64,000 bases of DNA. It comes from Escherichia coli. GTDB taxonomy: Bacteria; Pseudomonadota; Gammaproteobacteria; Enterobacterales; Enterobacteriaceae. Both the position numbers and the translations under genes were made by a program. Location: the NCBI RefSeq assembly GCF_003334785.1, contig NZ_QOWV01000002.1. One strand, given 5' to 3'. Under the pieces are notes generated by a model. It had not been told where the DNA came from, searched no databases, and saw only the letters and a program-made list of their open reading frames with translations. This document shows, piece by piece, positions 1 through 64,000 of the stretch; position 1 is the stretch's first letter, and every line of letters begins with the position of its first letter.

Positions 1-420
1 CTCACGTCCGGTTTTGTCGGCATGTTCACGGGCAAGGGCAAACATTTGCGGGTTAGCGGTCGAGCCAAAGCTGCTAAGAAAGACGCCAACGAATAGCAAA
101 ACAAAGTAGTTGCGATTCCAGGCAAAAAGGGTGCAGGCCAGCACGCCTAACAGGCAGCAAAAGACAATCAGCGATTTGCGATCGCCGCGCTTATCAGAGC
201 GCCCGGCGAGAAACTGACTTACCAGAATCCCAATGACAGCGCTGCCGGTAAAGAAGAATCCCACCATCGCCGGACGGGCATGTACTTCATCGGTAAGAAA
301 AATACTGAGTGTCGGGGTTTGCAGAGCGCCCGCAATACCGGTGAGAAAGGCAACGATTAAAAACGCCGTCGAGGTCAGGTCAAACGATTTCGCGCTGGAG
401 ACTGCGGGGGAGTTATGCAT
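1..420 (-). CDS. setB: Sugar efflux transporter SetB (MFS), N-terminal 140 codons; gene continues past window start
   Basis: Minus-strand ORF runs off the window edge (not in ORF track); reverse-complement translation starts MHNSPAVSSAKSFDLTSTAFLIVAFLTG..., hydrophobic MFS-like; ATG at 420-418; divergent from fruB as in K-12. Confidence 0.85.
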   Translation of the reverse strand, partial: MHNSPAVSSAKSFDLTSTAFLIVAFLTGIAGALQTPTLSIFLTDEVHARPAMVGFFFTGSAVIGILVSQFLAGRSDKRGDRKSLIVFCCLLGVLACTLFAWNRNYFVLLFVGVFLSSFGSTANPQMFALAREHADKTGRE

Positions 421-687
421 GCTGGTCGATCACTGGAAGAGGAAGACGCGGAGTTTACGCTGCTTGTCAGAAAATAAACAGACAGCGAAATCAAAAGCGC
501 CACGAATAGTCAAAATGCCATTTCACTGTTGCTGATTGGCTGCTGACGCTGCTGAAATGAAATTGCTGATAACGGATTTTCCCATCAGCAATTAGGAAAA
601 ATGGCAAAAAATTGTGCAGCACATCAAACTTTTGCTCATAACTTTACGGCTTTCCTTGCGTGCTGAAACAGAAGTATTATGCTTTCT

Positions 688-701
688 TGAAACGTTTCAG
701 C
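688..701 (+). promoter_or_regulatory. Cra (FruR) operator-like palindrome TGAAACGTTTCAGC in fruB promoter
   Basis: Near-perfect match to the Cra half-site palindrome GCTGAAACGTTTCA, about 90 nt upstream of fruB ATG. Confidence 0.7.
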
Positions 702-752
702 GCGATCTTGTCTTTAACCCTAAGCCAGGTTGGCGCTTTTTTTCTCATAGAG

Positions 753-773
753 GCTGAATCGTTTCAATTCAGC
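753..773 (+). promoter_or_regulatory. Second Cra operator-like site GCTGAATCGTTTCAATTCAGC
   Basis: Imperfect palindrome of the same family, 15 nt upstream of fruB start; fruBKA is the classical Cra-repressed operon. Confidence 0.65.
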
Positions 774-787
774 AAGAGAGGAGAACT

Positions 788-1918
788 ATGTTCCAGTTAT
801 CCGTACAGGACATCCATCCGGGCGAAAAGGCCGGAGACAAAGAAGAGGCGATTCGCCAGGTCGCTGCGGCGCTGGTGCAGGCCGGTAATGTAGCAGAAGG
901 CTACGTCAATGGCATGCTGGCGCGCGAACAGCAAACCTCAACGTTCCTCGGCAATGGTATTGCTATTCCACACGGCACTACCGACACCCGCGATCAGGTG
1001 CTGAAAACCGGCGTTCAGGTATTTCAGTTCCCGGAAGGCGTCACCTGGGGTGACGGTCAGGTAGCGTACGTGGCAATCGGTATTGCTGCCAGCTCGGATG
1101 AACATCTGGGCCTGCTACGCCAGCTGACCCACGTACTGAGCGATGATTCCGTTGCTGAACAACTGAAGTCAGCAACAACAGCAGAAGAACTTCGCGCATT
1201 ACTGATGGGCGAAAAGCAGAGTGAGCAGCTGAAGCTCGACAACGAAATGCTGACACTGGATATCGTCGCCAGCGATCTGCTGACTCTTCAGGCGCTGAAC
1301 GCTGCGCGTCTGAAAGAGGCGGGGGCAGTTGACGCCACTTTCGTCACCAAAGCCATCAATGAACAACCGCTGAATCTCGGACAGGGTATCTGGCTGAGCG
1401 ATAGCGCCGAAGGCAATCTGCGTAGCGCGATTGCGGTAAGCCGTGCGGCAAATGCTTTTGATGTGGACGGCGAAACGGCAGCCATGCTGGTGAGTGTGGC
1501 GATGAATGACGATCAGCCCATCGCGGTTCTTAAGCGTCTCGCTGATTTATTGCTCGACAATAAAGCTGACCGCTTGCTGAAAGCGGATGCGGCAACGTTG
1601 CTGGCGCTGCTGACCAGCGATGATGCGCCGACCGACGACGTGTTAAGCGCGGAGTTTGTGGTGCGCAATGAACACGGCCTGCATGCTCGTCCAGGTACCA
1701 TGCTGGTCAATACCATTAAACAATTTAACAGTGATATTACCGTGACAAACCTTGATGGTACCGGCAAACCGGCAAACGGACGTAGTCTGATGAAAGTTGT
1801 GGCACTTGGCGTTAAGAAAGGTCATCGCCTACGCTTTACCGCCCAGGGTGCAGATGCTGAACAGGCGCTGAAAGCAATCGGCGACGCTATCGCTGCTGGT
1901 CTTGGGGAGGGCGCATAA
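788..1918 (+). CDS. fruB: Fructose PTS enzyme IIA / FPr (HPr-like) fusion protein
   Basis: 376-aa ORF; N-terminal PTS EIIA (IPHGT motif) and C-terminal HPr-like domain; first gene of fruBKA; stop overlaps fruK start (TAATG). Confidence 0.95.
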
Positions 1919-2856
1919 TGAGCAGACGTGTTGCTACTATCACCCTTAATCCGGCTTATGACCTTGTTGGTTTCTGCCCGGAAATTGAACGCGGCGAAGT
2001 GAACCTGGTGAAAACCACCGGTCTGCATGCGGCGGGTAAAGGCATCAACGTGGCCAAAGTATTAAAAGACCTGGGAATTGATGTCACCGTTGGCGGCTTC
2101 CTGGGTAAAGACAATCAGGATGGTTTTCAGCAACTGTTCAGCGAGCTGGGCATTGCCAACCGTTTCCAGGTTGTACAGGGGCGCACCCGAATTAACGTTA
2201 AGCTGACGGAAAAAGACGGCGAAGTGACCGACTTCAACTTCTCGGGTTTTGAAGTCACCCCCGCCGACTGGGAACGCTTTGTGACTGATTCTCTGAGCTG
2301 GCTCGGTCAGTTCGATATGGTCTGTGTCAGCGGAAGCTTACCGTCAGGCGTCAGCCCGGAAGCGTTCACCGACTGGATGACTCGCCTGCGTAGTCAGTGT
2401 CCTTGCATTATCTTTGATAGTAGCCGTGAAGCGTTAGTAGCAGGTTTGAAAGCGGCACCGTGGCTGGTGAAACCTAACCGCCGCGAGCTGGAAATCTGGG
2501 CAGGCCGTAAACTGCCTGAAATGAAAGATGTGATTGAAGCTGCACATGCGCTACGTGAACAAGGCATCGCGCATGTTGTTATTTCACTGGGTGCCGAAGG
2601 CGCGCTTTGGGTTAATGCCTCCGGCGAATGGATCGCCAAACCACCGTCAGTCGATGTCGTAAGCACCGTTGGCGCAGGGGATTCTATGGTTGGTGGCCTG
2701 ATTTATGGCTTGCTGATGCGTGAATCCAGTGAACACACACTGCGTCTGGCGACAGCTGTTGCAGCCCTGGCGGTAAGTCAAAGCAATGTGGGTATTACCG
2801 ATCGTCCGCAGTTGGCCGCAATGATGGCGCGCGTCGACTTACAACCTTTTAACTGA
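1918..2856 (+). CDS. fruK: 1-phosphofructokinase
   Basis: 312-aa pfkB-family kinase ORF (GAGD motif near C-terminus), start overlaps fruB stop. Confidence 0.95.
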   Translation: MSRRVATITLNPAYDLVGFCPEIERGEVNLVKTTGLHAAGKGINVAKVLKDLGIDVTVGGFLGKDNQDGFQQLFSELGIANRFQVVQGRTRINVKLTEKDGEVTDFNFSGFEVTPADWERFVTDSLSWLGQFDMVCVSGSLPSGVSPEAFTDWMTRLRSQCPCIIFDSSREALVAGLKAAPWLVKPNRRELEIWAGRKLPEMKDVIEAAHALREQGIAHVVISLGAEGALWVNASGEWIAKPPSVDVVSTVGAGDSMVGGLIYGLLMRESSEHTLRLATAVAALAVSQSNVGITDRPQLAAMMARVDLQPFN

Positions 2857-2872
2857 CAGCAGGAGAGGCATA

Positions 2873-4564
2873 ATGAAAACGCTGCTGATTATTGACGCTA
2901 ATCTCGGTCAGGCACGCGCCTATATGGCGAAGACCCTGCTGGGCGCGGCGGCGCGAAAAGCAAAACTGGAAATCATCGACAATCCGAACGACGCTGAAAT
3001 GGCGATTGTTCTCGGTGATTCCATCCCGAACGACAGCGCGCTGAACGGTAAAAATGTCTGGCTGGGCGATATTTCCCGGGCAGTTGCGCACCCTGAGCTG
3101 TTCCTGAGTGAAGCCAAAGGCCATGCGAAACCTTACACTGCGCCGGTCGCTGCGACAGCACCAGTTGCCGCCAGCGGTCCGAAACGCGTAGTTGCGGTGA
3201 CTGCTTGCCCGACTGGCGTAGCACACACCTTTATGGCGGCTGAAGCCATTGAAACCGAAGCGAAAAAACGTGGCTGGTGGGTGAAAGTTGAAACCCGTGG
3301 TTCTGTTGGCGCGGGTAATGCAATCACTCCCGAAGAAGTCGCAGCAGCGGATCTGGTGATTGTGGCGGCAGATATCGAAGTGGATCTGGCGAAATTTGCT
3401 GGTAAACCGATGTATCGTACCTCTACCGGTCTGGCGCTGAAGAAAACCGCGCAGGAACTGGATAAAGCGGTTGCTGAAGCAACGCCGTATGAACCGGCGG
3501 GCAAAGCTCAAACGGCGACCACTGAAAGTAAGAAAGAGAGTGCAGGCGCATACCGTCACTTGCTGACGGGCGTTTCTTACATGCTGCCGATGGTCGTTGC
3601 AGGTGGTCTGTGTATCGCGCTTTCTTTTGCTTTTGGTATCGAAGCGTTTAAAGAGCCGGGTACGTTGGCTGCGGCGCTGATGCAGATTGGTGGTGGTTCA
3701 GCCTTTGCGCTGATGGTGCCGGTACTGGCAGGTTATATTGCCTTTTCCATTGCCGATCGTCCGGGCCTCACTCCGGGTCTGATTGGCGGTATGCTGGCGG
3801 TCAGCACCGGTTCTGGCTTCATTGGTGGTATTATTGCGGGCTTCCTGGCTGGTTACATTGCGAAGTTAATCAGTACGCAATTGAAACTGCCACAGAGTAT
3901 GGAGGCGCTGAAACCGATCCTGATCATTCCGCTAATTTCCAGTCTGGTGGTCGGTCTGGCGATGATCTACCTGATCGGTAAACCAGTTGCTGGCATTCTC
4001 GAAGGGCTGACTCACTGGCTGCAGACCATGGGGACTGCGAATGCGGTTCTGCTGGGGGCGATCCTCGGTGGCATGATGTGTACTGACATGGGCGGTCCGG
4101 TAAACAAAGCAGCGTACGCATTCGGTGTGGGTCTGCTGAGTACTCAAACCTATGGCCCGATGGCGGCGATTATGGCGGCAGGTATGGTGCCACCGCTGGC
4201 AATGGGTCTGGCAACAATGGTGGCGCGTCGCAAATTCGACAAAGCGCAGCAGGAAGGTGGCAAAGCCGCTCTGGTATTGGGACTGTGCTTCATTTCGGAA
4301 GGTGCAATTCCGTTTGCTGCTCGTGATCCGATGCGTGTGCTGCCGTGCTGTATCGTGGGTGGGGCGCTGACTGGCGCAATCTCAATGGCGATTGGTGCGA
4401 AACTGATGGCACCGCACGGTGGTCTGTTTGTTCTGCTGATCCCTGGCGCTATTACGCCGGTATTGGGTTACCTGGTAGCAATTATTGCCGGTACGCTGGT
4501 GGCGGGTTTGGCCTATGCCTTCCTGAAACGTCCGGAAGTGGACGCAGTAGCGAAAGCAGCGTAA
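2873..4564 (+). CDS. fruA: Fructose PTS enzyme IIB'BC
   Basis: 563-aa ORF, duplicated IIB-like N-terminus followed by polytopic IIC membrane domain; RBS AGGAGAGG upstream. Confidence 0.95.
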   Translation: MKTLLIIDANLGQARAYMAKTLLGAAARKAKLEIIDNPNDAEMAIVLGDSIPNDSALNGKNVWLGDISRAVAHPELFLSEAKGHAKPYTAPVAATAPVAASGPKRVVAVTACPTGVAHTFMAAEAIETEAKKRGWWVKVETRGSVGAGNAITPEEVAAADLVIVAADIEVDLAKFAGKPMYRTSTGLALKKTAQELDKAVAEATPYEPAGKAQTATTESKKESAGAYRHLLTGVSYMLPMVVAGGLCIALSFAFGIEAFKEPGTLAAALMQIGGGSAFALMVPVLAGYIAFSIADRPGLTPGLIGGMLAVSTGSGFIGGIIAGFLAGYIAKLISTQLKLPQSMEALKPILIIPLISSLVVGLAMIYLIGKPVAGILEGLTHWLQTMGTANAVLLGAILGGMMCTDMGGPVNKAAYAFGVGLLSTQTYGPMAAIMAAGMVPPLAMGLATMVARRKFDKAQQEGGKAALVLGLCFISEGAIPFAARDPMRVLPCCIVGGALTGAISMAIGAKLMAPHGGLFVLLIPGAITPVLGYLVAIIAGTLVAGLAYAFLKRPEVDAVAKAA

Positions 4565-4720
4565 TAAAAGGTGTGTTACAGGGCAGAAATTTCCTGTCCT
4601 GTAACATTTGATGAGCGCAAAGAGAATGACCGGTTTGTGAATGTAATTTTATGAATTTAAATGGTTTTATCTTTCAGTAGAAACTTCAAACGTTCATCAA
4701 ACACTCAGGTTATTTCCTCA

Positions 4721-4748
4721 AGGGCAGATTATTTTCTGCCCTTTTTTA
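4721..4748 (+). terminator. Rho-independent terminator downstream of fruA
   Basis: GGGCAGA-loop-TCTGCCC stem followed by TTTTTTATT. Confidence 0.7.
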
Positions 4749-4986
4749 TTGTTCTGTTCTGTGCATCCCGTCACAAATTCCTCGCTTTTGTAATTCAGGC
4801 ATTTAATCGCATTTTGTGAGCCTGCTCAAATCTGCCCATTTTGCCTCTCTGGCGGTAATTTACTTTACGTAAAACATGCATACTATGAGCACATGTTTAA
4901 ATATGAACACATGTTTAAACCGTCTTTGCAGTATCTATATTCTTGTGGATTGACAGGGTTGGTAATTTTTTACCAGAGGACGTGCT

Positions 4987-5928
4987 ATGCGCGAAAAGGA
5001 TTATGTCGTAATTATAGGTTCGGCGAATATTGATGTCGCCGGATATTCACATGAATCATTAAATTATGCGGATTCAAATCCAGGTAAAATAAAATTTACG
5101 CCTGGTGGAGTAGGGCGCAATATTGCACAAAACCTGGCGTTGCTGGGTAACAAAGCCTGGCTACTGAGCGCCGTAGGCAGTGATTTTTATGGTCAATCGC
5201 TGCTAACGCAAACCAATCAATCTGGCGTTTATGTCGATAAATGCCTGATTGTGCCGGGAGAAAATACGTCGAGTTATTTATCATTACTCGATAATACCGG
5301 TGAAATGCTGGTTGCTATAAATGACATGAATATTAGCAACGCTATTACAGCTGAATATCTCGCACAGCACGGTGAATTTATTCAGAGGGCAAAGGTCATT
5401 GTCGCGGACTGTAATATCAGTGAAGAGGCACTGGCATGGATTCTGGATAATGCCGCCAACGTACCCGTATTTGTCGATCCGGTTTCGGCATGGAAATGTG
5501 TCAAAGTGCGCGACCGTCTAAATCAGATCCACACTCTCAAGCCAAACCGCCTTGAAGCGGAAACCCTGAGTGGGATTGCGCTGTCAGGGCGTGAAGATGT
5601 GGCAAAAGTTGCTGCCTGGTTCCATCAACATGGCCTGAACCGACTGGTATTGAGCATGGGCGGCGACGGCGTTTATTACAGCGATATCAGCGGTGAAAGT
5701 GGCTGGTCTGCGCCGATCAAAACCAATGTTATTAATGTTACCGGAGCGGGCGATGCCATGATGGCGGGACTTGCTTCGTGTTGGGTAGACGGAATGCCGT
5801 TTGCCGAATCTGTTCGTTTCGCACAGGGATGTTCGTCAATGGCGCTCTCCTGTGAATACACCAATAACCCCGATTTATCGATTGCCAACGTTATATCGTT
5901 AGTGGAGAACGCAGAATGTCTGAATTAA
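4987..5928 (+). CDS. psuK: Pseudouridine kinase (pfkB family)
   Basis: 313-aa ORF MREKDYVVIIGSANIDV...; pfkB motifs; overlaps psuG by 13 nt. Confidence 0.9.
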   Translation: MREKDYVVIIGSANIDVAGYSHESLNYADSNPGKIKFTPGGVGRNIAQNLALLGNKAWLLSAVGSDFYGQSLLTQTNQSGVYVDKCLIVPGENTSSYLSLLDNTGEMLVAINDMNISNAITAEYLAQHGEFIQRAKVIVADCNISEEALAWILDNAANVPVFVDPVSAWKCVKVRDRLNQIHTLKPNRLEAETLSGIALSGREDVAKVAAWFHQHGLNRLVLSMGGDGVYYSDISGESGWSAPIKTNVINVTGAGDAMMAGLASCWVDGMPFAESVRFAQGCSSMALSCEYTNNPDLSIANVISLVENAECLN

Positions 5929-6854
5929 AAATTTCCCCTGAATTATTACAAATTTCCCCGGAAGTGCAGGACGCTTTAAAAAACAAAAAACCGGTTGTGG
6001 CGCTGGAATCGACCATTATTTCTCACGGGATGCCGTTCCCACAAAATGCCCAGACCGCAATTGAAGTTGAAGAAACTATTCGTAAACAGGGCGCTGTACC
6101 TGCCACGATCGCCATTATTGGCGGCGTGATGAAAGTGGGGTTAAGCAAAGAAGAAATTGAATTACTGGGTCGTGAAGGGCATAACGTGACCAAAGTTAGT
6201 CGTCGCGATTTACCTTTTGTTGTTGCCGCCGGAAAAAATGGCGCAACCACTGTGGCTTCAACGATGATTATTGCGGCGCTTGCCGGAATTAAAGTATTTG
6301 CCACCGGGGGAATTGGTGGTGTGCATCGCGGGGCGGAACATACCTTCGATATTTCTGCCGATTTGCAAGAACTGGCAAATACTAATGTCACCGTTGTTTG
6401 TGCCGGGGCGAAATCTATTCTCGATTTAGGATTAACCACTGAGTATTTAGAAACCTTCGGTGTGCCGTTAATTGGCTATCAGACTAAAGCGCTGCCTGCG
6501 TTTTTCTGCCGCACCAGCCCGTTTGACGTCAGCATTCGTCTCGACAGCGCCAGCGAAATTGCCCGTGCAATGGCGGTGAAATGGCAAAGCGGTCTGAACG
6601 GTGGCCTCGTGGTAGCGAACCCGATCCCGGAACAGTTTGCTATGCCGGAACACACTATCAATGCGGCGATCGATCAGGCGGTAGCTGAAGCTGAAGCTCA
6701 GGGAGTCATTGGTAAAGAAAGTACGCCATTCCTGCTGGCGCGCGTTGCTGAACTGACCGGCGGTGACAGCCTGAAATCCAACATCCAGCTGGTGTTCAAC
6801 AACGCCATTCTGGCGAGCGAAATTGCCAAAGAATATCAGCGTCTCGCGGGTTAA
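5916..6854 (+). CDS. psuG: Pseudouridine-5'-phosphate glycosidase
   Basis: 312-aa ORF; operon partner of psuK (yeiN/yeiC arrangement). Confidence 0.9.
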   Translation: MSELKISPELLQISPEVQDALKNKKPVVALESTIISHGMPFPQNAQTAIEVEETIRKQGAVPATIAIIGGVMKVGLSKEEIELLGREGHNVTKVSRRDLPFVVAAGKNGATTVASTMIIAALAGIKVFATGGIGGVHRGAEHTFDISADLQELANTNVTVVCAGAKSILDLGLTTEYLETFGVPLIGYQTKALPAFFCRTSPFDVSIRLDSASEIARAMAVKWQSGLNGGLVVANPIPEQFAMPEHTINAAIDQAVAEAEAQGVIGKESTPFLLARVAELTGGDSLKSNIQLVFNNAILASEIAKEYQRLAG

Positions 6855-6947
6855 TTTCTGACGGGCAGAAAGCCGTCGCCCGTACTCATCAAGCATACCA
6901 AAACCTGGCGCTGACGCCGGGTTTACCGGCATGAAGGGAAAATCATT

Positions 6948-8198
6948 ATGGATATAATGAGAAGTGTTGTGGGGATGGTGGTGTTACTGGCAATAGCATT
7001 TCTGTTGTCAGTGAATAAAAAGAGCATCAGTTTGCGCACGGTTGGAGCCGCACTGCTGCTGCAAATCGCTATTGGTGGCATCATGCTCTACTTCCCACCG
7101 GGAAAATGGGCAGTAGAACAGGCGGCATTAGGCGTTCATAAAGTGATGTCTTACAGTGATGCCGGTAGCGCCTTCATTTTTGGTTCGCTGGTTGGGCCGA
7201 AAATGGATGTCCTGTTTGACGGTGCGGGTTTTATCTTCGCCTTTCGCGTACTTCCGGCGATTATTTTCGTTACTGCGCTCATCAGTCTGCTGTACTACAT
7301 TGGCGTGATGGGGCTGCTGATTCGCATCCTTGGCAGCATTTTCCAGAAAGCCCTCAACATCAGCAAAATCGAATCTTTTGTTGCGGTTACTACTATTTTC
7401 CTCGGGCAAAATGAGATCCCGGCGATCGTTAAACCGTTTATCGATCGCATGAATCGCAACGAGTTGTTTACCGCAATTTGTAGCGGGATGGCGTCCATTG
7501 CTGGTTCGATGATGATTGGTTATGCCGGAATGGGCGTACCAATTGACTACCTGTTAGCGGCATCGCTGATGGCGATCCCTGGCGGGATTTTGTTTGCACG
7601 TATTCTTAGCCCGGCAACCGAGCCTTCGCAGGTCACATTTGAAAATCTGTCGTTCAGCGAAACGCCGCCAAAAAGCTTTATCGAAGCGGCGGCGAGCGGT
7701 GCGATGACCGGGCTAAAAATCGCCGCTGGTGTGGCGACGGTGGTAATGGCGTTTGTCGCAATTATTGCGCTGATCAACGGCATTATCGGCGGAATTGGCG
7801 GCTGGTTTGGTTTCGCCAATGCCTCTCTGGAAAGTATTTTTGGCTATGTGCTGGCACCGCTGGCGTGGATCATGGGTGTGGACTGGAGTGATGCCAATCT
7901 TGCGGGTAGCCTGATTGGGCAGAAACTGGCGATTAACGAATTCGTCGCTTACCTGAGTTTCTCCCCATACCTGCAAACGGGCGGCACGCTGGAAGTGAAA
8001 ACCATTGCGATTATCTCCTTTGCGCTTTGTGGTTTTGCTAACTTTGGTTCTATCGGTGTTGTCGTTGGCGCATTTTCGGCTATTTCGCCAAAACGCGCGC
8101 CGGAAATCGCCCAGCTTGGTTTACGGGCGCTGGCAGCAGCAACGCTTTCCAACCTGATGAGTGCGACTATTGCCGGGTTCTTTATTGGTCTGGCGTAA
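6948..8198 (+). CDS. psuT: Concentrative nucleoside transporter (NupC family), putative pseudouridine transporter
   Basis: 416-aa polytopic membrane ORF; close paralog of the ORF at 10138-11388. Confidence 0.9.
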   Translation: MDIMRSVVGMVVLLAIAFLLSVNKKSISLRTVGAALLLQIAIGGIMLYFPPGKWAVEQAALGVHKVMSYSDAGSAFIFGSLVGPKMDVLFDGAGFIFAFRVLPAIIFVTALISLLYYIGVMGLLIRILGSIFQKALNISKIESFVAVTTIFLGQNEIPAIVKPFIDRMNRNELFTAICSGMASIAGSMMIGYAGMGVPIDYLLAASLMAIPGGILFARILSPATEPSQVTFENLSFSETPPKSFIEAAASGAMTGLKIAAGVATVVMAFVAIIALINGIIGGIGGWFGFANASLESIFGYVLAPLAWIMGVDWSDANLAGSLIGQKLAINEFVAYLSFSPYLQTGGTLEVKTIAIISFALCGFANFGSIGVVVGAFSAISPKRAPEIAQLGLRALAAATLSNLMSATIAGFFIGLA

Positions 8199-8207
8199 TG
8201 CTCGATT

Positions 8208-8250
8208 TGTAGACCGGATAAAACGTATTAAGCGTTGCATCCGGCAATCG
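8208..8250. repeat. REP (repetitive extragenic palindrome) element
   Basis: TGTAGACCGGATAAAACG...GCATCCGGCAA matches REP consensus family (GCCGGATAAGGCG.../GCATCCGGC). Confidence 0.8.
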
Positions 8251-8268
8251 CGCTATTGAAAATAATTT

Positions 8269-8928
8269 TTACTGCATCATCCCGGAGAATTTATTCTCCG
8301 GGTCCATCTCCAGCGCCAGTCCTGACAACTGCTTTCTGTTTTTAATGAGATATCCTTTCTTGCTTTTAATTAATAAACCGTCGTGAATGAACTGCGCGAG
8401 AACATATAAAAGATGTCGATAAGAAACGCCTAAATACTCTGCCGCTTGCGTATGCTTTTCGTGATAAAGATCACCTTCCTGCGAGAGTAATATAAATGCT
8501 GCCAGGCGATTCACTAACGGAAATGATTGATTCTGAGTTAAAGAAACAATATTACGATAATTTTTATGACTTAAGGTGACGCAGAGTTTTCGTAAAAATA
8601 GCGTGTCGTTTAATAACAGCGGACGGTAATGTTTCATAGGGAGCGCAAGGCACCAACACTCTTCAATAGCCTGCACCGCACGCGGTTCATGGTCTTTATC
8701 GATTAACTCAATCTCGCCAATAAAACAGGGGGCGGCAAAGAAATCGATCAGCGACACGCGACCATTAGCTAGCGTGGCGTAAAGCCTGGCGCGGCCTCGC
8801 GTCAGGTAAAACAGCCAGGACGGCTGTTGCCCTTCCTGCACAATGTAGTCACGCGCTAAAAAATGAAACAGCCGCGTATCGGCTGAAACATCCGTTAAAA
8901 AGCAATCCTTAAACGCGGATTCACTCAT
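8269..8928 (-). CDS. yeiL: CRP/FNR-family transcriptional regulator
   Basis: ORF with cNMP-binding-like N-terminus and C-terminal HTH; chose ATG at 8928 (MSESAFKD...), since the longer frame to 8967 begins with GTG. Confidence 0.85.
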
Positions 8929-9096
8929 CAATTGCTGCTTAAGATCATTATTGTGGATTTCTTTCACGATGTTTATCCGCTATGAGATTTCTCATATTTA
9001 GCATACGTACGCTGTTGTTAAGATTCAATCATCGGCCCGGTCGAATTTTCTTTGCTGTAGAAAAAATAACGCAACTGGAAACAGAGGAAATAAACA

Positions 9097-10038
9097 ATGG
9101 AAAAGAGAAAAATTATTCTGGATTGTGATCCGGGTCATGATGATGCTATTGCTATAATGATGGCGGCGAAACATCCGGCAATAGATTTATTAGGCATCAC
9201 TATTGTAGCGGGTAATCAGACGCTTGATAAAACATTAATTAATGGCCTGAATGTTTGCCAGAAACTGGAGATTAATGTTCCGGTTTATGCGGGGATGCCG
9301 CAGCCCATTATGCGTCAACAAATCGTTGCCGATAATATTCACGGTGAAACCGGACTGGATGGCCCGGTATTCGAGCCGCTGACCCGCCAGGCAGAAAGCA
9401 CTCATGCGGTGAAATATATCATTGATACCCTGATGGCAAGCGATGGCGATATCACTCTGGTGCCGGTTGGTCCGCTTTCAAATATCGCGGTGGCAATGCG
9501 TATGCAACCCGCGATCCTGCCCAAAATCCGTGAAATTGTGCTAATGGGCGGCGCTTACGGTACAGGCAACTTCACGCCATCTGCCGAGTTCAACATCTTT
9601 GCCGACCCGGAAGCCGCACGCGTAGTGTTCACCTCCGGCGTTCCATTAGTGATGATGGGCCTCGATCTCACCAACCAGACCGTTTGCACCCCGGACGTGA
9701 TTGCTCGGATGGAAAGGGCAGGCGGCCCCGCCGGAGAGCTGTTCAGCGACATCATGAACTTCACTCTCAAAACGCAGTTCGAAAACTACGGCCTTGCTGG
9801 CGGCCCGGTGCACGACGCCACCTGCATCGGTTATCTGATTAACCCTGATGGCATTAAAACCCAGGAGATGTACGTCGAAGTGGACGTCAACAGTGGCCCT
9901 TGCTATGGGCGTACCGTCTGCGACGAGCTGGGCGTTCTTGGCAAGCCCGCCAATACCAAAGTCGGCATCACTATTGATACAGACTGGTTCTGGGGATTAG
10001 TCGAAGAGTGCGTGCGCGGCTACATCAAAACCCATTAA
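9097..10038 (+). CDS. rihB: Pyrimidine-specific ribonucleoside hydrolase
   Basis: 313-aa ORF with N-terminal DCDPGHDDA nucleoside hydrolase signature. Confidence 0.93.
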
Positions 10039-10137
10039 GTGTTGATAACAAGCCGGGCCGGTATCGCAAGATGCAGGCCTGGCTATTTCTGATGGGCAGA
10101 AAGCCGTCGCCCAATATGACATGAAGAGATAATCACT

Positions 10138-11388
10138 ATGGATGTCATGAGAAGTGTTCTGGGAATGGTGGTATTGCTGACGATTGCGTTTTTACTGTCA
10201 GTAAACAAGAAGAAGATCAGCCTGCGTACCGTTGGCGCGGCGTTAGTGTTACAGGTCGTGATTGGCGGCATTATGCTTTGGTTACCGCCAGGGCGTTGGG
10301 TCGCTGAAAAAGTCGCTTTTGGCGTGCATAAAGTGATGGCGTACAGCGACGCGGGTAGCGCATTTATCTTCGGTTCTCTGGTCGGACCGAAAATGGATAC
10401 CTTATTTGATGGTGCAGGATTTATCTTTGGTTTCAGGGTGTTACCGGCAATTATCTTCGTCACCGCGCTGGTGAGTATTCTCTACTACATCGGTGTGATG
10501 GGGATTTTAATTCGAATTCTCGGCGGTATCTTCCAGAAAGCATTAAATATCAGCAAGATCGAGTCATTCGTCGCGGTCACCACCATTTTCCTCGGGCAAA
10601 ACGAAATTCCGGCAATCGTCAAACCCTTTATCGATCGTCTGAATCGCAATGAATTATTTACAGCGATTTGTAGTGGCATGGCCTCGATTGCTGGTTCGAC
10701 AATGATTGGTTACGCCGCACTGGGCGTGCCTGTGGAATATCTGCTGGCGGCATCATTAATGGCGATCCCTGGCGGGATCTTGTTTGCCCGCCTGTTAAGC
10801 CCGGCAACGGAATCTTCGCAGGTTTCCTTTAATAACCTCTCTTTCACCGAAACACCGCCAAAAAGCATTATTGAAGCCGCTGCGACAGGGGCAATGACCG
10901 GGCTGAAAATCGCCGCAGGTGTGGCAACAGTGGTGATGGCATTTGTTGCAATAATTGCGTTGATTAACGGTATTATCGGCGGCGTTGGTGGCTGGTTTGG
11001 TTTTGAACATGCCTCGCTGGAGTCCATTTTAGGTTACCTGCTGGCTCCACTGGCGTGGGTGATGGGTGTGGACTGGAGTGATGCGAATCTTGCCGGGAGT
11101 TTGATTGGACAGAAACTGGCAATAAATGAATTTGTCGCTTATCTCAATTTCTCACCCTATCTGCAAACGGCTGGCACTCTCGATGCTAAAACTGTGGCGA
11201 TTATTTCCTTCGCGTTGTGCGGTTTCGCTAACTTTGGTTCTATCGGGGTGGTGGTGGGGGCGTTTTCTGCGGTTGCGCCACACCGTGCGCCGGAAATCGC
11301 CCAGCTTGGTTTACGGGCGCTGGCGGCGGCGACGCTTTCCAACTTGATGAGTGCGACCATTGCCGGGTTCTTTATTGGTTTAGCTTGA
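10138..11388 (+). CDS. nupX: Nucleoside permease (NupC family)
   Basis: 416-aa membrane ORF, roughly 85 percent identical by eye to psuT (6948-8198). Confidence 0.9.
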   Translation: MDVMRSVLGMVVLLTIAFLLSVNKKKISLRTVGAALVLQVVIGGIMLWLPPGRWVAEKVAFGVHKVMAYSDAGSAFIFGSLVGPKMDTLFDGAGFIFGFRVLPAIIFVTALVSILYYIGVMGILIRILGGIFQKALNISKIESFVAVTTIFLGQNEIPAIVKPFIDRLNRNELFTAICSGMASIAGSTMIGYAALGVPVEYLLAASLMAIPGGILFARLLSPATESSQVSFNNLSFTETPPKSIIEAAATGAMTGLKIAAGVATVVMAFVAIIALINGIIGGVGGWFGFEHASLESILGYLLAPLAWVMGVDWSDANLAGSLIGQKLAINEFVAYLNFSPYLQTAGTLDAKTVAIISFALCGFANFGSIGVVVGAFSAVAPHRAPEIAQLGLRALAAATLSNLMSATIAGFFIGLA

Positions 11389-11396
11389 GTGTCATT

Positions 11397-11490
11397 GCCT
11401 GATGCGCAAGCTTATCAGGCCTACATTTACTTGCTGAAATTGCCTGATTTGTAGGCCGGATAAGACGCGTTAAGCGTCGCATCCGGCAAC
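11397..11490. repeat. Two REP-type palindromic units (BIME-like)
   Basis: GCCTGATGCGCAAGCTTATCAGGCCTACA and TGTAGGCCGGATAAGACGCGTTAAGCGTCGCATCCGGCAAC. Confidence 0.8.
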
Positions 11491-11494
11491 ATTG

Positions 11495-12583
11495 TTACAC
11501 CATTGGCACTAATGAAAGCGCGTTATCGGCAGACAGGGTAGGGTTGTTTAAGCTGCCGCTGGCGCGCGAAATTGCCGCGCAGGCTACCGCAAAACGGGCG
11601 CTGTCGCGGAAACTGTATCCTTCAAGAAAGCTATATACCAGGCCCGCCATAAAACCATCGTCAGCACCAAAACTGTCTACTGTCGTATGCGCTGGCGCGG
11701 TCAGCAAAAATTGTTCTCCATCCTTTTCGCTGCAATAAACTGACTCATCGGGCAAATAAACAAACAGTTGCTGAACACCTTGCTGATGCAATGCATTCAC
11801 TGCGGTATTACGGTCAGCATCGCTGGTGATCGCCTGTCCCCATAAAATTTCCAGCTCCGGTAAAGTGGGTTTCAGGGTGTGAATATGCACCAGCCAGTGT
11901 TTGATTTTGCCCGCTTTGAATTCTGAAACGGTATCGACAAACACCGGGATTTCATCAGCGAGGGTAAAGACCCATTCCAGCGCCTCGGCTGTCAGGTTGC
12001 AATCAGCCAGTACCACGCCCGCATGACGAAGTAAATCGCGCGACCCGTTCAGTAGTTGCGGTGTCAACTGTTCCAGCAGATGGGTATCGTTAATCGCCAG
12101 CACGGTTTGATCGTCTCGATTGGCAATTGCCAGATACGTCGATGTGCTTTGACCATGCAAACGAACGCAGCCGGAGACATTCACGCCGGCACGGCGCGTT
12201 TCTTCCAGGAGCATTTCGCCATAAAAGTCATCGCCAATCACTGAAAGCAAATGGACGTCACGGCCTAACAGCGCCAGATTGTGGGCGATGTTGCGTCCCA
12301 CGCCGCCCGCTGAGCAATGAATTGTACCGGGATGAGAAGCCGATTGCGGGTAACGGATATCCGCCATCCCGCGAATATCCATATTGATTGTCCCCACCAC
12401 TACGCAGTATTCCTGCTCGGTGAGAATGTAACCTTTGCCTTTAATCCGGCCTTTGCGCATTAAATCCATAATATGCGCCGCAACGCGCGAACGGCTGATT
12501 TGCAGCATGTCCGCAATTTCGTTCTGCTGAATCAGCGGGTTACGCCGTAAAATTGCAAGGATCTCCTTTTCCCGGTTATTCAT
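11495..12583 (-). CDS. yeiI: Putative sugar/nucleoside kinase with N-terminal HTH domain (pfkB family)
   Basis: 362-aa ORF; N-terminal HTH (MNNREKEILAILRRNPLIQQNEIADML...) fused to a pfkB kinase domain paralogous to psuK (GGVGRNIAHNLALLG). Confidence 0.88.
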   Translation of the reverse strand: MNNREKEILAILRRNPLIQQNEIADMLQISRSRVAAHIMDLMRKGRIKGKGYILTEQEYCVVVGTINMDIRGMADIRYPQSASHPGTIHCSAGGVGRNIAHNLALLGRDVHLLSVIGDDFYGEMLLEETRRAGVNVSGCVRLHGQSTSTYLAIANRDDQTVLAINDTHLLEQLTPQLLNGSRDLLRHAGVVLADCNLTAEALEWVFTLADEIPVFVDTVSEFKAGKIKHWLVHIHTLKPTLPELEILWGQAITSDADRNTAVNALHQQGVQQLFVYLPDESVYCSEKDGEQFLLTAPAHTTVDSFGADDGFMAGLVYSFLEGYSFRDSARFAVACAAISRASGSLNNPTLSADNALSLVPMV

Positions 12584-12585
12584 CT

Positions 12586-13443
12586 TCAGGCTACCGCTTT
12601 TTCAGTTTGTTGCGCTTTCAGCCAGGCGATCTCTTCTGCCCAGATATCCGGGTTGATGGTTTCGAGGATCAGCGGAATGCCGTCGAAACGGTCGTCCTGC
12701 ATGATCCAGCGGAACGCATCATGACCGATATTGCCTTCACCGAGGCTATGATGGCGGTCAACGCGGCTGCCAAAGGTGCTTTTCGCATCGTTAAGGTGCA
12801 TCCCGCGCAGATACTTAAAGCCGACAGTACGGGCAAAATCCGCGAATGTTTTCTCGCATTCGGCTGGAGTACGCAAATCATACCCGGCAGCGAAAGCATG
12901 GCAGGTATCAATGCAGACGCCGACGCGGGATTTATCTTCCACGCCGTCGATAATCGCCGCGAGATGTTCGAATTTAAACCCTAAGTTACTGCCCTGACCG
13001 GCGGTGTTTTCTATCACCGCTGTCACACCTTGAGTTTTATCCAGCGCAATGTTGATGGATTCGGCAATACGCGCAAGGCAATCCTCTTCTGAAATCTGCA
13101 TCAGATGGCTGCCAGGGTGGAAGTTGAGCAAAGAAAGCCCCAGCTGTTCGCAACGCTGCATTTCATCTATAAAGGCATCGCGCGATTTTTCCAGAGCTTC
13201 AGTGACCGGATGTCCGAGGTTAATCAGATAACTGTCGTGGGGAAGAATTTGCGCCGATGTGTAGTGATATTTTTCACAGGCGGCTTTGAATTCATCGATG
13301 GTTTGCGTCGTGAGCGGTGCGGCACGCCACTGACGTTGGTTTTTGGTGAACAAGGCAAACGCGGTTGCGTCGATTTCGGCGGCGCGAATTGCGGCATTTG
13401 CCAGACCGCCAGCAGCACTAACGTGCGCTCCAATGTATTTCAT
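12586..13443 (-). CDS. nfo: Endonuclease IV (AP endonuclease)
   Basis: 285-aa [17 protein letters not shown]...; 2-nt gap to yeiI. Confidence 0.95.
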
Positions 13444-13516
13444 GCGAGGACTCCTGTTAAACCCGCTGGAGGAAAACGGTAATGATAGCGGGTTAACAGG
13501 AGCAAGATGTAGTGGT

Positions 13517-14566
13517 TTATGCGATGACGCTTTGAATCACATAGTTAATCGCACCACCACCAACAATCAGCCAGGCAAACAGTACCAGTGCCATCAGCAG
13601 AGGTTTCGCCCCAGCTTTTTTCAGCGCGCTGACGTGAGTGGTCAGACCCAGCGCCGCCATCGCCATTGCCAGCAGGAAGGTATCCAGCGTTACCAGCATG
13701 TTCACCACGCTCTGCGGTAACAGGTGGAACGAGTTAAAGATGGCAACTACGATGAACAAGATGGCAAACCACGGAATAGTGATTTTGCTTTTCTCGCCGC
13801 TGTTCGCCCCAGACAGCTGTTTAACACGCGCCGCCAGCAGGATGAGGAACGGAGCCAGCATCATCACGCGCAGCATTTTGGAAATAACTGCTGCGTTTTC
13901 CGCATCCGGGCTGATGGCATGACCTGCCGCCACCACCTGCGCCACTTCGTGCACAGTAGAACCAATGTAGATACCGAAAGTTTCCGGACTAAACCATTGA
14001 GACATCAGCGGATATATCGCCGGGTAGAGGAAAATCGCGACGGTCCCGAAGATAACAACGGTTGCAACAGCCACGGTTACTTTACTGGCTTCCGCTTTCA
14101 CTACCGGCTCAGTCGCCAGTACCGCGGCAGCACCACAGATACTGCTACCGGCACCGATCAACCAGCTGGTGTGCTTATCCAGACCAAACACTTTCTGCCC
14201 CAGGAAGCAAGCCAGCAGGAAGGTACTGGACAGCGTCAACACGTCAATGATGATCCCACTGATACCGACATCGGCAATTTGCGAGAACGTCAGACGGAAG
14301 CCATAAAGAATGATACCCAGACGTAATAAATATTGCTTGGCAAACAGCACACCACCGTCACAGCTTTTCCAGATGTGCGGATAGATGGTGTTGCCTAAAA
14401 CCATCCCCAACAAGATTGCGAGGGTGAGGGCACTAAACCCGGCACCCGCAACCGCGGGAATGGAACCACCCCACAGGGCGACCCCGGTGATAACTGCACT
14501 CAGGGCTAACCCCGGAATAAAATGCCACAGTGTACGATGTTGTTTCTGTAAGGTGATATTCGTCAT
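13517..14566 (-). CDS. yeiH: UPF0324 family inner membrane protein
   Basis: 349-aa polytopic hydrophobic ORF. Confidence 0.88.
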
Positions 14567-14664
14567 AACCCTCTCCTTTAACCGGGCATAAGGTTACGAC
14601 TAACTGGTTTAAAAATAAAATTGATTATATATTTATAATTAATCTTTATAAGTGGTAAGCGACT

Positions 14665-15546
14665 ATGCACATCACCCTCCGGCAGTTGGAAGTTTTTGCA
14701 GAAGTATTGAAAAGTGGATCAACCACCCAGGCGTCGGTGATGCTGGCGTTGTCGCAATCAGCAGTGAGCGCAGCCTTGACCGACCTGGAAGGGCAGCTTG
14801 GCGTGCAACTGTTTGATCGCGTGGGGAAAAGACTGGTTGTTAATGAACACGGGCGGCTGCTCTATCCGCGTGCGTTGGCATTGCTTGAACAGGCGGTTGA
14901 AATCGAACAACTGTTTCGCGAAGACAACGGCGCGATTCGTATCTATGCCAGTAGTACCATCGGTAACTACATTCTGCCTGCAGTTATCGCCCGTTATCGC
15001 CATGATTATCCGCAGTTGCCGATTGAACTTAGCGTTGGGAATAGCCAGGACGTGATGCAAGCGGTGCTGGATTTCCGCGTTGATATTGGCTTTATTGAAG
15101 GACCGTGCCACAGCACTGAAATCATTTCTGAACCGTGGCTGGAAGACGAGCTGGTGGTTTTCGCCGCGCCGACTTCGCCGTTGGCCCGTGGTCCGGTCAC
15201 CTTAGAACAGCTGGCCGCTGCGCCGTGGATCCTGCGTGAACGCGGTTCCGGCACGCGGGAGATTGTCGATTATCTGTTGCTGTCACATTTACCGAAGTTT
15301 GAGATGGCGATGGAATTAGGTAACTCCGAGGCAATCAAACATGCGGTGCGTCATGGGTTGGGAATTAGTTGCCTGTCGCGACGTGTGATTGAAGATCAAT
15401 TGCAGGCAGGCACATTAAGTGAAGTTGCGGTCCCTCTGCCGCGCCTGATGCGTACGTTGTGGCGTATACATCATCGGCAAAAACACCTTTCCAACGCGCT
15501 ACGGCGCTTTCTGGACTATTGCGATCCCGCAAATGTGCCGCGTTAA
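14665..15546 (+). CDS. yeiE: LysR-type transcriptional regulator
   Basis: 293-aa ORF with N-terminal LysR HTH ([24 protein letters not shown]...); divergent from yeiH. Confidence 0.9.
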
Positions 15547-15750
15547 GTTGCTGTACAAGAACATGCTGGTGCTGTGTCGATTTCGTGACGCAGCGCCTTC
15601 AGCATGCATTCGCCAGAAAAGAGATTGGCTGCTTTACTTATAATCCCTGGGCGATCATGAAGGTGTCTTATAACCGTGAATTTCTGCCGGAAGGATTGCC
15701 AATCGTCTGCTACAATCGCGCCTCATTTTTAAGATGGATAGCATTTTTGT

Positions 15751-17220
15751 ATGGTTTCCGAAACTAAAACCACAGAAGCGCCGGGCTTACGCCGTGAATT
15801 AAAGGCGCGTCACCTGACGATGATTGCCATTGGCGGTTCCATCGGTACAGGTCTTTTTGTTGCCTCTGGCGCAACGATTTCTCAGGCAGGTCCGGGCGGG
15901 GCATTGCTCTCGTATATGCTGATTGGCCTGATGGTTTACTTCCTGATGACCAGTCTCGGTGAACTGGCTGCATATATGCCGGTTTCCGGTTCGTTTGCCA
16001 CTTACGGTCAGAACTATGTTGAAGAAGGCTTTGGCTTCGCGCTGGGCTGGAACTACTGGTACAACTGGGCGGTGACTATCGCCGTTGACCTGGTTGCAGC
16101 TCAGCTGGTCATGAGCTGGTGGTTCCCGGATACACCGGGCTGGATCTGGAGTGCGTTGTTCCTCGGCGTTATCTTCCTGCTGAACTACATCTCAGTTCGT
16201 GGCTTTGGTGAAGCGGAATACTGGTTCTCACTGATCAAAGTCACGACAGTTATTGTCTTTATCATCGTTGGCGTGCTGATGATTATCGGTATCTTCAAAG
16301 GCGCGCAGCCTGCGGGCTGGAGCAACTGGACAATCGGCGAAGCGCCGTTTGCTGGTGGTTTTGCGGCGATGATCGGCGTAGCTATGATTGTCGGCTTCTC
16401 TTTCCAGGGAACCGAGCTGATCGGTATTGCTGCAGGCGAGTCCGAAGATCCGGCGAAAAACATTCCACGCGCGGTACGTCAGGTGTTCTGGCGAATCCTG
16501 TTGTTCTATGTGTTCGCGATCCTGATTATCAGCCTGATTATTCCGTACACCGATCCGAGCCTGCTGCGTAACGATGTTAAAGACATCAGCGTTAGTCCGT
16601 TCACCCTGGTGTTCCAGCACGCGGGTCTGCTCTCTGCGGCGGCGGTGATGAACGCAGTTATTCTGACGGCGGTGCTGTCAGCGGGTAACTCCGGTATGTA
16701 TGCGTCTACTCGTATGCTGTACACCCTGGCGTGTGACGGTAAAGCGCCGCGCATTTTCGCTAAACTGTCGCGTGGTGGCGTGCCGCGTAATGCGCTGTAT
16801 GCGACGACGGTGATTGCCGGTCTGTGCTTCCTGACCTCCATGTTTGGCAACCAGACGGTATACCTGTGGCTGCTGAACACCTCCGGGATGACGGGTTTTA
16901 TCGCCTGGCTGGGGATTGCCATTAGCCACTATCGCTTCCGTCGCGGTTACGTATTGCAGGGACACGACATTAACGATCTGCCGTACCGTTCAGGTTTCTT
17001 CCCACTGGGGCCGATCTTCGCATTCATTCTGTGTCTGATTATCACTTTGGGCCAGAACTACGAAGCGTTCCTGAAAGATACTATTGACTGGGGCGGCGTA
17101 GCGGCAACGTATATTGGTATCCCGCTGTTCCTGATTATTTGGTTCGGCTACAAGCTGATTAAAGGAACTCACTTCGTACGCTACAGCGAAATGAAGTTCC
17201 CGCAGAACGATAAGAAATAA
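15751..17220 (+). CDS. lysP: Lysine-specific permease (APC family)
   Basis: 489-aa amino-acid permease ORF. Confidence 0.95.
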   Translation: MVSETKTTEAPGLRRELKARHLTMIAIGGSIGTGLFVASGATISQAGPGGALLSYMLIGLMVYFLMTSLGELAAYMPVSGSFATYGQNYVEEGFGFALGWNYWYNWAVTIAVDLVAAQLVMSWWFPDTPGWIWSALFLGVIFLLNYISVRGFGEAEYWFSLIKVTTVIVFIIVGVLMIIGIFKGAQPAGWSNWTIGEAPFAGGFAAMIGVAMIVGFSFQGTELIGIAAGESEDPAKNIPRAVRQVFWRILLFYVFAILIISLIIPYTDPSLLRNDVKDISVSPFTLVFQHAGLLSAAAVMNAVILTAVLSAGNSGMYASTRMLYTLACDGKAPRIFAKLSRGGVPRNALYATTVIAGLCFLTSMFGNQTVYLWLLNTSGMTGFIAWLGIAISHYRFRRGYVLQGHDINDLPYRSGFFPLGPIFAFILCLIITLGQNYEAFLKDTIDWGGVAATYIGIPLFLIIWFGYKLIKGTHFVRYSEMKFPQNDKK

Positions 17221-17240
17221 GTTTCCTCCCTTCCTTGCTA

Positions 17241-17266
17241 AGCCCTCTCAACCGAGAGGGCTTTTT
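17241..17266 (+). terminator. Rho-independent terminator downstream of lysP
   Basis: AGCCCTCTC-AACC-GAGAGGGCT hairpin followed by TTTTTC. Confidence 0.8.
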
Positions 17267-17314
17267 CAATTCCATTTCCCTGACAAATCATGCGGATATA
17301 AAATTTAACATTTG

Positions 17315-17344
17315 GATTGATAATTGTTATCGTTTGCATTATCG
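17315..17344 (+). promoter_or_regulatory. Fur box-like operator in cirA promoter
   Basis: GATTGATAATTGTTATCGTTTGCATTATCG resembles the GATAATGATAATCATTATC Fur consensus; cirA is a classical Fur-repressed gene. Confidence 0.6.
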
Positions 17345-17513
17345 TTACGCCGCAATCAAAAAAGGCTGACAAATCAGAGGCTGTTCCGGCTTTCTGGGAT
17401 GATCACCTGCATAAAAAATAAGTCCACCGCGATGCTGCCGTACGCAAGGGGACGTGAAGAAGATGTGAGCGATAACCCATTTTATTTTCGTAGTTACCTC
17501 ATGGAGATATGGA

Positions 17514-19505
17514 ATGTTTAGGTTGAACCCTTTCGTACGGGTCGGGCTGTGTTTGTCCGCTATTTCTTGTGCATGGCCTGTGTTAGCGGTCGATGATGAT
17601 GGCGAAACGATGGTTGTCACTGCATCTTCCGTGGAACAAAATCTTAAAGATGCACCTGCCAGTATCAGCGTCATTACCCAGGAAGACCTGCAGCGAAAAC
17701 CGGTACAGAATCTGAAGGATGTCCTCAAAGAAGTGCCTGGCGTACAACTGACGAACGAAGGGGATAACCGTAAGGGCGTTAGTATTCGTGGTCTGGACAG
17801 CAGCTATACCCTGATTCTCGTCGACGGTAAACGCGTGAACTCCCGCAATGCCGTCTTCCGCCACAATGATTTCGATCTGAACTGGATCCCGGTCGATTCC
17901 ATCGAACGTATTGAAGTGGTCCGTGGCCCGATGTCGTCGCTGTACGGTTCCGATGCGCTCGGCGGTGTAGTGAATATCATCACCAAAAAAATCGGTCAGA
18001 AATGGTCGGGTACCGTTACCGTCGATACCACCATTCAGGAACATCGCGATCGCGGTGACACCTATAACGGTCAGTTCTTTACCAGTGGACCATTAATTGA
18101 TGGTGTGCTGGGAATGAAAGCTTACGGCAGCCTGGCAAAACGTGAAAAGGATGACCCGCAAAACTCAACGACCACCGATACCGGAGAAACGCCGCGTATT
18201 GAAGGATTCTCCAGCCGCGACGGCAATGTCGAATTTGCCTGGACACCGAATCAAAATCACGATTTTACTGCCGGATACGGTTTCGACCGTCAGGATCGTG
18301 ATTCCGACTCGCTGGACAAAAACCGCCTGGAACGCCAGAACTACTCCGTCAGCCATAATGGGCGTTGGGATTACGGCACCAGCGAACTGAAATACTACGG
18401 TGAGAAAGTCGAGAACAAAAACCCTGGCAACAGCAGCCCGATAACTTCCGAAAGCAATACGGTCGACGGCAAATACACGTTGCCGCTGACGGCGATTAAT
18501 CAGTTTCTCACGGTTGGCGGTGAATGGCGTCACGACAAACTTAGCGATGCGGTGAACCTGACCGGGGGAACCAGCTCCAAAACGTCTGCCAGCCAGTACG
18601 CGCTGTTTGTGGAAGATGAATGGCGGATCTTCGAGCCGCTGGCGCTGACGACCGGCGTGCGTATGGACGATCACGAAACCTACGGTGAACACTGGAGTCC
18701 GCGTGCCTACCTGGTTTATAACGCCACCGACACCGTAACGGTGAAAGGGGGCTGGGCGACGGCATTTAAAGCACCTTCTCTGTTGCAACTTAGCCCTGAC
18801 TGGACGAGCAATTCCTGCCGTGGCGCATGTAAGATTGTGGGTAGCCCGGATCTGAAACCAGAAACCAGCGAAAGTTGGGAGCTGGGGCTTTACTACATGG
18901 GTGAAGAAGGCTGGCTGGAAGGGGTTGAATCCAGCGTTACCGTTTTCCGTAACGATGTGAAAGATCGTATCAGCATCAGCCGTACGTCTGACGTCAACGC
19001 TGCACCGGGCTACCAAAACTTTGTTGGTTTTGAGACGGGCGCTAACGGACGGCGCATACCGGTATTTAGCTACTACAACGTTAACAAAGCTCGTATTCAG
19101 GGCGTGGAAACCGAACTGAAAATTCCGTTCAACGATGAATGGAAACTGTCGATCAACTACACCTACAACGATGGTCGTGATGTCAGCAACGGCGAAAACA
19201 AACCGCTATCCGATCTGCCGTTCCATACTGCTAACGGTACGCTGGACTGGAAACCGCTGGCGCTGGAAGACTGGTCATTCTATGTTTCTGGGCACTATAC
19301 CGGGCAGAAACGCGCCGACAGCGCGACGGCTAAAACACCGGGCGGTTATACCATCTGGAATACCGGCGCGGCCTGGCAGGTGACTAAAGACGTCAAACTG
19401 CGCGCAGGCGTGCTGAACCTTGGCGACAAGGATCTCAGTCGTGACGACTACAGCTATAACGAAGACGGACGTCGTTACTTTATGGCAGTGGATTATCGCT
19501 TCTGA
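17514..19505 (+). CDS. cirA: TonB-dependent outer membrane receptor (colicin I receptor, catecholate siderophore uptake)
   Basis: 663-aa ORF with signal peptide, TonB box (ETMVVTAS) and C-terminal aromatic residue (ends ...DYRF). Confidence 0.95.
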
Positions 19506-19536
19506 TGAGAAGATGCCCGGCGAACCGGGCGGACTT

Positions 19537-20406
<870 letters not shown>

Positions 20407-20630
20407 TCATCATACCGTTTATTCAATGTGCTGTGAGTAACTTTCACTTCCGTATTTGCATAACGATGTTTTAACATCTGCTGATGAAAGGCAGCGGCAA
20501 TTACAATAATTATCGCTGTGAATACTGGATTATGTGCGCCGCCTCACGCACAATAATCAGGCTGTAAATCAGCTTAATAACTTTGCCCCCACGCAGGGCG
20601 GAGGCGTCACACCTGCAGGAGAAATCATAA

Positions 20631-21299
20631 ATGCCATCACTCAGTAAAGAAGCGGCCCTGGTTCATGAAGCGTTAGTTGCGCGAGGACTGGAAACACCGC
20701 TGCGCCCGCCCGTGCATGAAATGGATAACGAAACGCGCAAAAGCCTTATTGCTGGTCATATGACCGAAATCATGCAGCTGCTGAATCTCGACCTGGCTGA
20801 TGACAGTTTGATGGAAACGCCGCATCGCATCGCTAAAATGTATGTCGATGAAATTTTCTCCGGTCTGGATTACGCCAATTTCCCGAAAATCACCCTCATT
20901 GAAAACAAAATGAAGGTCGATGAAATGGTCACCGTGCGCGATATCACTCTGACCAGCACCTGTGAACACCATTTTGTTACCATCGATGGCAAAGCGACGG
21001 TGGCCTATATCCCGAAAGATTCGGTGATCGGTCTGTCAAAAATTAACCGCATTGTGCAGTTCTTTGCCCAGCGTCCGCAGGTGCAGGAACGTCTGACGCA
21101 GCAAATTCTTATTGCGCTACAAACGCTGCTGGGCACCAATAACGTGGCTGTCTCGATCGACGCGGTGCATTACTGCGTGAAGGCGCGTGGCATCCGCGAT
21201 GCAACCAGTGCCACGACAACGACCTCTCTTGGTGGATTGTTCAAATCCAGTCAGAATACGCGCCACGAGTTTCTGCGCGCTGTGCGTCATCACAACTGA
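20631..21299 (+). CDS. folE: GTP cyclohydrolase I
   Basis: 222-aa [27 protein letters not shown]... Confidence 0.95.
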
Positions 21300-21315
21300 T
21301 TAAAAGGCAGGAACC

Positions 21316-22473
21316 ATGGAGCGCAACGTCACGCTCGATTTTGTTCGCGGCGTCGCCATTCTGGGGATCCTGCTATTAAACATCAGCGCCTTTGGGCTAC
21401 CAAAGGCGGCTTATCTCAATCCCGCCTGGTACGGTGCTATTACGCCGCGGGATGCATGGACTTGGGCATTTCTTGATCTCATCGGCCAGGTGAAATTCCT
21501 CACGCTTTTTGCGCTACTGTTTGGTGCGGGCCTGCAAATGTTGCTGCCCCGTGGCAGACGCTGGATCCAGTCGCGGTTAACGCTGTTAGTCTTGTTGGGC
21601 TTTATTCACGGTTTATTGTTCTGGGACGGCGATATTTTGCTGGCTTACGGGCTGGTGGGCTTAATCTGCTGGCGGCTGGTGCGCGATGCGCCATCGGTAA
21701 AAAGCCTGTTTAATACAGGCGTCATGCTTTATCTGGTGGGGCTTGGCGTTTTGCTGTTATTGGGGCTGATTTCCGACAGCCAGACCAGCCGCGCCTGGAC
21801 GCCGGATGCATCGGCTATTTTGTATGAAAAATACTGGAAGCTTCACGGCGGCGTTGAAGCGATCAGTTATCGTGCCGATGGTGTTGGCAACAGTTTACTG
21901 GCACTGGGCGCACAGTATGGCTGGCAACTGGCAGGGATGATGCTCATTGGTGCGGCGCTGATGCGCAGCGGCTGGCTGAAAGGGCAGTTCAGCTTACGTC
22001 ACTATCGTCGTACTGGTTTTGTGCTGGTGGCGATTGGGGTGACCATTAACCTTCCTGCCATCGCCCTGCAATGGCAGCTGGACTGGGCGTATCGCTGGTG
22101 TGCCTTCTTACTTCAAATGCCGCGGGAACTGAGTGCGCCGTTTCAGGCGATTGGCTATGCGTCGCTGTTTTATGGCTTCTGGCCGCAATTGAGCCGCTTT
22201 AAGCTGGTGCTTGCGATCGCCTGCGTCGGACGGATGGCGCTGACCAACTATCTATTGCAAACGCTGATTTGTACCACGCTTTTTTACCACCTCGGTTTGT
22301 TTATGCATTTTGACCGCCTGGAGCTGCTGGCGTTTGTTATTCCGGTATGGCTGGCGAATATCCTCTTCTCTGTTATCTGGCTGCGTTACTTCCGCCAGGG
22401 GCCGGTGGAATGGCTCTGGCGTCAGTTAACTTTGCGTGCTGCCGGACCGGCAATATCTAAAACATCAAGATAA
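21316..22473 (+). CDS. yeiB: DUF418-family inner membrane protein
   Basis: 385-aa hydrophobic ORF immediately downstream of folE. Confidence 0.88.
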   Translation: MERNVTLDFVRGVAILGILLLNISAFGLPKAAYLNPAWYGAITPRDAWTWAFLDLIGQVKFLTLFALLFGAGLQMLLPRGRRWIQSRLTLLVLLGFIHGLLFWDGDILLAYGLVGLICWRLVRDAPSVKSLFNTGVMLYLVGLGVLLLLGLISDSQTSRAWTPDASAILYEKYWKLHGGVEAISYRADGVGNSLLALGAQYGWQLAGMMLIGAALMRSGWLKGQFSLRHYRRTGFVLVAIGVTINLPAIALQWQLDWAYRWCAFLLQMPRELSAPFQAIGYASLFYGFWPQLSRFKLVLAIACVGRMALTNYLLQTLICTTLFYHLGLFMHFDRLELLAFVIPVWLANILFSVIWLRYFRQGPVEWLWRQLTLRAAGPAISKTSR

Positions 22474-22503
22474 CGATCTGGATCACATTCGTTAACAAAA
22501 CGG

Positions 22504-22538
22504 CTGTAACCGTTTCCATTGCTGTGACTCGATTCACG
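22504..22538 (+). promoter_or_regulatory. galS promoter region: gal-operator-like site plus CRP-like site
   Basis: CTGTAACCGTTTCCAT resembles the GalR/GalS operator; adjacent TGTGACTCGATTCACG fits TGTGA-N6-TCACA. Confidence 0.55.
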
Positions 22539-22614
22539 AAGTCCTGTATTCAGTGCTGACAAAATAGCCGCCAGCAAGCAGTCATTTACTGCAATCTCAT
22601 AACAGGTAGTGAAT

Positions 22615-23655
22615 ATGATCACCATTCGTGATGTAGCGCGTCAGGCTGGCGTCTCTGTGGCAACGGTTTCCCGGGTGCTCAATAACAGCACGCTGGTCAG
22701 TGCCGACACGCGTGAAGCAGTAATGAAAGCCGTGAGTGAGCTGGATTATCGGCCAAACGCCAATGCCCAGGCGCTGGCAACTCAGGTTAGCGACACCATT
22801 GGCGTGGTGGTGATGGACGTTTCTGATGCGTTTTTCGGCGCGCTGGTAAAAGCGGTGGATCTGGTCGCTCAGCAGCATCAGAAATACGTGCTAATCGGCA
22901 ATAGCTATCATGAAGCGGAAAAAGAGCGTCACGCCATTGAGGTGTTAATTCGCCAGCGTTGTAATGCGTTGATTGTTCACTCAAAAGCATTGAGTGACGA
23001 TGAACTGGCGCAATTTATGGATAACATTCCCGGTATGGTGTTAATCAACCGCGTTGTGCCGGGGTACGCCCATCGTTGCGTTTGCCTGGATAATCTCAGC
23101 GGTGCCCGAATGGCGACGCGCATGTTGCTGAATAACGGTCATCAACGTATTGGTTATCTTTCTTCCAGCCACGGCATTGAAGATGACGCCATGCGTAAAG
23201 CAGGCTGGATGAGTGCGTTGAAAGAGCAGGATATTATTCCGCCGGAAAGCTGGATTGGCGCTGGTACGCCGGACATGCCGGGCGGTGAGGCGGCGATGGT
23301 TGAACTGCTGGGGCGCAATCTACAACTTACCGCTGTATTTGCTTATAACGACAATATGGCCGCTGGCGCACTGACAGCATTAAAAGATAATGGCATTGCG
23401 ATTCCGTTACATCTCTCAATCATCGGTTTCGATGATATTCCCATCGCCCGTTACACCGACCCGCAATTAACGACCGTGCGTTATCCCATTGCTTCAATGG
23501 CGAAATTAGCCACCGAACTGGCCTTGCAGGGGGCAGCAGGCAATATTGATCCTCGTGCCAGCCACTGTTTTATGCCGACGTTAGTGCGTCGCCATTCTGT
23601 CGCAACACGCCAGAATGCGGCGGCGATCACTAACTCAACAAATCAGGCGATGTAA
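22615..23655 (+). CDS. galS: LacI/GalR-family repressor of the mgl operon (galactose isorepressor)
   Basis: ORF with N-terminal [26 protein letters not shown]; ATG at 22615 chosen over the upstream GTG. Confidence 0.93.
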
Positions 23656-23668
23656 CCGCTTTCAATCT

Positions 23669-23684
23669 GTGAGTGATTTCACAG
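23669..23684 (+). promoter_or_regulatory. CRP binding site in mglB promoter
   Basis: TGTGAGTGATTTCACA, perfect TGTGA-N6-TCACA; a gal-operator-like ATGTAACCGCTTTCAAT lies just upstream (23650-23666). Confidence 0.75.
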
Positions 23685-23934
23685 TATCTTAACAATGTGA
23701 TAGCTATGATTGCACCGTTTTAACGTTGTAACCCGTATGTAACAGTGAATAATCACTTTTGCCGAGGTAACAGCGTCATAACAACAATTAAAGCCGTTTT
23801 CTGGAGCGTTACCGGGCATGGAAGAACGAATTTTAAAAAGTGAGCTTCGGCGTTCAGTAACACTTCATTAACTCTACTGCCCCGCCGAGCATTTATCTCA
23901 AGCACTACCCTGCATAAGAAAAACCGGAGATACC

Positions 23935-24933
23935 ATGAATAAGAAGGTGTTAACCCTGTCTGCTGTGATGGCCAGCATGTTATTCGGTGCCGCTGCACAC
24001 GCTGCTGATACTCGCATTGGTGTAACAATCTATAAGTACGACGATAACTTTATGTCTGTAGTGCGCAAGGCTATTGAGCAAGATGCGAAAGCCGCGCCAG
24101 ATGTTCAGCTGCTGATGAATGATTCTCAGAATGACCAGTCCAAGCAGAACGATCAGATCGACGTATTGCTGGCGAAAGGGGTGAAGGCACTGGCAATCAA
24201 CCTGGTTGACCCGGCAGCTGCGGGTACGGTGATTGAGAAAGCGCGTGGGCAAAACGTGCCGGTGGTTTTCTTCAACAAAGAACCGTCTCGTAAGGCGCTG
24301 GATAGCTACGACAAAGCCTACTACGTTGGCACTGACTCCAAAGAGTCCGGCATTATTCAAGGCGATTTGATTGCTAAACACTGGGCGGCGAATCAGGGTT
24401 GGGATCTGAACAAAGACGGTCAGATTCAGTTCGTACTGCTGAAAGGTGAACCGGGCCATCCGGATGCAGAAGCACGTACCACTTACGTGATTAAAGAATT
24501 GAACGATAAAGGCATCAAAACTGAACAGTTACAGTTAGATACCGCAATGTGGGACACCGCTCAGGCGAAAGATAAGATGGACGCCTGGCTGTCTGGCCCG
24601 AACGCCAACAAAATCGAAGTGGTTATCGCCAACAACGATGCGATGGCAATGGGCGCGGTTGAAGCGCTGAAAGCACACAACAAGTCCAGCATTCCGGTGT
24701 TTGGCGTCGATGCGCTGCCAGAAGCGCTGGCGCTGGTGAAATCCGGTGCACTGGCGGGCACCGTACTGAACGATGCTAACAACCAGGCGAAAGCGACCTT
24801 TGATCTGGCGAAAAACCTGGCCGATGGTAAAGGTGCGGCTGATGGCACCAACTGGAAAATCGACAACAAAGTGGTCCGCGTACCTTATGTTGGCGTAGAT
24901 AAAGACAACCTGGCTGAATTCAGCAAGAAATAA
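23935..24933 (+). CDS. mglB: Periplasmic D-galactose/D-glucose-binding protein
   Basis: 332-aa ORF with signal peptide ending AHA. Confidence 0.95.
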
Positions 24934-24941
24934 GACTGATT

Positions 24942-24968
24942 GGGCGCAGTCTATTACTGCGCCCTTAT
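24942..24968 (+). terminator. Intercistronic hairpin (putative partial terminator or mRNA stabiliser) between mglB and mglA
   Basis: Perfect 9-bp stem GGGCGCAGT / ACTGCGCCC with 5-nt loop followed by TTATTG. Confidence 0.55.
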
Positions 24969-24993
24969 TGTATGGCCAACAAGGTAAAATTAT

Positions 24994-26514
24994 ATGGTCA
25001 GCTCAACGACTCCGTCCTCCGGGGAATACTTGTTGGAAATGAGCGGTATCAACAAGTCCTTTCCTGGTGTTAAGGCACTTGATAACGTTAATTTAAAAGT
25101 CCGGCCACATTCTATCCATGCATTAATGGGGGAAAACGGTGCAGGAAAATCGACATTATTAAAATGCCTGTTTGGTATTTATCAAAAAGACTCCGGCACC
25201 ATTTTATTCCAGGGTAAAGAGATCGATTTCCATTCTGCAAAAGAAGCCCTGGAAAATGGTATTTCGATGGTACACCAGGAGTTAAACCTGGTATTACAAC
25301 GTTCGGTGATGGATAACATGTGGCTGGGGCGATATCCCACCAAAGGCATGTTTGTCGATCAGGACAAAATGTACCGCGAAACCAAAGCGATTTTTGACGA
25401 ACTGGATATTGATATCGATCCGCGTGCGCGCGTCGGCACATTATCCGTTTCGCAAATGCAGATGATCGAAATCGCCAAAGCGTTTTCCTATAACGCGAAA
25501 ATTGTGATTATGGATGAACCGACTTCTTCGTTAACCGAAAAAGAGGTCAATCATCTGTTCACTATTATTCGTAAATTAAAAGAGCGCGGCTGCGGTATTG
25601 TTTATATCTCGCATAAAATGGAAGAAATCTTCCAGTTATGTGATGAAGTTACCGTATTGCGCGACGGTCAGTGGATCGCCACCGAACCGCTGGCAGGACT
25701 GACGATGGACAAGATCATCGCCATGATGGTTGGGCGTTCTCTTAACCAGCGTTTCCCTGACAAAGAAAACAAACCGGGCGAAGTCATCCTCGAGGTACGT
25801 AACCTGACGTCACTGCGCCAGCCGTCGATTCGCGATGTCTCGTTTGATCTGCATAAAGGGGAGATCCTCGGTATTGCCGGTCTGGTGGGGGCGAAACGTA
25901 CCGATATTGTTGAGACGTTATTTGGTATTCGCGAGAAATCGGCTGGCACCATAACGTTGCACGGCAAACAGATCAATAACCATAATGCCAACGAAGCCAT
26001 AAACCATGGATTTGCACTGGTAACTGAGGAGCGCCGCTCAACGGGAATTTATGCCTATCTGGATATTGGTTTTAACTCGTTAATTTCCAATATTCGCAAC
26101 TACAAAAATAAAGTTGGTTTACTGGATAACTCGCGGATGAAAAGCGATACCCAGTGGGTGATTGATTCGATGCGGGTAAAAACGCCGGGTCATCGGACGC
26201 AAATTGGTTCGCTCTCCGGTGGTAATCAGCAAAAGGTGATTATTGGTCGCTGGCTACTAACGCAACCAGAAATATTAATGCTCGATGAACCGACGCGCGG
26301 TATTGATGTCGGGGCGAAGTTTGAAATTTATCAGTTAATTGCCGAACTGGCGAAGAAAGGCAAGGGGATTATTATTATCTCCTCTGAAATGCCTGAGTTG
26401 TTAGGGATAACAGACCGTATTCTGGTCATGAGCAATGGTCTCGTTTCCGGAATTGTCGATACAAAAACAACAACGCAAAACGAAATTCTGCGTCTTGCGT
26501 CTTTGCACCTTTAA
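24994..26514 (+). CDS. mglA: Galactose/methyl-galactoside ABC transporter ATP-binding protein (duplicated ABC domains)
   Basis: 506-aa ORF with Walker [10 protein letters not shown]. Confidence 0.95.
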
Positions 26515-26529
26515 GATTAGGGGCTTCCC

Positions 26530-27540
26530 ATGAGTGCGTTAAATAAGAAAAGTTTTCTTACTTACCTGAAAGAGGGCGGTATTTACGTCGTTCTTTTAGT
26601 TTTGCTGGCGATTATTATTTTCCAGGACCCAACATTTTTAAGTCTGTTGAACTTAAGTAATATTCTCACCCAGTCATCGGTGCGTATTATTATCGCGCTC
26701 GGTGTGGCAGGGTTAATTGTCACCCAGGGGACCGATCTTTCTGCTGGTCGTCAGGTAGGGCTGGCGGCAGTGGTGGCTGCGACATTATTGCAGTCCATGG
26801 ATAACGCCAACAAAGTGTTCCCGGAAATGGCGACGATGCCGATTGCGCTGGTTATTCTGATTGTCTGTGCCATTGGTGCGGTGATCGGTTTGATCAACGG
26901 TCTGATTATCGCTTATCTCAACGTGACGCCGTTCATTACCACGCTCGGCACGATGATCATCGTCTATGGCATCAACTCGCTCTATTACGACTTTGTCGGG
27001 GCGTCGCCAATTTCTGGTTTTGACAGTGGCTTCTCTACCTTTGCTCAGGGCTTTGTCGCGCTGGGGAGTTTCCGTCTCTCTTACATCACCTTCTACGCGT
27101 TGATTGCGGTGGCGTTCGTCTGGGTGTTGTGGAACAAAACCCGCTTCGGTAAGAACATTTTTGCCATTGGCGGTAACCCGGAAGCGGCAAAAGTATCTGG
27201 TGTCAACGTCGGCCTGAACCTGCTGATGATCTACGCGTTGTCTGGCGTGTTCTATGCCTTTGGCGGGATGTTAGAAGCCGGACGTATCGGCTCTGCCACC
27301 AACAACCTCGGCTTTATGTATGAGCTGGATGCTATCGCGGCGTGCGTGGTAGGCGGTGTATCGTTCAGCGGCGGTGTGGGGACGGTGATTGGCGTGGTGA
27401 CCGGGGTAATTATTTTTACCGTCATCAACTATGGCCTGACGTATATCGGCGTAAACCCATACTGGCAGTACATCATCAAAGGGGCGATTATTATCTTCGC
27501 CGTAGCGCTGGATTCACTGAAATACGCGCGTAAGAAATGA
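26530..27540 (+). CDS. mglC: Galactose/methyl-galactoside ABC transporter permease
   Basis: 336-aa polytopic membrane ORF. Confidence 0.95.
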   Translation: MSALNKKSFLTYLKEGGIYVVLLVLLAIIIFQDPTFLSLLNLSNILTQSSVRIIIALGVAGLIVTQGTDLSAGRQVGLAAVVAATLLQSMDNANKVFPEMATMPIALVILIVCAIGAVIGLINGLIIAYLNVTPFITTLGTMIIVYGINSLYYDFVGASPISGFDSGFSTFAQGFVALGSFRLSYITFYALIAVAFVWVLWNKTRFGKNIFAIGGNPEAAKVSGVNVGLNLLMIYALSGVFYAFGGMLEAGRIGSATNNLGFMYELDAIAACVVGGVSFSGGVGTVIGVVTGVIIFTVINYGLTYIGVNPYWQYIIKGAIIIFAVALDSLKYARKK

Positions 27541-27597
27541 TGTGAATGTGGTCCGCATTCGGTCATAAACGCACATAACATCATGATCTGTGTGGTT

Positions 27598-27780
27598 TTG
27601 TAGGCCGGATAAGGCGTTCACGCCGCATCCGGCAACAGGAGCCAAATGCCGGATGCAACGCTGGCGCGTTTTATCCGGCCTACAATAAGCTCAACATACT
27701 GATTTGTATGGTTTTGTAGGCCGGATAAGGCGTTCAAGCCGCATCCGGCGACAGGAACCAAATGCCGGATGCGTCTCTGG
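27598..27780. repeat. BIME: cluster of about four REP units in alternating orientation
   Basis: Repeated TGTAGGCCGGATAAGGCGTTCA(C/A)GCCGCATCCGGC units between convergent mglC and preA. Confidence 0.85.
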
Positions 27781-27782
27781 TT

Positions 27783-29018
27783 TTACAACGTTACCGGGTG
27801 TTCTTTCTCGCCTTTCTTAAACTTCACTTCCCCGAGCTCAATACAACCCACCGGGCAGACGTGACCACAAAGCAGACAACCCACACATTTCTCGGTATTA
27901 CAATGCGGTGTGCGGGTTTTCTCGCTCCATTCCATCGCCTGGTGACCGCCGTCGTAACAGGAAATATAACAGCGTCCACAGCCAACACATTTATCAAGAT
28001 TGATACGGGGATAGACAATATAACTGCGGTCTAAATCTTCCGCCGGGACAATATTGTTATTCGCCAGACCTACCATCTCCTGCAGCGAATCAAATCCCTG
28101 ATCGGCGAGATAATGCGACAACCCGCTTGCCATATCTTCCACTATCCGATACCCGTACTGCATGATGCCGGTGGTCACCTGTAACGTTGCTGCGCCGAGC
28201 AATAAAAACTCAGCCGCATCCTCCCAGGTTTCAATGCCGCCGATACCGCTGATTGGGAAATCGCGCAGTTCTGGATGGGTGCGCATTTGCTGAATGAAGC
28301 GCAGGGCGATCGGTTTTACCGCTTTACCGGAATATCCGGAAATACTCGATTTTCCGTTAACGATCGGCATACCGATTTTCTGATTAAGATCGATATTGGT
28401 GATGGATTTAACGGTGTTAATCGCCGCAATGCCATCTGCGCCGCCGCGCTTCGCCGCCAGCGCCACTTCGCACATATCACCGATATTCGGCGTCATCTTC
28501 GCCAGCATTGGCAGCGTGGAACCCCGTTTCACTGCCCGACAATATTTTTCTACCAGCTCCGGGCTTTGCCCGACATCGCTACCCATCGCATGAGAAGTCA
28601 TTTGCGGACAGGAGAAGTTACACTCGATCATATCCGCGCCAGCTTCTTGCACCAGGCGCGCCAGCTCCTCCCATTGCTGCTCATTTTCCCCCATGATCGA
28701 AGCGATCAATACTTTGTCCGGGTAATCTTCCTTCAGCCGACGCAGGGCGGCCAGATTCTCTTCCAACGGATGTTCAGCAATCTGCTCCATATTTTTGAAG
28801 CCGATAAAACCGGTATCTTCTTTCACCAGATGATCAAAACGCGGCGAGACTTCGTTGGCGATAAAAAAGCCGATCGTTTTAAACACCACACCGCCCCAAC
28901 CTGTGTCGTAGGCTTTGGCACACATCTCATAGCAGTTGCCTACCGGCGAAGAAGAGAGGCAGAACGGGTTGGGAAACTTCACGCCGCAAAAAGTAATCGA
29001 AAGATCTTTCGTTAACAT
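27783..29018 (-). CDS. preA: NAD-dependent dihydropyrimidine dehydrogenase subunit PreA
   Basis: C-terminal 4Fe-4S ferredoxin motifs (CVGCGRC, CPVGC); ATG at 29018 (MLTKDLSI...) preferred over the upstream TTG; overlaps preT stop. Confidence 0.92.
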
Positions 29019-30250
29019 GAGCAAGCTCCCTCTAAATAGTGATGAATCGCCTCGGCGGCTTCTTTCCCGGTTTTCACGGCATAGACCACGGTTTTGTCAC
29101 CCTCAACAATCTCGCCAGCAGCAAAGACTTGCGGGTCGCGGGTCTGGTAATTTTGTGTTTTGATGGTGTTACGCTGCGGCTCTAACTCCGCAAAGGCATC
29201 TAGTCTGGCATGCTGACCGACGGCGAGAATAATTTTATCTGCCGCCATCGTCAGTTCGCCCGATAACCGTACATGCTTAAACGTGACTTTATTGCCTTCC
29301 ACGGCTACTGGCGTGAATCCATCGATGATCGAAACGCCCAGCTCCCGGGCGCTGGTAAACTCTTTTTCGCTTGCCGGAAACTCATCTAACTCTTCACGCG
29401 CTACGCAAGTTACCGCCTGACAGCCGAGAACTTTCAGCGTGCTGGCTACGTCCATCGCGACATCACCGCCGCCGATAATTAATGCGCTTTGTGGAATGCT
29501 GATATCGCCTTGCGCCTGTCGTGCACGTTGCAAGAAGTCGACGGCAATCTCAACGTCACTATGCTCAAACAGCGGTAGCCCGGAACCGCTTGATAACCCC
29601 ACGGTGACCAGTACCGCGCGGTTTTCTGCTTTCAGCTGCTCAAGGGTGAGTGTGTTACCGACTTCGTTGTTGCACTTAATGGTCACGCCCATTTTTTCAA
29701 TACGGGCGATCTCTGCATCCAGCACTGATTGCGGTAACCGGAATTGCGGAATACCGTTACGCAACCAGCCACCGGGGTGCGCTTCTTTCTCATAAATCGT
29801 GACGTCATAACCCTGGTTTGTCAGTGTCACACTGGCCTGCAATCCGGCAGGACCTGCGCCAATAATCGCGACTTTGCCGAGCGTTTTAGTACCGGGCTGA
29901 TAAATTTCCATTCCGGTTTGTTGTTCAAAATCAGTAACAAAACGCTGTAAGCGGCCGATATCAATGGGAGCATCAACACCGGCACGGGTACAACCGCTTT
30001 GGCATAATTTCTCCGTCGGGCACACTCTGGCACAAACGGCACCGAGGGCATTATTTTCGCGAATTGTCTCGGCAGCGCCTTTAAAATTACGAAAGTAGAT
30101 TGAGCGAATAAATTTCCCCGGATCGGTCTGTGCCGGGCAAGCCTGACTACAGGGAGCGTCGTGACATAATAAACAGCGAGAGGCTTCTTTAATCGCCAGT
30201 AAAGACGTAAAAGCCGGAGTGAGTTCATCCAGATAATTTTGTTGCGGCAT
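29012..30250 (-). CDS. preT: Dihydropyrimidine dehydrogenase subunit PreT (GltD-like)
   Basis: 412-aa ORF with FAD/NAD-binding GAGPAG motif and N-terminal Cys cluster. Confidence 0.92.
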
Positions 30251-30443
30251 GTGATCTTCCTTAATGCTATAGGTAATTAAGGCGAGCGTTTAGTAAATAA
30301 TAATGTACTGATATTAAGGCTAAGCGTGCGGGGGAATTTAAACTGTGAAAAGATTCACAAATAGCTGCGGTTAGGAATGTGATATCCGCAGCTTATCAGG
30401 TGAAGTAATAATTATTCTCAATAATTAACTGGAGAGGGGAATA

Positions 30444-32439
<1,996 letters not shown>

Positions 32440-32568
32440 GGCGTTGCCTCATAATCATGTAATGGGATAACAGTTTACGAACCCGTTGTGGCTTTATATG
32501 TGATCTGAATCTCATTAATTATGCAACGCGTGAAACATACATCAAAAATGCGCGACGCATCGCAAATT

Positions 32569-33695
<1,127 letters not shown>

Positions 33696-33897
33696 TTAAT
33701 TCGTAAAACGTGCTACCGATCACATTAAGAAATCAGCGCTTATTTTTTCGCTCCCCGGCATTACGCAATGCGCAGCGAACTCAGGCATACATCAAGCATA
33801 GAGAGGGATTGCAGTTTGCAGCAATCCCTCTTTGCAGACCTTTAATCCGCTGACCATAGGCGCTAACATAGCGCCTCATTTTTTTGCGGGTGATGAT

Positions 33898-34845
33898 ATG
33901 CGTGTGTTACTGGCACCGATGGAGGGAGTGCTTGACTCTCTGGTGCGTGAATTGCTGACCGAAGTTAACGACTACGATCTGTGCATCACCGAGTTTGTCC
34001 GCGTGGTGGATCAACTGCTGCCGGTAAAAGTCTTTCATCGCATTTGCCCTGAGCTACAAAACGCCAGCCGGACACCATCTGGTACGCTGGTGCGCGTGCA
34101 GTTGTTAGGTCAGTTCCCACAATGGCTGGCAGAGAACGCCGCCCGTGCGGTGGAGTTAGGTTCCTGGGGCGTGGATCTCAATTGCGGCTGCCCGTCGAAA
34201 ACGGTTAACGGTAGCGGCGGCGGGGCGACGTTACTCAAAGATCCTGAACTCATCTACCAGGGTGCAAAAGCGATGCGTGAAGCTGTACCGGCGCATTTGC
34301 CCGTCAGCGTGAAAGTGCGTCTGGGCTGGGACAGCGGTGAGAAGAAATTTGAAATCGCCGATGCGGTTCAACAGGCTGGCGCTACGGAGCTGGTGGTGCA
34401 TGGGCGGACGAAAGAGCAGGGTTACCGCGCGGAGCATATTGACTGGCAGGCGATTGGCGATATTCGCCAGCGGCTGAATATTCCGGTGATTGCCAACGGT
34501 GAAATCTGGGACTGGCAGAGCGCGCAACAATGCATGGCGATCAGCGGCTGCGACGCAGTGATGATTGGTCGCGGGGCGCTCAATATTCCCAACCTGAGCC
34601 GGGTGGTAAAATATAACGAACCGCGAATGCCGTGGCCGGAGGTGGTTGCTTTGCTGCAAAAATATACCCGTCTGGAAAAGCAGGGCGATACCGGGTTATA
34701 TCACGTTGCGCGGATTAAACAGTGGTTGAGTTATTTGCGTAAAGAATACGATGAAGCAACGGAATTATTTCAGCATGTTCGGGTGTTGAATAATTCCCCT
34801 GATATTGCAAGGGCTATTCAGGCAATTGATATCGAGAAACTCTAA
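33898..34845 (+). CDS. dusC: tRNA-dihydrouridine synthase C
   Basis: ORF from ATG at 33898 ([13 protein letters not shown]...), Dus-family TIM barrel. Confidence 0.92.
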
Positions 34846-34892
34846 AAAACCATAGTGATGTTTTTTGACAATGTGTTAGCTCTTTATCAATA

Positions 34893-35130
34893 GGCCGCAC
34901 GGTTGTTTGGTGGCGTCAAAATTGCCGAGGCGTTCCCTGAAGGCCGGGGCAGCCCACATGGATGTGGGCTGAGGGCGCGTTTTACAGGGATGTTACCTCG
35001 CGCCCGACCCGGTAGCCGTAAGGGATAAGTCGAGGGCACCGCGCAGCGGCGATTTTGTTCGCCAGAGCCCGGGGGTGCAGGGGGCGGCGGCGATTGGCCG
35101 CCCCCTGCGCGCTCCTTGCGCCAGTGATTA
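34893..35130. other. GC-rich, palindrome-dense intergenic element (unclassified)
   Basis: About 240 bp of high GC flanked by AT-rich DNA; perfect inverted repeats CAGCCCACAT-GG-ATGTGGGCTG, GGGCGCG-N19-CGCGCCC and GCAGGGGGCGGC-N8-GCCGCCCCCTGC. Confidence 0.5.
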
Positions 35131-35217
35131 TATGAAGCAATGCACATGACAGGAGCGCAACAGGATGAGAGACTGAAATATTCTCGTTATTTTCGGACCT
35201 GATGACATTAATTAATT

Positions 35218-35301
35218 TTAAAATATCATCTTAAATACGCCAGTCACCACCAGTAGCCCAATCAGGAAAATAATCAATACAGCCCAGAGTATAATTTTCA
35301 T
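35218..35301 (-). CDS. yohP: Small hydrophobic membrane protein (27 aa)
   Basis: Reverse-complement translation MKIILWAVLIIFLIGLLVVTGVFKMIF, below the ORF-track size cutoff; recognised from memory as YohP. Confidence 0.75.
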   Translation of the reverse strand: MKIILWAVLIIFLIGLLVVTGVFKMIF

Positions 35302-35524
35302 TGGCGTTCCTTTATTTGTGAGTGCTGAATAAGTATAGGAAAAAACGAAGCCCTTTGCCGTTATCCATAAACGATTAAGATAAATCGGAAGATATCATTC
35401 ACTTAGTGTATATTTTTCTGGATATGTCGTTTTATTGCCACTGATGTATTGCCACGCGAAACTAAAAAATATATCGCAACACACGGTAATCTCCGCGCAC
35501 CTTTTCTTACCTGATTATTCCCCC

Positions 35525-36961
35525 ATGAATCGTGATTCCTTTTATCCAGCCATCGCCTGTTTTCCGCTGTTACTGATGCTGGCCGGGTGTGCGCCTATGC
35601 ATGAAACCCGCCAGGCGTTAAGCCAGCAAACGCCCGCTGCACAAGTTGACACCGCATTACCCACGGCGCTGAAAAATGGTTGGCCAGACAGCCAATGGTG
35701 GCTGGAGTATCACGATAATCAACTCACTTCCTTAATTAACAATGCACTACAGAACGCACCGGATATGCAGGTGGCTGAACAGCGCATTCAGCTAGCTGAA
35801 GCCCAGGCGAAGGCAGTTGCCACTCAGGATGGTCCGCAGATCGACTTTTCGGCGGATATGGAGCGGCAAAAAATGTCGGCAGAAGGCTTAATGGGGCCGT
35901 TTGCTCTGAACGATCCGGCCGCAGGTACGACCGGCCCGTGGTACACCAACGGTACTTTTGGCTTAACGGCGGGCTGGCATCTCGATATCTGGGGAAAGAA
36001 TCGGGCGGAGGTTACTGCCCGCCTGGGTACGGTTAAAGCACGGGCGGCGGAACGCGAGCAAACCCGCCAATTGCTGGCTGGCAGCGTAGCCCGCCTGTAC
36101 TGGGAGTGGCAAACCCAGGCGGCGTTAAACACGGTCTTGCAGCAAATAGAAAAAGAGCAGAACACCATTATCGCGACCGATCGCCAGCTATATCAGAACG
36201 GGATTACTTCTTCAGTTGAAGGTGTGGAAACCGATATTAATGCCAGCAAAACCCGGCAGCAGCTCAACGATGTCGCGGGGAAAATGAAAATTATTGAGGC
36301 ACGGTTAAGCGCACTTACAAATAACCAGACAAAGTCATTGAAGCTTAAACCGGTCGCGTTGCCGAAAGTGGCAAGCCAGCTTCCTGATGAACTGGGGTAC
36401 TCCTTACTGGCCCGGCGGGCAGATTTGCAGGCGGCGCACTGGTACGTTGAGTCATCGCTAAGCACCATTGATGCGGCAAAAGCGGCATTTTATCCTGACA
36501 TCAACCTGATGGCCTTCCTGCAACAGGATGCGTTGCACTTAAGCGATCTGTTCCGTCATTCCGCGCAGCAAATGGGCGTTACGGCAGGCCTGACGCTACC
36601 CATTTTCGATAGTGGTCGTCTTAACGCCAATCTCGATATCGCAAAAGCCGAAAGCAACTTGTCTATCGCCAGCTACAACAAAGCGGTGGTTGAAGCGGTG
36701 AATGACGTGGCGCGGGCAGCCAGTCAGGTTCAGACACTGGCGGAGAAAAACCAGCATCAGGCGCAAATTGAGCGCGATGCCTTGCGTGTGGTAGGTCTTG
36801 CGCAGGCGCGCTTTAACGCGGGCATCATTGCTGGTTCCCGCGTCAGCGAAGCCAGAATCCCCGCGCTGCGTGAGCGGGCCAATGGCCTGTTATTGCAAGG
36901 GCAGTGGCTGGATGCCTCCATTCAACTCACTGGTGCGTTGGGCGGGGGTTACAAACGCTGA
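35525..36961 (+). CDS. mdtQ: Outer membrane efflux lipoprotein (NodT/OprM family), apparently intact
   Basis: 478-aa ORF from MNRDSFYPAIACFPLLLMLAGC (lipobox LAGC); the uninterrupted frame extends further upstream to 35435. Confidence 0.85.
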   Translation: MNRDSFYPAIACFPLLLMLAGCAPMHETRQALSQQTPAAQVDTALPTALKNGWPDSQWWLEYHDNQLTSLINNALQNAPDMQVAEQRIQLAEAQAKAVATQDGPQIDFSADMERQKMSAEGLMGPFALNDPAAGTTGPWYTNGTFGLTAGWHLDIWGKNRAEVTARLGTVKARAAEREQTRQLLAGSVARLYWEWQTQAALNTVLQQIEKEQNTIIATDRQLYQNGITSSVEGVETDINASKTRQQLNDVAGKMKIIEARLSALTNNQTKSLKLKPVALPKVASQLPDELGYSLLARRADLQAAHWYVESSLSTIDAAKAAFYPDINLMAFLQQDALHLSDLFRHSAQQMGVTAGLTLPIFDSGRLNANLDIAKAESNLSIASYNKAVVEAVNDVARAASQVQTLAEKNQHQAQIERDALRVVGLAQARFNAGIIAGSRVSEARIPALRERANGLLLQGQWLDASIQLTGALGGGYKR

Positions 36962-37013
36962 TGATATGCGCCTTCTATACTTAACGTTTATTCAGCGTTA
37001 AGTGGAGAACTCG

Positions 37014-48727: not shown

Positions 48728-49459
48728 TTAAATGCCGAGTGGGAAAATATCATGGCCTTGTTCTTGCCAACTGGTGAGTTGCTGCTGTTGGGCGGAGGTT
48801 CGATTTTCACCGCACCACACCAGCAATGTACGGCCTTCGAATAGTTCAGGGCGTAGTTGATTGAGCGAGTGGGCGAGGACATCAATGCGCCATCCTTGTT
48901 GACTGGCAATCCAGCCCTCCAGCCACAGACGGGTGGTATCCTGAATATTCCAGCCAACCACCAGCGCATCTTTACCCTGTTTTTTACGTGCCGAAGCCAG
49001 ACAAATGGCGATGTAGTTGATCAGTACGCCGTCGAGGATCGCCAGCAGCGCCTGGAGAGTCGGTTGTTGGCACTGAAGCCGTCGGCGCAGAGGAATAAAC
49101 AGATGTGTGGTGAGTGTCTGGGCGGGGTAATCCTGACCGCGCTCTTTGATCCACGTTCGCAGGCTATGTAGATTGCCGCTTTGCAGGTAAGTCAGTAATG
49201 TTTCTTGCTGATCGCGCCAGCCGTTCTGCACATCAACATTTTCATTACTGAGCAGCATTTTAACTTTGCTGACCTGCACGCCGTTGTCGATCCAGCGTTT
49301 GATCTCGCGGATCCGGTCAATATCGGCATCGTTGAACAGCCGATGACCGCCGTCTGTCCGTTGCGGTTTCAGCAATCCGTAACGCCTCTGCCACGCGCGT
49401 AACGTGACAGGATTAATATCACAAAGCAACGCCACTTCACCAATTGTGTAAAGCGCCAT
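48728..49459 (-). CDS. mlrA: MerR-family transcriptional regulator (curli regulator MlrA)
   Basis: 243-aa ORF with N-terminal MerR HTH (MALYTIGEVALLCDINPVTLRAWQRRYGL). Confidence 0.92.
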   Translation of the reverse strand: MALYTIGEVALLCDINPVTLRAWQRRYGLLKPQRTDGGHRLFNDADIDRIREIKRWIDNGVQVSKVKMLLSNENVDVQNGWRDQQETLLTYLQSGNLHSLRTWIKERGQDYPAQTLTTHLFIPLRRRLQCQQPTLQALLAILDGVLINYIAICLASARKKQGKDALVVGWNIQDTTRLWLEGWIASQQGWRIDVLAHSLNQLRPELFEGRTLLVWCGENRTSAQQQQLTSWQEQGHDIFPLGI

Positions 49460-49680
49460 CGTCTCACCCTTGCTCGCGAGGTCCCGGTTTAACTTTAGAC
49501 GCAGTTTTGCGAACCAGGTAGTTTTGCCCGTTTTTTGTGCATCTATAGGGTGATTTTATTTTTGCCAGGCGATTTTGAGTGATCGTACTCACGAATTCTC
49601 ATTTTTCTGCAAGAGTTCAAAGAAAGTTAAACGCAGGCAATGTATGTTACGCGTTTTAAAGGGAAGTGTGGTTTGCGGGT

Positions 49681-51366
49681 ATGTACGATTTTAATCTGGT
49701 GTTGCTGCTGCTTCAGCAGATGTGCGTTTTTTTAGTCATTGCGTGGTTAATGAGTAAAACGCCATTATTCATACCGTTAATGCAGGTCACGGTTCGTCTG
49801 CCGCATAAATTTCTCTGCTACATCGTCTTTTCCATCTTCTGCATCATGGGCACCTGGTTTGGGTTGCACATTGACGATTCTATTGCCAATACCCGTGCGA
49901 TAGGCGCGGTAATGGGCGGCTTACTCGGCGGTCCGGTCGTCGGTGGGCTGGTTGGTCTGACCGGCGGCTTACATCGATATTCGATGGGGGGCATGACCGC
50001 GCTAAGTTGCATGATCTCAACCATCGTTGAAGGATTGCTCGGCGGCCTGGTACACAGCATCCTGATCCGTCGCGGGCGCACTGATAAAGTCTTTAACCCC
50101 ATTACCGCCGGTGCCGTCACGTTCGTCGCTGAAATGGTGCAAATGTTGATCATCCTGGCGATCGCCCGACCTTATGAAGATGCGGTACGTCTGGTGAGTA
50201 ATATTGCTGCGCCAATGATGGTCACCAATACCGTCGGCGCGGCGCTGTTTATGCGTATATTGCTCGATAAACGCGCGATGTTTGAAAAATACACTTCAGC
50301 TTTTTCTGCCACTGCGCTGAAAGTGGCGGCCTCGACGGAAGGCATTTTGCGCCAGGGGTTTAACGAAGTGAACAGCATGAAAGTGGCACAGGTGCTGTAT
50401 CAGGAGCTGGATATTGGTGCAGTCGCGATTACCGATCGAGAGAAATTGCTAGCCTTTACCGGAATTGGTGACGACCACCATTTACCCGGCAAACCGATTT
50501 CTTCGACTTATACCTTAAAAGCGATTGAAACCGGTGAAGTGGTCTACGCTGATGGCAACGAAGTACCTTACCGTTGCTCTTTGCATCCGCAATGCAAACT
50601 GGGGTCGACGCTGGTAATTCCGTTGCGTGGTGAAAATCAGCGGGTGATGGGCACCATCAAATTGTATGAAGCCAAAAACCGTTTATTCAGTTCAATCAAC
50701 CGCACGCTGGGCGAGGGGATTGCGCAACTGCTTTCGGCGCAGATCCTTGCCGGGCAATATGAGCGGCAAAAAGCGATGCTCACCCAGTCAGAGATCAAAC
50801 TGCTTCACGCCCAGGTGAATCCCCATTTTTTGTTTAATGCGCTTAACACCATTAAAGCGGTGATCCGTCGCGACAGCGAACAGGCCAGCCAGCTGGTGCA
50901 GTATCTTTCCACTTTTTTCCGCAAAAACTTAAAGCGGCCTTCGGAGTTTGTTACTCTCGCCGACGAAATTGAACATGTGAATGCTTATCTGCAAATTGAA
51001 AAGGCGCGCTTCCAGTCGCGGTTGCAGGTCAACATTGCTATTCCGCAAGAATTATCCCAGCAGCAATTGCCCGCGTTTACCCTGCAACCGATAGTGGAAA
51101 ACGCCATTAAACATGGGACATCACAACTGCTGGATACAGGGCGAGTGGCAATCAGCGCCCGACGTGAGGGGCAACATTTAATGCTGGAGATCGAAGACAA
51201 TGCCGGTTTGTATCAACCGGTAACCAATGCCAGTGGGCTGGGGATGAATCTGGTGGATAAGCGTTTACGTGAACGGTTTGGCGATGACTATGGGATAAGC
51301 GTCGCCTGTGAGCCTGATAGTTACACCCGAATAACGTTACGACTACCATGGAGGGACGAGGCATGA
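49681..51366 (+). CDS. btsS: LytS-type sensor histidine kinase (pyruvate-responsive BtsS)
   Basis: ORF from [13 protein letters not shown]...: 5TM-Lyt membrane domain, GAF-like region, His kinase core (HFLFNALN). Confidence 0.9.
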
Positions 51367-52082
51367 TTAAAGTCTTAATTGTCGATGATGAACCGTTAGC
51401 ACGGGAGAACCTGCGCGTATTTTTGCAGGAGCAGAGCGATATTGAAATCGTTGGTGAGTGTTCAAACGCCGTGGAAGGGATCGGCGCGGTGCATAAACTG
51501 CGCCCGGATGTGCTGTTTCTCGATATCCAGATGCCGCGCATCAGTGGTCTGGAAATGGTGGGGATGCTCGACCCGGAACATCGTCCGTATATTGTTTTTC
51601 TCACCGCGTTTGACGAATACGCCATTAAAGCCTTTGAAGAACACGCCTTTGATTATCTGCTGAAGCCAATTGATGAAGCGCGACTGGAGAAAACGCTGGC
51701 GCGTTTGCGGCAGGAACGCAGCAAGCAGGATGTTTCGCTGTTACCAGAAAATCAACAGGCGCTGAAATTTATCCCTTGTACTGGGCATAGTCGGATTTAT
51801 TTGCTGCAAATGAAAGATGTGGCATTTGTCAGCAGTCGGATGAGCGGTGTCTACGTTACCAGCCACGAAGGGAAAGAGGGCTTTACCGAATTGACATTAC
51901 GTACCCTGGAAAGTCGTACACCACTACTGCGCTGCCATCGTCAGTATCTGGTTAACCTCGCGCATTTACAGGAGATTCGTCTGGAAGATAACGGCCAGGC
52001 CGAGTTGATTTTGCGTAATGGCTTAACCGTGCCGGTCAGCCGCCGTTATCTGAAAAGCTTAAAAGAGGCGATTGGCCTGTAA
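51363..52082 (+). CDS. btsR: LytTR-family response regulator BtsR
   Basis: ORF from [16 protein letters not shown]... with receiver domain and C-terminal LytTR; start overlaps btsS stop. Confidence 0.92.
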
Positions 52083-52128
52083 AAGACTGCTAAAATGGCT
52101 TTTTGCCTCATCAACACCTGAAGGCCTC

Positions 52129-52599
52129 ATGCTAAGTAACGATATTCTGCGCAGCGTGCGCTACATTTTGAAAGCCAATAATAATGACCTGGTGCGTATT
52201 CTGGCGCTGGGTAATGTCGAAGCCACCGCGGAACAGATCGCCGTCTGGCTACGTAAAGAAGACGAAGAGGGTTTTCAGCGTTGTCCGGACATTGTTTTGT
52301 CGTCATTCCTCAATGGCCTGATTTATGAAAAACGCGGCAAGGATGAGTCTGCTCCGGCACTGGAGCCGGAACGTCGCATTAATAACAACATCGTGCTGAA
52401 AAAATTACGCATCGCGTTTTCGCTGAAAACCGATGACATTCTGGCGATCCTCACCGAACAGCAGTTCCGCGTTTCGATGCCGGAAATTACGGCGATGATG
52501 CGTGCACCGGATCATAAAAACTTCCGCGAATGCGGCGATCAATTTTTACGTTATTTTCTGCGTGGACTGGCAGCGCGCCAGCATGTGAAGAAAAGCTAA
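52129..52599 (+). CDS. yehS: DUF1456-family protein
   Basis: 156-aa ORF from MLSNDILRSVRYILK. Confidence 0.85.
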   Translation: MLSNDILRSVRYILKANNNDLVRILALGNVEATAEQIAVWLRKEDEEGFQRCPDIVLSSFLNGLIYEKRGKDESAPALEPERRINNNIVLKKLRIAFSLKTDDILAILTEQQFRVSMPEITAMMRAPDHKNFRECGDQFLRYFLRGLAARQHVKKS

Positions 52600-52608
52600 G
52601 ACGGGTAT

Positions 52609-52633
52609 GGCGGCCATGCGAAACATGGCCGCC
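52609..52633. terminator. Bidirectional hairpin between convergent yehS and yehR
   Basis: Perfect 10-bp stem GGCGGCCATG / CATGGCCGCC with CGAAA loop. Confidence 0.6.
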
Positions 52634-52639
52634 GACAGA

Positions 52640-53101
52640 TTATTTCACTTCTTTAAAACCAGCGGCTTTCATCACCAGTTCCATTTGCGCCATAGTGATA
52701 CCTTTTTTGGCATCTTCAGCAGAAACGTTGATTCCTGAAATACCATGCAGGGCTTTAAAATCCACTTTTTCCATATCGATAGTCACGTTTTCCTGCGCGT
52801 AGGTATCGGTATAGGTTAATTTTTCTTCAACACCCGCGATGTTTTTGTATTTGGCGCTTAACGGCTCAAGTGCCCTGGCAGCATCTTCTTTGGTGGTTGC
52901 ACCAATGGAGGCAAATTGAATTTTGGTTTCAGAAGATTGCTTAAGCACCTTGTCACCTTTGTAGACATAGGTAATGGCAATTTCAGTGCCGTTCAGATTG
53001 GCGCTGAATTTCTTCGATTCTTCTTTGTCACCGCAGCCAGCAAGAGAGAAAACCAGAACAGATGCAACAACGAGGGAAAACAGCTTATTGAAAGCCTTCA
53101 T
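52640..53101 (-). CDS. yehR: Lipoprotein (DUF1307)
   Basis: 153-aa ORF from MKAFNKLFSLVVASVLVFSLAGC (lipobox). Confidence 0.88.
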   Translation of the reverse strand: MKAFNKLFSLVVASVLVFSLAGCGDKEESKKFSANLNGTEIAITYVYKGDKVLKQSSETKIQFASIGATTKEDAARALEPLSAKYKNIAGVEEKLTYTDTYAQENVTIDMEKVDFKALHGISGINVSAEDAKKGITMAQMELVMKAAGFKEVK

Positions 53102-53225
53102 GTAAAACTCCATTTTATTTAATCAAGAAACTGGTGACTCTCACCAGGGGCTATATAGAATATGCCTAATACCGTGGCGTGAGCAGTCCGGAACTGGAGT
53201 AGAACTCTTAGTAAAAAGCACTATT

Positions 53226-55229
53226 TCATCCTTGTTGCTGAAGCATGGGGAATAATTGTTCGCAAAGCAAAACACCGTTATTCATTGCTTCTACCCGTGC
53301 CTCGCTTTCTGTATTACGAAATTGTGCCAACACATGTGCCAGCCGATAAAAACCCACCGCGGTGAGGTCATTCGCCAGCAACTCTGCCTGACTAATAGCG
53401 CTCTGTTCCTGATAGCGCCAGCCGTTATGGAGCAGTTGAATAAGTAACGCCTGGCAGCGCATCAGCAACTGATGAGCAGTAGACGGCACAGGCAGAACGC
53501 TGGTAGAAGGTAGTGATACCACCACAGGCGCAGTTTCTGCGTCCAGCGCCCAGGCACGAGTCTTTGTCATCATTACCTGTGGTTCCAGTGTCAATTGCCC
53601 ATCAACAAAACTGACAAAGCCAGAAACCAGATACACGGGGTCGTCTGTTTGTTGCAAAAGCGCCGCCATGCGTTCAACGGCATAAGGCGCGCTGGCTGAG
53701 GCTGGCAGTGATAACGTCAGCAGATTATCTTCACCTTCGCCGCTGATTACCTGCGCATCCAGCGTCTGGCGGCTGCTATCCCAACCGAGCGAAATACACT
53801 CAGCGACCGGCAGAATAAATAAGTTATCGACCTGATTAAGAGGCCGTATGCAGGCGGGGGGACGCTGGCGTAAATATTCCCGCAAAGCCACAATGCCCGG
53901 CTGGCGTAACGGCGCGCTCAACATTTGCCAGGCATCAGGCGACAGCGGCACAACGCTGCTTAAGCGGTTGCGGGTAGCTAACAGCAGCTCGCCATCGGCA
54001 CTGCGTTTTGCTGCTTGTGAAACAATTTGCCCGCCCGCCAGTGCGCCAGCCTGAAAACTAAACAGCCGACGCGTAGCTGCCGGTGAGTTTTCCTGTTCAC
54101 TTCGCGGCCAACTGCGCGAAAGGTGCAAAATACTGCCGGTGTCGGGATCGGTAAACCAGATGCGTAAACCATAATGCTCAATATCCTGCCAGCAACGCAT
54201 ACCTAAAGACACCAGCCGCAGATGATCAAGCTTTGCTTCTCCGGCAATGCCTGCGCCAACGACCGTGCGCCACGGCATGGGAGGAATTTCACCAACACTG
54301 TCGCGCTGCGCCATTTCGTGTGCGCAATTTAATCGACTGTTTAATGCGGCAAGCTGACACAAGCATTCTCCGGCATGATAATGGCTTGCGCGGGCGTGGA
54401 AGGCATCAACGCTGGCGCGCAGTTGCCGTAGCGATTCACTCACCCATCGCCAGTTGCAGCGTTCCGCCGCTTGCTGCGCGCGGCTGAAAGCGGCCTCGTA
54501 GTGAATAAGCGGCTGGCTGATGCCGCCAAGCCATAATGCCTGGCTTAATTGCTGAACATATTGACGACACGTTTGGCCTTCTTCGCTGGCAAACGGATCG
54601 TCAGATGATGTGACGTGTTCGCTGCGCATCTGCCAGATTAAATGGTTAAATTCTGCTTGCTGCGCTTTGGCCTCGACGAAGGCCTGTACCGCCAGTACGA
54701 TATGTTCGCAAAGAGTGCCTTCAATACAATCACAACGGGCGAAACGAATGCTGCTGCGGGAATAAAAACGCACATCGCTCATCGGTAAGCGGGCAGAGGG
54801 AATTTCGCCCGGCGTACAGAACAACTCAATGGTGATGCCTTTAGCGACCAGCGCCTGCGCGCGTTTGCGGGTGGCATCGGGCAGGGTAGCCAGTTCTTCC
54901 AGCCAGATTGCCGGATCCCACTCTTCTTCTTTTTCCGCAGGCTGGGCGGTAGCACAAAGTCGTTGATAACTTAACACCAGCATCACGCGATGACGGCACA
55001 TGCCGCTGGCCCCACAGGTGCACTGAGCCTCTTTCAGTGCCTGGCCGTTCGCCAGCTGGGTACGGACACCGTCACTGAAGGTGGCGATTAAAGCGCCGTT
55101 CTCATGGCTGATTTCCGGGACGTTGCCATTTTCCAGTTCCTTAAGGCTGCGCTTAACAAAACCGGCATTGCTTAACGCCGTCAGTGCCTGTGGTGTCAGT
55201 TCTAATAATTCCGGACGTAGTGAATTCAT
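53226..55229 (-). CDS. yehQ: SWIM zinc-finger-motif protein of the yehLMPQ cluster
   Basis: N-terminal CTCGASGMCRHRV (C-x-C...C-x-H); start at 55229 overlaps yehP stop (ATGA), alternative ATG at 55253. Confidence 0.85.
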   Translation of the reverse strand: MNSLRPELLELTPQALTALSNAGFVKRSLKELENGNVPEISHENGALIATFSDGVRTQLANGQALKEAQCTCGASGMCRHRVMLVLSYQRLCATAQPAEKEEEWDPAIWLEELATLPDATRKRAQALVAKGITIELFCTPGEIPSARLPMSDVRFYSRSSIRFARCDCIEGTLCEHIVLAVQAFVEAKAQQAEFNHLIWQMRSEHVTSSDDPFASEEGQTCRQYVQQLSQALWLGGISQPLIHYEAAFSRAQQAAERCNWRWVSESLRQLRASVDAFHARASHYHAGECLCQLAALNSRLNCAHEMAQRDSVGEIPPMPWRTVVGAGIAGEAKLDHLRLVSLGMRCWQDIEHYGLRIWFTDPDTGSILHLSRSWPRSEQENSPAATRRLFSFQAGALAGGQIVSQAAKRSADGELLLATRNRLSSVVPLSPDAWQMLSAPLRQPGIVALREYLRQRPPACIRPLNQVDNLFILPVAECISLGWDSSRQTLDAQVISGEGEDNLLTLSLPASASAPYAVERMAALLQQTDDPVYLVSGFVSFVDGQLTLEPQVMMTKTRAWALDAETAPVVVSLPSTSVLPVPSTAHQLLMRCQALLIQLLHNGWRYQEQSAISQAELLANDLTAVGFYRLAHVLAQFRNTESEARVEAMNNGVLLCEQLFPMLQQQG

Positions 55230-56362
55230 GACTGAAGGTTCTCTGCAAGCCATGATGCCAGCTCGCCCGGCGTCATGGCGGCTATTTGTGCGCCGACATT
55301 AACCAGCGCCTGGGCCGTATCGCGGTCATAGCAAGGCGTTGCTGTGCTATCGAGCGCTGCCAGTCCCAGCACTTTGATGCCGCTCTGGACACACTTTTTC
55401 ACCTGATGCGTCAGCAATGATGATGAACCCCCTTCATAAAAATCGCTCACGAGGATAATGACGCTTTTTGCTGGTTGTTCAATAAGTTGCCGACCATACT
55501 CCACGGCACTGGCGATATTGGTTCCGCCGCCCAGTTGTACTTTCATTAATAGTTCTACCGGATCGGCAACGTCTGCCGTGAGATCAACGACGCTTGTGTC
55601 AAACGCCACCAGATGGGTACGAATGCCGGGTAACTGCCACAAACAGGCCGCCATCACCGCAGAGTGGATCACCGAATCGACCATCGAGCCGCTTTGATCA
55701 ACCAGTAAGACCAGTTGCCATTGTTCGCTTTGGCGTTTAATGCGGCTGTTAAATCGGGGGGATTCGATATACAACTTGCCGTGTTGCGGGTGCCAGTGTT
55801 GCAGGTTGGCGCGCAGAGTACTTTTGAAATCAAAGTTTCGCGCCAGTGGAATAAATGAGCGGCGACGGCGATCGCGGACACCAGAAAAAGCCTGACGAAC
55901 TTCCTTTGCCAGTCGAGCCATAATTTCTTCAACAACCTGGCGCACTATCCGGCGGGCGGTAGCCAGTACTTCGGGGTTCATCAGATGTTTGGTATGCAAA
56001 ACGGCGCGTAGCAGGCTTTCAGAAGGCTGCATACGTTCCAGCACGTCGAGATTCGTCACCACATCTTCAATGCCATAGCGCAGTACGGCATCGCTTTCCA
56101 GCCGCTCAATCACCTGTTGCGGAAACAGCGTGTGAATACTGTTGATCCACTCAGGGGTGGTGAGATTTGAGCCACCTAATCCACCGGAGCGTTCACCACG
56201 CTGGAGCCGTTCAGGATCGCGCCCATACAGCCATTCCAGCGCGTGGTCTATCTGCCGGGCGTTGTCATCCAGCCCACAAAGCGTCGTTTCTGCCGCTTCG
56301 CCAAGAATTAATCGCCAGCGTTGTAGCTCACGGGGGGTCAGAAGATCGTTCAGTTCAGACAT
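55226..56362 (-). CDS. yehP: von Willebrand factor A (VWA) domain protein
   Basis: 378-aa ORF from MSELNDLLTPRELQ...; MIDAS-like DQSGS in C-terminal half. Confidence 0.88.
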   Translation of the reverse strand: MSELNDLLTPRELQRWRLILGEAAETTLCGLDDNARQIDHALEWLYGRDPERLQRGERSGGLGGSNLTTPEWINSIHTLFPQQVIERLESDAVLRYGIEDVVTNLDVLERMQPSESLLRAVLHTKHLMNPEVLATARRIVRQVVEEIMARLAKEVRQAFSGVRDRRRRSFIPLARNFDFKSTLRANLQHWHPQHGKLYIESPRFNSRIKRQSEQWQLVLLVDQSGSMVDSVIHSAVMAACLWQLPGIRTHLVAFDTSVVDLTADVADPVELLMKVQLGGGTNIASAVEYGRQLIEQPAKSVIILVSDFYEGGSSSLLTHQVKKCVQSGIKVLGLAALDSTATPCYDRDTAQALVNVGAQIAAMTPGELASWLAENLQS

Positions 56363-58634
56363 GGAAAACTCCCCAGTGTTGCAGCGATGCCAGTGCCTGC
56401 TGTTCGAGTTGTTGATGATGTGCAATGGCCTGTGGTGGACAATGCAACGGCATTTGCAGCGCTGAAACAGGAAGCTGCGCAAGCTGGTAATGCTCAAGCA
56501 CCTGATGCGCCAGCGTCCCGCGTTCTCGTGGCGGTAGCCAGGCCATTGCCGCGCGTAAATCGGGCAGGGCGTTAATAAAATCGTCGTCACTTAGTTGATT
56601 TAAATGACTGCTGAAACCGGCGATAAATGCAGGTTGACAGGCCAGTTGATGACGGGCTAATGCCAGCAAACCGTGCAGCGCCTCACCGGATTGTGCCGGG
56701 GATAACTGCGCCAGCATCGTCAGCGCCGCTTCGGCACTGGCGTTGGGATGTTCCAGACGCATTAGTGCGCCAAGAGCCGCGCCGCGATCCAGCGCCGGGG
56801 CATGAATCGCCTGACTGCGTCGCTCCAGTAAGGCTACCGCCGCAGAAAGAGAAACGCCGGGTAAATTAACGCCGCTATGTAGATCGCGCAGGATATGGCA
56901 AAGCGCTTGCCAGCTATGCAGGTGAGCGTGAAACTCCTTTTCATCCGGTCTGCCGTTAGATTCACACAGCCACAGCGTGCGATCGATAGCCGCGCATAAC
57001 GTCGTTTGTAATATCTGCGCGCCTTGCATACCGCTAATTTCATCCAGCCGCCATAAGGCATATAGCACTTCCAGCGCCTGGCCCATTTCGGCAAATTGAT
57101 TTTCCTGGGCGATTAATAATGTGAGTTGCTCCAGTAATTGTTGACTGAAGGACGCCAGACCCGCTAACGCCGCCTGGCTAAGACATGTGGTGATACTGCC
57201 GATTCCACCCGTGTCCAGCATATCGGCTTCTAATTTATGGCGTGCGGCTTCCTGGAGTGTTGCACCAAAGCAGGCGGCCTCAATCAATGCCGCATGCTGG
57301 CTAAGCGGGCGGGTTAATTTCCAGTGTTCTTCACCGTTGCCTGCAAGTGTCAGTGTACTTCCCTGCTGGCGTACAATCCCTGGGATCTCCAGTATTGCCA
57401 GCCGATGTAACACCTGACTTTGCGCTAGTCCATTGGGGTTAAAGCGATTTAAGGTAAGCTCCGCCGGAAGAGAGATTGCGGTACGTTCCAGTTCGCAGGT
57501 GACATCTTTTGGCAGAGGCGGTTGTGGCGTAGAAGGGGCAAGTTTACCGAATCCGTCACCCGCTAATGTGTCTATCAACGTTAGCAGAATCGGATCGGTA
57601 TCGGGATGAATAACGCCGCGATAGCTCCACGGCAACGGCGCATTCAGGGCTTCTTTAATCAGCGAGCCTGCTAAGGCATCCAGCCAGTCAGTGCGTAACG
57701 GTAGTGTATGACCGCGCAACTGTGCCAGCGCCATCGCATGCAGATGAGCGGCAGCCATATCCGCGGTAGAAGCGGGCAATTTGTGCTGGCGCAAACGGGT
57801 AAGGATAGTTTTTAGCAGTTGTTCACCGGCCTTCTGCAAGCCCCACTGCCAGCACCAGTTTTGCCATACCGGGGCAGGCATTCCTGAAAGGTATCCTGCC
57901 AGCACATCAAGGCGCTTTTCACTGTAGGGTGTGAGATAACAACCTGTAACGGCATCTGCCAGCGAGGGCAATTCTGGCTTGTTAATTTCCTGAGGGCATT
58001 CGCGCCACATCTTTGCCAGTGCCGGAGCGTGCCAGCCACCGCAGACAACCAATACGTCGCCATCATTTTGCTGCATCGCCCATCCAATCCAGCGGGTCAT
58101 AAAGGCTTCGCGCTGACGATTGAGTACATCGCCGGGGGAATCGCCGCGCAGTTGGGCAAAATAGTGCGCCAGCGCAGAGGGTAATGCAATTTGCTGGCTT
58201 TCATCTTCGAACAAGTGATCCCACAGGGTGTCGCTGTTATCCATGCGGGTGGCACGCAGCAGCAAGGTCTGGCTTTCCTCTTGCGTATCAGGCGAATCGT
58301 CCTCTTCTTCACTCTGCGCCCAGCAAGGCAAATCGATGAAGTAAGTTTGTGCCTGAATACAACGAGCGGCTTGTAGCGCCTGCCACTCCGGCGAAAATTC
58401 AGCAAATGGCGTCCAGGCACCACGCCCGGGGGCTGCACCGTCCTGATACTGGCAATAACTGTAAATAGCTACCGGAAGCTGGTGGGCTAAAAACAGTTCG
58501 TCTACCCGGTCATTAAAATCAGCCGGGCCTTCAATCAACACGTATCGTGGCCGCTGGCTTTCGATTAACGATTTCACCAGCCGGGCGCAGGCCGGACTAT
58601 GATGCCGGATGCCGACAATTAACGGCTCGCTCAT
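56355..58634 (-). CDS. yehM: Large uncharacterised protein of the yehLMPQ cluster
   Basis: 759-aa ORF from MSEPLIVGIRHHSPACARL...; Ala/Leu-rich, probably alpha-helical; 2-nt gap to yehP. Confidence 0.85.
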   Translation of the reverse strand: MSEPLIVGIRHHSPACARLVKSLIESQRPRYVLIEGPADFNDRVDELFLAHQLPVAIYSYCQYQDGAAPGRGAWTPFAEFSPEWQALQAARCIQAQTYFIDLPCWAQSEEEDDSPDTQEESQTLLLRATRMDNSDTLWDHLFEDESQQIALPSALAHYFAQLRGDSPGDVLNRQREAFMTRWIGWAMQQNDGDVLVVCGGWHAPALAKMWRECPQEINKPELPSLADAVTGCYLTPYSEKRLDVLAGYLSGMPAPVWQNWCWQWGLQKAGEQLLKTILTRLRQHKLPASTADMAAAHLHAMALAQLRGHTLPLRTDWLDALAGSLIKEALNAPLPWSYRGVIHPDTDPILLTLIDTLAGDGFGKLAPSTPQPPLPKDVTCELERTAISLPAELTLNRFNPNGLAQSQVLHRLAILEIPGIVRQQGSTLTLAGNGEEHWKLTRPLSQHAALIEAACFGATLQEAARHKLEADMLDTGGIGSITTCLSQAALAGLASFSQQLLEQLTLLIAQENQFAEMGQALEVLYALWRLDEISGMQGAQILQTTLCAAIDRTLWLCESNGRPDEKEFHAHLHSWQALCHILRDLHSGVNLPGVSLSAAVALLERRSQAIHAPALDRGAALGALMRLEHPNASAEAALTMLAQLSPAQSGEALHGLLALARHQLACQPAFIAGFSSHLNQLSDDDFINALPDLRAAMAWLPPRERGTLAHQVLEHYQLAQLPVSALQMPLHCPPQAIAHHQQLEQQALASLQHWGVFHV

Positions 58635-58644
58635 GCATCTTTCC

Positions 58645-59733
58645 TCACGGCAGGCGGTGGCGGGCTTGATAATAAGCCTGCCAGTGAGCTTCTTTATGTG
58701 TGGCGACACGCTGTTCGAAGTAACGGCGCAGACGAGCGCGATCTTCTTCATTATCTTTGACGATGGTTCCGGCAATGCAGTCCACCAGGTCGGCTGGCTC
58801 ACCTGCGCGATTCGCTAAAAACCAGGCGCGGACGCCCACTGCGTGGGCCACGTTCACGGCTTCAGCGGTGGACATAATTGCCGTCAGGGTATCCATTGAC
58901 GTTTTCTTTTCGCCGTTGGCACGCAGATCGCGGAAGGTGCGGACCAGTAACTCCAGTACCGCGTCAGGCACTTTATGCGGAATACCGCTATGGGCCAGCA
59001 AACGCGCCGAAGCACTGGCGACCAGTTCCAGCTCCTGGGCGAAATCCATAATCGGAAAGACAGTTTCAAAATCGAAGCGACGCTTTAGCGCGGCACTCAT
59101 CTCATTGACGCCGCGATCGCGGGTATTGGCAGTGGCAATAATATTAAAGCCTTCTCGCGCATAGAGCTGACTGGCTTCACTGGTGAGTTCCGGCACCGTC
59201 ATAACCCGGTCAGAAAGCATACCTAACAGACAGTCTTGCACTTCCAGCGGTGTACGCGTTATCTCTTCAAAACGGACGATTTTGCCGTCGCGCATTCCCT
59301 GATAAAGCGGGGCAGGGACCAGCGCTTCCGTTGACGGACCATGATTGATAAGCAGGGCGTAGTTCCAGCCATACTTGATTTGATCTTCGGTGGTAGATGC
59401 CCCGCCCTGGATGGTTAACCCGGCATCGCCGCTAATAGCGGTTGCCAGTAATTCAGACAGGAGAGATTTTGCGGTGCCAGGTTCCCCCACCAACATCAAA
59501 CCGCGCCCGGTGGCAAGAGTGACTAACATACGTTCGACAGCAGAGGGACTAATCACCACTTTACGGCTAATATTTTGCGCGCTATCGCCAAGGATAAAAG
59601 CACGGGCCGCAGGCAAACTTAACTGCCAACCGGGCGGGCAAGGTGCGTTATCATTTTGTTTTAATTTTGCCAGTTCATCGGCGTATAACACAGCGGCAGG
59701 CGGACGCTGCAGATGATTATTCTGCGGTGACAT
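58645..59733 (-). CDS. yehL: MoxR-like AAA+ ATPase
   Basis: 362-aa ORF from MSPQNNHLQRPPAAV...; Walker A GEPGTAKS; AAA_5-like core. Confidence 0.88.
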   Translation of the reverse strand: MSPQNNHLQRPPAAVLYADELAKLKQNDNAPCPPGWQLSLPAARAFILGDSAQNISRKVVISPSAVERMLVTLATGRGLMLVGEPGTAKSLLSELLATAISGDAGLTIQGGASTTEDQIKYGWNYALLINHGPSTEALVPAPLYQGMRDGKIVRFEEITRTPLEVQDCLLGMLSDRVMTVPELTSEASQLYAREGFNIIATANTRDRGVNEMSAALKRRFDFETVFPIMDFAQELELVASASARLLAHSGIPHKVPDAVLELLVRTFRDLRANGEKKTSMDTLTAIMSTAEAVNVAHAVGVRAWFLANRAGEPADLVDCIAGTIVKDNEEDRARLRRYFEQRVATHKEAHWQAYYQARHRLP

Positions 59734-59843
59734 ATATTCATCCCTGAAATGTATTAATGAAATAAACGATATTTTACGCGCAATAAATGTTTGGCGCATT
59801 AGTTGTTTGAGCGGAAAATATCTGGAAAGCAGATCACAGTAAA

Positions 59844-59877
59844 TAAAAAAACCTGCTGGTGAGGCAGGTTCTTTTAT
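59844..59877 (-). terminator. Rho-independent terminator downstream of yehK, upstream of yehL
   Basis: On minus strand AACCTGCCTCACCAGCAGGTT hairpin followed by TTTTTTTATTT. Confidence 0.75.

Positions 59878-64000: not shown

Follow-up and report, generated by a model that had tools for sequence, protein, structure and literature searches.

Within a 64,000-nucleotide stretch of Escherichia coli DNA (the window), the four minus-strand genes yehQ, yehP, yehM, and yehL span positions 53226-59733 (Table 1). The open reading frames of the window and PGAP both bear out this layout, which an earlier note had read from the sequence, and gene lengths and junctions are identical in the RefSeq/PGAP annotation of E. 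coli records. The note had also described near-zero spacing between the genes. The tight translational coupling stands, but two of the three spacings had been misread: the yehL/yehM spacer is 10 nt rather than 11 (TGA-GGAAAGATGC-ATG), and the supposed 2-nt gap between yehM and yehP is an 8-nt overlap (ATGTCTGA, 56355-56362), on which PGAP agrees. The 4-nt ATGA overlap between the yehP stop and the yehQ start had been read correctly. The literature searched holds no mention of DUF5682 or yehLMPQ and no published function, in line with the note's statement that none is known for this arrangement. YehL is cited only as the uncharacterized type member of a MoxR subfamily, one of seven that are recognized (PMC3893208).

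Table 1. Features of the yehLMPQ region, in window coordinates.
Feature	Position	Strand	Description
yehQ	53226..55229	-	667 aa; two SWIM zinc fingers, helical bundle, beta-rich region, C-terminal helical bundle
YehQ beta-rich region, residues ~331-561	53547-54239	-	Likely tandem OB folds (weak scores)
YehQ SWIM-like finger 2, C166-D-C168-IEGTL-C174-E-H176	54702..54734	-	Pfam SWIM E = 0.16
YehQ SWIM finger 1, C70-T-C72-GASGM-C78-R-H80	54990..55022	-	C70, C72, C78, R79, H80 invariant in 55 orthologs
yehP	55226..56362	-	VWA/MIDAS adaptor, 378 aa; N-terminal helical region, C-terminal VWA domain
YehP MIDAS D307	55442-55444	-	Invariant in 78 orthologs
+1 ribosomal frameshift cassette GTGGAGTATGGTCGGC within yehP	55489..55504	-	Exact match in window, 0 expected by chance
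YehP MIDAS T281	55520-55522	-	Invariant in 78 orthologs
YehP MIDAS D222-Q-S224-G-S226	55685..55699	-	Invariant in 78 orthologs
yehM	56355..58634	-	DUF5682 protein, 759 aa; Pfam DUF5682 E = 3.3e-97
YehM second GxxH motif, G199-G-W-H202	58029..58040	-	G199, H202 invariant in 84 homologs
YehM L-I-E35-G-P	58524..58538	-	Conserved Glu past strand 2; L33, E35, P37 invariant in 84 homologs
YehM first GxxH motif, G8-I-R-H11-H12	58599..58613	-	R10, H11 invariant, H12 at least 90% in 84 homologs
YehM N-terminal domain, residues ~1-245	57900-58634	-	Modeled as ChaN/TraB/TIKI/HopBA1/erythromycin-esterase-like fold
yehL	58645..59733	-	MoxR-type AAA+ ATPase, 362 aa, motor
YehL ALKRRF	59074-59091	-	Conserved among 80 orthologs
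YehL sensor-1 ATANTRD	59116-59136	-	Conserved among 80 orthologs
YehL Walker B IVRFEE, residues 152-157	59263..59280	-	F-E-E invariant in 80 orthologs
YehL Walker A GEPGTAKS, residues 83-90	59464..59487	-	Translated directly; invariant in 80 orthologs
OrzO-P-like antitoxin sRNA unit, orphan	59843..59962	-	Promoter, sRNA, intrinsic terminator
Hairpin and T-run	~59843-59870		AACCTGCCTCACCAGCAGG TTTTTTT, upstream of yehL
Rfam RF02083 match	59845-59920	-	101 bits vs gathering score 60
sigma-70-like promoter of the sRNA gene	59962-59934		
yehK	60040..60357	-	105-aa protein between yehI and yehL
yehI	60418..64000	-	DUF4132 protein, E = 6.3e-46; frequent fifth component; first 16 codons beyond window

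Domains and motifs of the four proteins

The earlier assignment of a MoxR-type AAA+ protein, a VWA/MIDAS protein, and a SWIM protein holds on Pfam profiles and motifs, and the three motifs it named are all present (GEPGTAKS in YehL, DQSGS at YehP 222-226, and C-x-C...C-x-H at YehQ 70-80). An AAA+ fold is detected in YehL (AAA_5, residues 79-220, E = 4.6e-34), together with a weak match to bpMoxR (E = 0.002), and its Walker A, Walker B, sensor-1, and RR motifs are invariant across 80 orthologs. Among proteins of solved structure, the closest in sequence are the Midasin/Rea1 AAA domains (3e-10), MoxR 2r44, and McrB. The YehL Walker B terminates in Glu-Glu, the usual ending being Asp-Glu.

YehP contains a VWA fold over residues 151-372 (VWA_CoxE, E = 3.2e-72), and its predicted MIDAS site is complete, with all five metal-site residues invariant in 78 orthologs. 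Natural YehM-YehP fusion proteins occur in several lineages; in one of them (P0378), residues 813-1178 align with YehP 13-376 at 53% identity. Based on these fusions and on the overlap of the yehM stop with the yehP start, which is conserved at other loci too, we propose that YehM and YehP form one structural unit. Frameshifting at the cassette within yehP has been demonstrated experimentally with reporter fusions (PMC2790909).

In YehM, an N-terminal alpha/beta domain is followed by a central region of mixed structure and, at the C-terminus, a HEAT-like helical solenoid. Its earlier description as a large helical protein fits the solenoid but not the N-terminal domain, whose high-confidence predicted model has ChaN as its top structural match; none of the TraB, ChaN, or Ere Pfam models matches YehM by sequence. 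Across 84 diverse homologs (28-89% identity), G-x-R-H11, E35, H51, E83, D101, E143, R175-E176, and G199-x-x-H202 are invariant. We consider this domain probably catalytic-type and hydrolase-like, and thus the probable catalytic output of the machine proposed below. ChaN is a haem-binding protein rather than an enzyme, which counts against a hydrolase and in favor of a different, though unlikely, role. By analogy with CoxD-CoxE, NorQ-NorD, CbbQ-CbbO, and the CobS-CobT and BchI-BchD chelatases, the cluster would be a maturation or cofactor-insertion chaperone, with the YehM His/Glu/Asp cluster binding a metal or tetrapyrrole and the neighboring MolR/YehI acting as client or large substrate-holding subunit. 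To our knowledge, all biochemically characterized bacterial MoxR-VWA pairs mature a specific enzyme complex (summarized in PMC3893208), and YehP both belongs to the CoxE VWA family and weakly matches a cobaltochelatase model (5.9e-4). The name molR derives from an old molybdate-utilization phenotype, but K-12 uses molybdate normally despite its molR pseudogene, and no metalloenzyme, transporter, or cofactor-biosynthesis genes are consistently linked in 80 loci. A chaperone would also leave unexplained the WGR, SWIM, and OB-like modules, the tandem paralogs, and the rapid divergence of YehQ and YehI.

The Pfam SWIM matches of YehQ are marginal (1.3e-3 and 0.16); in finger 2, D167 is invariant among 55 orthologs and the cysteines vary in some of them. 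The beta-rich region likely forms tandem OB folds resembling the RPA/HIN/POT1 DNA binders, although the scores are weak. OB-fold matches include RPA32, Stn1, Teb1, and SSB, and Foldseek returned RPA70-AB, HIN, LEF-3, and POT1 as tandem-OB matches, with eIF5A and EF-P ranked lower. As OB folds bind RNA too, these lower matches, the Midasin relatives of YehL, and the MIDAS adaptor YehP would be consistent with a ‘split midasin,’ analogous to eukaryotic Rea1/Midasin with its AAA_5 and MIDAS domains, that strips factors from or places them on ribosomes or another ribonucleoprotein, its OB, SWIM, and WGR modules binding RNA. We judge this improbable: the top-ranked OB matches bind DNA (RPA, HIN, POT1), translation-gene linkage is absent except for the chance neighbor metG in Escherichia, and a patchy distribution with loss in K-12 and Shigella argues against a core ribosome role.

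A fifth component, distribution, and selection

The four genes had been taken as the whole unit. At loci from other species the order yehL-yehM-yehP-yehQ is kept in 80/80, and at about 72 of these 80, across phyla, one to three WGR-DUF4132 genes lie directly upstream. The arrangement [WGR-DUF4132]x1-3, YehL, YehM, YehP, YehQ on one strand is found in Proteobacteria, Myxococcota, Actinomycetota, and Acidobacteriota, and the upstream linkage of MolR/YehI-type genes extends from Enterobacterales to Actinomycetota; the MolR-like neighbor is missing at some of the 80 loci and beside the fused YehM-YehP variant. Judged by gene neighborhood, the conserved unit has five parts, WGR-DUF4132 (MolR/YehI) and yehLMPQ. 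MolR-like proteins carry the WGR domain at 51 loci; the domain matches PDB 2ra8 (1e-17), and distant homologs have WGR plus DUF4132 in precomputed Pfam. YehI is a MolR paralog without the WGR domain, and the yehI of the window is 99.3% identical to that of K-12.

Between E. coli and Actinomycetota, YehQ and YehI share 27-34% identity, whereas YehL and YehP share 58-64% (YehL, median 64%; YehP, 58%). This much faster divergence of YehQ and YehI than of the engine suggests sensor-like evolution. Within E. coli, the molR-yehI region is much more diverse than the flanking btsSR genes.

The cluster sits at one fixed chromosomal site in ~96% of complete E. coli genomes, and 223 of 5426 genomes have no near-complete copy. 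The dN/dS of yehLMPQ against K-12 is 0.04-0.22; the cluster is therefore under purifying selection and its genes are functional. Full-length intact proteins dominate the protein collection, with 14,594 and 4,681 members in the 759-aa YehM clusters and 11,049 and 4,644 in the 666/667-aa YehQ clusters. Together with the invariance of all catalytic-type motifs across phyla, these observations make it very hard to regard the cluster as a silenced, decaying, horizontally acquired remnant without current function in E. coli, even though such decay would account for the internal stop in K-12 yehQ, the frameshift in K-12 molR (both pseudogenes), the molR-yehI deletion fusion in strain EH09-18-41, the genomes lacking a near-complete copy, the deletion of yehL and yehM in Shigella sonnei lineages 2 and 3 (PMC12795559), and the binding and repression of the region by H-NS (PMC3686432). 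The K-12 pseudogenes and S. sonnei deletions do indicate that the system is dispensable under some conditions.

The same H-NS silencing, a patchy distribution rich in large-genome soil bacteria, and a molR-yehI diversity far above that of btsSR would suit an anti-phage or conflict system, which we regard as possible but doubtful. Here YehQ and/or the MolR paralogs would act as sensor of nucleic acid or protein from the invader, the MoxR-VWA pair would remodel the complex, and a latent peptidase-like YehM would be released, killing or arresting the infected cell. Published MoxR-vWA counter-invader systems join MoxR and a sensor that evolves rapidly with a vWA component to which peptidase effectors are fused (PMC7159879; PMC12839542). 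Our cluster resembles this three-part plan in that the YehP vWA is fused with the TIKI-like domain protein in some lineages and YehQ and YehI evolve fast, but unlike the described ternary systems it has none of the defining third components (VMAP, beta-propeller, iSTAND, FtsH-like). HopBA1, RRSP, and PMT use the YehM-type fold as a toxin effector; this cluster, however, would have one conserved effector domain rather than a variable repertoire. The one to three tandem DUF4132 paralogs and the bpMoxR match of YehL also favor conflict, while PADLOC defense models match no component even at E<=5, and the fixed site contrasts with typical variable defense islands. Phages essentially lack the cluster, with no true copy among them, plasmids rarely carry it, and the inspected flanks hold no recurrent or defense-type genes. 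The defense role suggested in the earlier note thus gains no direct support.

Proposed mechanism and regulation

The reading we favor, tentatively and with less than even confidence, is that yehLMPQ and MolR/YehI form a chromosomal nucleic-acid-sensing, ATP-gated remodeling or hydrolase machine of the MoxR-VWA type. YehL would be an ATP-hydrolyzing AAA+ ring and YehP its adaptor, the complete MIDAS gripping an acidic residue of a partner. Joined with YehP, YehM would carry a TIKI/TraB/ChaN/erythromycin-esterase-type hydrolase domain on its HEAT-like scaffold. The fast-evolving parts that recognize nucleic acid would be the WGR domain of MolR and the YehQ protein, which has two SWIM fingers and tandem OB-like folds; SWIM and WGR domains can mediate protein rather than DNA contacts, which counts against this assignment. 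We infer three steps: YehQ and/or MolR would bind DNA or another nucleic acid of unusual structure (ssDNA, breaks, and damage-associated nucleoprotein are candidates), YehP would engage and the YehL ATPase remodel the assembly, and this remodeling would license YehM to cleave a substrate, most likely a protein. The predicted YehM N-terminal fold, the YehM-YehP fusions, the OB-like region of YehQ, and the five-part unit are new. The scheme offers testable ideas for a long-unexplained E. coli gene cluster that may be the core of a widespread bacterial ATP-driven machine.

We infer the connection to DNA damage from the published status of E. coli molR as a LexA target; it is counted there as one of the LexA genes whose SOS box is known (PMC6590174). 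CTGGATAAAATTACAG sits 10 nt ahead of the molR ATG. The SOS box lies outside the window, with yehI, yehK, and the sRNA terminator between it and yehLMPQ in E. coli, and in other taxa no lineage-specific LexA boxes were found ahead of the operon, bar one similar site in Intestinirhabdus. In hns/stpA mutants, yehL and yehM are up-regulated (PMC3686432). The stress role raised in the earlier note draws some literature support from this de-repression and from the LexA/SOS status of molR.

The insertion between yehI and yehL

A strong terminator had been said to insulate the cluster from yehK. The hairpin is real, but it terminates a separate OrzO-P-like sRNA gene that has its own promoter. A Pfam search with yehK gave no match, and no yehK homolog occurs at any of the 80 non-Escherichia loci; by this comparison, yehK and the orz sRNA are an Escherichia-specific insertion, outside the conserved system. 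No zorO/zorP toxin accompanies the sRNA in the window, and O157:H7 has two orz copies with the 29-aa zorO and zorP toxins at the same site.

Proteins of the yehLMPQ cluster

The window is a segment of the E. coli chromosome, with yehI-yehK-yehLMPQ on its minus strand, followed by yehR, yehS, btsR and btsS. Gene coordinates of yehLMPQ were taken from start-codon context and are listed with the other features in the table below; lengths and junctions are identical to the RefSeq/PGAP calls in two E. coli records. An earlier note, made from the sequence alone, had described the four genes as packed with near-zero spacing. Its ATGA overlap between yehP and yehQ is borne out in the junction sequence. 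The other two junctions have to be corrected: yehL and yehM, given as 11 nt apart, are separated by a 10-nt spacer with a Shine-Dalgarno sequence (TGAGGAAAGATGCATG), and the claimed 2-nt gap between yehM and yehP reads as an 8-nt overlap (ATGTCTGA). Terminator-like sites inside the cluster were not in excess (14, vs. 9.5±3.2 in shuffled sequence). yehLMPQ and their partners are translationally coupled.

Positions of the features discussed (window coordinates, or residues where stated)
Feature	Position	Strand	Length or evidence
yehL	58645-59733	minus	362 aa
yehM	56355-58634	minus	759 aa
yehP	55226-56362	minus	378 aa
yehQ	53226-55229	minus	667 aa
yehK	60040-60357	minus	105 aa
YehL Walker A, GEPGTAKS	59464-59487		
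YehP MIDAS, DQSGS	55685-55699		
YehQ SWIM, CTCGASGMCRH	54990-55022		
+1 frameshift cassette inside yehP, GTGGAGTATGGTCGGC	55489-55504	minus	exact match
OrzO-P-like antitoxin sRNA	59845-59920	minus	Rfam RF02083, 101 bits (gathering score 60)
Promoter-like site of the orz sRNA gene	59962-59934		
orz unit (promoter, sRNA, terminator), between yehK and yehL	59843-59962	minus	
YehM alpha/beta domain	residues ~1-245		AlphaFold model
YehM mixed part	between alpha/beta domain and solenoid		AlphaFold model
YehM helical solenoid	from ~residue 445		AlphaFold model
YehQ beta-rich region	residues ~331-561		predicted structure
naRNA4 (nucleoid-associated ncRNA 4)	27603-27680	plus	Rfam, 88 bits
Peptidase-S11 cis-regulatory RNA motif	39329-39409	plus	Rfam, 73 bits

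All three protein motifs quoted in the earlier note are present at the positions tabulated. YehL matches Pfam AAA_5 (E=4.6e-34), and its Walker A GEPGTAKS, Walker B hhhFEE, sensor-1 TANTRD and KRRF arginines are invariant or nearly so across 80 orthologs; Walker B ends in E-E, not the usual D-E. With this profile, these catalytic motifs and a VWA partner encoded beside it, YehL is a MoxR-type AAA+ protein, as had been proposed. By sequence, its closest relatives of solved structure are the Midasin/Rea1 AAA modules, and next come a MoxR (2r44) and McrB. The bpMoxR Pfam match is partial (E=0.002), and NCBIfam gave weak, sub-cutoff matches only (GvpN, MadB, McrB), which name no function. YehL has reportedly been named a MoxR-subfamily type member since 2006, by Snider and Houry. 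PMC3893208 divides the MoxR family into seven subfamilies and lists YehL, which typifies one of them, as uncharacterised.

YehP matches Pfam VWA_CoxE (E=3.2e-72) and carries the complete DxSxS...T...D motif, with D222, S224, S226, T281 and D307 invariant in 78 orthologs, so its reading as a VWA/MIDAS protein stands. Among the best 80 homologous loci, 78 have a YehP homolog in the YehL operon, and in the remaining loci the contig is truncated. NCBIfam gave a weak, sub-cutoff cobaltochelatase match that names no function. Sequence and profile searches of the PDB returned noise or nothing for YehP, as for YehM, YehQ and YehI. An experimentally supported +1 frameshift cassette lies within yehP (PMC2790909) and is present exactly in the window (GTGGAGTATGGTCGGC). 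Read from the sequence, a +1 frameshift there would yield a 303-aa YehP, cut within the VWA domain just before MIDAS D307.

YehM had been described as a large helical protein. Its AlphaFold model (pLDDT 92.8, pTM 0.90) is more varied, with an N-terminal alpha/beta domain, a mixed middle and a helical solenoid. The structure matches, at moderate level, are headed by ChaN (2g5g) and a TraB-family protein (8bqs_DQ), both at 9.7, followed by HopBA1 (8.9), Ere-like 2rad (8.4), Ere-like 2qgm (7.5), and EreC, PMT and RRSP (7.1 each); the HEAT-like scaffolds VPS35, symplekin and PP2A-A rank after these. The predicted structure thus shares the TIKI/TraB/ChaN/erythromycin-esterase alpha/beta fold. In sequence, YehM matches Pfam DUF5682 (E=3.3e-97) and nothing else even at E<=10, with no match to TraB, Cofac_haem_bdg or Erythro_esteras. 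Because no Pfam model of those families matches, we file the N-terminal domain as a probable distant, same-fold member of the TIKI/TraB superfamily, not as a family member.

The signature of that superfamily consists of two GxxH motifs and a conserved Glu. Invariant residues within the first ~200 of YehM, across 84 homologs of 28-89% identity, are R10, H11, E35, H51, E83, D101, E143, R175-E176, G199 and H202. G8-x-x-H11, E35 and G199-x-x-H202 appear to fit the signature, and the domain is a candidate hydrolase. Natural YehM-YehP fusions of ~1170-1185 aa occur in several divergent lineages (homologous proteins P0353, P0378, P0387, P0350 and P0342). This is the sole fusion seen, its TIKI-like domain is constant, and the best 80 loci showed no effector variability. 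One comparison locus (L084 10001-13540) encodes an AAA_5 protein, a DUF5682-VWA fusion and a SWIM protein, with no DUF4132 gene nearby.

For YehQ, the CxCxnCxH signature of the proposed SWIM motif is present, and the profile match is marginal: Pfam SWIM hits twice, at E=1.3e-3 and 0.16. Finger 1 is C70-x-C72-x5-C78-x-H80, in which C70, C72, C78, R79 and H80 are invariant in 55 orthologs; the second copy is the weaker match (E=0.16), and its cysteines are not kept in every ortholog. The structure model (pLDDT 92.7, pTM 0.90) consists of two small SWIM units, a helical bundle, a beta-rich region and a C-terminal helical bundle. The beta-rich region aligns over ~230-290 columns with tandem OB pairs (RPA70 DBD-A/B, POT1, HIN), matches that are weak and at fold level only (~10% identity, E 1e-3 or worse).

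A larger conserved unit and its distribution

A pattern scan over one genome per GTDB species returned at least 600 stretches, and 543 of the matches listed encode YehM relatives. We analysed the best 80 loci, drawn from Enterobacterales, Burkholderiales, Xanthomonadales, Myxococcota, Actinomycetota and a Thermoanaerobaculia MAG. In every one, YehL, YehM, YehP and YehQ are encoded in that order on one strand, with approximate intergenic distances around zero or negative throughout. Directly upstream, ~72 loci have one to three tandem genes resembling molR and yehI; in Burkholderia such a gene lies downstream instead, and it is absent from four or five loci with enough flank. Based on this gene order, the four proteins proposed as a unit are its invariant core, and the unit as drawn was too small, as a fifth element resembling MolR/YehI very often accompanies them. 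Precomputed Pfam annotation of distant homologs reads [WGR + DUF4132]-AAA_5-DUF5682-VWA_CoxE-SWIM, with genes that abut or overlap by a few nt (4-11 nt in comparison locus L086). When the flanking ORFs of the best 80 loci were clustered, no sixth conserved gene emerged, only generic ABC-transporter ATPases at inconsistent positions.

YehI has a C-terminal DUF4132 (E=6.3e-46). A WGR-type N-terminus (consensus ...KFWEVE...WGRIGT.GQ...) is found in 58 of 97 long MolR/YehI-like ORFs, from 51 loci. In E. coli, PGAP names MolR a "WGR domain-containing protein", and its N-terminal 70 residues match PDB 2ra8 (1.2e-17) and, weakly, the WGR domain of PARP3; PF05406 (WGR) is also recorded on distant homologs. 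The yehI of the window is itself normal, and its product has no WGR domain.

The gene molR presumably has a molybdate history. It is parted from yehLMPQ in E. coli by yehI, yehK and the terminator of an sRNA gene. PMC6590174 counts molR among the genes under LexA control that have a known SOS box, and the molR promoter is activated by BglJ-RcsB (PMC3950696). Outside the window, in strain EH09-18-41 (L001 20950-20965), a CTG-N10-CAG LexA-box-like site, CTGGATAAAATTACAG, precedes the molR ATG by 10 nt and is consistent with the published SOS regulation. A similar site, CTGGATGTATGCACAG, is found at the start of a YehI-like gene in Intestinirhabdus alba (L008, position 4035). Apart from this one E. 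coli-like site, LexA motifs of gamma/beta, Actinobacteria and Xanthomonadales type did not occur upstream of the operon in other taxa beyond chance. The recurrent CTGGGAAGTGGAGCAG was considered as a LexA box and rejected, as it is coding sequence of the WGR motif FWEVEQ. The SOS link is literature-based, concerns a gene outside the window and may be Escherichia-specific.

Median identity to the E. coli protein differs among the components. In Actinomycetota and in other Enterobacterales it is 64% and 86% for YehL, 58% and 79% for YehP, 38% and 62% for YehM, 27% and 55% for YehQ, and ~34% (over part of the length) and 37% for YehI. On sequence identity, YehL and YehP form an engine of extreme conservation, to which fast-evolving peripheral parts are attached. 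Almost every E. coli carries the cluster, as do hundreds of other species. Of 5426 complete E. coli genomes, 5363 have a match, single-copy and chromosomal, and 5203 carry at least 80% of it. Identity to the cluster is just 90-95% in 563 genomes; the btsSR flank is found in all 5426 with almost none below 95%, and the molR-yehI region is more diverse still.

The system is rare on plasmids: of 72,556 records 43 match, and most of these are megaplasmids or mislabelled chromosomes. The 50,697 phage records gave one weak match, with no genuine phage record carrying YehM. Seven PHROGs families (phrog_30700, 33984, 31592, 29006, 20839, 36602 and 36295) showed full-length, near-identical matches to YehM, YehP, YehQ, YehI and YehK. 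We rejected them as phage genes, since each profile is as long as its E. coli protein and YehM is absent from genuine phage records; these families probably stem from prophage predictions that reached too far and took in chromosomal genes.

There are signs that the system is dispensable. In K-12 MG1655, codon 615 of yehQ is an internal stop (L002 9001-11001) and molR is frameshifted (L002 19832-23627). In EH09-18-41, a ~2.7-kb deletion fuses molR and yehI into a pseudogene (L001 16193-20940), and Shigella sonnei lineages 2 and 3 have deleted yehM, yehL and zorO (PMC12795559). We give hardly any credence, however, to the cluster being a decaying remnant, a reading contradicted by purifying selection: dN/dS against K-12 is 0.05 for yehL, 0.04 for yehP, 0.16 for yehM and 0.22 for yehQ. 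With yehQ and molR both pseudogenes, K-12 and Keio-type knockout phenotypes probe an already defective system, which explains why standard resources have been uninformative.

Published work on these genes is sparse. In hns/stpA mutants the expression of yehL and yehM rises, and H-NS binds the intergenic region next to them (PMC3686432). Beyond this de-repression, the yehP frameshift and the MoxR classification, the literature searched contained no functional study of yehL, yehM, yehP or yehQ, and it did not mention DUF5682 or yehLMPQ.

Relation to known MoxR-VWA systems and a proposed mechanism

The cluster belongs to the MoxR-VWA kind, as its AAA_5, VWA/MIDAS and SWIM assignments attest, and the gene cluster and its MoxR/VWA nature are already known. 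Like RavA-ViaA, it pairs a MoxR AAA+ ATPase with a VWA/MIDAS protein encoded alongside it in a single operon. It differs in that YehL is of another MoxR subfamily, of which it is the type member, and is AAA_5, not RavA type. RavA-ViaA also lacks the three conserved extra partners, namely the hydrolase-like YehM, the SWIM/OB protein YehQ and the WGR-DUF4132 proteins MolR/YehI. We know of no yehLMPQ client comparable to the Nuo, Frd or LdcI of RavA-ViaA. In general, the VWA protein is expected to be an adaptor and stimulator of the MoxR ATPase (PMC3893208).

CbbQ-CbbO, NorQ-NorD and CoxD-CoxE resemble the cluster as well, in combining an AAA+ ring with a large adaptor ending in VWA/MIDAS; YehP is in the CoxE VWA family, and YehM plus YehP, fused in some lineages, resembles a long CbbO/NorD-type adaptor. 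The genes of those systems adjoin their clients (Rubisco, NO reductase and CO dehydrogenase). yehLMPQ instead carries nucleic-acid-type domains and a hydrolase-like domain, and the best 80 loci showed no linkage to a client metalloenzyme or cofactor pathway, the other neighbours inspected being unrelated. With no client gene linked, we consider a cofactor-insertion or maturation module improbable.

Midasin/Rea1 shares with the cluster a MIDAS domain and ATPase domains of AAA_5 type; among proteins of solved structure, these ATPase domains match the YehL sequence best. Midasin is one chain of ~5000 residues with six AAA modules, and its MIDAS domain grips an acidic residue of the client and pulls the client off a nucleoprotein particle. 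In yehLMPQ, motor and MIDAS domain reside on different small proteins, and to our knowledge no UBL-domain clients of the system have been reported. A Midasin-like RNP remodeller, a reading that rests mainly on the YehL-Midasin similarity, seems very improbable to us.

The ternary MoxR-vWA systems (Kaur, Burroughs, Iyer and Aravind 2020, PMC7159879) likewise join MoxR and vWA with a peptidase-like effector and a fast-diverging sensor, and many are found in Actinomycetota, Myxococcota and other large-genome bacteria. In contrast, yehLMPQ has no VMAP, beta-propeller, iSTAND or FtsH-like third component; its partners are DUF5682, SWIM/OB and WGR-DUF4132, and its effector appears constant, not variable. 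That survey does not cover the cluster, and SWIM, WGR, YehL, DUF4132 and TraB are absent from its text. A conflict or anti-phage system of this ternary design would suit the analogous architecture (PMC12839542), but PADLOC-DB v2 gave no match at E<=0.01 and just a 9-bit YehL match at E<=5, and nearly all E. coli genomes keep the locus, at a fixed site. The defence-related role that the earlier note had raised gains no direct support from these observations, and we regard a conflict system as somewhat unlikely. The cluster lacks the tested defining features of ternary conflict systems, PADLOC systems and client-linked maturation modules.

Set against the TIKI/TraB/PrgY/ChaN/erythromycin-esterase superfamily, which includes HopBA1 and the RRSP protease domain, YehM has no sequence-level Pfam match to those families and has the additional invariant residues H51, E83, D101, E143 and R175-E176. 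Its domain is part of a cytoplasmic scaffold protein of 759 aa that is linked to a MoxR-VWA engine, a setting for which that superfamily has no described precedent. Compared with RPA70 DBD-A/B, POT1 and HIN, which bind ssDNA or dsDNA, YehQ adds two SWIM fingers and helical bundles. The literature searched contained no description of a HEAT scaffold bearing a TIKI/TraB-like domain in combination with a SWIM plus tandem-OB protein and WGR-DUF4132 paralogs.

We propose that a YehL ring would pull on YehP, with YehP and YehM acting as a single unit of adaptor and effector. A nucleic-acid structure may be recognised by YehQ and by the WGR domain of MolR, and ATP-driven remodelling could then license the putative YehM hydrolase. 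For the setting we lean, tentatively, toward genome maintenance or DNA damage, because there are three independent nucleic-acid-type modules, because the best OB matches are DNA binders and because molR is in the SOS regulon. Slightly more doubtful is the full proposal that WGR-DUF4132, YehL, YehM, YehP and YehQ form an unrecognised nucleic-acid-triggered, ATP-gated hydrolase machine. Such a "split midasin" with a TIKI-like protease would act on DNA-associated proteins during damage or invasion and be kept from E. coli to Actinomycetota. It would be the second MoxR system of E. coli and the first MoxR-VWA one tied to DNA transactions.

Four y-genes can in this way be recast as a defined system, with YehL as motor, YehP as MIDAS adaptor, YehM as hydrolase-like output with candidate catalytic residues, and YehQ and MolR/YehI as fast-evolving, predicted nucleic-acid sensors. 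Should the DNA link be borne out, the machine would be the first of the MoxR-VWA kind to act in genome maintenance or nucleic-acid immunity, and it would give the TIKI/TraB fold a new setting.

The yehK-yehL spacer and other RNAs

The strong terminator of the earlier note, 5′ of yehL, is real. It is not a simple insulator from yehK, as had been supposed, and ends an OrzO-P-like antitoxin sRNA gene with its own promoter-like site. In O157:H7, the yehK-yehL spacer is ~1.24 kb and contains two orz copies together with the 29-aa zorO and zorP ORFs. Counted from the yehL side, the first 289 nt of the O157 spacer are matched by the 307-nt spacer of the window at 96.5%, and spacer length is variable across E. 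coli. Since the window contains no zorO or zorP ORF, its orz copy is an orphan. YehK has no Pfam match and no homolog in the best 80 non-Escherichia loci, and yehK together with orz looks like a lineage-specific insertion between yehI and yehL. Elsewhere in the window, Rfam also matched naRNA4 and the Peptidase-S11 cis-regulatory motif.
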